From: Tricharina praecox
Taxonomy: Eukaryota
Direction of reading: 5' to 3'
DNA length: 64,000 nucleotides
Assembly (NCBI RefSeq): GCF_024521635.1
Contig: NW_026250403.1
Span: forward strand, 2,666,001-2,730,000
In this document: positions 1 through 64,000 of the stretch, in pieces
Layout: every line of letters begins with the position of its first letter
Numbering within the stretch: position 1 is the first letter of the stretch
Program-made: the position numbers and the translations under genes
The notes under the pieces: generated by a model
Told to the model about the DNA's origin: nothing
The model's input: the letters and a program-made list of their open reading frames with translations, nothing else
The model's database searches: none

Positions 1-1747
1 TGCATAAGGGACAATGGGACAATGGGACATGCCACTGATGGCCATCCCGGTGTGGGGAAGTTATTCTCAGTGTTGGGTGTGCTCTAACCATCATATCGTA
101 GTAGGAGGACAACTTACAAGTGGTTATCGATGCCATCGTGAGGATGGATGCACACGACCTTTGCCAGCTAGTTGCGCCCGAGTCCTGAATCCTGACCAGT
201 GAAAACGCATGCCCAAGTGGGGGGCAGCTAACCACAGCTCCACCTATCACAATTGACACCCACAGCCCTGCAATCCCAACCCGAGCTCAGTTGAGTCGAG
301 AGTCCAAAGAAATGGGATCGAGCGCAGTCACGACACGTGATTCCTTTCCTTTCCTTTCCTTTGTGACGGAGTTGCGTTCCGTTGTAAGTAGAGCATCTAT
401 GCTACCTGTCGTGTGTGTACCGAAGCGTCGGCGGACTTCTGGAATCTGGAGGCTCGAGAAACGAAGACGAAAATAGTTAGTTAGTTGGATAGGGATGGAT
501 GCCAGATGCCAGATGGGCGATGGGCGCTGATCGATCGTCGTCTCGCTGTGACTGTGGCTGCAGTGGCTTTAGCTGGCAGCCCTGTCCGTGGGCAGTGGGG
601 AGGGATCTGGGGCGGAGCCGCGAAGGCGGGCGGCCACGCACCACGCGGACGATCGACAAGAGTTCAAACACCAGCTGTTTTGAGCTTTTCTTTCCTTCTT
701 TCTGTGTTTCAAACGGCACTTTTTTTTGTCTCTTTTCTTTCCGGATTTGTTCCGAGGGTAACCAAATTTGTAGGGAGATGTATCTACAAAGAAGATGGAT
801 GGACATTGGACATTGGGCAGCATTTTCTCTGGGGTTTTATTTTTGTTCTTTTATTTTTACTTCATGTACCGCGTGCAGGACTGAGGATGCTGGATGCTGG
901 ATGCTGGAGCTGGACCGGCGCCGAACCGAACGGGCGGTTTGGGGTTTCCGTGCGGCGTGGAGTGAGCATACATACGGAAGGAAAGAAGGAGAAAAGGAGG
1001 AAAGGGAGGGAAACGAAGGTGCAGAATATGTAATAATAAAAGAGACAGCGCGGGGGAGATGGGGGGCGGGCTAGGTGGCTTTGGGCTTGCGGTGACGATC
1101 GACAGGCATAGGTAACATTGAAATTTTCTCGTGATGAAGAGAGGGAGAGGCCGCGAAACTCTGCTGACAGTCTGATTGTGGTGAGAGTAAAGTGGGATGT
1201 CTCCTTGAGTGATACGCGAATAGCCACACGAGCAAATAGACCGCCCGAACATCAGACTACAGATAGTCCGGCCGGCGATCATGGTCGTGGACATGACGAC
1301 GATCGACGAAACTCGCAGACGACGCCTTGAACGAGTCCACGCGTACGTAACCCTACCATAGCACCATAGGTACCAAGTACCCAAGTCCCTACTCGCGCGT
1401 GCATGCACACTGCACACAGCGTCGCTCCGCAGAATTCGTACCTTACATGAAGTGTTGCATCTCCATCTCCCTCCCCCCTCGCTCGCTCGCTTGCTTGGTT
1501 GCCTGGTTGGCTGCGTGCTGCCGGGAAAGAGCGGCGGCTCATCGCCCATCCCGAGCCCCTGCCCACCATCCAAATAATCACACCGTGACACACCGCACCG
1601 CGACACACTGCGACACACCGCACCGCCCCCGTTCCTTCCTTCCTTCCTTCCTTCTTCCCTTTCTTCCTTCCCTCCTTGTCTGTCGTCATCTCTCCCCGTT
1701 GGCTGCTGGCTGGAGCCTGGCTGGACTGCCGGCTGCGAACTGTGACT

Positions 1748-1768
1748 CCCCCCCCCCCCCCCCCCCCC
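1748..1768. repeat. poly-C run (21 nt) in the pyrimidine-rich region upstream of the gene at 2919
   Basis: Direct reading. A TTCC-rich tract at ~1634-1670 is nearby. Confidence 0.9.
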
Positions 1769-2918
1769 ATCCCTCCCTCCTCTCCCGCTCTTCTTACTCT
1801 AGAGCAGAGTAGTCCCGACTCCCGCCGCCCCCTCCCCCAAAAAGATAATCCCACAACTACCCATATCCTCACCCCCTGGCCAAACCACAATCAATGCCAC
1901 GCCTCACCACAACCTGAGCCCGCTCACACACTCACACACTCACGCTCACACGCTCACACACACACGCTCCCTTGACATTCAAACAGCCCTTCGAAACCCC
2001 AAACCACCTCCAACTACCAACGTCACCATCACCACCACCACCAACTGCACCCGCTAGACCCCTTCTCCCCTCACTCTCGTTCCACCCTTCCCAACTGCCA
2101 ACTGCTAGCCTCGTCTTCCCTTCTTCACTCACGTTCGCTTCTCAACGCCCCAGCAGCAATCTGTGCGGCCAATCTTGCAATTTACCCAGCTTCTCCGTAC
2201 TCTACATTCTACTCGTTCTGTCCTATTGCTCTACTCTACTCGTTCCACTCTAGAGCACTCTCTTGTCGCCCACAAAATACCTCTCCCAATAACAAATAAC
2301 AAAAAGAGTCACGTCATGCCTGGACTGTAATCAATCAATTCCCCCAACATACCCCAGCGCCCTACTTCATTCCGGAAAACCAGTCGGTTCTTGCTGCAAA
2401 TACTGCAATCACCATTCCATATTCCCGGCCTGCTTACCGTCCACTGCCCAGAGCGAGGGACCGGACAGACAAGTCTGCCTCTCCGCCAACAACAACCGCA
2501 ACCATCGAGCTCGTGACCGTGAGCTCGATTGTTCGATGTTACAGCTCGTGCTCTAGTTCATCCAACGAGTAAGCCTCCCCGTCCGATAGCCAGTCGTTCA
2601 GGAGAATATTACTCCGCCCCCGGCTGCTTTCCCGTCGTGCAAACTCAATTGGCTGCTTCCAAATAAGGCACCGAGTCTGACCGAGTCAATAGGATCCCGA
2701 GAATCACCTCAACAACATCCACATCCCCTTCCCACCACCACCATTCCAGCTCGATCGTCCAATCCTCTTCACATTCTCGTGTGCTCCAATACTACTACTG
2801 CCTGCCTATCATTAGATACCTGCACGACATTCCGCCGCCATCTGTCTGCACCTGTCATTATCAACTCGGGGCCGGCGCCATCCGCCTGAGTTGAAAGAAA
2901 AGAACAAGAAAAAGTAAA

Positions 2919-5695
2919 ATGGCTTCCCCAACCCCCATGGATATCCTCTACGGCGATGGCCCCGTGGTCCCCTACCGCAAGCCTTCGCAGGAATCCTCGC
3001 CTCCTCCTTCTCCCTCTCCGACGACGACCACGAACATACACCGGTATGACCATGTGGATAGGGAACTGACGAGTCCGCGGTCCCTGCCGTCGTTTTCCAC
3101 ATCGTCTACGCCCGCGCCTCCGAAACCTGCGCCTCTCGATACGAATGTGAACGCCTCCTCCGCACGGCCGAAACTACCGGGACGACAAGAGACGCCGCCA
3201 TCACCACCCAACTCGGTGCTGCTGCAGAGCAATCGGGGATCGCCCATCACTCCGGTGGATAACATGGGGGCCGTAGATTCAAAGATTGTTCAAGGACACG
3301 GTGGTGGCAGTGGTGTCGACTCGCAACACAATTCGTTGATGGAAAAGTTCACCAGGGTTTTCAGAGGCCACAAACGCGGGAGTTCGGAAAATAGTTGGTC
3401 TACGACCAAGGGTGGATATCGGAGACATCGGAAGGATAACTCCCATTCGACGAATAGCACCGGGAATCCACTCTCACTACACTATCCCATGGCGTCGTCG
3501 CATACTTCGTTGCAGGATGACCTTGAGCCCACAATAGAGAAGCAGGGGCTCTATCCACACAACAAGAACATCAGCCCAAACATCAGCCCTATAAGCGCCA
3601 TTAGTGCCAGCCAGGGATATGTTGGGAGCAGCACGGGGAGGAGGATTATCAATGGAGGTGAAGTGAGGATAGAAATCTTTCCGCAACAACAACAGCGACA
3701 GTCGACGGTGAGAGATGTGGCACTTTTAGGCCACAACGACGGAAGTATGAAATACTACGACTACTACACGAGGTCGAAACCAACCAGTCCCGCTGGTACA
3801 CAAGAGGACGACATCTCCGAACATGACATCTCGCCGGTTAGATTCGTGCCTTCACTCATCCCAACAACGCAACCCCAGCATCGAACGTTGCGATCACGAC
3901 ATGATCTTGTACGTAACGGAACGGTGGATACTCAGTCTTCTTCGGAAAGTCGGGAGAGGAGGTATGTGGAGGAATCTATGGCTCGGGAATATGGGGGGTT
4001 TCAGTTCGAGGTTACGACCGACTCGCCAACTTCATACGCTCCCGTCGGCATGCCCAGGACCGAGAGTGAGACCTCGTCGAGGCCGTTCGATCGCACCAGC
4101 AGGAAAGCGAGCAGTGGTGTTCTGAACGATCCATCGCGAAGCGATTCGAGCAACTCGCGGAGCCAATCGTCACTGACCAGGAACGGCACAACGGGGAGCA
4201 CATCGAGGCGACCGGTAATGAGCAGGGAAATATCGTCGAGCTCGTTCATCATCAACGGGCGAATATCGACGCAGGGAGCCGGCGGCAGCACGACGGAAGA
4301 GCAATTTGCGCAAGGATTGAAGAGACTGAGCAAGATATCGGCAGGAAGTGGGGTGAGCGGAGTTGCTATCGTCGTTACCGCCGACGGGCCTGCATCTACG
4401 CGCCGCTCCGCAGGGAGCGACGGCGCAGACGACGACGACGATCGTCATGGTGGAAGCAAGTGGACGCGGGAAGAGAAAGGCAAAGCGAGAGCGCCGTCAT
4501 CTGAGCCCGGCACACACGACCAGAGGAGTCATACGCGGTCGCGAAGCGGGCAGAGCGAGTGGACGATCGGCACGGCGCCTACGCGCAGCAGCGACGATTA
4601 CGACGACTCGAAAAGTCTGATTCCAGCGATACCGGACATCTTACAAACCCGGAAGCTGAAAGCACAAGAACCCAACGAGGATGTTATCGTGCACCCAGCG
4701 GACCCGAGATACGAGTTGTAAGTTTGCCTTTTTGCAGTTCCCGTCCGCTCGGACCAGTGCATATAGGATCATTGCTGACCGCATCAAGCACTTACCGTAT
4801 GCGCCAGACATCGGATGACAACCCGGTATTTGTACCACAATACCGTTACGACGCACCGTTCTCGTTTCCCAACCGCAACGCGCTTGGTGCGCCCACTCCT
4901 GCGCAACCTCCCAAACCCGCAGATGGCTCCCAGTACCCGTCGTCGTCGCCGCTGGTAAATCGTGTGGGTGGTTCGCTCCTCAAGCGACCGCCAAGTGCCA
5001 TCCTACGTTCGCCTGTTACCGACCCGTTCGTTGGTGATATCCCGCAAGGAGACGACACGTACGACGTGCCACCGGGTAAAGGTCAGAAGGCCAGGGTGTC
5101 TCAGACTCATCCCGCATTGAGAGAAATAAGGAACGGTGGCAGCTTGACCAGCCTAGAGATTTTTGGGAGCGGCATGAGGGCTGGTACTTTCGGTGCGGAA
5201 CACAACAGACTCGACACTGGCAGATCTTCCCAAGATGTCGCCACCTCCGAGGATGGGCAGAGAATTACATGTCGCGATAATGGCCTGCTTCGGCCACCAC
5301 AAGAAGCCCATCGTTCCAGTTGGGACCCGTCACGGTTCCTCGGCCAATTTCCCGCGCGGCCCAGACAGTTTATGCGTCGTTCCTTGACGCCACACCTGTA
5401 CAGCCCGCAAGACGTCGACATGGACCCAGCAAAGGTCGACCAGGACCACAGTACTTTACACCGACAACAGAAGATCGGTCGGCTGCTGCTACTGGCGTGT
5501 GTGCTGTTTCCACCATTGTGGTTCGTGATGGCTTGCGGAGGGTTTGATACCTTTGTCGCGAACTGGACAACTGGGGCAGTTCGCGGAGTCGGAAGCGTCG
5601 AGAGGAAGATTGCGTTGGTCCTTGCTACTGTTGCGTGCATTGGTGCTGTGGTGGGAGTGATCGTGGGCATAAGTGTGGCATCCACAGCAGCGTAG
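2919..5695 (+). CDS. Ser/Pro-rich hypothetical protein with two C-terminal transmembrane helices (2 exons)
   Basis: ORFs 2919-4721 and 4559-5695 join in frame through intron 4718-4788 (GTAAGT...GCTGAC...AAG; TT+C=Phe). The C-terminus has hydrophobic segments LLLLACVLFPPLWFVMAC and IALVLATVACIGAVVGVIVGISV. Confidence 0.8.
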
Positions 5696-6791
5696 AGGGT
5701 GGGGACAGTCCATGAAGGTGTACATATATCCATCCACCCGCACCATGACACCGGCAAACGTCTTGTTTCCTTCTGTTTTTAACTCCAACATCTGGAACGC
5801 ATCATTACTTACTCTCATACCTATCTCTCACACCTCGTCTTTTCCTTTTGTTGTTTTTCCTTTTGCTTGCTTCGGTCTTGGGGAAGTTATTCCACACATA
5901 CAAGATACATGGATGGGTTATCAGGGCGTTCTTCTGTTTTTTTCTTCTTTTTTTTTCTTCTTGGCTTTGGCTTTGGTTGTTTTCAAGGGAGTGCGCAGTA
6001 CCTACTTTACTCTACAGTTTAGTTTTTTTGCTTTGCTTTTTTTTGCGTGCTTTTTGCGGGTATCACGGCGGTGATGGTGAGGGTGATGGTGATGGCGGAG
6101 GGGGTTATTGCTTCTTGTATATCATTTAGGGGCTGGAATTGCGGTTTGGAATTGCGTGGGGGGGGCTCGGTGGTTGGTCGGTTGGTTGCTTGTGTTTTGC
6201 TGAGCGGAACATTTCCGCTCGTTCGTTCGACTTTTGGGGGACGGGACTGGGACTGAGACGGGACTGGGTTACAGACACTGGGTTACAGATATCACACCGA
6301 AGGAAGTCACTTCCTTAATATTTCCTTTTGCTTTTTGCGTTTCTTGGTGGTGGTGGTGGTGGCGGCGGTGGGTTCCAATGGAGAGTTCTATACTACATTA
6401 CGCTAGGAATAAATTAGCATCGAATGTCACTCGACGGATACTAGTGAACACACTCGATCATAATGATATTATGTGCGGAGAAAGTAGTGGTTTCATTTCC
6501 GCAGTGCGGTCTACTATACACGTATCTTAGAGGTCACATGCAATTTGAAGATAACAAAAACGGAAATGGAAACAAAACGGAAACAGCAGCAGTGATAGTA
6601 ACAGCAACAGTAGCCTTCGTCACTTTTGAGTCTGGAGAACCCAGTCCAATCCAGTCCAGTCCAGTCCGACGGGGGAAGTATTTCATTATTTCATCTCTCA
6701 CAGGTACTATGTAGGTAGGTACACTCATAGCTCCGTCCGTCCACTCCTCTATCCGGGTTTCCATCATTATCATTATCATTATCATTCCTTC

Positions 6792-7151
6792 ATGTCCCCC
6801 CACCCCCACCCCCACCCCCTCCTCCTCCTCCTCCTCCTCCTCCTCCTCCTCCCCACCCTCCACCGCCGCTCCCTCTCCGTCACCACCGCGCTCCCGCTTG
6901 CCTTCGTCGCGGCGATAGCCGTTCTCGCGCCCGGCCTATGGCTAATCCGTTTCCGCCGGCAACGTCGGCGGCGCCGCCAGGCAGCGTTGCGGCGCGAGCA
7001 GCTCGACGTCTGGATTCCGGCTGGCGATGACAGCGACGGACGCGGGTACCGCGGCGTCGGTGTGGGACGCGTGGATGTGCGGCGCGAGGGCGTGACTGAG
7101 CTTGGCGAGGTGGATGGGGTGGGCGGGAGGGTGGTTGTGGGGGTTGTGTAA
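6792..7151 (+). CDS. small putative membrane protein (poly-Leu N-terminus, one TM helix, Arg-rich stop-transfer)
   Basis: 119-aa ATG ORF in a GC-rich island. L11 is encoded by (CTC)11, and TM ALPLAFVAAIAVLAPGLWLI is followed by RFRRQRRRRR. No homology recognised. Confidence 0.45.
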   Translation: MSPHPHPHPLLLLLLLLLLLPTLHRRSLSVTTALPLAFVAAIAVLAPGLWLIRFRRQRRRRRQAALRREQLDVWIPAGDDSDGRGYRGVGVGRVDVRREGVTELGEVDGVGGRVVVGVV

Positions 7152-7183
7152 ACTACTGTAATATATAGAGGGGGACCGGGGGA

Positions 7184-8784
7184 TCAGTAGATCCCCCTCC
7201 ACCCCCTGCTTTCGCGCTTCATTCCGAGTCCCACGTACCGTGCGGCCGCGAAAGCGAGGAGGGCGCCGACGTAGCTGGCCGCGGTGAAGGCGATGAGGCC
7301 CTGGTACCCTCCGCTGCTCGCGGCAACGATTTGTCCCGCGATCGGGATTCCCGTCAGCGTCGCGAAGCTGACGAAGAAGTAGCACGTGCCGTATTTGGTG
7401 CCGTATTCGCGCGTGTTACAGATCTGGCCTACGCATACGGGCGTGAGCGAGATGCCAGAGCCGGAGCCGAAGCCGTAGAGGAGCGCGAAGAGCGTCATCA
7501 CGGATTGTTTGCCCACGAGCGTGGGGATGTAGGCCGCTGGGAGCCACAGGGAGAGCACGGTCAGCAGGCAGAAGGAACACGTTAGCAGCATGATGTTGAA
7601 GCGCCCTGTCTTGTCGGCGACGAGCCCGGGCAGCCACCGTCCGAACACGGAGCCGACGTTGAGGATCGCGAGCATCTGGTAGGAGAAGGCATATGGTAGG
7701 CCGAGGTGCAGAGAGTATGAGGTTAGGTAGGTTATCGGGATGAAGACGGCCCATTCGATCATGAACACGCCGACGGTAGTGAGGGAGAACCGGGGATCAG
7801 CAAAGGCTGTGAGATCGATTTTGACGGAGGTGATGGCGTGGCGGAGGGATGATTTATTGTTTGCGGATGTGGAGGAGGAGCTGGGAGGGTTGATAATTGA
7901 TGTCCGGGCTTTGATCAGGACGTTGCCTAGGATGAGGAAGGTGAGCACGATGAAGCCGACTATACGGATTGCCCAGCCGAAGCCGACGGAAGGGATGGCG
8001 GCTTGGATCACGAGCGGGAAAATGATTCCGCCGATGGAGCCGCCGGTCGTGGCGACGCCCGTGGCGTACGCGCGCTTCTGGAGAAACCAGTGCCCGACCG
8101 AGGCTACCGCAGGAGTGAAGATGAGTGATGTGCCGATGCCGCAAAGGACTCCGAAGGAGAGCATAAAGTGCCAATATACTACATAAAACGTCAGTTTTTC
8201 TGGTCATCGATTGGAAATGGGAATACAAACCTGTAGAGATGCTGAACAACATCAATCCCACCACTAAACACACCGTTCCCAGCACCAACAGTGCCCTCGG
8301 TCCAAACGCATCAAATATCGGTCCTGCAATCATCAGCCCATCCCATTCCTCCATTCGTTGACGTCGCAGAACATGTGTACATACCAATTTGTATCCCGCC
8401 GAAAAAGCTCAGGAAAGAATACATTCCAAAGATCCACCCAATCTCACCCGTGGAGTGTCCCGAAAGCTGGTGTTCGCTGAGGTGTGCGTGCAATGTCCCA
8501 ATGGTGTTCATGACGCCAAAGCTAGCGATCATCGAGATGCAGCTGCCGAAGACCACCGTCCAGGCTCCCCGGCCGCCTTCGGGGTATTCCACCTCTGGCC
8601 CTTCATCATCATCGGAGGAGGCGGAGCTAGGTTTCTCCGGGTCATGCTCGGCGGAGGGGTGGGGGCGTGTAGCCGATGTATGCGAGAGGGAGTGCGAGAG
8701 TACTGGGAGATCGGTCGGCGCCTGTGTGGTACCCACGTCGTCGTCGCCGGCAATGTCTCGGAATCCGGTGGTGTTCGAAGACAT
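7184..8784 (-). CDS. MFS monocarboxylate-porter family transporter (Mch4/Mch5-like), 3 exons
   Basis: YPEGGRGAWTVVFG N-terminal motif, GPIFDAFGPR, VGHWFLQKRAYATGVATTGGSIGG and GRWLPGLVADKTGRFN, with multiple TM helices. GT-AG introns near 8324-8384 and 8180-8231. Confidence 0.92.
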
Positions 8785-10520
8785 CTTCCAATTGAATTCC
8801 GAATGGCAATGAGACAGAGGATCCGAGTCAACTTAAGTACATATGGTAGCCGGTAGGTAACCTCCGCCACCAAAAAGATGGACAAGCTACCCGCAGATCT
8901 AGCGGGTTCCGTAGACAGGCTAAAGGCTACGCCTGCCAGTGTCGGATTGGATTGTTCGTTCTGTGCGCGTGAGACCGAGAGAGTTGGATTGGCGCAAGAA
9001 ATGTAGGTACTCTCACTCCCCACAGTCCCCACAGGCTGGCAAAGAAGCTTTAAGCTTAACGGCCTTTCCAGAGCGTTCAGTGTGTTCCAGACCCCCACAA
9101 TACCCATCCAGACTGCGATGTTCCAAAGCGAATGTTCGTTTTCTCAGGCCGCGATCTGCAGGAAGGGTGGGGGCGGTTTTTATACACGCTTCGGCCATCG
9201 CCGACATGTTGAAAAGCGACTGCACGGTACATGCATACATATCCAAAGCGCGAAGAAAGAAGCGACGGGGAGAATAGATAACCTTGAAGCTTGTCCAAGC
9301 CGGATATTGCGGATGCTTAGACTGGTCTGGAAGATGCCATTGAGTTACGTAATTGCCGAAGGAAAGCGTGCGCTGTCTGCAGGAGCGGACCGAGAGACGG
9401 TGCCGGCCGGTCGGGTACCGTATGGCTGGGTCTTCGGGCTACGGAGAGCGAGGCTGCGAGACCAACAGCACATATCGTGGGGAGGTCCTGTTGGTGGGAG
9501 AGAACATCAAATTATTATCGCATACGGCCTGTCTAGACTATGGCGATCCTTACCCGGCCCTTCCTGCCAGACCCCGCTATGTACCTTGCGGTTCGTCACT
9601 GTGCTACCTACCGGTATTCTGGCAGCTGGAAAAGTCATCACAACAGATGGTACCGGATGACTAGCGGTATGATGGCGTTCGTTCATGGCCTCAAGCCCAC
9701 AATCGGCTAATCAGCGCATTTACATCTTTCTTTAGGAGGATGATTCGCTTGGTGTTGAGACTGTGCGGTTGACTTGACACGTGACCCTAAGCATTTGTAG
9801 ACAAGCACCAGCTTGGTTTAGAGGAGCCGACCCTTCCAAGACCTACTTACCAAATGCGTGTAAAAGGTCAACTCCACATTCCAGAAGGGCTTGCTTCTCT
9901 TTCCCCACACTTTCACTTCTCCACTCGACCTACCAGTAGCTTCCAAGTTAGAGTTCGGTACACTTCAACTCGCGCTTCAGGTTGCTGCTAACTACAGGCT
10001 TGCGATTTCTACCGTATTATCTTGCCGTTGCTGTGGACATGTACCCCGCCACTGAACTGCACACTCCACCAACGCCTGATTGGTTCATTTGGTCAAACAG
10101 TCTTGACAGGACGTGGACGGGAAGTCTGGAAATCAGCCCTGGATTAGTTATCCCCTCAAGACAGCGCCACTAAACAAATCAAGCGCTGCATGCCACAGGG
10201 CTGAGTCGATGGTGTTACTGACGCCCATGCTCGCAGGCCGGTGTCCGACATCCGGCTTTCTAGTAAAAAGTCAACAGCAGTCGTCCTCATATTGCACTCT
10301 TCCAATCACAATGGGCGTTCTGCACCAAGCGATATACCTATGTTTGGCATTTCGACTTCGTATTCAGTCGTTTCGGAGACTCAGCCTTGTCGATCCTACT
10401 ACTAAGCCTCAACGGTGGCTGTGTGATGTTAATGGGTTGCTCTGCTGTGATCGTTGATATAAATTGAACGTAGCCTCTCTAGATCGCCATGCATGTAGTG
10501 CAGAGTGCATACCTTCGAAC

Positions 10521-11234
10521 ATGAACCCCACATCCGTCAAACCAAGGACCCCTCCAATCGACCCGATGGCAGACGACGACCGTAAATCCTATCCATCCCT
10601 CTCGTCGTCGCCGCCCGCCTACAAAGAAACAGCGGACGCCCGCCCTACAAGCTCATCCTCCACCTCGACCTCCACCGCCGCCCCCGTCAAGACCCTGCAC
10701 GTCTACCACTTCCCCGCCGCCAACTTCCAGCGGGCCCACGTTATCAAAAGCGCCGACAAGTTTACGGTCGAATACACGGTGACCTACCACACGCGCAACC
10801 CGTTCTCCTCTGGGTCGGCGGCGGACATCCTTGTCTACCGCGATGGGGTCGTGGGTGACGTCATCCTGCACACCTTCTCCACCAAAATCCACTGCTCGAC
10901 GGTCGAGAGCGATGGTGTGAAGAGACCGTTGGTGCTCAAGCCCGCCGGTGCGTTGAGCAGCAGCTTCCGCACCGATTTTGGGCGCATGGGTGGAAGCGTC
11001 GTGTGGAAGGCGACGATGAAGGATACCAGTATGTGGAGCTGGGGGAATTTGAAGTTGGTGGAGGAGGGCACCGGGAGGGTGATTGCGAGGTTCATGAGTA
11101 GTCAGCACAAGAGCGTGAAGAAAGTGGGACGGTTCGAATTGTGGGGCGAGAAGACAGAGGATCCGGAATGGGTTACTGCCGTGGTTACTACCGGGCTCGG
11201 GCTGTTGGAGTGGGATAGGCGGTTACGGACCTAG
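10521..11234 (+). CDS. hypothetical fungal protein (beta-rich domain with hydrophobic C-terminal helix, tubby/LURP-like architecture; N-terminal PPAY)
   Basis: Intronless ORF with coding-like codon bias. Start is at 10521 or 10566. It ends ...VIARF...KVGRFELWG...WVTAVVTTGLGLLEW. Confidence 0.75.
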   Translation: MNPTSVKPRTPPIDPMADDDRKSYPSLSSSPPAYKETADARPTSSSSTSTSTAAPVKTLHVYHFPAANFQRAHVIKSADKFTVEYTVTYHTRNPFSSGSAADILVYRDGVVGDVILHTFSTKIHCSTVESDGVKRPLVLKPAGALSSSFRTDFGRMGGSVVWKATMKDTSMWSWGNLKLVEEGTGRVIARFMSSQHKSVKKVGRFELWGEKTEDPEWVTAVVTTGLGLLEWDRRLRT

Positions 11235-12557
11235 GCGGATGTGATGCAATGGTTCGGGAGTTTTGGATTTGTGACTGGAGCATATGTAACGGCTATACCA
11301 ATGTGATTCTTTGATCAATTTTGCATATGTTCATCGGGTCCTTTGATATGATCTCCTTGACCTCCCCATCAAGCTTAACTACAGCCTAGAATACAGCAAA
11401 CCAAGTGGTTGATGTTCCAGGCAGGGGAGTGGTGCGACGAAGGAAGCTGTGGCCTCCAATCAATTGGCCAGCTAGCCCAAAGATGTCAAGGTCAACAACC
11501 GCCTCTACCGCCGAGACTGCCATCGGCATTGCTCCAAATTCGATTCCACGGCTATCGGTAGATAAACATAGCTGGGTGTCGTGCTCACTGGGCGGGGAGG
11601 ATCATAGACTCCACCAGAGCCGGAGCCGGCTGCCTCACAAGAGATGATTAGAAGACCGAAAGGCGGGAAGAGTTGTTGTCGTTGTGAATGCCGATACCAC
11701 TTCTGCTTTAGGAATGAGATACACTCATATATAGCAGCGCGTAACCAAGTGCCGCCCTAAGAAATCAATACACCCAGTTTTGCTACAGGCACAGTGCCTG
11801 CACGATCCACTCGCACTCCACTCTAGTTACTATACTCTATCTTCTCTGTCGGTGATTACTCAAGCAACTTCGATTCTACACCTCAACACCAGATGTCTTA
11901 ATGCGTGTTTTCCACCCCCCGAAGAGGAAGTGGATCCGAGAATTGACGCTGTGTATCTACCGGGCAGGCGCGGCATTCACTGGTGTAGCACATGTAACAA
12001 GCCAATTCCGCATCGCCGTTGGGATGCGGATGCGGAGGCGGCGAGCGCCGGATCGACAGTACATACAAGCTTCATATGTACCTGCCCGAAGAAGCGCCGT
12101 ACGAACTAGCGATAGGGAAATTGCTTGAGCACTTACCAGACCTGTCGATATTCCTTTCTCCGGCGGGGGACATACTATGTGGATTACTCCGATGCCGCGT
12201 TCATTATCTGGACCTGGGACCTAAACCTGGCCCGTAACGTCATTTAGTTGCACCGTATCGATATAACACTGGACACTGGGGCTCCACTACATCGTCGTGT
12301 GGTGAATTGTTTGCATTGGGATGGTGACTTCCCAGGCCTCGGTATTGCCATCATCCCTCCGGGAAAGCCATGGTCTGTTAGCAGCCCTCATGAAAAGAAC
12401 GGTATTAATATCCGTTGAGGAGGACGGGCGGGTACGTGAGGTGTACCAAGTACTTAACCTGGCACTCCCGCACATGCTCTAAGCTCTTCTTCACGCTTTC
12501 GAGGAGCCTTGGTCTCGGTATCCCTTCGTTGGATTCTAGAATTTTCATAGCTCGATC

Positions 12558-15063
12558 ATGACGCTCTTGATATGGTTGGCACTCGTGCCCGCCGTGGCCA
12601 TGGTTGCGCAGGCGACTTTGACACCCGAGTGAGTTCACTTGCCCATCCGTCGGCGATGGTGATCGTACAGCTTGCCCGGAGACAGATTTAGCTGACCGTC
12701 GATGCCTCATATAGGAAGCTTATCAGTGCACCGAGACGAGGAGAGGCAGTTCCTAACAACTCCGGGGTATGAATGGCTACTGTCGGCTGGTAAACAGGAG
12801 GTTGGTTGCTAAATCGTCGTTGCATTATAGAAGTTGGCCATCTACTCGACCTCCGAGTACTCTTTCGAGACACACTCCAAGAAATCATGGTACAGCGTTA
12901 TGGACGTTAGCACTGGCAGGAGCACTGTTCTTACCAATGATTCCGCCGTGGAAGAGATCGTGTGGGTGGATGATACTACGCTACTATATATTAACGGCAC
13001 GAACTCGGACGTGTCCGGCGGCGTAGAGCTGTGGATTTCTACGGTGAATAAGTTCACCAGTGGGTATGTACACATAGCTTCTGATGTTGTATAGCATCCT
13101 AATCACCATCTTCCCTCAGGTACAAGGCCGCCTCGATCCCCGCGCCTCTCGCAAATCTCAAGATCGCCGTCACAAAGAGCGGAGACATTAACTTTCTACT
13201 TTCAGGCCAGGCTTACGCCAACGGCGCCGTCTACAACGAGGAGCTCGTCGAAACCCCCCTCTCCACCGCCCGAGTCTACGACTCCCTCTACGTCCGCCAC
13301 TGGGACGTTTGGCTGACCTCCGAGACCTACGCCCTCTTCTCTGGGTCCCTCAAGGGTAGCACCAAGAAGACCTTCGACGGGAAACTCAAGAACCTCCTCA
13401 AAGGCACCAAGAACCTCGAGACACCCGTGCAGCCGTTTGGTGAGGGCTCCGACTTTGCTATCACTCCGGACGGAAAGACGGTAGCATTCCTGTCCAAAGC
13501 TCCCGAGCTGCCGCAGGCAAACAATACCGCCTCGTATATCTTTACCGTGCCGCACGATGGCTCCTCCGTTGCAAGAGCAGTGAACGCACCCACATCCCGC
13601 GGAACTCCCAAGAACGCCCGTGGTGCATCCTCGCTGCCAACGTTCTCGCCAGATGGAAAGAGCCTCGCCTACCTGCAGATGGACGATGCCACGTATGAAT
13701 CCGACAGGAACAAGCTGTACACGACCAAGCTCGGCAGTGGCGTTATCAATGGCGTCGCGCACAACTGGGATCGCTCGCCAGCCGGATTGTCGTATAGTGC
13801 CGATAGAAAGAATTTCTTCCTTTTGGCGGAGGAGTACGGTCGAGAGAAGCTGTGGACCCTGCCCGTGTCCTCCGGTGCGAATGCCACGCCGAAGGCAATT
13901 ACCCACGAGGGCTACATCGAATCGTTCTATCAGATCTCCAACAACAGCATCCTCGTCAGCAACAGCAGCATGGTCTCTTCCACCGGCTTCGCCGTCATCA
14001 GCACCAGCGGCTCCAGCGAGCCGAAGGTGCTCCTCGCCCCGAACAAGATCGATCCGCAGCTTGCCGGGCTATCAGATTCGCAGGTGGACGAACTCTGGTA
14101 CGAGGGCAACTGGACCACGATCCATGGGTGGATCGTGAAGCCGAGTGACTTCGACGCAAAAAAGACATATCCCCTCGCGTTTTTGATCCACGGCGGTCCG
14201 CAGGGATCGTGGGCGAATAGTTGGAGCACGAGGTGGAACCCGGCGGTGTGGGCGGATCAGGGCTATGTTGTTGTTGCGTGGGTTCCCTTTCGCAATCTTA
14301 GACAGTGAAGATACGTGACTGATGAGCGTCCAGAATCAATCCTACCGGATCCACCGGCTACGGAGAGGAACTCACCAATGCCATCCAGAACGACTGGGGC
14401 GGCGCCCCGTACGACGACCTGGTCAGGGGCTTTGACTATGTCGCCGACAACTACGAATACATCGACACGGCCAACGCCGTAGCAGCGGGGGCATCCTACG
14501 GAGGCGTAAGCCTCCCTTCCCCATCCCATCCCATCCCACCGCCATCCATCCCACTAACACCGCCCACCTAGTATATGATAAACTGGATACAAGGCCAGCC
14601 CTTCGGCCGCAAATTCAAGGCGTTAGTGTGTCACGACGGCGTGTACTCCACGCTCGACCACTACCACAGCGAGGAGCTATTCTTCATGCAGCACGACTTC
14701 AACGGGACGCTGTGGAACGACCGCGAGAACTACGAGCGGTTCGATCCGACCCGCTTCGCGATAAACTGGGCTACCCCGCAGCTGGTCATACACAATGACC
14801 TCGACTTCCGTCTGCCCGTGAGTGAGGGCATTGCGCAGTTCAATATTCTGCAGGAGTTGGGCGTGCCGTCCCGGTTGTGAGTTTCTCTCCCCCCCACCCC
14901 CCCACCCCACCAGTATCGACGGTAAATGCTAATTGAATACCTATATAGCTTGAACTTTCCAGATGAGAGCCATTGGGTTATTAAGCAGGAGAACAGTCTG
15001 GTCTGGCATAAGGAGGTGCTGGGGTGGATTAATAAGTGGTCGGGTGTTAAGGGGACTGTCTAG
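12558..15063 (+). CDS. dpp5: secreted dipeptidyl peptidase V (S9 prolyl-oligopeptidase family), multi-exon
   Basis: Signal peptide [19 protein letters not shown], then [24 protein letters not shown], nucleophile motif GASYGG, HNDLDFR and FPDESHW. Several GT-AG introns join the ORF fragments. Confidence 0.92.
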
Positions 15064-15467
15064 ACTGCAGAGGGAAATGATGTTATTTACGGTACATAAG
15101 TGTTGGTTAATACTGATTGTCAGTGGTTATGTGTAATTAAGAGTTGTCGGGTTCAGGTATGGAGGTGAAGTAATATCTGATGTCTGGCCGAGTGGATGGA
15201 TGGCGGCGTGCGTTCACAGTAGGTACTGAGGGTGGACACCACAACGTAGCCGGATTCCAAGAAAATCCGGCGAGGGCCTGGTCTTGTAGGTGTCCACCCT
15301 CCGTATTAATCGCCCGGTTCCCGGCTTCTAGTTGCAAATACCGGAATAGAGGTACAGTTTCGCGAAGTTCTGACTCCCAGAGAGAAGTAGTGACATCAAC
15401 GGACGTTCATTTGATCATTTACATGTTTAGGTATAAAAGACATCCCAATGCCGCAGTTATCCCATGC

Positions 15468-16757
15468 TTACGATCTCTGAATACCCAAACTCTCCGGCGG
15501 CGCACCAAACCTTTCCGGCTCATGCGTCGGGGCATTACCGAGGGCCTCCTCAATCCTCTTCATAATCTCAGGCGTAAGCTTATCGACCACCTGAAGTGCG
15601 CCAATGTTCTGGATGACCTGCTCGGGCCTGCTCGCGCCCGTGATGACGCTGCTGATGTTCTTGTTCTTGAGGATCCAAGCGATGGCGAGCTGTGCCTGGG
15701 GAACACCGAGCTCCTCAGCGATGACTCCGATCTTCTGCGTGGTCGCCAGCTGCTCCTTCATCTCCTTATCGTTGCCGAACTTCTCGCGGAAGCCAGTGAT
15801 GAAGGGGTCCGCATTCTTGTTGGCTTCGCCGAAGCGGGAGTCCTCGGGGATCGTGGCATTGTTGTATTTTCCAGTCAGGATGCCGAGTTTCAAGGGCGAG
15901 AAGGTGGTGAGTCCGAGGCCGTGGCGCGCGTACAGCGCGTGGAACTCTTTCTCCACTTTCTCACGGGAGAGCATGTTGTACTGCGGCTGCTCCATCTATG
16001 TTCCCCGCACAAGTTCATCATCAGTATGTTTACCTAGCAGACTTGGTATAGCAGGAGGGGATAAATACCAGCGGCCCGATCAACCCCAACTTATCCGCCA
16101 CCCTCCAGGCATCAGCAATCTCCTCCGCGCTCCACTCACTAGTTCCCCAGTAGAACGCCCAACCGCGCTCAATAACATGATTGAACGCGCGCACGACCTC
16201 CTCCATGGGCGTCTGTCTGTCGGGGCGATGCGCATACACCAAGTCGACATACTCGAGCCCCATGCGATCCAGACTTGCACGCATACCCTCAACAACATGC
16301 TTCCGCGACAGTCCTATCGTGTTCTGCGCCCGCGACTTGTGCGCGCTGTTGCCGCCGCCGAAGTTGATCTTGGTGCTGATGACCACGTCGCAGCGGTTCC
16401 AGCCGAGCTCGCGGACGGCCCGCCCCATCACTACCTCCGACGAGCCGCCGCCGTAGCCTTCGGCTGTGTCGAAGAAGCTTTAGGTGCGGGAAGGTTAGAT
16501 GCGCCGGGAGAGAAGCGAGTGAGGGGGCTAACTTGACGCCGTGGTTGTATGCGGTCTCGAGACAGGCGAAGGTCTGTTCGTCTTGGACGTGGCCGCCGTA
16601 GGTGAGCCTGTGTGAGGAATCCGTGTCAGCAAGGTAACCAATTGAATAGAAGACTGCAAGCGGGTAGCTACCATCCTCCCAGGGAAATGGCCGAGACCTT
16701 CAGTCCCGAGCGGCCCAGGAAGCGGTACTCCATGGGGGAAAGTGGTTCGGTGGCCAT
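15468..16757 (-). CDS. aldo-keto reductase, voltage-gated K+ channel beta-subunit-like
   Basis: MEYRFLGRSGLKVSAISLGGW, GLSRKHVVEG, YVDLVYAHRPD, YWGTSEWSA, EQPQYNML and FSPLKLGILTGKY across intron-separated exons. Confidence 0.92.
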
Positions 16758-18826
16758 TGTCTGGTAGGTATGTTGCGAGTGTTACTAGGTGTTTGTATTG
16801 TAAGGAAGGTACAGAGACTGGAGAGAAGGGCCACGGTTCAGTCGGAGGTCGCCATTAAATAGAATGTCCGCCATGACCAGCGCCATGCTATGTATGATGT
16901 CGTCCCGCCCCGCTAGGTTAACTAGTGGGGTGAACTGCATCGGTGGCTGCGGGGATTCGGACCGAGTAATGCGGGGTGGTTGAGCACGGGGATTAGCCCG
17001 GCGATAGCGACATTGATGCGGATCCGGGATCCCCATCAACGCATCTATGAGTCCATGTGCTCGATTGATTAACCACATGCGATGGCCATCGACAAGGTTA
17101 TGTATGTATAAAGCGGGTTTTTGGGCCTGCCGGGGTGAGGAGGACATTTTTTCGGTAGCAGACCGGGAGTTTTTGGTCATCACTGTGCTGAGTGGACTGT
17201 GGACTTGATTCTTGATTCGGTTTTCTCGCTGTCTAGAGTCCAAATGTGGAAATAAATAAACATTCCCAGTTTAGGTATCCATGTACTGTACTCTACTCGT
17301 GGTTCCTTCCATGGAGTTCCGTGATCCATCATCCATCCCCCCCAACGACACAATCATCCCAACTTCATCACTGTCTCAGCCTCTACGGCATGATCTCTCT
17401 CCGGTAAAGCCGGCGAGCCGGCGAAACACCGTCCCCGACTCCCGGAGGACGGTGCACTCCGACGCCGACAGATACCAAAACGGACATGATTGGTCGTCCA
17501 GTCGTCATCGGTCACGAATAAACCCTCATATCTAGTACCTCGTCGAGTACATACCTCATACCAGCATGGCAATTTCCATGTCTGGCCGCGTTCGAAGCAA
17601 CTGGGATGTCATTGCGTGCTCGTGATCACCACTTCCGCTCAGTGGGGCGAGATGGATGGATGGATGGCTACAGCGGCGTTAAAAGGACATGTATTGTACA
17701 TAACTGAAGCTTCCCAGGTCGATTGCGGTTATGTATCATACCACTGACTTTTTGAGAACCTTTTGGGAATTTCAGCGAATGATGGATTGAGAGTTGGTTC
17801 TCCCTCGACAGTTTGTCGGCCGTCAACTACCTCGACACGAATAAGCTCGTCAAATGACCTCGATGAGGCTGTTCCTAGGACTCGTAATGGAGTCTTTTCT
17901 TTTCCCACTCCCCTTCCTGCTATGGTTAATGTTCGCTGGGCTGCGTGGGGCCGCTGGAGGAGCGAGTCTTTGCCACGGCCCGATATGCGGAGCGAGGTCA
18001 TCTACGGAACCATAGAGCAGCCGGTTGCATTGCTCACAAACCCCACAACTAGCGATGGCAGCGGCCGTAACGGGGGATTGATATATCTGCCGCAAATTTC
18101 CCAACGGCCAACGCTAACTGGCACACTGCCATCGGTCTTTGTTGCGAGCAGGAACCAATCATTCACCGTCACTCGATACGGCAATCCGGCATCGTGATTT
18201 GTCACTCGTCAAACCACCAAGCTCCCGCAGGCCGCAGCTCCGCTTCTGCTCGATACTTAATCACGCAAGAGAGTATGACGTACCGGTATATGGAAAGCTC
18301 CAAAACTACCGTTGGATCCATCCGCTCCTGAACGTCAAGCTAGGAACATAGGCGGCCCAGTCCGTCGGCACCTAGAGCTGCAGTACCGTAGTTAGAGTGG
18401 GCAAACCGGTCCGGTCTCGCGAGACACAACTGCCTCTCTCCTGTATGGGGCTAGAGCATCTACTGCTAGCCGGTGATCCCACCGGAACCTGGGCGGCCTC
18501 GTTAAATGCTTATTCTATGGCGCCCATCTCGGTGACTTTATGTCAGAAGGTTTATGTCGATTCTTGACATTGGCAACACATTAATTTACTTCCTCGTTTA
18601 CTCTCGAAACACGCTGAACGGCTAAATCGCAAATATAACGTGCCTGATAAAGTATAGTACAGAAAAAGTAAAGTCTATCAATCAAGGTATTTAAAGCAAC
18701 GGGTATAGACGACGAACGATCCAAAACAAGCAAAAACCACAGTCCAAACCAAAAAGAAGCGCTCCCCCAATGACAAACTCCTCCCAAACAGAACTCCGTA
18801 TCACCCTCGACGCCCCAGCCAGCCCT

Positions 18827-19870
18827 CTACTTCCTCCACCAAGTCAACCAACTCTTCTGCCCGCCCCCAGTGCCATCGACGGCAAACTTTGGCGGCGGGA
18901 GACTAGCCACGATCTCGGCGGCGCGCTCCTCGTCGTCGAACTCCTCGTGCCCGCCGTCTTTCCACAGCCGCCGCTCGTACTCCGTCGCCCACAGTGCGGC
19001 GCCAGTGCCCGTCGAGAAGAGGAAGAAGATGCTGGCCACCGGAATCAGCTGCAGACACACGTGCACGAGCCCGAACAGGAAGTAGCGGAAGCGGTTGCGC
19101 CGGATGAAGCGGCGCCGCTGCGATTTGTCCCAGCCCAGCAGCTGGAAATAGCGGTAGTGGCAGAGAGGGCCGAGGTGGAAGCCTTCACGACGGACGGACA
19201 AGTCAGCGGGGGGTATTGGGGGCGGTGTGAGGGGGCGGGGAGAGGGGTACACACCTTGCAGGCAAAGGAATATCGCCGTGCCAACAACGGGGATGAAGCA
19301 CAACGGCAGCTCGAGGATGAAGTAAACACCCATGCGGACGCTTTCTCGGGACTTCATGTACGGGCTAAGTCTGTGATTCCCCAGCCGCCGTCTGCCGTCC
19401 TCGTCCACCACTAGATCGCGGGTAACCCTGACCATAGCCTCGGCGCGCTTGTTGAGGCCGCGCACTCGCTTCGTCCCTGATAGCAGCACGATGTCGAATA
19501 CATCGACGATCTGCTTTTCGGTGAGGAACGACTCGGCGATGAGTGCGACGATGGTGCCGGACTCGGAGAGGATCATTGTTGCGGCGGCGCTCCGCGGGAA
19601 CGGCTCGTGGAAGAGGCTAAGGATGAAGACGTGGGGGAGCCATAGGAAGGCGAACATAAAGATCACCACGAAGAGCGATAGCAGACATAGTGGCAGGACG
19701 CGGGAGTAGAGTGAGGGGTGGAGGGAGCGGTGGGCGATAAGATGCGGGATGCCGTGGATCGGGTAGAAGAAGGAGCGTTTCGGCAGGCCCTGGGTTGCAT
19801 GTTGTGGGGTTGGTGGCGGGCGGGGGCTGATGGGGGAGGGTGCCAACAATGGCTGCGCGTGTTCCGACAT
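18827..19870 (-). CDS. EI24-domain membrane protein (Rrt8/Lds-like)
   Basis: FFYPIHGI, LPLCFIPVVG, HYRYFQLLGW and LQLIPVASIFFLFSTGTGAALWA. A probable in-frame intron lies near 19190-19254. Confidence 0.8.
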   Translation of the reverse strand: MSEHAQPLLAPSPISPRPPPTPQHATQGLPKRSFFYPIHGIPHLIAHRSLHPSLYSRVLPLCLLSLFVVIFMFAFLWLPHVFILSLFHEPFPRSAAATMILSESGTIVALIAESFLTEKQIVDVFDIVLLSGTKRVRGLNKRAEAMVRVTRDLVVDEDGRRRLGNHRLSPYMKSRESVRMGVYFILELPLCFIPVVGTAIFLCLQGVYPSPRPLTPPPIPPADLSVRREGFHLGPLCHYRYFQLLGWDKSQRRRFIRRNRFRYFLFGLVHVCLQLIPVASIFFLFSTGTGAALWATEYERRLWKDGGHEEFDDEERAAEIVASLPPPKFAVDGTGGGQKSWLTWWRK

Positions 19871-20833
19871 CAGCACTCCTCAATACTATATTCTGTGAAG
19901 CGTTCAACTGGAGGAGGAGGTTTTACGTTTCTTTCTGACGACTGCCGATTCCCCATAACTAATTCTTCCCCCTTTTTTCTTTGTCGTTAGCATATAACGG
20001 CACAGACCCACCCGGGTGAACGAGATCCCTTTCTGCTTCTGGCTTGGGGGTTTGGGCGGGTATCGTGAGCGTGTGGTGGAGGGAACAGGGCGGCTGAAAA
20101 GTAGGCCGCTACTTTAACCAATTCCCGGCGCGTCATGTGCTGGGCACGAGCACAGCCACACAGACAGCGGGGCATTCACGTAGAGGTTCTCATGGCAGTC
20201 CATCACGCCGTGATTCGGGCCTCTAGGGAAGTCAAATTTCAGGAAATATGACGAATATCGAACATAGTGAACGGAATACGATCGTCGAGAAGCATTCCGG
20301 ATCCACCGGGAAAGATTGAAGGGACAGCCGTACATAGCGTCTTTCGTTCGGAAGCTTGAAGGGAAGACGGATTCATGCAGGGACCCAGCCAAAGCGTGTG
20401 ACTGGACTGCTGGTAGTTATTGTCCTAACCCTACGAAGGCAAAGATACGATAGGCCGAGACACGCTGGACGATCCGGACGGTAGTTGCAGGACCGTCTGC
20501 ACATGTAGGAAGTATGTACCTTGGCATCACCAATTTTCGGGACACGGGGAACCACGATTGCGTGAAGAACCCATTATTACATAGACTACTTGTAGGTACT
20601 TACACTACTCGGCGCCACAGAAAAGATATCTGGAGAATTCCTCGCCCATGGAAGCAAAGCCAAGTACATATCCAAGTACTTAAGTGGGTAGACAAAGGTA
20701 TACATGTACAGGAACAAGAAGATTGGGAAAGGACAACTAAACACTCCATCCATACCGCACTCCAAGACAATGATTTTAACCCCACTCGTCTGCAAAATCC
20801 ATCTCGTCAAGTCATCCCTCGCCTATCCATATA

Positions 20834-23057
20834 TTAATCCGCCTTGATGGCACTACAATAAAAATATTAGCCATGTCACTGATGGGTCATTGTAGGAAGG
20901 GAAAGACATACCCATAAATCTTCCTCACGAAAGCGTAACTCGCCAAGAAGCCGACGGTTCCCACGAGCACACCGTAAACGCAACACGCCAGGGCACTGTA
21001 GGCAAAGAACAGTAGTCCACTGACCCATCCGTGGACCGCCAGTCTCGTCCAGTAGTACCAGCCGGAGTAAATGAACACCCAGACAGCACTCCCGGCACCC
21101 ACCAAGAAACTTCTCCACCACCACTGCCAGTTCTCGGAGCAGAGCATAAAGTAAGTCATGATGATTGAGATTTCCATGACCGTTAGTAGAAGCACTCCGG
21201 CAATGAGCCCGAGGAACCCGAACATGTAGTAGTAGGTGGACTTGTCCTGCCAGAGCGATTTGAAGACAAAGAGAAGCTCAATGAAGATAACCGCAAAGGG
21301 GATGAGACCACCGAGGAGGATCGAAGGGATCGTCTTGAGGTACCATGGCTGCGGGGGCATTTGGCGGGCAATCATGGTTGTACGGGTTGGGTGCTCCCAA
21401 GGGTCGCGTTTGAAGCCAAGGTAGGAGCCAACGAACACAAGAGGAAGGGCGATACAGAGCCACATGAAGATCAGAGCAAGGAGTGTGGTGAACGGGATTG
21501 CCGTGGATGAAGCCTGGGCCCAGACGAAAAGGTTAAGGACGAAGACCGAAGCAAACATGAACCCCGGGAAAATAAGGGCGGTCATCAATGCGTTCTTCTT
21601 CCAGTTGTCACCCTTGAAGGTCTTGTAGACGCGGGTAGAGAAATAACCGGAGAAGACACCACCAAACACGAAGAGGAAAAGGCCGAAGGAGATGAATCCT
21701 CCACGGTAGCTGGGGTTCAAGACACCTGTCGCGGAAAGGACGATCAGTGCAATCATGACCAACATGAGCTGCACACCGCTGCCGACCACCGGCGCAAAAA
21801 GACCTCCCATGTTCGGTGGGCGGAAAACATCGCCGTGGACCAATTTCCAGCCGGTGACATCCTCCAATGCTTCGTCTTCTTCAGCTTCCTCGGCAGCTTT
21901 CTTCCTAGCCTCGGGGTCGCTAGAGGGGCCGGTTTCGTTGTACTTCTGAATGTCGCGGGAAAGAGTCCGTAACATAACAATGGCAACGACGATGGTGAGC
22001 AGCATGGCGATGACGACGGAGTTGACGATTGCCAACCAGTGGATGTGCACCGACTCTTCGTCGTTGACGAAGTAGCGATCCCACCTGTTGGCCCAGTCGA
22101 TGCCATTCTCCTCCTTCCAGTAGACCGAGTATGTGTACGGGATGCTCAGCTTTTCTCCGTCTTTTGGCACACTGAGCTCCAACGCGGGCTGGTTCTCCAA
22201 GTTCTCGGGGCATTTGCCCGCCGGTCCGGCGATGGATTTAGGGTAGACCTCGAACGCAACGATGAGTTTGCGGTTGCTGTTGGGCGCCCGTCGCCAGCGG
22301 ATGACGAGAGTAACATGGTTGTTGAGGTAGACTTTCTACACAGCTGTCAGCACTTGCCTCTGCCAAAGTTTCGCAAGTTCTTTACCGAATCCTCGAGGTA
22401 TCCTAACTTGAAGCCGGCCGCGTAGTATTTCTTCGACTTGTCAACCGTCACAAATGACGTCGCGCCCGGAAGGTTATCCACGATCCTGCGAAAACCCCAT
22501 CAGCACTCTCTCCACCCCCACCCCACCAACCGCAGGAACCGGAGAAGCCCACCATTCGACAATATACCCCTCCCTAACTAGGTCCCTAGCCCACTGGATA
22601 TCTCGTTTCTCGACCTCCTTGTCACCCAGATGCTTACACGCCTCATCTTTCCCCATGACGAGCTCATAGTCACTATTCGAGATGCGATCGCCGCGCAGCA
22701 CCTCACCCAGATTCAGGCCAATAGTTCTGGACCCGAATTTCGACCCAAACCCATCTTTCGTCGCCGGGACGACGAACGGAAGCTCGGCGTACGCGAAGGG
22801 CAGCTCCGTCGTCGGCGACGAAATCTTGTTCGTCGATAACGCTATGGGATCGTTGTCCTTATACGAGCGGACAGACCAGCCTACATATGAGCGATCAGCG
22901 GGGGGACGTCCCATGTCGCAGCGCAGAACCGCGTCCGAGCGGAGATGCGCGCGGAAGGGGGAGGGGGGAGGGAGGGCAGCCCACCTGGAATGTAGAAGGC
23001 CGAGCAGAGGGGTGCCAATGCTGCCGGCAGCAGCAGTAGAGTATTGGAGAGCTTCAT
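20834..23057 (-). CDS. endomembrane protein 70 / TM9SF nonaspanin
   Basis: Signal MKLSNTLLLLPAALAPLCSAFYIPG, NLGEVLRGDRI, WANRWDRY, IHWLAIVNS, GWKLVHGDVFRPP and WQWWWRSF. The spliced C-terminus is KIYG-AIKAD. Confidence 0.93.
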
Positions 23058-24084
23058 GACAGTGTGTATTTCCGCGAGCCGGTGGTCTCGAAAGCTGAGA
23101 AGTTGGGATGGGATATGCAAGTGGAAGGAGTTATGTGGGGGGGTTTCGTTTCCAAATCCCACGAAAAGCCTTGCGGCGGTTCACAGTGAATTGACTACAG
23201 GCTGCAAGATGTCAGGATCCGAACAAAGGTCAGACAGACGTAATGCACAGAAGGATGTGTATGTAAGACTTACGACGCTCGTTGATTGAGGATGGCGTGT
23301 TGAGGGAAGATTGTCCACGGTCAGGGACTGGATCGCTCCCTACTCTACAAGACCTCCTAACCCAAAGTCAGTGGCGGCAGTGTCAGCTTCGGATGACTAA
23401 CCCAATCAGCCTTACAGCCACATGACGGTCATGGTTTATCACTAGTCTAGGGACTCCAGTACCATGGCTAATTAGGTGTCACGGTTTTAACTCAAGACCC
23501 ATGCCAATCAAGGTGGCCTTATATAAGCCTTCATGATAGACTTTGAGGAAGAGAGAGAGAGGGAGCGAGAGCGAGAAGCGGTGAACCAGTGATTGAATTG
23601 ACTGTCTACTTGGTTGAGAAACAAAAGAGCGGACAACATGGGCGGTTTATATACAACAAGAAAACGAGAAATACAGTACTATACTGAACGACACCTGTCT
23701 TCCACCTAATCCTCGAGCCTTTTCTTCCCATATTGCCTATGCTCATTGCGAATAGCCATTGCGTGTCATATCTTCTCCCACATTACGCGTCCTGGCTTTT
23801 GAGTTTGCCAGGCTGTGGCGACACACTTTTCTTCAGTACATACCGTACTAGAAGGTAGGTCTGGTATGAGGTAGGTACCAAGCAGGTCCAGTTCAAATAG
23901 TCACGCTGACAGATTTTCTTCACCGACTCGATGGACGGACAGGTTTGATGAGAATAAAATAATTGGATATAATCGAACTATAAAGGCAGCCAGGCAGGCA
24001 GGGTAGATACATGAAATACAATAGGAAAAATCAAAAACCCTCCACTGGCCCTTTTTTTCATCAAACACCTCACTTCCGCACCAA

Positions 24085-26183
24085 CTACCGTCCAGTCCAG
24101 ACACCGCTCTCCCAGTAGTCACAACGGTCTTTTCTGGTATCCGCTCCATCGACATTCTCAAACTTCAACAACCCCACATTCAACATCTTGACGTAAGTGC
24201 CCACGGTGGCGGGCACCATATCGATCGTCGGGGGAAGGGACCCCGTCTGTCTGTACGTATTGGGGCTTCCGGACCGGACGAACGAGGTGAAGTAGCTCTG
24301 GAACCCGGTGGCGAGATTCTTCTCGGTGATGAAGTTCAGGTCGAAATCGAGCTGGAAGAGGTTGTAGATGTTGAGATCCGTCCGCCAGAAGGTGAAAATT
24401 AGATCGAGCCCGTGGACTCCCGGGGGAACGGCGAACTGGTAGGACCAGGCCTTACCGGCGTACGCTTTTGCGACGGCCCGAACATTGCACGTGACGACCC
24501 AGTCCCCGATTAACTGGACTAGGCGCTCGTAGTTGGAAAAGAATGGACCGAAGATGCTGGGATTGGGGTAGAGATCGTCAAGGGCGTCCATGTTCGCGGT
24601 GGAGATGGACGGGAAGTTTGATGCAAGGAGCTTATCGACCTGTGAGTTGAGGATCTTGGTTGGGTCGGCAAAGATGATGCCCTCATTGCTGGTATGTCCG
24701 ACGATGACACTGACGTCCTTCCAGTAGTTGCCATTGGCCATCTCGATGCTCGGTAGGTCCATGATGTATTGGTTGTCCACTGCAGGGCCAAATCCAAAGG
24801 TTCCATACTGCGCATCTCCAACGATAGCCAGGTTTGCGGCCTGCAGCTCCTCGGTAGTCTTTGTGCGAAGGCAGGCAAGACCCTTGCCTGCACAACCGGC
24901 CCCTGACTCGAAAGCCGCGTAAATGGCCTCGAGACTGACTGGGCTGTACATTGGCTCGAAAGCCGGGGATTGCATGATCGCTCGCTTGAACAACGGGTCG
25001 CTTGAGCCACCGTTTCCAACAAGGTGATGCATAATGGATCCTGCAAGGATATTAACACAGTGTACTAGCAGGAGGTGGAGAAGATAGGGACTCACCAGCA
25101 CCCGCACTCTCTCCCATAGCGGTCACGGCAGTCTTATCACCACCAACGAGGCTGATATAGCTCTGAACCCATTCGAGTGCCTTCTTCTGGTCCCATAAGG
25201 CCGCATTGGGAAGACCTTCCGCTTCGACAGTAGGACCGCTCAAGAAACCGAATGCACCAAGCTAACGGTGGAAACATCAGCACTCACTCGCGTCGGAGTC
25301 GGGAAAGGTAGAACTCACACGGTAGTTTGGCGCAACATAGATCATGTTGTTATCCGCAGACTTGAGTAATGGATTCCCATCGTACCTGGTACCAAAAACC
25401 GTTAGCAGGCCTTTCAGGAAATTACACGGTACCATTGCCGGAGGTGGAGCCTACAAGAAGAACGATTTCGAGCCCAAGACTAAGATTTATCCACGTTAGC
25501 GTCAGGGTCCACAATCCCAGGCATCCGGGCCGAAGAAAGCAAAGCGAGCAGCATCCTCCAATATGGAAGTCATGTACGAGATGCAAGACTTACCATAACC
25601 ACCGCCAAAGATCCAAAACAACACTGGCAAGTTCTTGACCTCTCCGCGAATCGCCTTTCCGGGAACTTGGATGTCCAAGAACAGGCAATCTTCGCTCCAA
25701 GGCTCCAGATTCGCAAGCAATGGGTAGGCAACTATTTCCATTGATCAGTTGCACGGTTCTAGTGGCCACAACGATGAATACCGGGACCGGGCACGGAGCG
25801 AACTCACAGCTCAAAATCTCAGGTAGGGCCTGAGGGCACTGGGACCCAACCGATCCATCCTGAATGGCCGTCTCTACAGCTGGGTCTGCGGGCTTCTTCC
25901 ACCGCAAGTCTCCAATTGGTGGCGCTGCGAAGCGGATATTCCTGAAGGTGTAGTACTATGATCTCTGGTGTTCAGTATGAACCGGATCTGGATAATGGGG
26001 GGGAAGGCTGCTCACGTCGTCCGTGACATCGTACGAATATGCCTTGTAGGAGGCATACGGCAGAGTCAGAGTGGGCAGGTCATTGCTCCCAGCCCCAAGG
26101 GTGATACCGAGTGATAGGGGAGCCGCGAGGGAAGCGGGAAGCAGAGAGAGGAAGAGAAGTCCAAGCATCTTGAGAGGAGCCAA
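24085..26183 (-). CDS. secreted type-B carboxylesterase/lipase, multi-exon
   Basis: Signal peptide, NIRFAAPPIGDLRW, SEDCLFLD, WIFGGGY, NAALWDQ, GESAG nucleophile, NEG and HGLD catalytic motifs. Confidence 0.92.
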
Positions 26184-28551
26184 TGGGAAGAAGCCTGAGT
26201 GTCTGTTTGTCTGGAGAACTTTCCAAACATGGCGATTCTCCGTCCCTTATGTAGAAGCCAAAGATTCTTCCCTCCAGTCCAGCACATACATATCACCGTC
26301 CTGGGGAAACTGTCTCCATGTACCACAAGCACTACCACCACCGGAAGATGCCATAGCATCTCTGAGGGGCCGGCGGGCAGAATTTAGACCGCATGACTAG
26401 GTCTTCGTTAGCTACCTGTCCGGATGACTTGCCTCCCGGTACCGACGACGGGGTTGCCGATATATGCCGGAGGGATACCTATATGAGCAATGCGCAAAAA
26501 GGGGACTTTGTGTATGCTATAGTGGCTGACGTCGTCCTATACTCCACACCCTTTCTTTCAGCCCGCTGCCGAGCTGTACCTCTCCTCCGCAATCCCTTTA
26601 CCCTCCTTATCCTCCTCCTCAAAGGACCCCGGATAGCCCCCATTGCCCAAACACATGCCCAAGCCCGCACGGTCATGAATCCAAGGTATCTCGAGGCCAT
26701 CAATCCAAAGAGAGTACCGCCCATTCGAAGCGGAAGCCGTAATTCGTATTCGTATTGTTCCGTCCAGGTAGGTATTTCCAACTGCTGATGACAAACATTT
26801 TTTTCTCCCGCGAGTCCAGAGTTCAGAGTAGCCATCGGTGCCTGCTATCAAGGGACCGTGGGTACTATCATACGTACGCACGTACATAGAGTAGTTGGGC
26901 GGGTAGTTATCCGGAATTCGATCTTCAGGGGGCCCCCTCGTTAAACCACCTTCTGCTAACATACTCCCGGCCAAGGAATCCCGGGGGTTGCCGGCGGGGT
27001 ATGGGGTATGTAGGTAGCGATCTAGTAGTCTGGGGTAAATACCTAGCTGAGCCGTTCAGGCGGGAATAGTAGGAAGTACGTGGGTAGGAAGTATCTACAC
27101 ATCAACCGAGTTCGTTTGGCGAGGCGAGGCGAGAGAGATTCCGTCGAGAAGCAGAAGGGAGACTCGAGACAGCTTGTGATGCCGAGGAAAGGATGGTCCG
27201 ATGGCTGGTGAGAGTGCTTTATATGCCAGGCTACGCGGGGACCCCGCGCCCCGCATTCGCTGGGGTGGGGAGGGGGAAGGCCTGGAAGGTGTGTGGGGGG
27301 TGTGGGGAACAAGATCGGCCTAGAATTGGAAGCAGTCCGGGGGTACGAGATGTCAGAAAATTCGTTCAAACCAACCAGATGACTCTGGAACCTGCATGGC
27401 CATCGGTGCTTAATACCCAAAGGGGGAAGGGCCCACTACTCTAATTTTCCGCTTGAGGCTTGAGCTCCAACATCGTCAGTTCACAGCTCAGCACACAGCT
27501 CAGTTCATAGCACACAGCTCCCACGGTGTTGCCACCACCACCAGAGCAGAGATTCTTTCCACACGACGGGAATGCCTCGGCCGACCAATACTCCCCCCAG
27601 AACTCGACATGTCGACACGAGAGAGGCACACGGCGAGCTCTGGTTACTATACACTCCGCCCATGGACCATTGCTCACGATAGCACCAACAGAGCGGGGTA
27701 GCTATAGAGTATACAGCCTGCGGACCGTGTCTCAAAAGAGGCAGGAGGCCGTTGTCGGATCTGTAGCCGTAATATCTGTCACTGACCATGTACACTTTAC
27801 GAACATCTCGAGTTCTGTGTCCCCCACGTGCATGGCCTACGTATTATATAGTAGTAGCCCATCGGTTGCTCACGGCACCCCGCCCCCCGCACTCCGCACG
27901 CACAACTATAGGCAATATACATTGCTGGTATGGTTGGTACTTGTTACCCCACACGACATCAATATTCTGAGAGCAGTCGCTTAGGTACCGTAGGTCGTCT
28001 TCCTGCGCCAATGCAGGAGCACCTACCTAGAGTCTGTAGGTATGTAGATAACGGACGTTCCTCGCTTCGAAGCTCGATCATAACATGAGTTATACGCCGG
28101 TTCCATGTGGCTGTAAATAGGTAGGCGCTTGGCGTACGGCGCCAGGCAACAGCTCAGGCTGGAGGGGAGTCGCTGGGCAGTGGACACCCGAGGAGAATCG
28201 CTTGGTTGGTAGAGCCGCTGCCCCGCAGACCCTGTCGATTCGGGAGGAATATAGATATAGATGGATATATTATGCACCTGGGCAGTCGGCTAGGTAGCCG
28301 GGACGTCCGCCGTCAATGCGCCGTGGCTAGATATCGATTGCAAGTCTCAGACTCTCAGCCCTGCCGACCCCCACTTCTCGTACAAAGGTCTGTAGAACGA
28401 TGTGGCTTGCGATTAACGGCCTGGCCGATGCGTATGTAGGTACCTACGGTACTACATCTGTAGCTCCGCCTGCCATTCGTCCGATGTCAGTAAGCGATGT
28501 GAGCGCACCCAAGGCTCACTGCACTCCTGTCGATCGGAGATGCAGCAAGCG

Positions 28552-28575
28552 CAGCAGCAGCAGCAGCAGCAGCAG
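28552..28575. repeat. (CAG)8 microsatellite
   Basis: Direct reading. Confidence 0.9.
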
Positions 28576-28756
28576 GTACGGCGCTCGCTAGCTACTCGTC
28601 TCTCGGCCCCTTCAACCGAGCGGCAGGAGAAGCATGTGCAAAACTCTACATCACTGGCAGCCTGAGCACTGAGCACTCCAGAGCAGACACACTTGTAAGA
28701 CCCAATATATATTCTCGTTAGTCACCCCCTGTCACCCGTCCACCCGCACCGCCCAG

Positions 28757-30606
28757 CTAATCCATAGCCAACAAGCTCCTCCCGCCATCCTCCGTGACCC
28801 TCTTCCTGATCCTCACCCTCATGTAGCGAACGCCTATCTTCTCTATCTTTGCCTTCCCGCAGCCGGCGATGCCAGAGACCTTCATGTCGCCCAACTTTTC
28901 CGTCAAGTCCTGAAGCGTAGGCCGCACCTTTCCCCAAAACATCTCGTCCGCCACCATCTCCTCACGCACACCTTCACTATTCCCGCCAGCAGGGGGCTTT
29001 ACCGCCACTTCCTTTGCGGCCACGAGCCCACTGGGCGCAAAGACGAATGCCTCACCGCAGTCCAGTCCGACCACGCGGGTCATCAAGCCGCCACCGCCGG
29101 CCCTTCCGTCCTGTTCTGCGGCGGCGATGTGAGCCTTTAGGAACGAAAGCCACTCGGGCGACGAAAAGCGGTGGACGATGGTGAAGCTGCAGAGATCCAA
29201 AAGCTTCGACGAGATTGTAGGCTCCTGCGTAGATATCACCACCCGTGTCCCTAAGTGCCGCTGCAGCCGGATGGTGCTCAAGAGCGTGTCCGTAAATCGC
29301 TGCGCGGAGGCGCTGCCTAGCATGTACTGTAGTTCTCCCACTCGGTTATTAGGTGCCGTGCGTAGGTACATCGGCCTGGAGGAGTTCGGTAGCAACGTGA
29401 ACGTATGTGCGTACCTTGTGGGCTTCATCCACTGCTATGACTTTGCCGGTGGTGACCGGGCGGTCGAGGAAGAGGTGCAGGCAAATATCGAATAGTGAAC
29501 ACGCCGTGCTATGTCCCATTAATCCCACCGTAAAACCCCCCAGGAAACGTGCGTATGTACGTACGATTCATCCACAAAAGGATCACTCAGATCAATGATA
29601 GTCAGATGTCCCGGCGTGACGGACCACAAGTCGACCTGCTTCTCCGCCGCATTGGTCGCCATGAAGCTCTCCAAAATCTCGAGCCTCAGATTCAACGGGG
29701 ATCGCTGCTGCGGTGTCAAATCGACATTTTTGAGCAACAGTTTGAAAGATTTATAATTAAATCCCGTGGCGGTATTAGCCATAGCCCTTAGAATCTTCCT
29801 GACGACTTCCATGTACAGCGGCGGCTTATCGTCAGAAAGGTCCACCGCCATCAGCGTGAGCATCCGCGTCACGTCCAGATCACTCTCACGGAACCGCAGC
29901 GGCCGGATCGTGAGCCGCTCATTGGCGCCTGGGATCAAGGGGTACAGCTTTGTCGCCCGCGTGAATGAGGAGGGCGCGACGAGGACCGTCACGGGGATCC
30001 GTGAGGCTAGATACGCTGCCTCGCACGGCTTTTGTAAGTGTTTGTCGTAGTGGAAGACGAGGCCTGTCAATGGAGCAGGCAGCTCGCCGATGGAGGGGTC
30101 AGAGAGCAGGAAGTTCTCTGGAGTGGTCCGTCAGTGAGACTGGCTTTCATTTCAAACAGGTGCAACGTATGTATGTGTGTACATACCCAGCATGCACGAA
30201 AGAGTATTGCTCTTGCCCGAGCCTTGCACGCCGCAGATGAATGCAGACAACTTTATATGTACTTCACTTTAGCCATCTATACCTGTACATAGATCTGACC
30301 ACTACCCTGGAGTAGACCACATACCGGAGCATTCCCATTCAAAAACAACCTCCCATCCAAAGCCACATCGTGCGGCGTAGTTCTTCCCGCCTCGGGGTCC
30401 AAAACCTCCACCTGCCGGCCGAGCAGCGCGAACTCTTGGTATCCGGGGAGCTCGTCGTCGAGGTCAATCTCCTTTCCTGCCAGCGAGGTAAAAATCGGAG
30501 CGGTTTTCACCGTTTCGATCCACGCCGGGTTTAGACTCCCGTGACCGCCAGAGAGCAGCTCGTTGTGGGCGTCGACGTTGTCGTCTGCGTGGGCTGTGAA
30601 GGACAT
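28757..30606 (-). CDS. P-loop ATPase with HerA/FtsK-superfamily-like motifs (5 exons)
   Basis: Exons 30606-30325, 30250-30187, 30117-29565, ~29508-29415 and ~29327-28757 splice in frame through GT-AG introns. Motifs are Walker A FICGVQGSGKS, Walker B KVIAVDEAHK, IRLQRHLG and VVISTQEP. Confidence 0.85.
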
Positions 30607-31125
30607 GATTTGATACCGATCGGAGTGATTTGAAGAAGAACGAAGAGCGGGCGGGGGAAGCGGTTCGTCTACATATCAAGGACAATTTAGTATCATGCTT
30701 GCACTGCAAAAAAAATTCTCCAATTTTTTCGGACCGGCGAGAATAGTGGGGGGTTCCAGGCGATTCGAGCTCTGGAATTCGGGAATTCGGGAATCTTGCG
30801 GCGGATACCCGTGACTTATCTGCCGTGATTCGTGAATCCGTGATTTTGGAGCCTACATACATATCGGAATCCCGCGTAAGGGACCAGTCACCGAAAAATT
30901 GTAACAATGGCGCAATGATAGGTTGTGAATGTATAGAGTTGTCATGATAAGTAGGGTTGTGCTTCTGTGCCGTCGTATACATAACAGTATCAACAACGGC
31001 GAAATTTTGTCGACCAGCCTCATCCGCTTCGTCCAACATTATGAACCGCGGCCACATGCGCTGCATGTATGGGTGGGATTTAAGTGTTGAGAGAACTTTG
31101 ATCGTACTGGGTGAGTGAATGGGAA

Positions 31126-31202
31126 AGTGAATGGGACACTGCAGACACTTGTGCTAGGTGGGTGAACGGCAGAGTGAATGGGACGTTGTAGACACTCGTG
31201 CT
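31126..31202. repeat. imperfect 30-bp direct repeat (31126-31155, 31173-31202)
   Basis: AGTGAATGGGACACTGCAGACACTTGTGCT vs AGTGAATGGGACGTTGTAGACACTCGTGCT (26/30). A third partial AGTGAATGGGA lies just upstream. Confidence 0.8.
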
Positions 31203-31360
31203 GAACTCACCGAGTTAACAGAATAACGATGTCAATACATTTGATGGGGTCGACTCAAAAAAATCCCATGGAGGGGTCAACCGTCAACCCCGCTTACTGC
31301 GCACTCGTATGTACTGAGGGGGGACAAAACAATGCGACCCAGACAGGGGTGTTTTCCGTA

Positions 31361-34214
31361 GAGAGGTTGTATGCCAACGGAACCTGTATGTCAACAGAAT
31401 GAACCCAACCCTCTTTAGCTAGCGTACTCTGAAGAGGCTTGAAGATGCTTAGCGCGAGTGATATTTGATGATATAAAATATTCGGCTTCGTCGCGGCGGC
31501 GATTCGGCTGCCCGCGCATGGAGTCCTTCTTACAAAATCCCCCCGAACTCAACCAGTTTTGCTCTAACTAAGTCAAGTACAAAGTCAGATTAATCCTCAG
31601 ATGTAGGCCGTTTCAGCTATTGTGAAAACTTCAATAAAAACAACTCGTATTAAGATTTAAATACTCCATCTCCAAGTCTTTCAGTCATCCTCCTGCCCGT
31701 CCTCCGACCCACTACCACTTCCCTCTTCCAGAGTTTCTTCCAAACGACTAATGTCGTCTCTCAATGTTTGCAGGCGGCTTATCTCCCTTTTTTCCTCCTC
31801 TTGCAACCGAGCAACTGACTTCAAAGTGGCTGGCAGCCGTTTTCCATCCTTCTCCATTCCCATATATTTCTCTTTCTTTGCTGTTAACTCCTTCACCCGG
31901 TTGGCCAGCTCATCAGCTTTTTCCTGCATCCTTGCGAGCCTTGCAAGGCGAACATTCTGTCGTACGTGCTAGATATTCCTCATACTCGTCTATCTGTTGG
32001 ACAGACGTAAATTGTCGGCTCTCATCTGGAATTCTTCGCCGTTTTCGCGGTTTTTGTTGTTTTCTAGCTGACTCCCGCTTGGCTCCAGCCTCAAATCTCT
32101 ACTCCAAATCGTCGCAATGGTGAAGTTTCACTATGTGAGCTTTTGAAACTTTGCTGAAACCATGGCGAAGCCTCCATGAACGTGGACTGTTGCTTTTCAG
32201 ACCCAATTCAAGGGATTCGCGGAGTTAGTGGAATTCTCGATGATCCCGAGAGGTGGAAATTGCGAAGACCTCGGCCGCAGAAAGAGATGATAGTGAACGA
32301 ATCGGAGAGGAAGTCGATAGCTGAGATGGCAACTCAACACTGGCTTGGGTGGCTGTTGGTTTTTCAATGTCAAGAGTTCTTTGAAGAACCTCGAAATCCA
32401 AAGGGACTAGGCCGGTCCACCAGAACCCACTGCGGATATTCTCCGATGTAAATGCTATCTTCTCTGCTTCCAGCAGAAAACGATAGAAGTTTCCTTTCCA
32501 AATACCATGCTCTCCAGATTCGGTATGGCGCCGTAGGACATCGGAATATGCAGCCTTTAAAGGTGCGAAGAGGGCAACATCAAGGGGTTGAGAGAAATGG
32601 GTGGTGTGGGGAGGAAGACACACAGGCAGAACTTTGTAATCAAGACAAGTCGACAGGAATTCGCGGTTGACATGAGATATATGCCCATCGAAGATAAGCA
32701 TCCGCCACTTGCCAGCAGCTTTCTTCTCCGACGGATATTCGGGGCCGAAATTGTGTTGCAACCAAGCAAGAGCCTTGCCGTTATCTGTCCAGCCATTGGG
32801 CGATACGCCGAATAGAACATCGCGAGGAACTCCATCGAGGTTCTGAAACCATGTGTCCTGTAGTCCCTGGCCCTTCATGATAACCGCTGATGGAAGATAA
32901 GTGCCGTCTGCACAAATGCAACATATCATAGTCGCAAACTCGCGTGAACCATCTTGGATCCGTGTAGCAGTAGGCAGTTGAAACTCCTTCAAATCCGGAG
33001 GAAAAGGGCGTCCTTTCGTATTGCGAGGGTGCCAGATCACATCTAGTACACGTTGTGACTGTATATTTCCCATCACAAATCCGGTTTCGTCGAAGTCGTA
33101 TGTATTCTTGGGAATGACCTCGAACTCGGCAACTAAATCTCGCATCTATTAAGTCACTGAAAGTCAGCCATCGATTATTTCGCCAAAGATAATTATGTAG
33201 AAGGAAGAACGGTGGTAAACGGTACATTTGAAAAGAACAAATCCAACGCAAAACATTTGTTGCCATGATGTGCCCGGATTCTATCGAGCTGTTGACTCCA
33301 CCTGACCTTCGTCTCTGGATGTTGATTGTAAAAATATCTGTCAATCCATCGAGGGCTGATGGTTGCTGCTGGGACTCGTTTCCGTAAAATGGTTTGGGCC
33401 ATATCTCGAACATCTCTCAGGGTCTGTGGAAATCCAGCTTGCTGCAGAATCTCACAACGCCAAATCAGAGTTTCTTTCTCTCCTTCCAACATCAGCCGAC
33501 AGGCCTTCTCGTAGTCTGCCTTTGTTCTTCGTCCAAGTGATCAATGTACAAAGGTAGACTCTGCCATCATTGCTATCACTGCAGCTCCCTTCTTCGATGG
33601 TACGCCACCTCGCAGGTACGCTTGTAAACCCTCTTGAAACCGAATATACTCGGGCAGGTTTTCGCGTTCGAACGGTGAATTGCTGTTTCCTGAAGCTGAT
33701 ATGGTGTTGTCATCGCCGGTTGCAATCTGGTTGTTGGCTGGGAACTCGCTATTTCCGAAAGTCTTCATCACCCTATCGCCTCCAGCAAGCTCCTCCTCCC
33801 CGGAGACCCTCGCCGCTTCCCCTCCTAGCTCATCACCCCCAGCAAGCTCCTCCCCGACAACTTGTGAACCCCCTTCGCCGCCAGAAAGCTCCTCCTCCCC
33901 CGAGATCCTCGCCGCTCCCTCTCCCAGCTCAACTTCATCATCCCCAGCAACCGCATTGCCGACAACCACTGACAGAACCTTATTGCCATTCGCCATTCGC
34001 TGAACTCTCTCGCTGCTACAGAACAGTGTATCTACCATCTACATAGGTAGCTAGATGCCTATTGCCCGCTGAGTGAAGCTCCCCCTGAAAAAAATGAAAA
34101 ACCTAGAAAAAAAGAAAAGAAAAAAAGAAATACACACACGAACCATCTACTAGCGTCTCCGTATTTGTCTGGGCATTCTCATGGCATACAGGTTCCGTTG
34201 GCATACAACCTCTC
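31361..34214 (-). mobile_element. Fot1/pogo-family (Tc1/mariner superfamily) DNA transposon
   Basis: Perfect 30-bp TIRs GAGAGGTTGTATGCCAACGGAACCTGTATG at 31361-31390 and 34185-34214, flanked by TA (31359-60, 34215-16), enclosing a transposase pseudogene. Confidence 0.92.
31681..34038 (-). pseudogene. Fot1/pogo DD35D transposase pseudogene
   Basis: HTH/CENP-B-like region (LIWRCEILQQAGFP...PRWIDRY), intron 33225-33146, and catalytic FDETGF, IFDGH and QPLDV with 35 residues between D2 and D3. In-frame stops are TGA 33543-33541, TAA 32227-32225 and TAG 32101-32099. A frameshift near 31970 precedes a coiled-coil C-terminus. Confidence 0.9.
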
Positions 34215-34216
34215 TA

Positions 34217-34316
34217 CAGCGCCACATCAGAAGTTATGTCCACTACACCAAAATCAAAACATCACGTCGCCGTCGCGGAAAATGGTGTGGTGGACATGAC
34301 TTCTGATGTGGCGCTG
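34217..34316. mobile_element. 100-bp MITE with 34-bp TIRs and TA target duplication
   Basis: CAGCGCCACATCAGAAGTTATGTCCACTACACCA (34217-34250) pairs with 34283-34316 (32/34). TA lies at 34215-16 and 34317-18. Confidence 0.88.
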
Positions 34317-36569
34317 TACGGAAAACACCCCTGTCTGGGTCGCGTTATTTTGTCCTCCCTCAGTACTGGGGAACTTCCTCGCTATCGGTGACTTGGTGGT
34401 GTCTCGTGGCGTGCATGTAGGAGTGCTTATTTATTTGCCCCTGTTCCTGCAAGTGCCCGACAGGACCGTGGTTGTGTGGAAGGTACCCGTGTCCCTAAGC
34501 ATTGCAAGCAATGGTTACGACCCGGAACGCAGATGGCTGTACATATTTGACTGGACGAAATAGTCCCTTGGACCATGGCTGGCATAGGGTGGGATGACCG
34601 TCCCATCCATCATTCCTCATGCCCAAGGACCAGCCCATCTAAGTGACGTCCTATCAAACAGAACTTACTGGGTCATCTGCGGCCATCTGCGATCCTGCGC
34701 TCGCATTCTTGCGACGCCGGGGTTGGCCCAGCTGCCACCTGCAGCGCAACCTGGGAATGAAATTCCAAAGTTCACCTGACCATGATCTCGAAACCGTGGC
34801 TGAGCATTGCGCACGGTAGAGGGGAAATAACTTAGAATGATGATAATGTAAGCTTGTTATTCTTGCGTATATATATCCGACCTCTATGGAGATTGTGGAA
34901 ATCATTTTGGTGTTTTTTCGGAACCTGTAGGCCGGCGTGGGAGCAGAAGTAAAAGCGGAAGTCGATGTTCGCTATTCGACATCCCCTAGGTAGGTATTCC
35001 GGTGAATGAGCTGTGCGGAGGGTTCTATCTGCACAAATCCTCAATAGGTGCGAATTCGTCCCATGAGTAGCTGCATGGCAGCGTGGGGCTTGTCGCCGAA
35101 TTGCACTTCTAAGTCTGAAGTCAACGCCATTGCTGACGTACATTGAGCGTTGGTATATTTTCTCAACGGAGCAATTTCTTCGTGAATGTAGATTGCGGCG
35201 TCGGTATGCTCTCGATGAATTCCAATTTTGATACATGTCAAGTTGTGATCGAAAAACGCAGTTCTGGACGCTGGGGTCCCATGAGAATGAACAGGATCTC
35301 GCTTCTCGACGAACCATCTTTCTAGCATTTGCCGTCCAGCCGTCCCAGCTGCCGGCTTCACGCCTCGAGGTATGGTTACTGGTCATTCGCTTTCACTCTG
35401 TAACCAAGAATTCAGAATTCCACATAAAAGTGGCGGTTCGGTAGCTGGCACATGAAGATGGCAGTGTGGCAGTGCAATTACAAGAGCGGCTGTGGCTGGC
35501 TAAAGTGGCTGGAGCTCCTAGGGATCCATTCCTCGGAGGGGCAGACCTCGTCAATCCGTCTCATCTGCGTTTGAGGACCGGCCACTGACCGCCATATCCC
35601 TTAAAGTTAGTGCGTAAGATGTCGATCATCACTCGTCACTCGACTGTGTGTAGTTAGTGGCGCCCGTGCCAATTAGATCGCAGATCCGGTAGGCCAGATG
35701 TGTAGCTGAAGGCGAGGGATCGACCTGAAATATCCGTGAGGACAAGCTTAAGGGGGTTTGTGTTTAGGCAGGTACGTAGGCGGGCACCGGGCCTTTTTTT
35801 GGGCGATGCGAGCTGCCAACGACTGCGTGCCCAGGGGCTTCCACATGCTACGTTCCTGGGGGGCCGACACCGACTGTCACCCAGTAACACGCCGATGCCA
35901 GGGATGGAGCGCACGTAAATAATTTGCCATCTCAAACGCACGCTGTTTCTCCATGGCTAAGCCTTCCGAGCGGATCGGAGGGATCTACCTTACAGACGCA
36001 CTACTGGGGCGCTTAGGTGTGGGCGCCGACCCAACCGATTGGTTACCACCAGGGGTAACTAGAGGGTACCTGCCGCTGAGAATGTTATCCCTTCCGATAA
36101 CCGCTCCTGCTATGCACCAGCCCAGGGACCGCCAAAGTTTCATGTTGACGCTCGAACCTACGCGGGTTTTGCTGGATTCCTCAACGCCACTGGTCGAGCG
36201 ATCATGAGCCGTCTCGAGCTGCAACTTCTAAATCAATTGGGCGTGCACGCCCTATGGTTGTGAACACACATTCTTCTCCTATTGCCCCTACTCAGCTCAT
36301 GTCGAACCTATATATGAGGCCCTCGCCCATCAGCTTGAGTGCTTCCATATTCCAACTTACAATCATTCAATTCGGCCTCCAGTACTCGCTTCGTCTGGAA
36401 CGTTCTCGTTTTCCTTCCTCTTCTCTGTATCTTTTTAGGAACTGGTTTCCAACACACTCCCTCCTCTTCTTTCACTGCATTTAAAAGGAAAATCATCCAA
36501 TACTCTCTCTCTCTTCGGTTTCGGACAAAACACATACAAACTTCATCAGTCAGAAAGAAAAGGAAAAAT

Positions 36570-37556
36570 ATGATGTTTTCAAAGGCTACCCTCATCTCCG
36601 TCCTATTGGCCGCCGCCGCCAGTGTCAATGGGCACATGCATATGTCGAACCCTCCGGCGCTCGGCGCATCAGAGAACAAGTTCACCGCCGCAGTAGATGT
36701 CAACATCGACGCACCCCTCGCCTCGGACGGCAGCGACTTCCCTTGCCGCGGTCATTTGAATCTCATCGGCACCGCCGCGGGCGCTTCAGTCGCGGATTAT
36801 ACGGCCGGTAGCACGCAGTCAATCACCGTTGCGGGTGGAGCCCGTCACAACGGCGGGTCCTGCCAGGTTTCACTCTCGGAGGATGGTGGGTCCTCGTGGA
36901 AGGTCATGAAGACTTTCATCGGAGACTGTCCTGCCGCCGGTGCACCTTTGGGATTCACTGTGCCCGCTGAAGCGAAGTCTGGAGAAGCAATCCTTGCTTG
37001 GTCCTGGTTCAACCAGGTCGGCAATCGCGAGATGTACATGAACTGTGCGGCTGTTACCATCAGCGGTGGCGGCAGTGGCTTGAGCGCTCTCCCGGATATG
37101 TTCGTTGCCAACGCTGGTAACGGATGCACCAGCAACGCCGAGGGAACTGGTGACCTCGAGATCCCCAACCCTGGCGAGGACGTCGAGAGGAAGAGCACCA
37201 AGTCCAGCCCCCCGGTTGGCAGCTGTGCCTCCGGTGGTTCTCCAGCTCCCCCGGCCGATGACTCGTCTTCAGCTGATGCCCCCACCGCTACCGCGCCTGC
37301 CGAGACCGCCACTGAGCCCTCGCCAACCAGTGTCGTCCCCACCTTCATCATTCCCACCCCGGAGCCTACCATCCCCGCCGATTCTCCCACCGCCCCTGTG
37401 GAGACTGCCCCGGCGGAGACTGCACCTGCGGCGACGAACACTTTCAACGATGGCCTGTACCGCCCCACCGGCGGAGCCAAGACCTTCGACGATGGGCTCT
37501 ACCATCCCAAGGCCACGGCGGCGCCTACCCGCGTCGCATACCGTTTCCGCGCCTAG
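36570..37556 (+). CDS. AA11-family lytic polysaccharide monooxygenase with P/T/A-rich linker
   Basis: Signal peptide followed by N-terminal His (VNG|HMHMSNPP), then DFPCRG, ARHNGGSCQVSLS and WSWFNQVGNREMYMNCA. Confidence 0.88.
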   Translation: MMFSKATLISVLLAAAASVNGHMHMSNPPALGASENKFTAAVDVNIDAPLASDGSDFPCRGHLNLIGTAAGASVADYTAGSTQSITVAGGARHNGGSCQVSLSEDGGSSWKVMKTFIGDCPAAGAPLGFTVPAEAKSGEAILAWSWFNQVGNREMYMNCAAVTISGGGSGLSALPDMFVANAGNGCTSNAEGTGDLEIPNPGEDVERKSTKSSPPVGSCASGGSPAPPADDSSSADAPTATAPAETATEPSPTSVVPTFIIPTPEPTIPADSPTAPVETAPAETAPAATNTFNDGLYRPTGGAKTFDDGLYHPKATAAPTRVAYRFRA

Positions 37557-38077
37557 TTTGGAACCCACTTTTTTGTAGATTTCGTTTTCATTTTCTTTCG
37601 GTCAACTAACGGTGTTTGATTTCCGGGCTCATTTTTATATCTGTTTGATAGTCTTGGATGAAGGTTCCAAAACGTTCCTGGTACAAAGGTAGATTGGTGG
37701 GAAGGCTGGCTGGGCCCCTTGTGTTTTATATCGCGGCGTTGTGGGCGGAATTTGATTCGGTGTGGGGATTTGTTTGGATAAAATTTGAAACTTGCGCCGC
37801 AAAATAGTGAAACCCTTTTTTCTGTCTGTTGAAACTTGCGCCAGGAAATAGTGAAACGCTTTTTCTCTCCATGTGACGGATGCCCGATGATGAGGGCATG
37901 TGATAAGTGTTGGCAATTATTGCCCATGGATGGTCGTTGCTGCCCAAACGCAGCCGAGTTACGGTCCATGAGTATCTTAGTAATCCGTCATCCCAGCTAA
38001 CTCTCATAGGTAGAGCTGCCAGTTCCGCGGCACCAGCTTCCACCTCACCCACAACGACCACCACCGAAAACACCACA

Positions 38078-38969
38078 ATGCCCAAAGCACTTCGATTCAA
38101 AGGCGACAAGAAGCCCAAAAGGCGGAAGCGCGTCGCCGCAGAAGGCGCCGACTCGGGCGACGACACAGGCATGAACAAGCCCTCGACCGCGCTGAGCAAG
38201 AAAGCGTACGACTCCGACGACGAGGGCTGGATCGATTCGGAAGCATTAGGTAGCTACCTCCCTCCTCTCCCCCTTCTCTCCCTACGGTGTTATACGGGAG
38301 TTCTGACGCATACCAGAGGACTTCACGGGCCCCCTCCTCTTCTGCATCGCGACGACACCACCCAGCGCGCTCTCCTCAGACGCGACGGGTGCGGTCTTCG
38401 GCTCCGCGCTATCCGAGATCGAAGGCGAGAACCTGTCGACCGCCGAACCCGCGCAAGTACAGCAGGTGTGGGTGTGCGCCAAGATCTACGGCAGCACAAC
38501 GCCCAAGTACTCGTTACGCGCGCACACGGGGAAATACCTTGGCTGCGACGCGCATGGCGTTCTGTCGGCTACCAGGGAAGCTATCTCGGCGGAGGAGGAG
38601 TGGGTTCCTATCCCGCAGCCCGGGAGTGGGCGCTGGGCGTGGCAGACTGTTAGGGGCGGCTTCATAGGCGTCGAGGAGAAGGAGGGGAAGGGGACTGTTG
38701 TTAGGGGGGATCGGGAGGATGTGGGGTTTAGGGAGACGTGGACGGTGAGACTGCAGAAGAGGAATAAGGTGAAGGTGAAGGCTGGCGGAGGGGATGCGGG
38801 GAAGATTAAAGACCGCGTGACTAAGAAGGAGCTGGAGGAGCTGGTGGGGGTGAGTTTGGATGATGAGCAGGTCAAGAAGCTGAGAAAGGCGAGGAAGGAG
38901 GGCGGGTTCCATGAGGCACTGCTAGATATCAGGGTCAAGCATGGCAAGCATGATAAATTTGCGTATTAG
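38078..38969 (+). CDS. frg1: FRG1-like actin-bundling/spliceosome-associated protein (2 exons)
   Basis: MPKALRFKGDKKPKRRKR, EPAQVQQVW, GKYLGCDAHGVLSATREAISAEE and GGFHEALLDIRVK..DKF. Intron at ~38249-38317. Confidence 0.88.
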
Positions 38970-39377
38970 CTATGGCGGGAGGACGCCTGGCATTGAATGT
39001 AAAATAATGAACGAACGAACGAAGAGCAGCAGATCCCTCTGGAGTATATCATTTCGTAGATATACACTCAACTAGTCCTTCCTGTAGATTGATCTATTGA
39101 AAGATTGGTTTCTGGCCGAAATGAAACGGAATAAGTGCTCAAAGTAAATGAAGTCGACAAAAAACAAGAAAAAAATAAAGCCAGCCAGAAGCCAATGAAA
39201 ACCCGCCCCACGCTTGAACCCTTTTTATGAGCACAGCGTTTTTTCCCACACCTAGCAACGCAATGTCCCTGCCCAAAAGAATCATACAGAGCCGTCGAAC
39301 CCTCGTAAATCCATTCCTCCACCCAACGGCATTAAACAATCCAACCAACACCAAGATTACAAATGAAAAGTACACGC

Positions 39378-41655
39378 TTAGTACACACGCTTGAACGGAG
39401 GCACGGCCTTGCACTCATTCTCGTCAAGGGTGTTAGCCTGCACAGCACGGTATCCCAACTTGACCTCTCCATGGGGCTTCTTCTGCCATGAGAGGGTGTG
39501 CTTCATCCAGTTCTCGTCGTCACGGTCGGGGTAGTCCTCGCGGGCGTGTGCTCCACGAGATTCCTTACGGGCGGAGGCAGATGTGGCGGTCTGAGTGGCG
39601 CAGGTCAACAGGTTACCGAGCTCGAGAGCCTCTACCAAGTCAGAGTTCCAGATCATGCTGCGGTCCTTGATTCCGATATCGCCGTAAGTCTGATCCACCT
39701 TGATGATCTTCTCAACACCCTCGTCGAGCGACTCCTGAGTACGGAAGACAGAGACATCAGTCTGCATAGTCTTCTGCATAGCCAGACGGATCTCAGCGGT
39801 GCTCTTGGGCCCAGAAGCGTTGCGGATCTTGTCGAGGTGAGCGATCGACTCGGCACCGATGTCAGCGCTGGCTGCCGGGAGGGGTGTGCCGGGGGTAAGA
39901 GTGTCGCGGATGGTGTGGGCGACGGCACGCCCGAAGACGACCAGATCCAGAAGAGAGTTGGCTCCGAGACGGTTGGCACCGTGGACAGACACACAAGCGG
40001 CTTCACCGGCAGCGAAGAGTCCGGGAACAACCTGGTCGTTTCCGTTCTCGTCGACAGTGAGAACCTCTCCAGTGTAACGAGTGGGGATGCCACCCATGTT
40101 GTAGTGGACAGTCGGCAGAACAGGGATAGGAGACTTGGTGACATCAACTCCAGAGAAGATAGAGGCGGTTTCCGAAATACCGGGCAGACGCTCGTGGAGA
40201 ACCTCAGCTGGCAAGTGCGACAGCTGCAGGTAGATGTGGTCCTTGTCGGCACCGACACCACGGCCCTCACGGATCTCCAAAGTCATGGAACGCGAGACGA
40301 CGTCACGGGAAGCAAGATCTTTAGCGGTAGGAGCGTAACGCTCCATGAACCGTTCTCCCTCAGAGTTGAGCAGGTATCCACCCTCTCCACGGGCACCCTC
40401 AGTGATCAAGCATCCAGCACCGTAAATACCGGTAGGGTGGAACTGAACGAATTCCAAATCCTGGTTGGGGAGACCGGCACGAGCGACCATGGCCATACCG
40501 TCACCGGTACAGGTGTGGGCCGAAGTGCAGGAGAAGTAGGCTCGTCCGTATCCTCCGGTAGCAAGAACGGTCTTGTGGGCGCGGAAACGGTGAAGGGTAC
40601 CATCTTCCTGGTTGTAAGCGATCACACCCTTGCAAACACCGTCCTCCATCAGCAGGTCCATGACGAAGAACTCAATGAAGTAGTTGGTGTTGTGGCGTAG
40701 CGATTGACCGTAGAGGGTGTGGAGAAGCGCGTGTCCAGTTCGGTCAGCGGCAGCACAGCACCTGTAGGCCTGTCCACCCTTTCCGAAGTTCTGCGATTGA
40801 CCACCAAACGCCCGCTGGTAGATCTTGCCGTCCTCCGTTCGCGACTAGTTTCAATGTCAGCCCAAGAATCCCACACATATTGTCCGGTGACTTACGAAAG
40901 GACAACCGTAGTTTTCCAACTCAATGATCGACGCCGGCGCCTCACGGGTCATGTAGTGAATAGCGTCCTGGTCACCGAGCCAGTCCGAACCTTTCACAGT
41001 GTCGTACATGTGCCACCGCCAGTTGTCCTCGTGCATGTTTCCGAGCGCAGCATTGATACCACCCTGAGCAGCAACGGTGTGCGAACGAGTCGGGAAGAGC
41101 TTGGAAATACAAGCAGTGTTGAAACCAGCCTCGGCCAAACCGAAAGCCGCGCGCAGACCTGCACCTCCGGCTCCGACAACGATGGCATCGTACTCATGGT
41201 CCTGTTGTAAAGCCAGTCAGCGGAAGCTTGTGAGAGAGGGACCAATTGTGCTGGGTTGCCGTACAATGACGGGGTATTTGTTGGAAACATGAGAAGTTGC
41301 CTCCTTTGCTCGCAGGCTATTTGTAGGAGCCCATATCTTCGCTGCAGCACCGGAGAATCATGTCAGCGATCATTACTGAGAGCAAAGCGATGACCACCGA
41401 AAGATACGCACCAGCAGGTTTTGTTGAGTGAAATGATCGCACCGACACTCTCAGAGCGGGGGAAATCTATAGCGCATCGTATTAGCCCCGCCATTCACTT
41501 CTTGCTTGCGCCTTGTCAACCGCCATCATCGCCGAGAAACATTGTGTTTCTCCGTTCTCCCCTCCTTCTCGGCGCCTAGCGGGGTTCTTCGGACGTATGG
41601 GGAAAGCACTCACGCGAGACGACGAGACAAGTCTCCGCAGGGCAAACGAAGACAT
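39378..41655 (-). CDS. SDH1: succinate dehydrogenase flavoprotein subunit
   Basis: Mitochondrial presequence [29 protein letters not shown]-histidyl motif [31 protein letters not shown] and [14 protein letters not shown]. Confidence 0.97.
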
Positions 41656-42345
41656 GGTGGATCAAAATGCTTGGATTCGGTTGCGACAGAACCCGGTATG
41701 GTGGAATGGCGGGAGGGTGAGATGTAGAGAAGTGGCGCGGAGTGGAGAGGGAGTTGAGTCTGGTGGGTTGAAGTTGTCTCTTGGTGTGGGCGGGAGAAGG
41801 CGGAGGCGGAGGTAGCCAAAAGCCCAATAGCAGGTGTCTCGAAGCCTCCGATTGCCGAGGATGACCGCAAGCAGCAAAGCACAAATCCATGCGCCTACCG
41901 GGAAAACCATACCAAGCCGCATGACTAACCCGAGTCCGCCAATCACGGCTTCTACTTTACAGAGCCGTCTGACAGTTTCTCCGAGGTCAATTCCGTCAAC
42001 GGAACATGGGTAATCAACCAGAGTGACCAGGGCTGGATATAATGATTCACCATCCGAATCGCGGCTCTCGATTTACACACGCCGACACGATGCCAGTCAA
42101 TACATCACTCTCGCCGGCATCTACGGCTGTTGAGATTAGTAACTTTGTATAACGAAGAAACGAAAAATTGGAGAGATTGAAAGATTCACATGACACAACG
42201 GTAAAGCCAAGCAAGCATCCAGATTCCAGACACGAGAATCAACGTTGATCGGGACAAAGCAATTATTTCCACATCTTCTACTGTAACCAGGTAATTTACA
42301 CAACCCAATAGTATCCGACCAGTCCCTACGCAGCAAGAATCCCAC

Positions 42346-43983
42346 CTAATTGTACTGCATGTACCTTGCGGTAGAGCTGAACTTGAGGTTGCCCTTGATG
42401 ACCTTCTCAACAGCTGCAAGGAAGTCCTTCTCATTCGCCACCTTTCGTCGCGCGCGAATGGCAAACATACCTATAGATCAGTTAGTGATGATTCATGAAT
42501 ACGGCTGAAATACATAAAACGTACCGGCTTCCGTGCAGACACTCCTCAGCTCGGCACCTGTGCTGTTCGGGCACAGACGCGAAATCAACTCCCATCGAAT
42601 GTCCCTCTCCACGCTCATGCTCTTGGCGTGGATTCTCAACACGTTCGCCCTACCCTCCAGATCCGGCAAACTGAACTCGACCTTTCGGTCAATACGTCCA
42701 GGTCGGAGCAGGGCAGGATCCAGGGTGCTGGGTCTGTTGGTAGCAAACATGACCTTAATGTTTCCTCGTGGGTCGAAACCGTCCAATTGTGTGATGAGCT
42801 CCAACATGGTTCGCTGAACCTCGTTGTCACCTCCAGCACCGTCGTCGAAACGGGCACCTCCAATAGCGTCGATCTCATCGAAGAAGATGATACACGCCTT
42901 CTTCGTGCGGGCCATCTCGAACAACTCACGAACCATGCGGGCACCTTCTCCGACATACTTCTGGACAAGCTCGGAACCGATAACACGGATGAAGGTGGCA
43001 TCGGTACGGTTGGCGACGGCACGAGCGCACAGGGTCTTTCCCGTTCCAGGAGGTCCGTACAACAGAATACCCTTTGGCGGATCGATACCAAGGTTCACAA
43101 ATCGTTCCGGCGAGAGAAGAGGCAGCTCGACAACCTCACGAAGCTTCTCAATCTGCTCTTTGCAACCACCGACATCTCCGTACGTAACATCGGGCTTCTC
43201 TTCGACCGTCATCATCGTGACCGAGGGATCGATTCTAGGCGGTAGAGGTAGGAGGATCTGGTACTTTTGGCGGTCGACTCTGTAACATCCACAGCTGTCA
43301 GCGACTACTTCTCGAGTGATCCCAAGACCTTTTCGGAGTACTCACCCTACTCGCATACCCTCCTCGATATCCGTTGGCGAAACACGCTCTCCAAGGTTCA
43401 CGACAAACTTGGCGATCTGCTTGACATTGATGACATATTTCGCCTTCTCTGGATCGTCTGCGCTTTGGATGATCTTGGTGCATCGGGCGACCTGCAGCGG
43501 CTGCTCCTCCTGCATCCTCTGCTTATCGGCGGCGATGTCCCACAGATGTGGCGGTGCTAGGCCTGTATCTGATTCCTATCACGGGTGTCAACAGTTATGC
43601 CGCAAGCACAGCGCGAAATGATTGTTGAATACCTTGACACCTATATAATGTTAGCATCGACAAGGAAACGTACATCCACGGGGGTCATACCAATCTTCTC
43701 GTTCACCCTCTGCTGAACATCCTTGAGCTCCTTCTCCAATCCCTTGATCTTAGCAGCGTATGGAGCTGCACCGTAGGTCTTGAGAACTTGGATATCACTG
43801 TCGCGAAACCAGTCGTCAGTCACACATTTCATCTCAAGCTTCCATCTAAATCTGCCTGTCGACAGATACACCGATATAGAAAACATACTCTTCGGATAGC
43901 GGTACAATCTTCTTTTCTTCCTCTTCGTCGTCGGCGAACTTCTTCTGGTACTTCTCCCAGTTTTGACCCGTGGCGCTAGGCAT
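42346..43983 (-). CDS. RPT1: 26S proteasome regulatory AAA-ATPase Rpt1 (subunit 7)
   Basis: N-terminus [50 protein letters not shown], and C-terminus [12 protein letters not shown]. Confidence 0.97.
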
Positions 43984-44828
43984 GATGGCGGCCCTGTAAG
44001 GGAAGTATCGACGGAGAGTGGTTGTTTATTGGTAAGGTGATGCGAGCGGGTAGTGCTGCAGTTCGTAAGAGGAACACCGGAGTCTTAACGGATGGGGTGT
44101 AGATGGATGTTGATGAAGGGTTGGGTGCTCGAGAGCTCGCTCGTTGCTTGCCAAAAGTGGCGGATGGTGAGCTACTGGGTTGCATGACGCCGCCGCAGAG
44201 CCGCATTCAGAAAACAACGCAGGCTGTCAGAATACCAAGTCACATGCGCTCCACGAGTGATAATTCGATTGATTGATAACTCATACAGCTTGGAACCCTA
44301 AGGTTATGGCTGGTAGAGGTGGAGATATCTACAATACTGCATTTGGCAAAGATATTCCGCCATCAAGCCCCCAGAAACAGAAATGACAGTCCAAATACCT
44401 GTAGCCTCGCAATTTTTGAGAATGAGCCTCCGAAGAGGCTCGAGTTGTCAGTTGTGCGCTGTAGCGGCGCATCGTAGCCTCCCTCTTCTCCAAAACACCC
44501 TACTTGGTACTACCCTTAACATAACTCGTCTAGCGCACACGGCATGGTGCTCGAAGGGAATCGGCGTCTGGGGGTTTGCGTAGCTGTCAAGGCCGGGTCC
44601 CAATGAATAGTAGCGGAACGTAATTGGATCGAAGGCGGGGTTGGCTCGCGAGTGATAGTTCGCAACATAGAAAGATGACGTCTACGAGCCGTATGAAGAG
44701 TTATGTACTTGTTCGGGCTGTCTAGAATGGAGGTATTGCTACGAATTGCTTGACGATCGGAAGAGATTATATACACTCCATCCATGGAAACCTTCCGATA
44801 GGAGGGTTCTTGCCCCGCCGTAGGTCGA

Positions 44829-45599
44829 TTACTCTGCTGCCGCCTTGACCGTATAGTCAGCCACAGCCCCGATATCACGCCGGGCACACAGAGCGATAAG
44901 GTAGCCTACCGGGAGAGCCCTAGGGCCACCAAGAGCCTTCTCCAACCCAGCATGGGGAAAGGTCCTGGGAACAGCGGGCTTGTCGGGGTAAAACATGTAG
45001 ACGACGCCCATGAACGAGAACACGGTCGCAACGAAGACTCCGATCTGCAAAGCTCCCTTTCCGGGGGTGACCCAGGTGTACTCCTCGGGAGAGAAACGAC
45101 CCAAGATATCGTTATCCTCGTGAAGCTATGGAACTCCGTTAGATGTGTCCGGCATCGCTACGCAAGCAATCAGATGTGGCTGTGGAGCGTACCGGCTCTC
45201 CGTAGTTGCGGCGCTCCTGCTTGTCCCACCAGTCGGCGTATGGGTCCCTGAACTGGCGCTTCTCGGGAGGAGGGTTGACGTATCCTCCATTCTGCCCGCC
45301 CAGTTAGCTACTGGGCAAGTCGTCAATGTCGTACATTCTCCGGGTGCACCAACCATTCCAGGGTCAACCGTATCGTCGAAGCTCGGGTAGTAGACCGGGT
45401 CCATAGGCTCGGTGGTAGGTTTTCTGGGGAAGCCGACGATGAACGAGCGAGAGGCAGTGGTGGAGACGGGGATGACGCGGGCTTGTCGGACAAGCGGCCG
45501 TGCCGAAGCGACCAGTCGTTGGGCGAACATCTGTGGGGCGGCACGTCAGAGATCCGACGTACCGGATAGCTATTGCATCAACGGGAAGGAGAGTACCAT
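44829..45599 (-). CDS. NDUFB8: NADH:ubiquinone oxidoreductase subunit NDUFB8 (ASHI)
   Basis: Presequence MFAQRLVASARP, DPGMNGGY..P, RDPYADWWDKQERRNYGEP, EDNDILGRFSPEEY and YPDKPAVPRTFP. The start is either an ATG-only first exon (45599-45597) or the ATG at 45530. Confidence 0.9.
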
Positions 45600-45992
45600 G
45601 TGAATAGAGTTCGGGGAGTTACTGTTTCGTTGGTGGTGTTTGGGCGATAGTTATGTTATCGTCGTCGTTCTTTCGGCTAGTTGGGTGGAGGTGAGCCTAC
45701 TGCACTCATCCAAAGTCTTGGTTTTTCTCGAATCGGTTGGACGACGCAGAGCCATCCATCCTGGAAAGTGTGAGGCAACCGAACCCATCAGCAAATCCTC
45801 TCCTCCGACCGAGAATTCACCGCCCCTCGCAATAACTCCACAACCACTCCCGCCGCCAACCTCAAATTCCGTGTGCAGAGCCCTTGACAGCAGGGCTTTC
45901 TCTCGCTACCAAATTCTCCCATGTTGCCTTAGATTTCGTCCGACAAGCACGACTGCTAACCAAGAGCCCGCCCTTCACTGTCAGCTGTGGGG

Positions 45993-48900
45993 ATGCGAGC
46001 CACGCGGAGACATTCCGGAGAGTCCGGCTCACAAGGTAATCAAGTTTGTTCGATGCGTCTTCTCTCTCTGCGATGCTAATTCGCTTTTTTTCGTGTTTGC
46101 AGAAAATGGACACACTACACCCGAGTTGAGTGATGTTTTGTCGGACGCGCCCGTGACAACAAGCGACGCCAAAAAGTCATCCAAGAAAAGAAAGCTTGAC
46201 GACTCGCCACCATGGAAGAGCGCAACGACTCAGACCCCGACGGCATTCATCATCGACGGTCGACGCAAATCTGGACGAACCAATCCAATACCACCCGAAT
46301 TCCTGGCGCATCCTACTCCCACGCGTGACAGGAGGACTTCGCAGAGACACGCCGTCTCCCAACCGCCCAATGACGTGTCTTCTTTTCGATCAGCCTCTCG
46401 TTCCGCTACCAAAGCCCCAAGCAGATCGCAGACGAACAGAAAAGCCCGACAACAATCTCCAACCCGTGCGTCGGGCCGTCAGAACAGAACACCGACCAAG
46501 CCATCCGGAGCGGCCAGCGCTCCACGCCCAAATTCTACGAAGAAATTGGCTCCTCCATCAGCGCGCACGGCGTCGAAAACAACACCGACTAAAGCCCAGT
46601 CTTCGAGAGCCAGACCCAGCCCAGCTATTGGCACCAGGAAAAGCGCTCGCGCTCTGAAGAAGGCTGTGGCTGCCGCTGAAGAGGAACTTGCAGGCTCAAA
46701 ACGTCGCCACGACAACGATGGTTTTGCCAATGGCTTCTCAGATGGCGGATCCAGCTTCGACTCTGATGGGGAATTCGATCTGAGCCCTGGTTTCAAGGTT
46801 CCGAAAGTAAAATTGAAGCTGAAGTTTGGCGCACCAAAACCTGTGATTACGCATCCGTCTCAGCTCCCTCCAACTAAGCCATTTGGATCTTTCGAAGAAT
46901 TCCTGCAGCAGGATGAATTGGAACACAACCCGGCACTGCTACAGGGGGCGGAGGAAAAGGCGCGAGAAGAAGCAGAGCTTCGGAACAGGATAGACTACGA
47001 AGCGCGCTTTGGTGTACTTACGCTCGAGAATTGTTCCCTGTTTGTGCCGGAAAAGCAATTGGAACCGGCCCGACAGTATGGACATCAGGATCACCTCGCG
47101 GCGCACGCCCTCAATTTTCGCAAGTTAATGATCAAGGAACGTAAGGAGCATCAGGAACTCATGCGCAAGCGGAACGTAGCACTCATGGCGGAAATCAAGA
47201 GGAGAAGGCCGAGGACGAGGGAGGAGATTGAGCAGGAGCAGTACATAGAAAATCGAAAACAGTACAAAGAACAAATTGCTCAATTGCGGAGGAAGTGGGA
47301 TGAGGTTACGAAGGCAAGTGACACATTTTCATGCTGCCAGTCCATTCCACGAACATCCAACTAATACATACGGCAGGAGGTTGACAAACGGAGAATCCAA
47401 CGCGCCGAGGAAGAACGGCGTCAAGCAGGCAAAGAACATCTGAAGAAAATGCTACAGCATTCTACACAACTACTTGACGCTCGTCGTGTTGACCGACCAG
47501 GGTCAGTTGCCTCGCTGTCGGAGTTAGGTGCTGGGGAGGAAATGGTGTCTGGGGAGGAAGAAGAAGAGGAGGATGAAGCTGATTTTGAGGGCGATGCCGA
47601 TGACAATCATGATATTATCGACGAAGATAACATGTCGACATCAGAATCAGAACATGAGTCAGTGGATCAGGACGACGATGCGAATCTCACGGTTGAACAA
47701 CTAAAGGCGAAATATGCGGCAATCGGAAACTCAATTTCGGTACATAAACTATCGGACGACTTGGGCGATGTAGACATTATGGACGTTGATGTTGATGAGA
47801 TACCCTACTCGGATCAAGAGACGATGTCGGACGCCGATATGCTTGACGAGCGACCAGAAGAGCCGGGTACTCTAAATGGTGTAAATGGTGTCGAAGGGGC
47901 AGCCGATTCGGGTGACATTGCGATAGAAGATGTCGATGATATACTTCTTGATGATAGCGATGAGTCGACCGATATGGAAGATGAGGAAGAGAGTAATGAC
48001 AGCATGAGTGGAGATGATGATGACGATGATGAGGATGGTGTCGATTCCGGGCTGTTGGGATTCTACAAAATGCGAGCCGGCCCAGGACCGCAGGACGACG
48101 CATCCAATGAAGAAGTCGAACTAATTGGAATTACCGATGGACCCGAGGAGGCAGTGGAAGAAGTGCCCGAAGTGGCGGCCAAAGAGGAGCCTGGGGACGA
48201 ACCTCGTGTGGTGGAACTAGAGGATGACGGGATCACGCCAAAGCCAGTCGAGGAGGTGCCTGCAGTCGAGGCTAAATGTCTTTCTGTAGACGCAGAGACC
48301 ACAGTACCTCCATCACCGGCAGACGCGAAAGACAGTGCGCTTCAGTCATCACCAACTACATCTCCCGAGGAAACACCCCCACCGCACCCAGTGGTGAAGA
48401 CCCCTATTCCCTTTCTACTCAGAGGCACCCTTCGCGAATACCAGCACTATGGACTGGACTGGTTGGTGGGTCTGTACGAAGGCCATACAAATGGAATATT
48501 GGCCGATGAGATGGGACTTGGGTATGTTCTGGCCACTAAACCATTATTACCGGTGGATACTAATGCACATATATTAGGAAAACAATCCAAACCATTGCTT
48601 TGATCGCTCATCTTGCGTGTGAAAAGGGCATCTGGGGACCTCATCTCATTGTTGTCCCGACCAGTGTCATGCTCAACTGGGAGATGGAGTTCAAGAAATG
48701 GGCACCAGGTTTCAAAATTCTCACCTACTACGGGAGCCGGGAACAGCGCGCCGAGAAAAGGAAAGGTTGGTTCGACAATAACCTGTGGCACGTTTGTATC
48801 ACATCTTATCAGCTCGTACTTCAGGACCAGGTCACCTTTAAACGGCGAAACTGGCACTACCTGATCCTAGATGAAGCTCATAATATCAAGAACTTCCGTT

Positions 48901-51140
48901 CCCAGCGATGGCAAACGCTTCTGAACTTCAAATCGCAGGCTCGTTTGCTGTTGACGGGTACCCCGCTGCAAAACAACCTCATTGAGCTGTGGTCCCTACT
49001 GTACTTCCTCATGCCGTCTGGCACATCCAGCTTGCCCGCAGGATTCGCCAATTTGAACGAGTTTCAGGAATGGTTCGCACACCCGGTAGAGCAGTTGATG
49101 GAGGGCGGTCGTGAAGGGATGGATGCCGAAGCGAAGAACACGGTCACCAAACTCCACAAGGTTCTGCGTCCATACCTATTGAGACGACTCAAGGCAGACG
49201 TGGAAAAGCAAATGCCCGGGAAATACGAGCACATCATTTACTGTCGGCTTTCGAAACGCCAGAGATACCTGTACGACGACTTCATGTCCATGGCAAAGAC
49301 GAGGGAAACATTGGCCTCCGGCAATTACCTTTCCATCATCAACTGCCTTATGCAGCTCCGCAAGGTCTGCAACCATCCAGATCTTTTCGAAACTAGGCAG
49401 ATTGTCACGTCTTTTGCGATGCAGAAGTCCGTGGTTGCAGACTACGAGACCAAGGAGCTGCTGGTACGGCGGCGACTGCTGCCGGAAGATCCATTCGATC
49501 CCTCCTTCGGCACGGACTTCTTGGAGTTTGTTGGTCTGGTGCCCGCGAAGATCAATCGGTTCACGAAGCAGCATTCCAACAAGATTCAGATCCTTTCCGC
49601 TACTGATCTCTTGCGGCACTACTACGAAGAGAAGGCCGCCTCCATCGAACCCGCCGAGCCGGACTTTTCAACCATTCAGGGTAATGCACGGTACATGAGA
49701 TACAAGTCGGAGCTCTCGCATCTCGACAAACTCAAGTCTTGTGTTCGACTCAATCGGATACGAACAGGGTACCAGCCCCTGTGCAGTTACGATCTCATCG
49801 AAGCATGCACTCGAGACATCTCGGTCACACCTGTGAGACCGGAACCAAAGAAACGGGCACAGATAACCGAATGCTTTATGAGTCAGACCGAGATTATCCA
49901 CAAGATGATACCCACCCTCAGCGAGCGAGCGGATTCGTTGGAAACCACAATCATAAAGTTCGGCTGCATCACACCCGCCGTTGTCGCCACGGACATGCCC
50001 CAGATTGCCCTTGGACCTCAAGGGGTCGATGTTGTCCGAGAATGTCAGCAGAAATACCCATCGGATCCGTTCCATCAGCCACGGATACGACTGTCAATTG
50101 CGTTCCCAGATAAACGGTTGTTGCAGTACGATTGCGGTAAACTGCAGCGGCTGGATGGTCTCTTGCGGAAGCTCCAAGCCGGCGGTCATCGCGCCTTGAT
50201 ATTCACCCAGATGACGAAGGTTCTCGACATTCTCGAGCAGTTCCTCAACATTCATGGTCACCGATATCTCCGCCTAGATGGCTCAACCAAGGTGGAGCAG
50301 AGACAAGCACTTACAGACCGATTCAACAACGATAATCGGATATTGGTGTTTATCCTGTCAACCCGTTCCGGCGGATTGGGTATCAACTTGACCGGAGCAG
50401 ACACGGTCATCTTCTACGATCTGGACTGGAACCCCGCCATGGACAAGCAATGTCAGGATCGTTGTCACCGCATCGGACAGACACGGGATGTCCACATCTA
50501 CCGGTTTGTGTCGGAATACACGATCGAGTCCAACATCCTCCGCAAGTCGGACCAGAAGCGAATGTTGGACGACGTTGTCATCCAAGAGGGCGACTTCACC
50601 ACCGACTATTTCAATAAGTTGACGATACGCGACATGCTGGGGGATGAAGTCGTGAATGAACTGGAGGGTGCAGAAGATGCCCCCATCCTTCCCGTTGAAA
50701 ACATGGAGAAGGCGCTCGAAGCTGCCGAAGACGTTGAGGATGTTGCCGCGGCCAAAGTGGCGCAGAGGGAGGTTGTCGATACCGATGTTGCCGACTTTGC
50801 CGAGAGGGGCACGCCCCAAACTCCAGCAGCGACGAGCAAGGAAGCCAGCACTTCCCGCGACGTTTCTGCGCCGGTTGCCACTACCACCGCACCGACGCCG
50901 AGGGAAACGCCAAAAGAAACTCCGGCCGAAACTCCCGCAGAACGGGAGGCGCTTCCAGAGATGGATCTCAACCGCGGAATCGGCCACGACATCTACGGCG
51001 AAGGTTGGGGCCGCGTCGAACGAGAGCCCGAGCACATTGACGATTACATGATACGGCATATGGAATGGGAGCTGATTGATGTTTCCGTGGTCATCCCGGA
51101 TAAAAGCAGGAAGAGGAACAAAAAGGGGAAGAAGTTTTAA
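45993..51140 (+). CDS. SWR1: SWR1 chromatin-remodelling helicase (SNF2 family, split ATPase)
   Basis: HSA-like region, [49 protein letters not shown], long insertion, LQYDCGKLQ and [13 protein letters not shown]. Introns include a GC-AG intron at 47314-47376. Confidence 0.96.
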
Positions 51141-52029
51141 TTCTTATTCATAATCGTGGGTTTCTGTTAGGTTCGGGGTTGGGTTGTGCTCTCTACTCTG
51201 TTTTTTTTCTTTCTCGTCTCTTGCATGCAAGCTCGGAGTGCATTCATTGTGCTATTAGTTTTTCTTTTCTTTTCTTCATTCCGGTGTTCATGATTCTGAA
51301 AAAGCGTGTAGAAGACGAAGTTGAGGCGGAACAGACACACGCAGAAGCGGCTGGAGACTGATACGGTGAATACTCCAGTACCGAGCGTGGATGTGGTCTT
51401 TGGGAATTGTTTCTTTTTTTTTTCTTTTTCGGGTTTCATGGGAGTTAAAGTTCTGGCTTTTTACTGTGTTTTCGGGGGTTCTTCTAGAGAGGGTTCTTTT
51501 TTTCTTCATATATTTGGGCCAGTTTAGTTGTTTGTGATAGTGAAGAGAGGTTCTTAGGATGGCCAACCAGAGAGAGTCTCGGGGGCCGACTCCCGCTCTC
51601 AATTACATCAATAGTCTGGCAGCAGGACCTTCCATACGTTGTAACATGAACATGTGGACTGATGTCTCCCCCGCTCTCAGCACGTGTTGCTGCAGAAGCC
51701 TCCCGAGTCCCAGCAGCCAGTCCCATTGTCTCAAGCTCCAGTAAAGACCCTGCTTCCTCGGCTTCCTGCCGGGGCCGGGTCCCTGTACCATACTTGCTTG
51801 TTGCCATGCAACGTCATTGTCCACTAGCATTTTGCCCGCACGCAGGCTGCTCCAGTAAAGTAGCAAGTATTCCGAGCTCAACCTCAACAGAATACTATCG
51901 GGTAGCATTTCGGCCTCGGGGAAAAAAACACCCCCACAAGCCCGGCGAAATCTGTCCATAAAAACAACATTCCGTTTTTCTCCCCTCACTCATATCGTTC
52001 GCTCGCTCGCTCGACCACACAAAAAAACA

Positions 52030-53735
52030 ATGTTGGGCACATCACTGACTGCCTTGGTCTTCATCCGCACATGTATCTTCGCGCTGCGGTCCGTCGCCCC
52101 AATCGCGATCGCGTGCACCGCGGCGTCGGTACTGGCGCGTCGACACTTCTTCCCATGGCCGCTGGAGTTATACTTCGCCACCGAAACGGCGTTCTATGCC
52201 TGCTGGTACCTGCCGTGGAAGCGGAGACTCGAACGGGTACCTTTTTCTCCCCGCCGTCCCGGCCGCCCCGTCCCGTCAGATCACTCGGCTAACCGTCTCC
52301 GTCTCGTCCGTCCGTGTAGCCCGCTGTGCACCCGCCCGCACGCCCGCCCGCCGAGCGGAGGAAGCTGTTCACGAAGTGCCACAATACCGTCGACTCGCTG
52401 GAGGCGTACCTGTCTGGGTGGTTCCACGGGGCGGACCCGGCGACGATCCACAGAGAGAACTTGGCGCAGTTCCTGACGTGGGCGTTTCTGGACCGTGATA
52501 CGCTACCTGTCGAGGGCTCGGAGGAGGCCAGGGAGCTGAAGGATTATGTCGGGGAGTTCGAGACCAGCTTGGGACGGAAGCTGCCGGAAGGGTTCAATGA
52601 GGGCGTCAGGAGCTTGAGGCTTACGCTGGATCCCGTCAAGATGACACATCGGAGTCTGCTGTGGTACTTTGTGGGTTTCCTCTTTGCCTATAGGTGGGGA
52701 AAGTGCTGATCGTGATAGATGGTCCACGTCGTAGACGTCCTTACGTCCACGCGCCTGGCGTTCCGCGGCATGAGGTTGTACGCCACACCCGGTTGGTTCA
52801 ATGTGTTTCCTGGTCGCTGGCACGCATGGCTTGTCTCGGCGGGCGTCAGCTCCCCATCAAAGGACTTTTCGTACTGGTACCGTCCGCATACAGCTACCGA
52901 TAAGCTGCCCGTGGTGTTTCTGCACGGACTCGGGATAGGGCTGTATCCATACGTTCCGTTTCTGTCCGAGATCGCGGATGAGGTTGGAGAGGAAGTTGGG
53001 ATCATTGCGGTAGAGATTATGGTACATACATCCTACCACAGTACTATTCTATATATCCGCTGCGAGATCTAATAGCTAACATTCGGGGGTTTGCAGCCGA
53101 TATCTATGCGCATCTGCGGCGACCCACTCGAGCCGTCCGAATTCTCGTCCCAGATCCTCTCGATCCTCAACCACCACGGCATCACCGATTTCGTTCTCGT
53201 CGGCCACAGCTACGGCACCATCCTCTCCACGCACCTTTTGCACTCGCCCACCATCGGCCCCCGGATATCCTCCGTCCTCTTGATCGACCCGATCGCCTTC
53301 CTCCTGCACCACCCAAGCGTCGCCTACAACTTTACCAGTCGCCCGCCCCGCTCCGCCAACGAGCGCCAGCTGAACTATTTCGCGTCGCTAGACCCCGGCA
53401 TCGCTCACACCATCTGTCGCCACTTCTTTTGGGGGCAGAATATTCTCTGGCGCGAAGAGCTTGCGGGGAGGAAGTGTGCTGTTGCCATGGGAGGTAGGGA
53501 TCTGTTGGTTGATAGCAGGAGCATTTGGGAATACCTGACGGGACACAAGGGGCAGGAGGTGGTGGAGGAGACGACGGTAGATGTAAAAGAGGATGGCAAG
53601 GCGGATGGTGGCAACGGACAGCTGAAGGTGATGTGGTATAAGGATTGTGATCACGCACAGGTGTTTGACACTGCGCTGAGGAGAAGGAGACTGGTGGAGA
53701 CTGTGGCGAGGTTTTCGAAGGATGTGAGAGCTTGA
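52030..53735 (+). CDS. alpha/beta-hydrolase fold protein with N-terminal membrane segments
   Basis: PVVFLHGLGIGLYPY, nucleophile GHSYG, LLIDPIAF, GGRDLLV and DHA. Three GT-AG introns join the ORFs. Confidence 0.88.
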
Positions 53736-54799
53736 GCTTCAGCTTAGATTTTTGACAGGTGTTTCATGCGATAACGAAGCGATTTCATTGAAGAATAATG
53801 TTTGTAGGTCGCTCAACAGGTCTCATAGACTCATACACGCGTGTGATGCACTCAGCCGGTGCATATGTGGTATCCCGTGGCTGGGAGGAACCTGTGATTC
53901 ACCGCTTCGAAAGGTTGGTTGCGCGTGCTCTTGTCAGACTGCGAGTTCCTTCCTTCCTTCTATCCTTCCACCCTTCCACCCATCCTTCCTTCCTTCCTTC
54001 CTTCCTTCGTGCTCCCAATTTGCCTTTTTTGTGGCTGAGTTGTGGTAGCATGATCCTGTTGATCTTCATTACCTCCAGCATTCATCTCATCTCGGCGGCA
54101 CCTGCAAGTGCACATCGGTAATCGCGCAGGCTCCAGACAACCCGGCTAGAATGTAATTATGCAGAATATCTAGTACTTACATATCATGAATTTTGGCGAG
54201 CGGGTGTAGGTAGGTACATAGGGCTGACCGTTCTTTGTTCCGTTCCGGGATGGATGATCTGATGCGCTGCGCTGCCGAATTATTTGCACTGCCGCGTTCG
54301 ATGAACCGTCTGTGTGGAGATGTGCGGGGAGTCGGGGACGCGGGGGAATGAGATTGGCTGCTGCAGCTTGCATGCGAGACTAGGGATGTAGAGTAGGCAT
54401 CTCATGGGTCTTCTGAGGTGTCTAACGTGGCGCCTGCAGGAACGAAGCTTCATCTCTCTTTCTCTCGTTTTTCTGGCTCGGAGTATGGCGTGTAAAAGCA
54501 TGTGATGGAGGGAGCGAAAGACGGATGTGTTTTCAAACACGAACGCCTCTGCCATGGGAAATCCCGATCCCGGTGGCGTCATAGAAAGATGCCATTAGCT
54601 TCGTCTTCATCATCATCGGCACATCTAGCCTGGTGATCCAATCTATTAACCTTAGATGTACGATTTGATTTCCGGGAAGGTGGTCCTTCTCGTCCCTTGA
54701 TTATAACCCCACCCCCCACTCTAGCCTTCAGACAGACCATTTAACAAGAGCAATCCGCTTCGAACACATCTCCTCTCCATCTCTCAACACACAGCAAAC

Positions 54800-55761
54800 A
54801 TGCGCTTCAGAAGCTTACTACATTCGCCGGCCACCCTCCTGCTCGCGCTGGTGCTGTCAGCCCAGCTCGTACTCGCCTCCGCGGCCAGCAACGCTAGAAC
54901 CGATGTCGCGGTGCCAACAGTGGCGGAAGACGACCTCGACGAGTTTCCATTTCCCGGACCACCGATCGCAGACGACGAAGACGAAATCGACTCAGATCCG
55001 TGGTGGAGGTCTGTGACGGGCGACGAAAAGCACACGCTCGAGAAGCGCCGGGGCGGCGGAGGGCGCGGCGGCGGTGGCGGCGGCGGCAGAAGCGGCGGAG
55101 GAAGGACCGGTGGAGGAGGCAGCAGTGGATCCGGCGGTCGCACCAGCTCGTACGTTCCCCCACGCGCGTGCTCACCCCAGGACAGCCCCGACTGACATCG
55201 CCTCCCCACAGCACATCCAATACCGGCGGGCGCACAACCTCCGGTTCGGGCACGCCCAAGACCTTCGGCGGCGCATACGGCGGCGGCGCGGCGGTCCCGT
55301 ATCGAGCAGGCGGGCGTTCGGGCAGTGGCATAGCGCCGGCGTTCCTCGGCGGCGCAGCCCTGGGCCTGCTCCCCGGGCTTTGGCTCTTCGGCGCATACTC
55401 GTACCCGTACTCCCGCCACGTGCCGTTCCACAACAACACCTCGGGGCAGAACGAGACGCTGCCCGTGCTCTGTCTGTGTGAGCAGTACAGCGTGTGCGGG
55501 TGCGACGAGAATCATAACGCAACGTATACGCAGGCGCTCTACGATAATGCTACCGTGCTCCCCGCCGGCCTCGATAAGCAGTTTGTCAGCGCCGTGGCGG
55601 ACGTTAACGGTACCAAGACGCTGGTGGTGAATGGAACCCTGGCGAATGGAACCACGGCGGATGGCGGGACGGATGATGACAGTGGCGCGGTGGTGCAGGG
55701 AAGAAATTTGGGGACGGTGGTGGTCGTGGGATTGATCGTTGCTGCCATGGCCTACTTGTGA
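54800..55761 (+). CDS. secreted/GPI-anchored glycine-rich protein with Cys-containing core
   Basis: Signal peptide, acidic pro-region, Kex2-like LEKR, RGG/Gly tract, intron ~55150-55212, LCLCEQYSVCGCD and a hydrophobic C-terminal tail. Confidence 0.82.
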
Positions 55762-57935
55762 GAAGCTATCTACATGCTTCTTACTCCAGGTAGAATAGAA
55801 CGTGGTGTTTTTCCTTTCCCGTTCACGATTACTTTCTTGTATCTTACTTTTAATCACCGCAGCTGCCGCACACGGGGGTTTTTTTTCTTTCTTTTCTTTT
55901 ATACGGGCTGGGCAACCCAGTTCTGGGGTCTGGAGGGTTAGTGGTTTCACTTTGCCTTACGTAATGTATCACGGACACGACTTCGATTGTTGTTTTTAAT
56001 GTTGGGGGGGATACGAAGTAACTTGAGTTGTTCGATTTATTTTTTAGAGTTGAAAGCACGATATCCACGAGCAAATGGCAAGATCGGCAGGATATGTGCT
56101 TACCCCACCCACTCTGCAGTGGCCACACGCATCCTGCACACGCGAGCGCGCTTCAGCCTTCCATGACACCCTTCCATGCAGCGCACTGGATGACGCAACA
56201 TCAACGGCGCTGCGCTGAGCGAGACCGGCTTTGACATTTAGTTAGAGTCAGAATTGGATCCGCGCGTCGATGACCCAGAAGTGACGACGTTCCAAGGGGA
56301 GGTGGGAGGTGGGAGGTGGGAGGTGGGAGGGGATTCTGGAAGAGAGTTCGATGGAGCTCCCGATCATAGTTACAGTCATGTCGTGTTGGAAAGAAGGCAA
56401 TCTCACCTATGCATACATACCTACGTATTCTGGACACCATGGAAGCTTCCGCTGTCACCACTATGTAGACAAGTAACCAAGTACCAAACGATTTAGAGTT
56501 ATCAGCAGGGCATTTCACATCCTATCCTTTGCGAGGGATATGCACAGTTAAACGTCGTCGTCATCGGGCCTCGTTCGGGCTTGAGTTCGAGGCCGACTAG
56601 GTATATTACCGTCCCTTCTGCCCATCAGTTCCTCTTTGGGCGCGCTCCTCGATATCGACCAGCCCGCCTATACCCAACGACAGTGTGGGACCCGGCGGAA
56701 GCGACGCCTGGGCGCGTCTGTTCCAACCCGGCGCTGCGGACCCGGGAGAGACCGATGGCCAAGAAGTTGTGCATAGACTGGGACTCGTTGAGACCAGCTC
56801 GGACGAGGGTGTGGCCGAGGGCGGAGAGGGTTGTTGTCATTCGATTTGAGAGCGCGTTGAGAGCGGGTTCTGTCTGAGCTGGGAGCGGGCATGGAAGATG
56901 CACGAGCGGGGAAATTTTGCCGGCCTGGCTAGACCAGATACGCTGGGCCAAACGTTCGAGGGGCTCTTGATCATTTTGTTGACCGGTTGATTGTTTTCTC
57001 ATTGTCCGTCATTCATCTTTATATCCTCATTTCGCTATTCAACTTGCGGGGCACTTGAGGTTCATCACCTGAAGATCAAAGGTGGCTCTTTTCTTTCATT
57101 GTCGTTTTCTCTCTAGTCAAATACAATCGGTCCTCTGTCAGTTATCAAAGTTGCCTGAGTGTCATCTCGTCCCCGGTGCTTCAATAGTAGTCTACTTTTT
57201 CTTCCACCGCGCTCGCCGTTGGTCTGATCTCTCCAGCAGTTACAGCCTTTTCCGCTTTCCCAAAACCGTCGTGCCGGAAACGATAAAAGAGAGGGACGAC
57301 ATCTTGCGCTTTCTGGTCTCATCTTCACCCTCACGAAGCCGCGTATGTATGATCCGCCTTCCCTCTGATAACGTTTTGCTGAGACTGGCCATAGAAACAG
57401 AGTATAACAGTGGCCATTGACTACTACGTTGACTTCGTCGTGACGAAAGTATCAATTGATCGATAGGACACCTCGACACCTCGAGGCCTCGATTTCAAGC
57501 GGATGTCTCGGTTCCACTGCGCCGAGTGACCGCCATCACACAATCATCTACGTACTCCAGCCTGGCCATCTCATGCAGGATTGACTTCATCGCCCCCCTC
57601 GGGTGCCTGCTGGAACGGAGCGATACATTTGGAACGGGTCCAATTGCATAGAGTGGGCCAGCAGATCTGCAGCCGGGACTGGACGTTCGGCCACACGTGA
57701 AATCGACGTTAAATTGAGTGGTACGCAACACCAAACCTCCACCGAAAAAACTATCGTGAGAACTGGACAGTGGTCTGGTGCGAAAGCATGAGCAGTGGGC
57801 ACCACGAAGGCTCACTTTATTCTCTGGAGGGAGCCAGTCTCCAGAACGGACGGACCAGAATGGACGGACGGACGAACATATAATGGACCTTGGGTGCAGC
57901 TTTTTTCCGCCGTTGCAGGAGTGCGGATTGTAGCC

Positions 57936-58919
57936 ATGTCCCAAATTACCGTCCCCAGATACCCTTTTTCCGCCACTGATGGTGTGCCAAGGGCACCTAT
58001 GCCGCGCACCATCCCCATCTGCCCTTATCCCTGGCAGTACGAGCCTTCTGTTTTGGCGGGCCCCGAGGAGGAGGATGTGATTGAGGAAGACTGCAAGTTC
58101 CATCCAGAGTCGAGCTTCGAGAGGAACGTGGGCTGAGGATAGCTATGATGCATAGGGTCCCGCGAGGCTCCGCACACCGTCCCCATCCACCCTTCACCCT
58201 GGCAGTACGAGCCTTCTGTTTTGGCGGGCTCAGAGGAGGAGGATGTGATTGAAGAAAACCGCAAGTTCTATCCAGAGCCGAGCTTCGAGAGGAACGTAGG
58301 CTGAGGATAGCTATGATGCACAGGGTCCGGCAAGGCACCCCCTCCCGAGGGGGGGTACGCTGCCTGGACATACGCGGACAGCACCTCTAGCTATCCAAGC
58401 ACGCCTCCTCCGGAGCCCATGCTATTTGTGCAGGCCCCCCTTTCGGCCCGGGAGGAATATGTGTCCCTCCGGCTGCAGTACGTCAGCCTGATCATTCGGT
58501 CTCCCGTCCGGCCGTTCAAGAAGAAGTGGCTCCACGGGCGGGATATCGAGCGCCGCATGGACCTCGTGAAGAAGGTGGAGCGGATGGTGCAGCAGATGGG
58601 CTTTGAGAAGTGGTGGCCCATAGACTATCCCAAGTATGGGCCGTACTATAAGGTGCTCGACTGGGCGGACGATTCGAAGATGGTGTGGAAACTGGAGCTC
58701 AAACAGTGCCTTGGGTTGGCGGTCTGGCCGGGTGCGGTGCATATGGTTGCCGAGTGCATGGTCGACGCGGGCATTACACCGGCACACTTCGATCTCATGT
58801 ATCTGACGTGGGAGTTGGAGGAGCAGCGGTGGCGGAGAATGGTGGGCAAGGTGAGGAAGATGGCTAGGGACATCAAGAAGGGGATCGTGCCGAAGAAGGC
58901 GGCGGTGATGTATTTTTGA
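57936..58919 (+). CDS. hypothetical protein with duplicated N-terminal acidic repeat (probable GC-AG introns 58093-58155 and 58261-58323)
   Basis: The ATG at 57936 and ORF 58419-58919 share a frame. The only stops lie inside two 63-nt GCAAGT...YAG segments whose removal keeps the frame. Confidence 0.65.
58002..58337. repeat. 168-bp tandem duplication (2 copies)
   Basis: CTGGCAGTACGAGCCTTCTGTTTTGGCGGGC at 58031 and 58199. Similarity continues through GCTGAGGATAGCTATGATGCAYAGGGTCC. Confidence 0.92.
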
Positions 58920-59214
58920 CAGTTCTACTTGCTATCCCCTATATGTACATATCTCTAGCAAGGCAGCATACGCAGATCCAGTCCCAGAGGGTACAGAAAA
59001 TACCAGGCCAAAAGTGATCGTGCTCGGAAGAACTCTACGTAGCCATTTGCGCAAATGGCTGATATTCCTCGAGTATACGGGTTTTTTAATAGTGATGGGT
59101 TTGAGTGGTGGTGGGTTGAAAGTTGAAACGTCGAAAGATTATGACATTTTAGACTTTTTCCTGAAACTATGGCTTTTTAGACGTTTCCCGAAAGCCTTAT
59201 TATTCTCAGACATC

Positions 59215-59254
59215 TACATATGATCTGATATTTTTACATATGATCTGATATTTT
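59215..59254. repeat. perfect 20-bp tandem duplication
   Basis: TACATATGATCTGATATTTT x2. Confidence 0.9.
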
Positions 59255-59386
59255 CTTCCGCTGAGTGAAGCATTAGTTTTCGATTGCGTGGAAATGGTCA
59301 TTTTTGGTGTAGAACGGGCCTACGGACACATACTTTTGACCTACATCATCTTTGTACTTGATATCGTGAATAGTAAATACTCCCGT

Positions 59387-60541
59387 TCAATCCTCCACTT
59401 CTTCCTCGACTTTGACTCCATCGGCCTTGACATCCTCACCGTCCAGCTCCTCGACCTCAAGGCACGCCTGCCACTCTACCAGATTCTGCGTAAACCTCTC
59501 CTCCCTCTCCCTAACCGCCTTCTCCACTACCTCCTCCGGTAACCCCCTCGGCGCCGTCTCCCCCCTCTCCTCCCGTCTAATCCTCACCCAATCCCCAAGC
59601 TCCTTCATAATCTCCAATTTCCTTGCCGTCGAATACCCCGCCACCAGCCCACTAGTACTAATCGCCACGAAAACCCTCGCGCCTTCCCAGCCCTCACCCT
59701 CGTCCTCCCCCAGCCTCCACCCATCCTGCCACCCGAACACAAACTCCTTCCCAAGCCTCGTACCAGTCTTAGCCTTATAGATCCTCTCCCAGATCCCCTT
59801 CCCAATAACCGCGACACTCTCCGGTTTCCACCTTCTAATCTTCTCCTCCAGCACGGGCACGGATGCTTCCATCTCCTTCCAGCTCAGCTCGGCCTGGTCC
59901 TTCGTCGGCCTTGACACCAGGTTAGTATTCCCGAGGCTGTAGAGCTCCGGCAGCCGCAGGTCCTCGGACGGATGCAGCCTGCGGTCGGGAGTGAGCCCCG
60001 CCTCGTGCAGGAACCGCCAGAAATGGTTGCTGGGTGCGGAATATGCGTGGCCGGTCTCGGCGGTGCGGATCCCGGGGTTCGTCCCGATGAAGAGCGTGAT
60101 CATCCCCGGCGCCGTGGCGTCGGGAATCCCGCTGAGGTGGCGGTACTTGCTCGGTGGGGCGTAGCCCGCGTGCTTGGGCCGCTTCTTCTTCGTCTTCTTC
60201 TTCTCATCGTCCCCCGCCGGAGCAACGGGGGACGGCGTGGCTTCTTCGGGATCGGGCTCGGGCTTGGGCTTCAGAGTGCTCGACCGCAGGCGCTTTCGGG
60301 GCGACGGTTGCGGCGGAGTAGTACTAGTAGTGGCGAGAGCCGAGGCTGCTCTCCGGATCGGCGACGCAACTGCGCTGGAAATGGCCCGCTTCGCTGGCGA
60401 CGAGGTCGCAGACCGTGGGCCGAATGCGTACTTATCCAGTGAGCCGCCGAAGGTGCCCACAGGCTTCTCGTCCGAATCGCCATCGGGCTCTTCGTTCTTG
60501 ATGGAGGGAGTGGGCGTTTTGGTGGTGGGTGTGCGCGGCAT
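59387..60541 (-). CDS. G/U mismatch-specific uracil/thymine DNA glycosylase (TDG/MUG family, Thp1-like)
   Basis: LFIGTNPG, GHAYSAPSNHFW, LGNTNLVSRPT, AVIGKGIWE and STSGL, with a disordered basic N-terminus. Confidence 0.9.
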   Translation of the reverse strand: MPRTPTTKTPTPSIKNEEPDGDSDEKPVGTFGGSLDKYAFGPRSATSSPAKRAISSAVASPIRRAASALATTSTTPPQPSPRKRLRSSTLKPKPEPDPEEATPSPVAPAGDDEKKKTKKKRPKHAGYAPPSKYRHLSGIPDATAPGMITLFIGTNPGIRTAETGHAYSAPSNHFWRFLHEAGLTPDRRLHPSEDLRLPELYSLGNTNLVSRPTKDQAELSWKEMEASVPVLEEKIRRWKPESVAVIGKGIWERIYKAKTGTRLGKEFVFGWQDGWRLGEDEGEGWEGARVFVAISTSGLVAGYSTARKLEIMKELGDWVRIRREERGETAPRGLPEEVVEKAVREREERFTQNLVEWQACLEVEELDGEDVKADGVKVEEEVED

Positions 60542-60564
60542 CTAGGTTGGTTAGGGTGGGCTAT

Positions 60565-60616
60565 GGTCGAGGTGAGGTCGAGGTGAGGTCGTGGTGAGGT
60601 CGAGGTGAGGTCGAGG
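60565..60616. repeat. 11-bp minisatellite (GGTCGAGGTGA) x ~4.7 just upstream of the glycosylase start
   Basis: Direct reading. Confidence 0.88.
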
Positions 60617-61325
60617 CAGCTGGGGAGTGTGAGCTAGGTAATTGAGGCTGGTTGGTGTTGAGACAGCTGGGAGTACTCGAATAGAGTGGGAGCTGGAGGG
60701 GTTGACAGGTACGGTAGGTAGCCTGCTGCCTGCCGCCTGCCAGGTAGTCGAGCTCTGAGTGGTTATGTAATTTTGGGACGGTATATTGCTTTTTCTTTTC
60801 TTTCGAGGGTGCTCTCTTTTTCCAAGCGGCGGAGAGCTTCACTGCAGGAACCGTGGCTGCAGTCGTGATAGCCTATATGTAACGATAGACTTGGAACCTT
60901 TGCTCAGCTCTCTTGGAATCCAATTGAATGAGACTGATGAGTTTATATAGAGGTAATCCTAATGATCACTCGTGCCAAGCCTCCGTTTAGTAAACCCAAC
61001 ATCTTTAGCGTCTCTGAGCTTGATTCCCTGGCAGCCCTGATGCTCTTCGTTTCCAAGAGAAGGAACAACCCCGGATTCGCGCATTCGGCGTGATGTTACA
61101 CGGGTGCGTCACGGCTCACGTGTGGGGGAGAAGCAGGGTGTAAATTTTGACGGGCACGACGACGACGACCTCAAGTACCAGTACAGCAAGAATACAGAAA
61201 GAAAAAACAGAGCACGGAAAACACGCATGATATCTAGAGTAATCGCTCGAACGAAACAAACGGCGGAACCTCAAAATGGACACTCCACACCTCCATGCAA
61301 AGAAGCCCCGTCCCCGACTCCCCGT

Positions 61326-61607
61326 TCAAGCATCCTTCGGCACCACCATCTTGGCTTCCTTCACCAGCTGCTCAACACTAGCCGACATGGCGGTTTCTCC
61401 GTCGAGCGGACACGGTGGGTACAGAGCTTCTTCTCTCGTAGGCGGGTAGGGGGGGAGCGTGCTCAGACTTGGCCCGTCGAGGGCGGGACGGGAAGTGTGT
61501 TTTGAGTTATTCGTAGAGGACGCAGTGGGGGCGGCGGCAGTGGGAGCGGGGGACGCCGAGAAGAAGCTGGCGAGGTAGCTGTAGATGCTGGATATGAAAA
61601 AGACCAT
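61326..61607 (-). CDS. small hypothetical protein (93 aa)
   Basis: ATG preceded by an A-rich context (AAAAAATGG), GC-rich coding-like composition, and flanked by UTR-like low-complexity sequence. Confidence 0.55.
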   Translation of the reverse strand: MVFFISSIYSYLASFFSASPAPTAAAPTASSTNNSKHTSRPALDGPSLSTLPPYPPTREEALYPPCPLDGETAMSASVEQLVKEAKMVVPKDA

Positions 61608-62041
61608 TTTTTGTTTTTTTTCTTCGTGTTACTGCGACTCTGCGAGGTGGTGGGAGAAGGGGGGAGGGAGGATGAAGATTGTTGTGATTTTTGTTGCTGT
61701 TTCCAGGGGGAATGTAAGATGTATCATTCTTGTTTTGGGCTGGGATCACGAGTACGAGCACAAGCACAAGCACCAGTGAGAAGCCGCTTTAAACGCCGCG
61801 TCTACACCGCACGTTCCAAGTCATGTGCTTGCATTCTATCGTTTAATAAATCCACATTTATCTTGAACATACCATGATACCTCTCCAACAAAAATCCAGA
61901 AGAAGTGATCATACCCAATATTCAGCCCGTAGGTCACAGGCTTACATCCCACCATCTAACTGATCAATTGCATTTGTCTCGAACATATCCAACCCAAAAT
62001 CCAGACGAATTGATCATACCCAACATTCAACCCACAGGACC

Positions 62042-62884
62042 CTACTTCCTCCCCGAGCCCTCATGTGCAACCGGATACGGCGGTGCAGGGCACAGATCCT
62101 CACGCGTGTACGGTGGAAGTGATCTTATACTCCTCCTGCCATCGCCATCCTCCTGCTCCGCCGTCCTCCGCGCCGTCCCCTCCGGCCTCGCCACAGTCCG
62201 GTCGCCTTCATCCTCCGCAACATGAATAATCGTCTCCCCAGTGATCACATCGGTCCTCAGCGGCCCCAAATCCACACCTGGGGGCAATTTCTCCTCTTCA
62301 CCACGCTTCGACCACCGCCGTCGATACCGCCTTAGATTATCGCGGTTGAATGTAAGCAGCAACACTAGCCACATGACGACCGCCGCCACGACAACAAAAA
62401 CGATGTAGGGCGTTTTGTCCCTGGGCGCGGGGCTGGCGAGGAGCGAGGGGGTGGGTGTGGAGGTGGCTTGCCGTGAGGGAATGTATCCTGCTGTCGGCCG
62501 GAATGATGGCAAGGAGCTGCGTGGCCGTGTTGGTTGGTGGAATGGCAGGAAGCTGCCTGGCTCGGCTGGCCAGTGAGGCACGTAGTCGCTTAGCTGTCGG
62601 AATCGCAAGAAGTCGCTTGGATGCGCGGTCTGGGTGGGGCGGGAGTAGGAGGTGTTGAGGCTGGATTTTGCCTGCATGGGCGAGCGGAGGGTTGTGTTTT
62701 CTGGCTGCCAGTCGAAGTCGGGATAATCTGACGGTTGCGTAATGATGTTCTCCATGCTGTCGACAAATCGAAGGAAGCCTTTGTGGATAGTATTTGATGG
62801 CCCGAATGGGGATTTGAAGAATGAAGGCTGTGTTGGTAGGTGGAAGGGCAGATCCTTAAAGGGCATTGAAGCTCTTATAGTCAT
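62042..62884 (-). CDS. hypothetical single-pass membrane protein with cytosolic LPPY motif
   Basis: 280-aa ORF with TM YIVFVVVAAVVMWLVLLLTF followed by RRYRRRWSKR, and C-terminal SLPPY. Confidence 0.75.
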   Translation of the reverse strand: MTIRASMPFKDLPFHLPTQPSFFKSPFGPSNTIHKGFLRFVDSMENIITQPSDYPDFDWQPENTTLRSPMQAKSSLNTSYSRPTQTAHPSDFLRFRQLSDYVPHWPAEPGSFLPFHQPTRPRSSLPSFRPTAGYIPSRQATSTPTPSLLASPAPRDKTPYIVFVVVAAVVMWLVLLLTFNRDNLRRYRRRWSKRGEEEKLPPGVDLGPLRTDVITGETIIHVAEDEGDRTVARPEGTARRTAEQEDGDGRRSIRSLPPYTREDLCPAPPYPVAHEGSGRK

Positions 62885-64000
62885 ACGAATTTGGGTTCGA
62901 GTTTAACTTCGGAAAGCCTTTGCTGCGGATAAAGTTTGAGTTCAAGACCGAAGCGGGGTATAGATGGCCGAAGGAACTGGGTCTGGTAACGGAACACATG
63001 ACAAAACTCCGCACGTGCTGCTGGTGGAATATCGTGAGTTTATATCCTAGATGAGGTCATTTCTCATGGCTGTTGGCTGCTGTCGTGGGAATCCGCAGAG
63101 GAGAACAAAGTTTCCGGGCCACTCCCGGAAGACTCACGCTATTGCGGCCGGCATCCAAGGGGAAACACCGCGGGTTTCGAACGGATTATTAGCCGGCCAA
63201 TCTTGGTAACTGGTGGCTTAACATGATAGCGGGTACTATCAAGTTCGAGCCTCAGGGCCTACATCCAGACTCGTAACGGCAGCTATATAGCGGCTGTCTT
63301 GCGAACCCACAAGGTGCATACATATAAGCAGAAGTTACCACCGGTTCGCAAAAGTCAGCTGGGAAGTTGTAGCGGCAGATTACTGCCCGTCGTCCGAAGC
63401 GATACTTAGGCAGGCGTTGAGAGGAGTGTACTGAGTTTGGATCCTGAACTCTGAGGGATGGCGATGGCAGTCAAGAGGCTGCCACTGGATCTCACACGCA
63501 GAGCAGGATTAGGTATGCGCTTGACTGCCAGCTCGAGGGCATCTGACTACTTGCCGTTGAATCCATAGGCAGGCAGCAAAGACAGTATTGAGCTCGAAGT
63601 ATGATCGAAGTTACAGTTCACCTAAGGACTCACAAGCATGAATACTCAGCCATCAGTGACCGGATGGTTTATATATGAGTCAATGAATCTCGAGTTCCAA
63701 ACGGCCGATGATGGTGCAGCTACCCATAACCGGTTCCAATGACTCTGAAGCACATGAACTGCGATAACAATCGCGGCGCATATGTAGTGAACACAATGGT
63801 TTTGGCAGCAAATATAGTAGGGTTGGGTTTTCTTACTGGGTAGTAGAGCACAATCTAGCCCTGAGCCCTAATCTTCGGTCAGTACACGCGTCGTGAAGAA
63901 AAAGAAAAAGCCGTCTCCATTACTGCAGATAACATTAAAATAAAATAAAAACCTGCGATTGGCTTACTAAACTTTCTGCTCGCGGTACAAGGGTTCTCAT

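Follow-up and report, generated by a model that had tools for sequence, protein, structure and literature searches.

Transposons of the Tc1/mariner/pogo group duplicate a TA dinucleotide, and ends of the form CAG...CTG are typical of Tc1-type elements. The classic Fot elements are about 1.9 kb long. Guest, from Neurospora crassa, duplicates TA; it is reportedly an element of 98 bp with inverted repeats and belongs to the Tc1/mariner group (Yeadon & Catcheside 1995; Ramussen 2004). Most Fot elements, as described by Gao et al. (2020; PMC7386202), duplicate TAA and not TA. In carrot, the DcSto MITEs, which are of the Stowaway type (TA), include MITEs inserted into MITEs, independent insertions at the same position and near-perfect hairpins (PMC3695323, citing Jiang & Wessler 2001 and Hu et al. 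2000).

We analysed a window of 64 kb, the whole stretch of DNA considered here, in which the preliminary description had claimed a stack of inverted-repeat elements at 31312–34365 with TA at the junctions. This layout was borne out: read off the sequence, the modules follow one another as TA, a 45-bp arm, TA, a 2,854-bp pogo element, TA, a 100-bp foldback, TA, a second 45-bp arm and TA. The outer left TA (31312–31313) is a candidate target-site duplication of the outer element, and the outer right TA lies at 34364–34365. Of the inner ones, the TA at 31359–31360 joins the left arm to the pogo element and would be the left copy of the TA duplication of the latter, that at 34215–34216 joins the pogo element to the 100-bp unit, and that at 34317–34318 joins the unit to the right arm. 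Searches with each module gave two matches in the window, against 0.00 expected from 100 shuffles; no further copy of any module was found in the 64 kb, the best other match being 16 nt long, and neither were other short foldback elements. The three kinds of termini resemble one another no more than shuffled sequences do, and an Rfam search of positions 31000–34700 gave no match at E ≤ 1. The locus is a transposon nest of the ordinary sort; the phenomenon is known, and the family members are new.

The central and largest module is a Fot-like pogo element (31361–34214) with its transposase gene on the minus strand. Its terminal inverted repeats (TIRs) lie at 31361–31402 (plus strand) and 34173–34214 (minus strand); their cores (31361–31390 and 34185–34214) are identical at 30 of 30 positions, and the match extends to about 41–44 nt with three mismatches. 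A TA stands on either side of the pair and the third flanking base differs, which indicates that the duplication is TA and not TAA. The second exon remnant (31982–33145, minus strand) matches Pfam DDE_1 (PF03184) with E = 2.2e-24 and 86.4 bits against a cutoff of 22, over profile positions 2–177 of 177. By hand count on the translation, the D of FDGH is separated by 35 residues from that of PLDV, the spacing of DD35D; the catalytic roles of these residues are assigned by analogy. The first exon remnant (33259–33651, minus strand) carries the putative DNA-binding region, where HTH_Tnp_Tc5 scores 17.2 bits, below its cutoff of 22.2, and where the sequence is 56% identical to exon 1 of a related locus, L003. 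A C-terminal, coiled-coil-like part of the transposase follows in another frame (31684–31959, minus strand). This copy of the element is, judged by its reading frames, dead: three in-frame stops, namely a TGA at 33541–33543 (where L003 has R) and stops at 32225–32227 and 32099–32101, are accompanied by one frameshift between 31959 and 31982, and contigs assembled from read runs show that other copies have two extra letters behind 31958. The search for transposase homologues returned 415 sequences, the named fungal ones among them being 36–49% identical and the nearest named relatives, from Tuber and Choiromyces, 41–49% identical; with the two ORFs of L003 the protein shares 56–58% of its residues. 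The element represents a new Fot-like pogo family, not described before, that duplicates TA and has TIRs of 30–42 bp.

The outer arms, each of 45 nt, were found by inverted-repeat search at 31314–31358 (plus strand, starting with CTGAGG) and 34319–34363 (minus strand); the left arm has no internal TA, and the two differ at 3 of 45 positions, all transitions. When arm, TA and arm were joined by script into a 92-bp sequence, it folded with −49.3 kcal/mol (z = −14.8; here and below, z-scores are against mononucleotide shuffles, with DNA parameters). That the arm occurs outside this locus is indicated by the metagenomic run X2: in one contig (n = 1) the match begins exactly at the outer left TA, at 31312, and the DNA ahead of it, at least 255 nt, is a different flank. 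Further, X2 reaches a depth of 23.9 on the arm (position 31333, the one arm position used), the mean of the bin being 9.54. By arithmetic on the depth, this excess spans about 45–50 nt, the length of the arm, and the surplus copies do not continue into the pogo element. The outer arm appears to be a separate, repeated unit that recurs elsewhere. A free 92-bp hairpin was not retrieved from the window, from public collections or from ORFs read across the modules. An exact-word scan with a 21-nt core of the arm gave no match in the metagenome, viral and genome contig collections, where the source organism is absent and which are silent on copy number, and an 84-aa frame spanning the arm and the left end of the pogo element found no candidate in a search for spurious ORFs of other copies.

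The preliminary description had offered two accounts of this anatomy. According to one, the whole is a single pogo element whose TIR is bipartite and about 77 bp long, made of the arm, a TA and the 30-bp repeat; the right copy of this TIR was split by a MITE. Beforehand this was reasonable, since TIRs of about 100 bp are known in the FotC clade and TA duplications are reported in FotC and FotD only (PMC7386202). However, at least 12 soil-metagenome contigs from four runs (four in X1, five in X2, two in X3 and one in X4) match the right end of the pogo element up to 34213–34217; these other copies leave the inner TIR and its TA for unrelated DNA. In the seven of 20 loose-end matches listed, the right-end contigs diverge into several different flanks, none of them arm-like. 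Two relatives with 61–64% protein identity, L003 and L004, start at TA-GAG, have 50-bp TIRs and lie within unrelated flanks. Add to this the surplus X2 copies of the arm, which by depth stop before the pogo element, and the contrast between 3 mismatches in 45 positions in the arms and 0 in 30 in the inner TIR, and the account fails; we give it next to no credence. The pogo element stands on its own and ends at TA-GAGAGG; the outer arms do not belong to it. An arm adjoining TA-GAGAGG at both ends of family members was looked for among the right-end contigs and the ends of the relatives and was not seen. Short-word BLAST of the modules against 13 related loci gave no match at E ≤ 0.05, and an exact-word scan with the first 20 nt of the pogo TIR gave none in viral contigs, a collection from which the source organism is absent and which is silent on copy number.

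The third module (34217–34316) is a non-coding foldback unit of 100 bp with CAG...CTG ends, arms of 33–36 nt, about 34 nt, with two mismatches in the first 34, and a loop of about 32 nt; it folds with −39.2 kcal/mol (z = −12.3). It may be a MITE in its own right or the centre of a larger, 194-bp foldback MITE, and the TAs that stand on both of its sides would be mirror images anyway if it lay inside a larger palindrome. A second copy was not retrieved from the window, from the contig collections searched or from ORFs read across the modules. Exact-word search with TA and the first 18 nt of the unit gave no match in genome and viral contig collections, which do not contain the source organism and are silent on copy number; for a 94-aa frame spanning the pogo TIR, the unit and the arm there were four candidates, none at E ≤ 10. 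One X1 contig (627 nt, 0 differences, depth 6.8) stops exactly at 34317, the junction between the unit and the TA with its arm. Such an end in a k = 31 graph points to a second sequence that enters TA-arm from something other than the unit, and a haplotype without the 100-bp unit would produce it. The unit may therefore be a separate element. This argument comes from a single contig, whose end could also stem from a SNP at 34316 or from a gap in coverage. Three of five arm transitions lie in a RIP-type context (CpA/TpA), too few to call RIP their source.

The reading that we favour, with a probability of roughly 45%, is that three unrelated, TA-duplicating cut-and-paste DNA transposons are nested at one spot of a gene-dense stretch in a soil eukaryote, probably an ascomycete fungus. 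A 92-bp foldback composed of the two 45-bp arms around a central TA would have inserted at a TA; the 2,854-bp pogo element, with its own TIRs of 30–42 bp, would then have entered and duplicated the only TA common to both arms; finally, the 100-bp foldback MITE would have entered the copy of that TA between the right end of the pogo element and the right arm. The order of the last two steps is tentative. In favour of three elements are the independence of the pogo element from the arms, the repetition of the arm and the modularity of the 100-bp unit suggested by the end of the X1 contig; both small units are also about the size of Guest (98 bp), and nested TA-type MITEs and insertions at the same position are documented in carrot (PMC3695323). 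This is in part the second account of the preliminary description, in which the 92-bp foldback served as a landing pad: the X2 contig and the depth agree with the arm being a separate repeated module, while a free hairpin was not seen. Its corollary, that the structure of the DNA targeted two elements to the apex, does not hold, because the first insertion destroys the apex. After it, the arms are either 100 bp or 2.9 kb apart, and the second element lands in a duplicated junction TA. That the insertions lie exactly at the apex needs no special targeting either, since the central TA is the only one that both arms share. The clustering is best put down to tolerance of nested insertions in a gene-dense region, together with the general bias of Tc1/mariner-type elements towards bendable, symmetric TA sites.

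A simpler model, overlooked in the preliminary description, could explain the same anatomy, although we consider it rather unlikely: a single 194-bp foldback MITE (arm, TA, 100 bp, TA, arm), with an 81-bp stem and a loop of 32–34 nt, may have been struck once by the pogo element in its left stem. In a palindrome of this kind the TA that closes the 100-bp part on its right mirrors the struck one and is not a target duplication, and both the inner MITE and the 92-bp hairpin become by-products of the position in which the pogo element landed. Folding of the sequence arm-TA-unit-TA-arm indeed gives a single uninterrupted stem (−97.5 kcal/mol, z = −21.2), and near-complete hairpin MITEs are known (DcSto3, 6 and 9; PMC3695323). 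Several observations that favour this model also count against three elements. One nested insertion is needed and not two, and for a TA and then its copy to be hit in succession is a priori much rarer than a single hit. Divergence is much the same in the outer pair of arms (3/45) and in the inner pair (2/34), with nothing but transitions in the first 34 positions, as expected of one element. MITEs seldom have the form of a loop-less palindrome such as arm-TA-arm, and a 194-bp foldback that has a loop is the more ordinary form; the window, the collections and the cross-module ORFs yielded neither a bare hairpin nor an independent 100-bp unit. Moreover, the 194-mer carries five TAs, so that landing on this one is no coincidence. 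On the other hand, the single MITE gives no reason for the branch at 34317, where the X1 contig ends; both of its sub-units would just happen to be about 100 bp long, the size of a known fungal foldback element; and the CAG...CTG ends of the inner unit abut TA directly, as those of a transposon would. A compromise, to which we give only a small chance, is that the 100-bp MITE entered the apical TA of the 92-bp hairpin elsewhere, that the resulting 194-bp compound moved here on its outer arms and that the pogo element later struck the left inner TA. It predicts an anatomy identical to that of the other models, and MITEs inserted into MITEs are known to yield compounds that remain mobile, with nested insertions reported in PMC3695323, but the compound itself did not turn up in the window or the collections searched, and the contig end at 34317 is more in keeping with a difference specific to this locus.

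It is also improbable, in our view, that the central TA of the hairpin is a true hot spot, with the first insertion, and possibly the second by way of a retained half-site, directed and not merely tolerated. The window contains 2,485 TAs, yet all the transposon modules of the 64 kb are in one place; the strand-transfer complex of Mos1 bends its target by 147 degrees with the apex at the TA, and its authors tie this bending to a bias for bendable, palindromic AT-rich sites (PMC5481204). But the site considered here is flanked by GC (CCG-TA-CGG) and is not AT-rich, no apex is left after the first insertion, and the flanks of other pogo copies show, among the matches listed, no common or symmetric context. 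Besides, this is a single locus picked from a very large scan, in which rare coincidences are expected. We would equally bet against the proposal that the loop-less 92-bp palindrome is a preferred landing site for unrelated TA-specific transposases, or that it survives only once an insertion has split its centre. Were either version true, short foldback MITEs would be the seeds from which transposon nests grow in gene-dense DNA that is otherwise free of transposons. That the structure of the DNA directs insertion is not proven. A genome-wide excess of occupied hairpin centres, if real, would be a natural test of whether symmetry or extrusion guides Tc1/mariner/pogo integration, which one locus cannot show.

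Around the nest, Pfam found nothing for six of the seven neighbouring ORFs, and a 229-aa ORF to its left had no match in the Atlas. An EMP70 fragment is among the neighbours; the Atlas gives 'Eukaryota' only. The locus adds to the known repertoire an undescribed Fot-like pogo family, from what is probably an uncultured soil fungus, together with new foldback units, one or two in number and about 100 bp long. Its practical value lies mostly in a caution: when an element inserts at a stem TA of a foldback, the mirror-image TA exists beforehand, and the result automatically resembles a nest of three elements that share TA junctions.

Like the elements described here, Mos1 integrates at TA; its target is strongly bent around this dinucleotide, and a bias for bendable palindromic sites is stated (PMC5481204). 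That bias concerns AT-rich, ordinary duplex DNA, and targeting of hairpins or cruciforms is not described there, the word 'cruciform' being absent. The two small units can be likened to Guest by size and form, not by sequence: they are foldbacks of about 100 bp, almost wholly made of inverted repeats, in what is probably an ascomycete. With the Fot and Fot-like elements of the pogo superfamily (Fot1, Pot2, Flipper, Tan1 and relatives) the pogo element shares DDE_1, the DD35D spacing and TA duplication; its TIRs of 30–42 bp fall within types 1–2 of PMC7386202, and its two-ORF layout is like that of L003. It differs in being longer (2.85 kb) than classic Fot elements, in duplicating TA and not the usual TAA, in being a dead copy and in an HTH_Tnp_Tc5 score below the cutoff. 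Finally, the nest as a whole differs from those of the carrot DcSto elements in that its host is probably a fungus, one of the partners is a full-length pogo element, and the junctions share what was once a single TA.

Direct reading of the sequence bore out the nested layout with shared TA junctions that the preliminary description had reported at 31312-34365. From left to right, the outer TA (31312-13) is followed by a 45-nt left outer arm (31314-31358), a TA (31359-60), a pogo element (a Fot-like transposon) of 2,854 bp with its transposase on the minus strand (31361-34214), a TA (34215-16), a 100-bp foldback unit (34217-34316), a TA (34317-18), the 45-nt right outer arm (34319-34363) and the right outer TA (34364-65). 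Three transitions are the only differences between the two 45-nt outer arms; the pogo terminal repeats are identical over 30/30 nt, with similarity gone by about 41-44 nt, and in the 100-bp unit the arms, ~34 nt long, mismatch at 2 positions. Each repeat pair gave 2 matches in the window against 0.00 expected (100 shuffles). Within the 64 kb we found no further copy of any nest module (best remaining match, 16 nt) and no further short foldback element. The surrounding eukaryotic DNA is gene-dense and includes fragments of EMP70, succinate dehydrogenase flavoprotein, SNF2 helicase and a UDG-family protein, and GC falls from ~54% in the window to 49% across the nest. To the right, 36339-37553 holds a 405-aa open frame with a weak, sub-threshold LPMO_10 match (18.2 bits; cutoff 23).

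The preliminary description had proposed, as one of two readings, that the arms are the outer part of a bipartite pogo TIR of about 77 bp, a fair guess since TIRs of about 100 bp are described for the FotC clade (PMC7386202). Four soil-metagenome runs from a single study (X1-X4) contain the window stretch, and we aligned their contigs to 30500-35200 at a likeness of at least 80%, leaving out as a repeat an A-rich low-complexity tract just inside the pogo right end (34080-34140; 13-nt unit, 2 copies). Among the loose ends listed, at least 12 contigs, forming 7 of 20 entries (X1, 2+2; X2, 3+2; X3, 1+1; X4, 1), follow the pogo right end to 34213-34217 and then continue into non-window DNA. Their flanks, as printed, differ from each other, without resemblance to either the arm or the 100-bp unit. 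The X4 contig (record 29) is specifically a right end, because its match extends 76 nt inward. In X2, depth on the left arm (position 31333) is 23.9 against a mean of 9.54 in the surrounding 157-nt bin, an excess that by arithmetic covers only about 45-50 nt, that is, the arm and not the adjoining pogo end. When metagenome contigs were scanned with the protein as guide, 13 related loci came up, eight of them with 61-72% protein identity. A repeat finder, run on seven (L001-L006 and L008), returned TIRs of 50-55 nt in L003 and L004, which start GAG right after TA and have unrelated DNA outside, TIRs of 25 nt in L005 and L008, and no flanking repeat pair in L001, L002 and L006. Pogo copies joined directly to TA without the arm are what the preliminary description itself had named as incompatible with a bipartite TIR, which is refuted for this family.

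That the arm is a repeated module with homology ending at TA is partly shown, because, besides the depth excess, one X2 contig among those listed begins to match at the outer TA (31312), preceded by a flank, 255 nt or longer, that differs from the window's, and another listed contig carries one base inserted behind 31333. Neither the arm nor the 100-bp unit turned up in exact-word scans of three public collections, and two attempts to find spurious ORFs spanning other copies of the modules gave none. Next to the nest, 110 nt to its left, lies a 47-bp tandem repeat (31102-31202; 2.1 copies, 79% matches), at which contigs from three runs show joints that go back by 34-84 nt; its copy number therefore differs among soil populations.

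We favour three separate, nested elements, at a probability of roughly 0.45. In a simpler model, somewhat unlikely in our judgement, arms and inner unit would be one 194-bp foldback MITE (81-bp stem, 32-34-nt loop) hit once by pogo. TA being its own reverse complement, a single insertion at the left-stem TA would have a mirror-image TA opposite it on the right, and the 100-bp palindromic 'inner element' and 92-bp 'outer hairpin' would likewise be automatic products. This needs one nested insertion instead of two, outer and inner arm pairs are equally diverged (3/45 and 2/34), the 194 bp of arm-TA-unit-TA-arm fold into a single stem (-97.5 kcal/mol, z = -21.2), and the shape is more ordinary, MITEs that form near-complete hairpins being on record (PMC3695323). 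However, an X1 contig (record 7; 627 nt, 0 differences) stops exactly at 34317, the junction of unit and TA-arm, whereas reasoning on a k=31 graph places a repeat-caused break ~28 nt further inside the unit. The break implies that in X1 a base other than the unit's last also precedes TA-arm. It would be explained by a haplotype in which pogo abuts TA-arm; a pogo-less haplotype is not indicated, because another contig (record 1) spans the left arm and reaches 27 nt into pogo. For three nested elements this suggests an order of hairpin first, pogo second and 100-bp unit last, from a single contig of depth 6.8 whose break might also be imitated by a SNP or by a gap in coverage. That arms and unit moved here together as a compound MITE seems improbable.

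The other reading of the preliminary description, a 92-bp foldback MITE whose apical TA was entered by two unrelated elements, stands only in that the arms are not part of pogo; the structure-directed targeting drawn from it is unsupported. Little should be made of the position 'exactly at the apex': apart from one site of arm mismatch, the centre is the one place where the joined hairpin contains TA, so any TA-specific insertion had to use it. Nor can the apex literally have been hit twice: the first insertion separates the arms by 100 bp or 2.9 kb, so the second element, with no apex left, goes into a TA at a junction. The clustering is nonetheless non-random, with all transposon modules at one site among 2,485 TAs in the window. 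It fits tolerance of insertions within existing elements in gene-dense DNA, and the nesting and repeated hits at one position that are well documented for TA-type MITEs (PMC3695323); EFT-9m is reported nested in EFT-3m (PMC3227409). We doubt strongly that the hairpin centre is a real structural hot spot. A symmetric site could be favoured by analogy with Mos1, since its target is bent by 147 degrees at TA, which its authors connect with a preference for AT-rich sites that are palindromic and bendable (PMC5481204), but the nest site is GC-flanked, flanks of the other pogo copies listed have no common context, and this is a single locus picked from a very large scan.

The pogo minus strand codes for a DDE_1 domain (E = 2.2e-24), and an HTH_Tnp_Tc5 match is below threshold. 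Aligned to both L003 ORFs, the window copy is interrupted by in-frame stops at 33541-43, 32225-27 and 32099-101 and by a frameshift between 31959 and 31982; it cannot make the transposase. The gap between two aligned exons (33146-33258), probably an intron, coincides in position with one in L003. The nearest other soil copy (P0001) is identical over 244 residues and then itself out of frame. Direct repeats lie in the N-terminal part of the frame at 33771-33966, namely units of 62 nt (99 nt apart, 85% identity) and four of 32 nt; the stretch they encode is acidic, rich in glycine and glutamate, and without a Pfam match. In the L003 relative (3220-5760; 2,541 bp), the 50-bp TIRs carry 1 mismatch and reading frames are open; this element may be inactive as well, because N replaces the third catalytic D of the window copy (QPLNV vs QPLDV). 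One other related element, flanks included, recurs in three metagenome contigs (L005 1724-4382, L008 3018-5677 and L006); its 25-nt TIRs begin CTAATCGC, and its drawn ends show no TA duplication. One X1 and one X2 contig, 72%-identical relatives (P0009, contig of 2413), skip 285 nt within the DDE region (window 32728-33014), pointing to a second, deleted pogo subfamily in the same soils.

A protein search gave 415 transposase homologues with E <= 0.001 out of 1,550 candidates, the nearest named ones in Tuber magnatum and Choiromyces venosus (41-49% identity), followed by Histoplasma and Pyrenophora (36-38%); this makes it likely that the host is an ascomycete. The second and third catalytic acids, predicted from the translation, are 35 residues apart as counted on it, a spacing shared with the DD35D pattern described for nearly all Fot and Fot-like elements (Gao et al., PMC7386202). 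The phenomenon is already known; the elements themselves are new, and their kinds are known.
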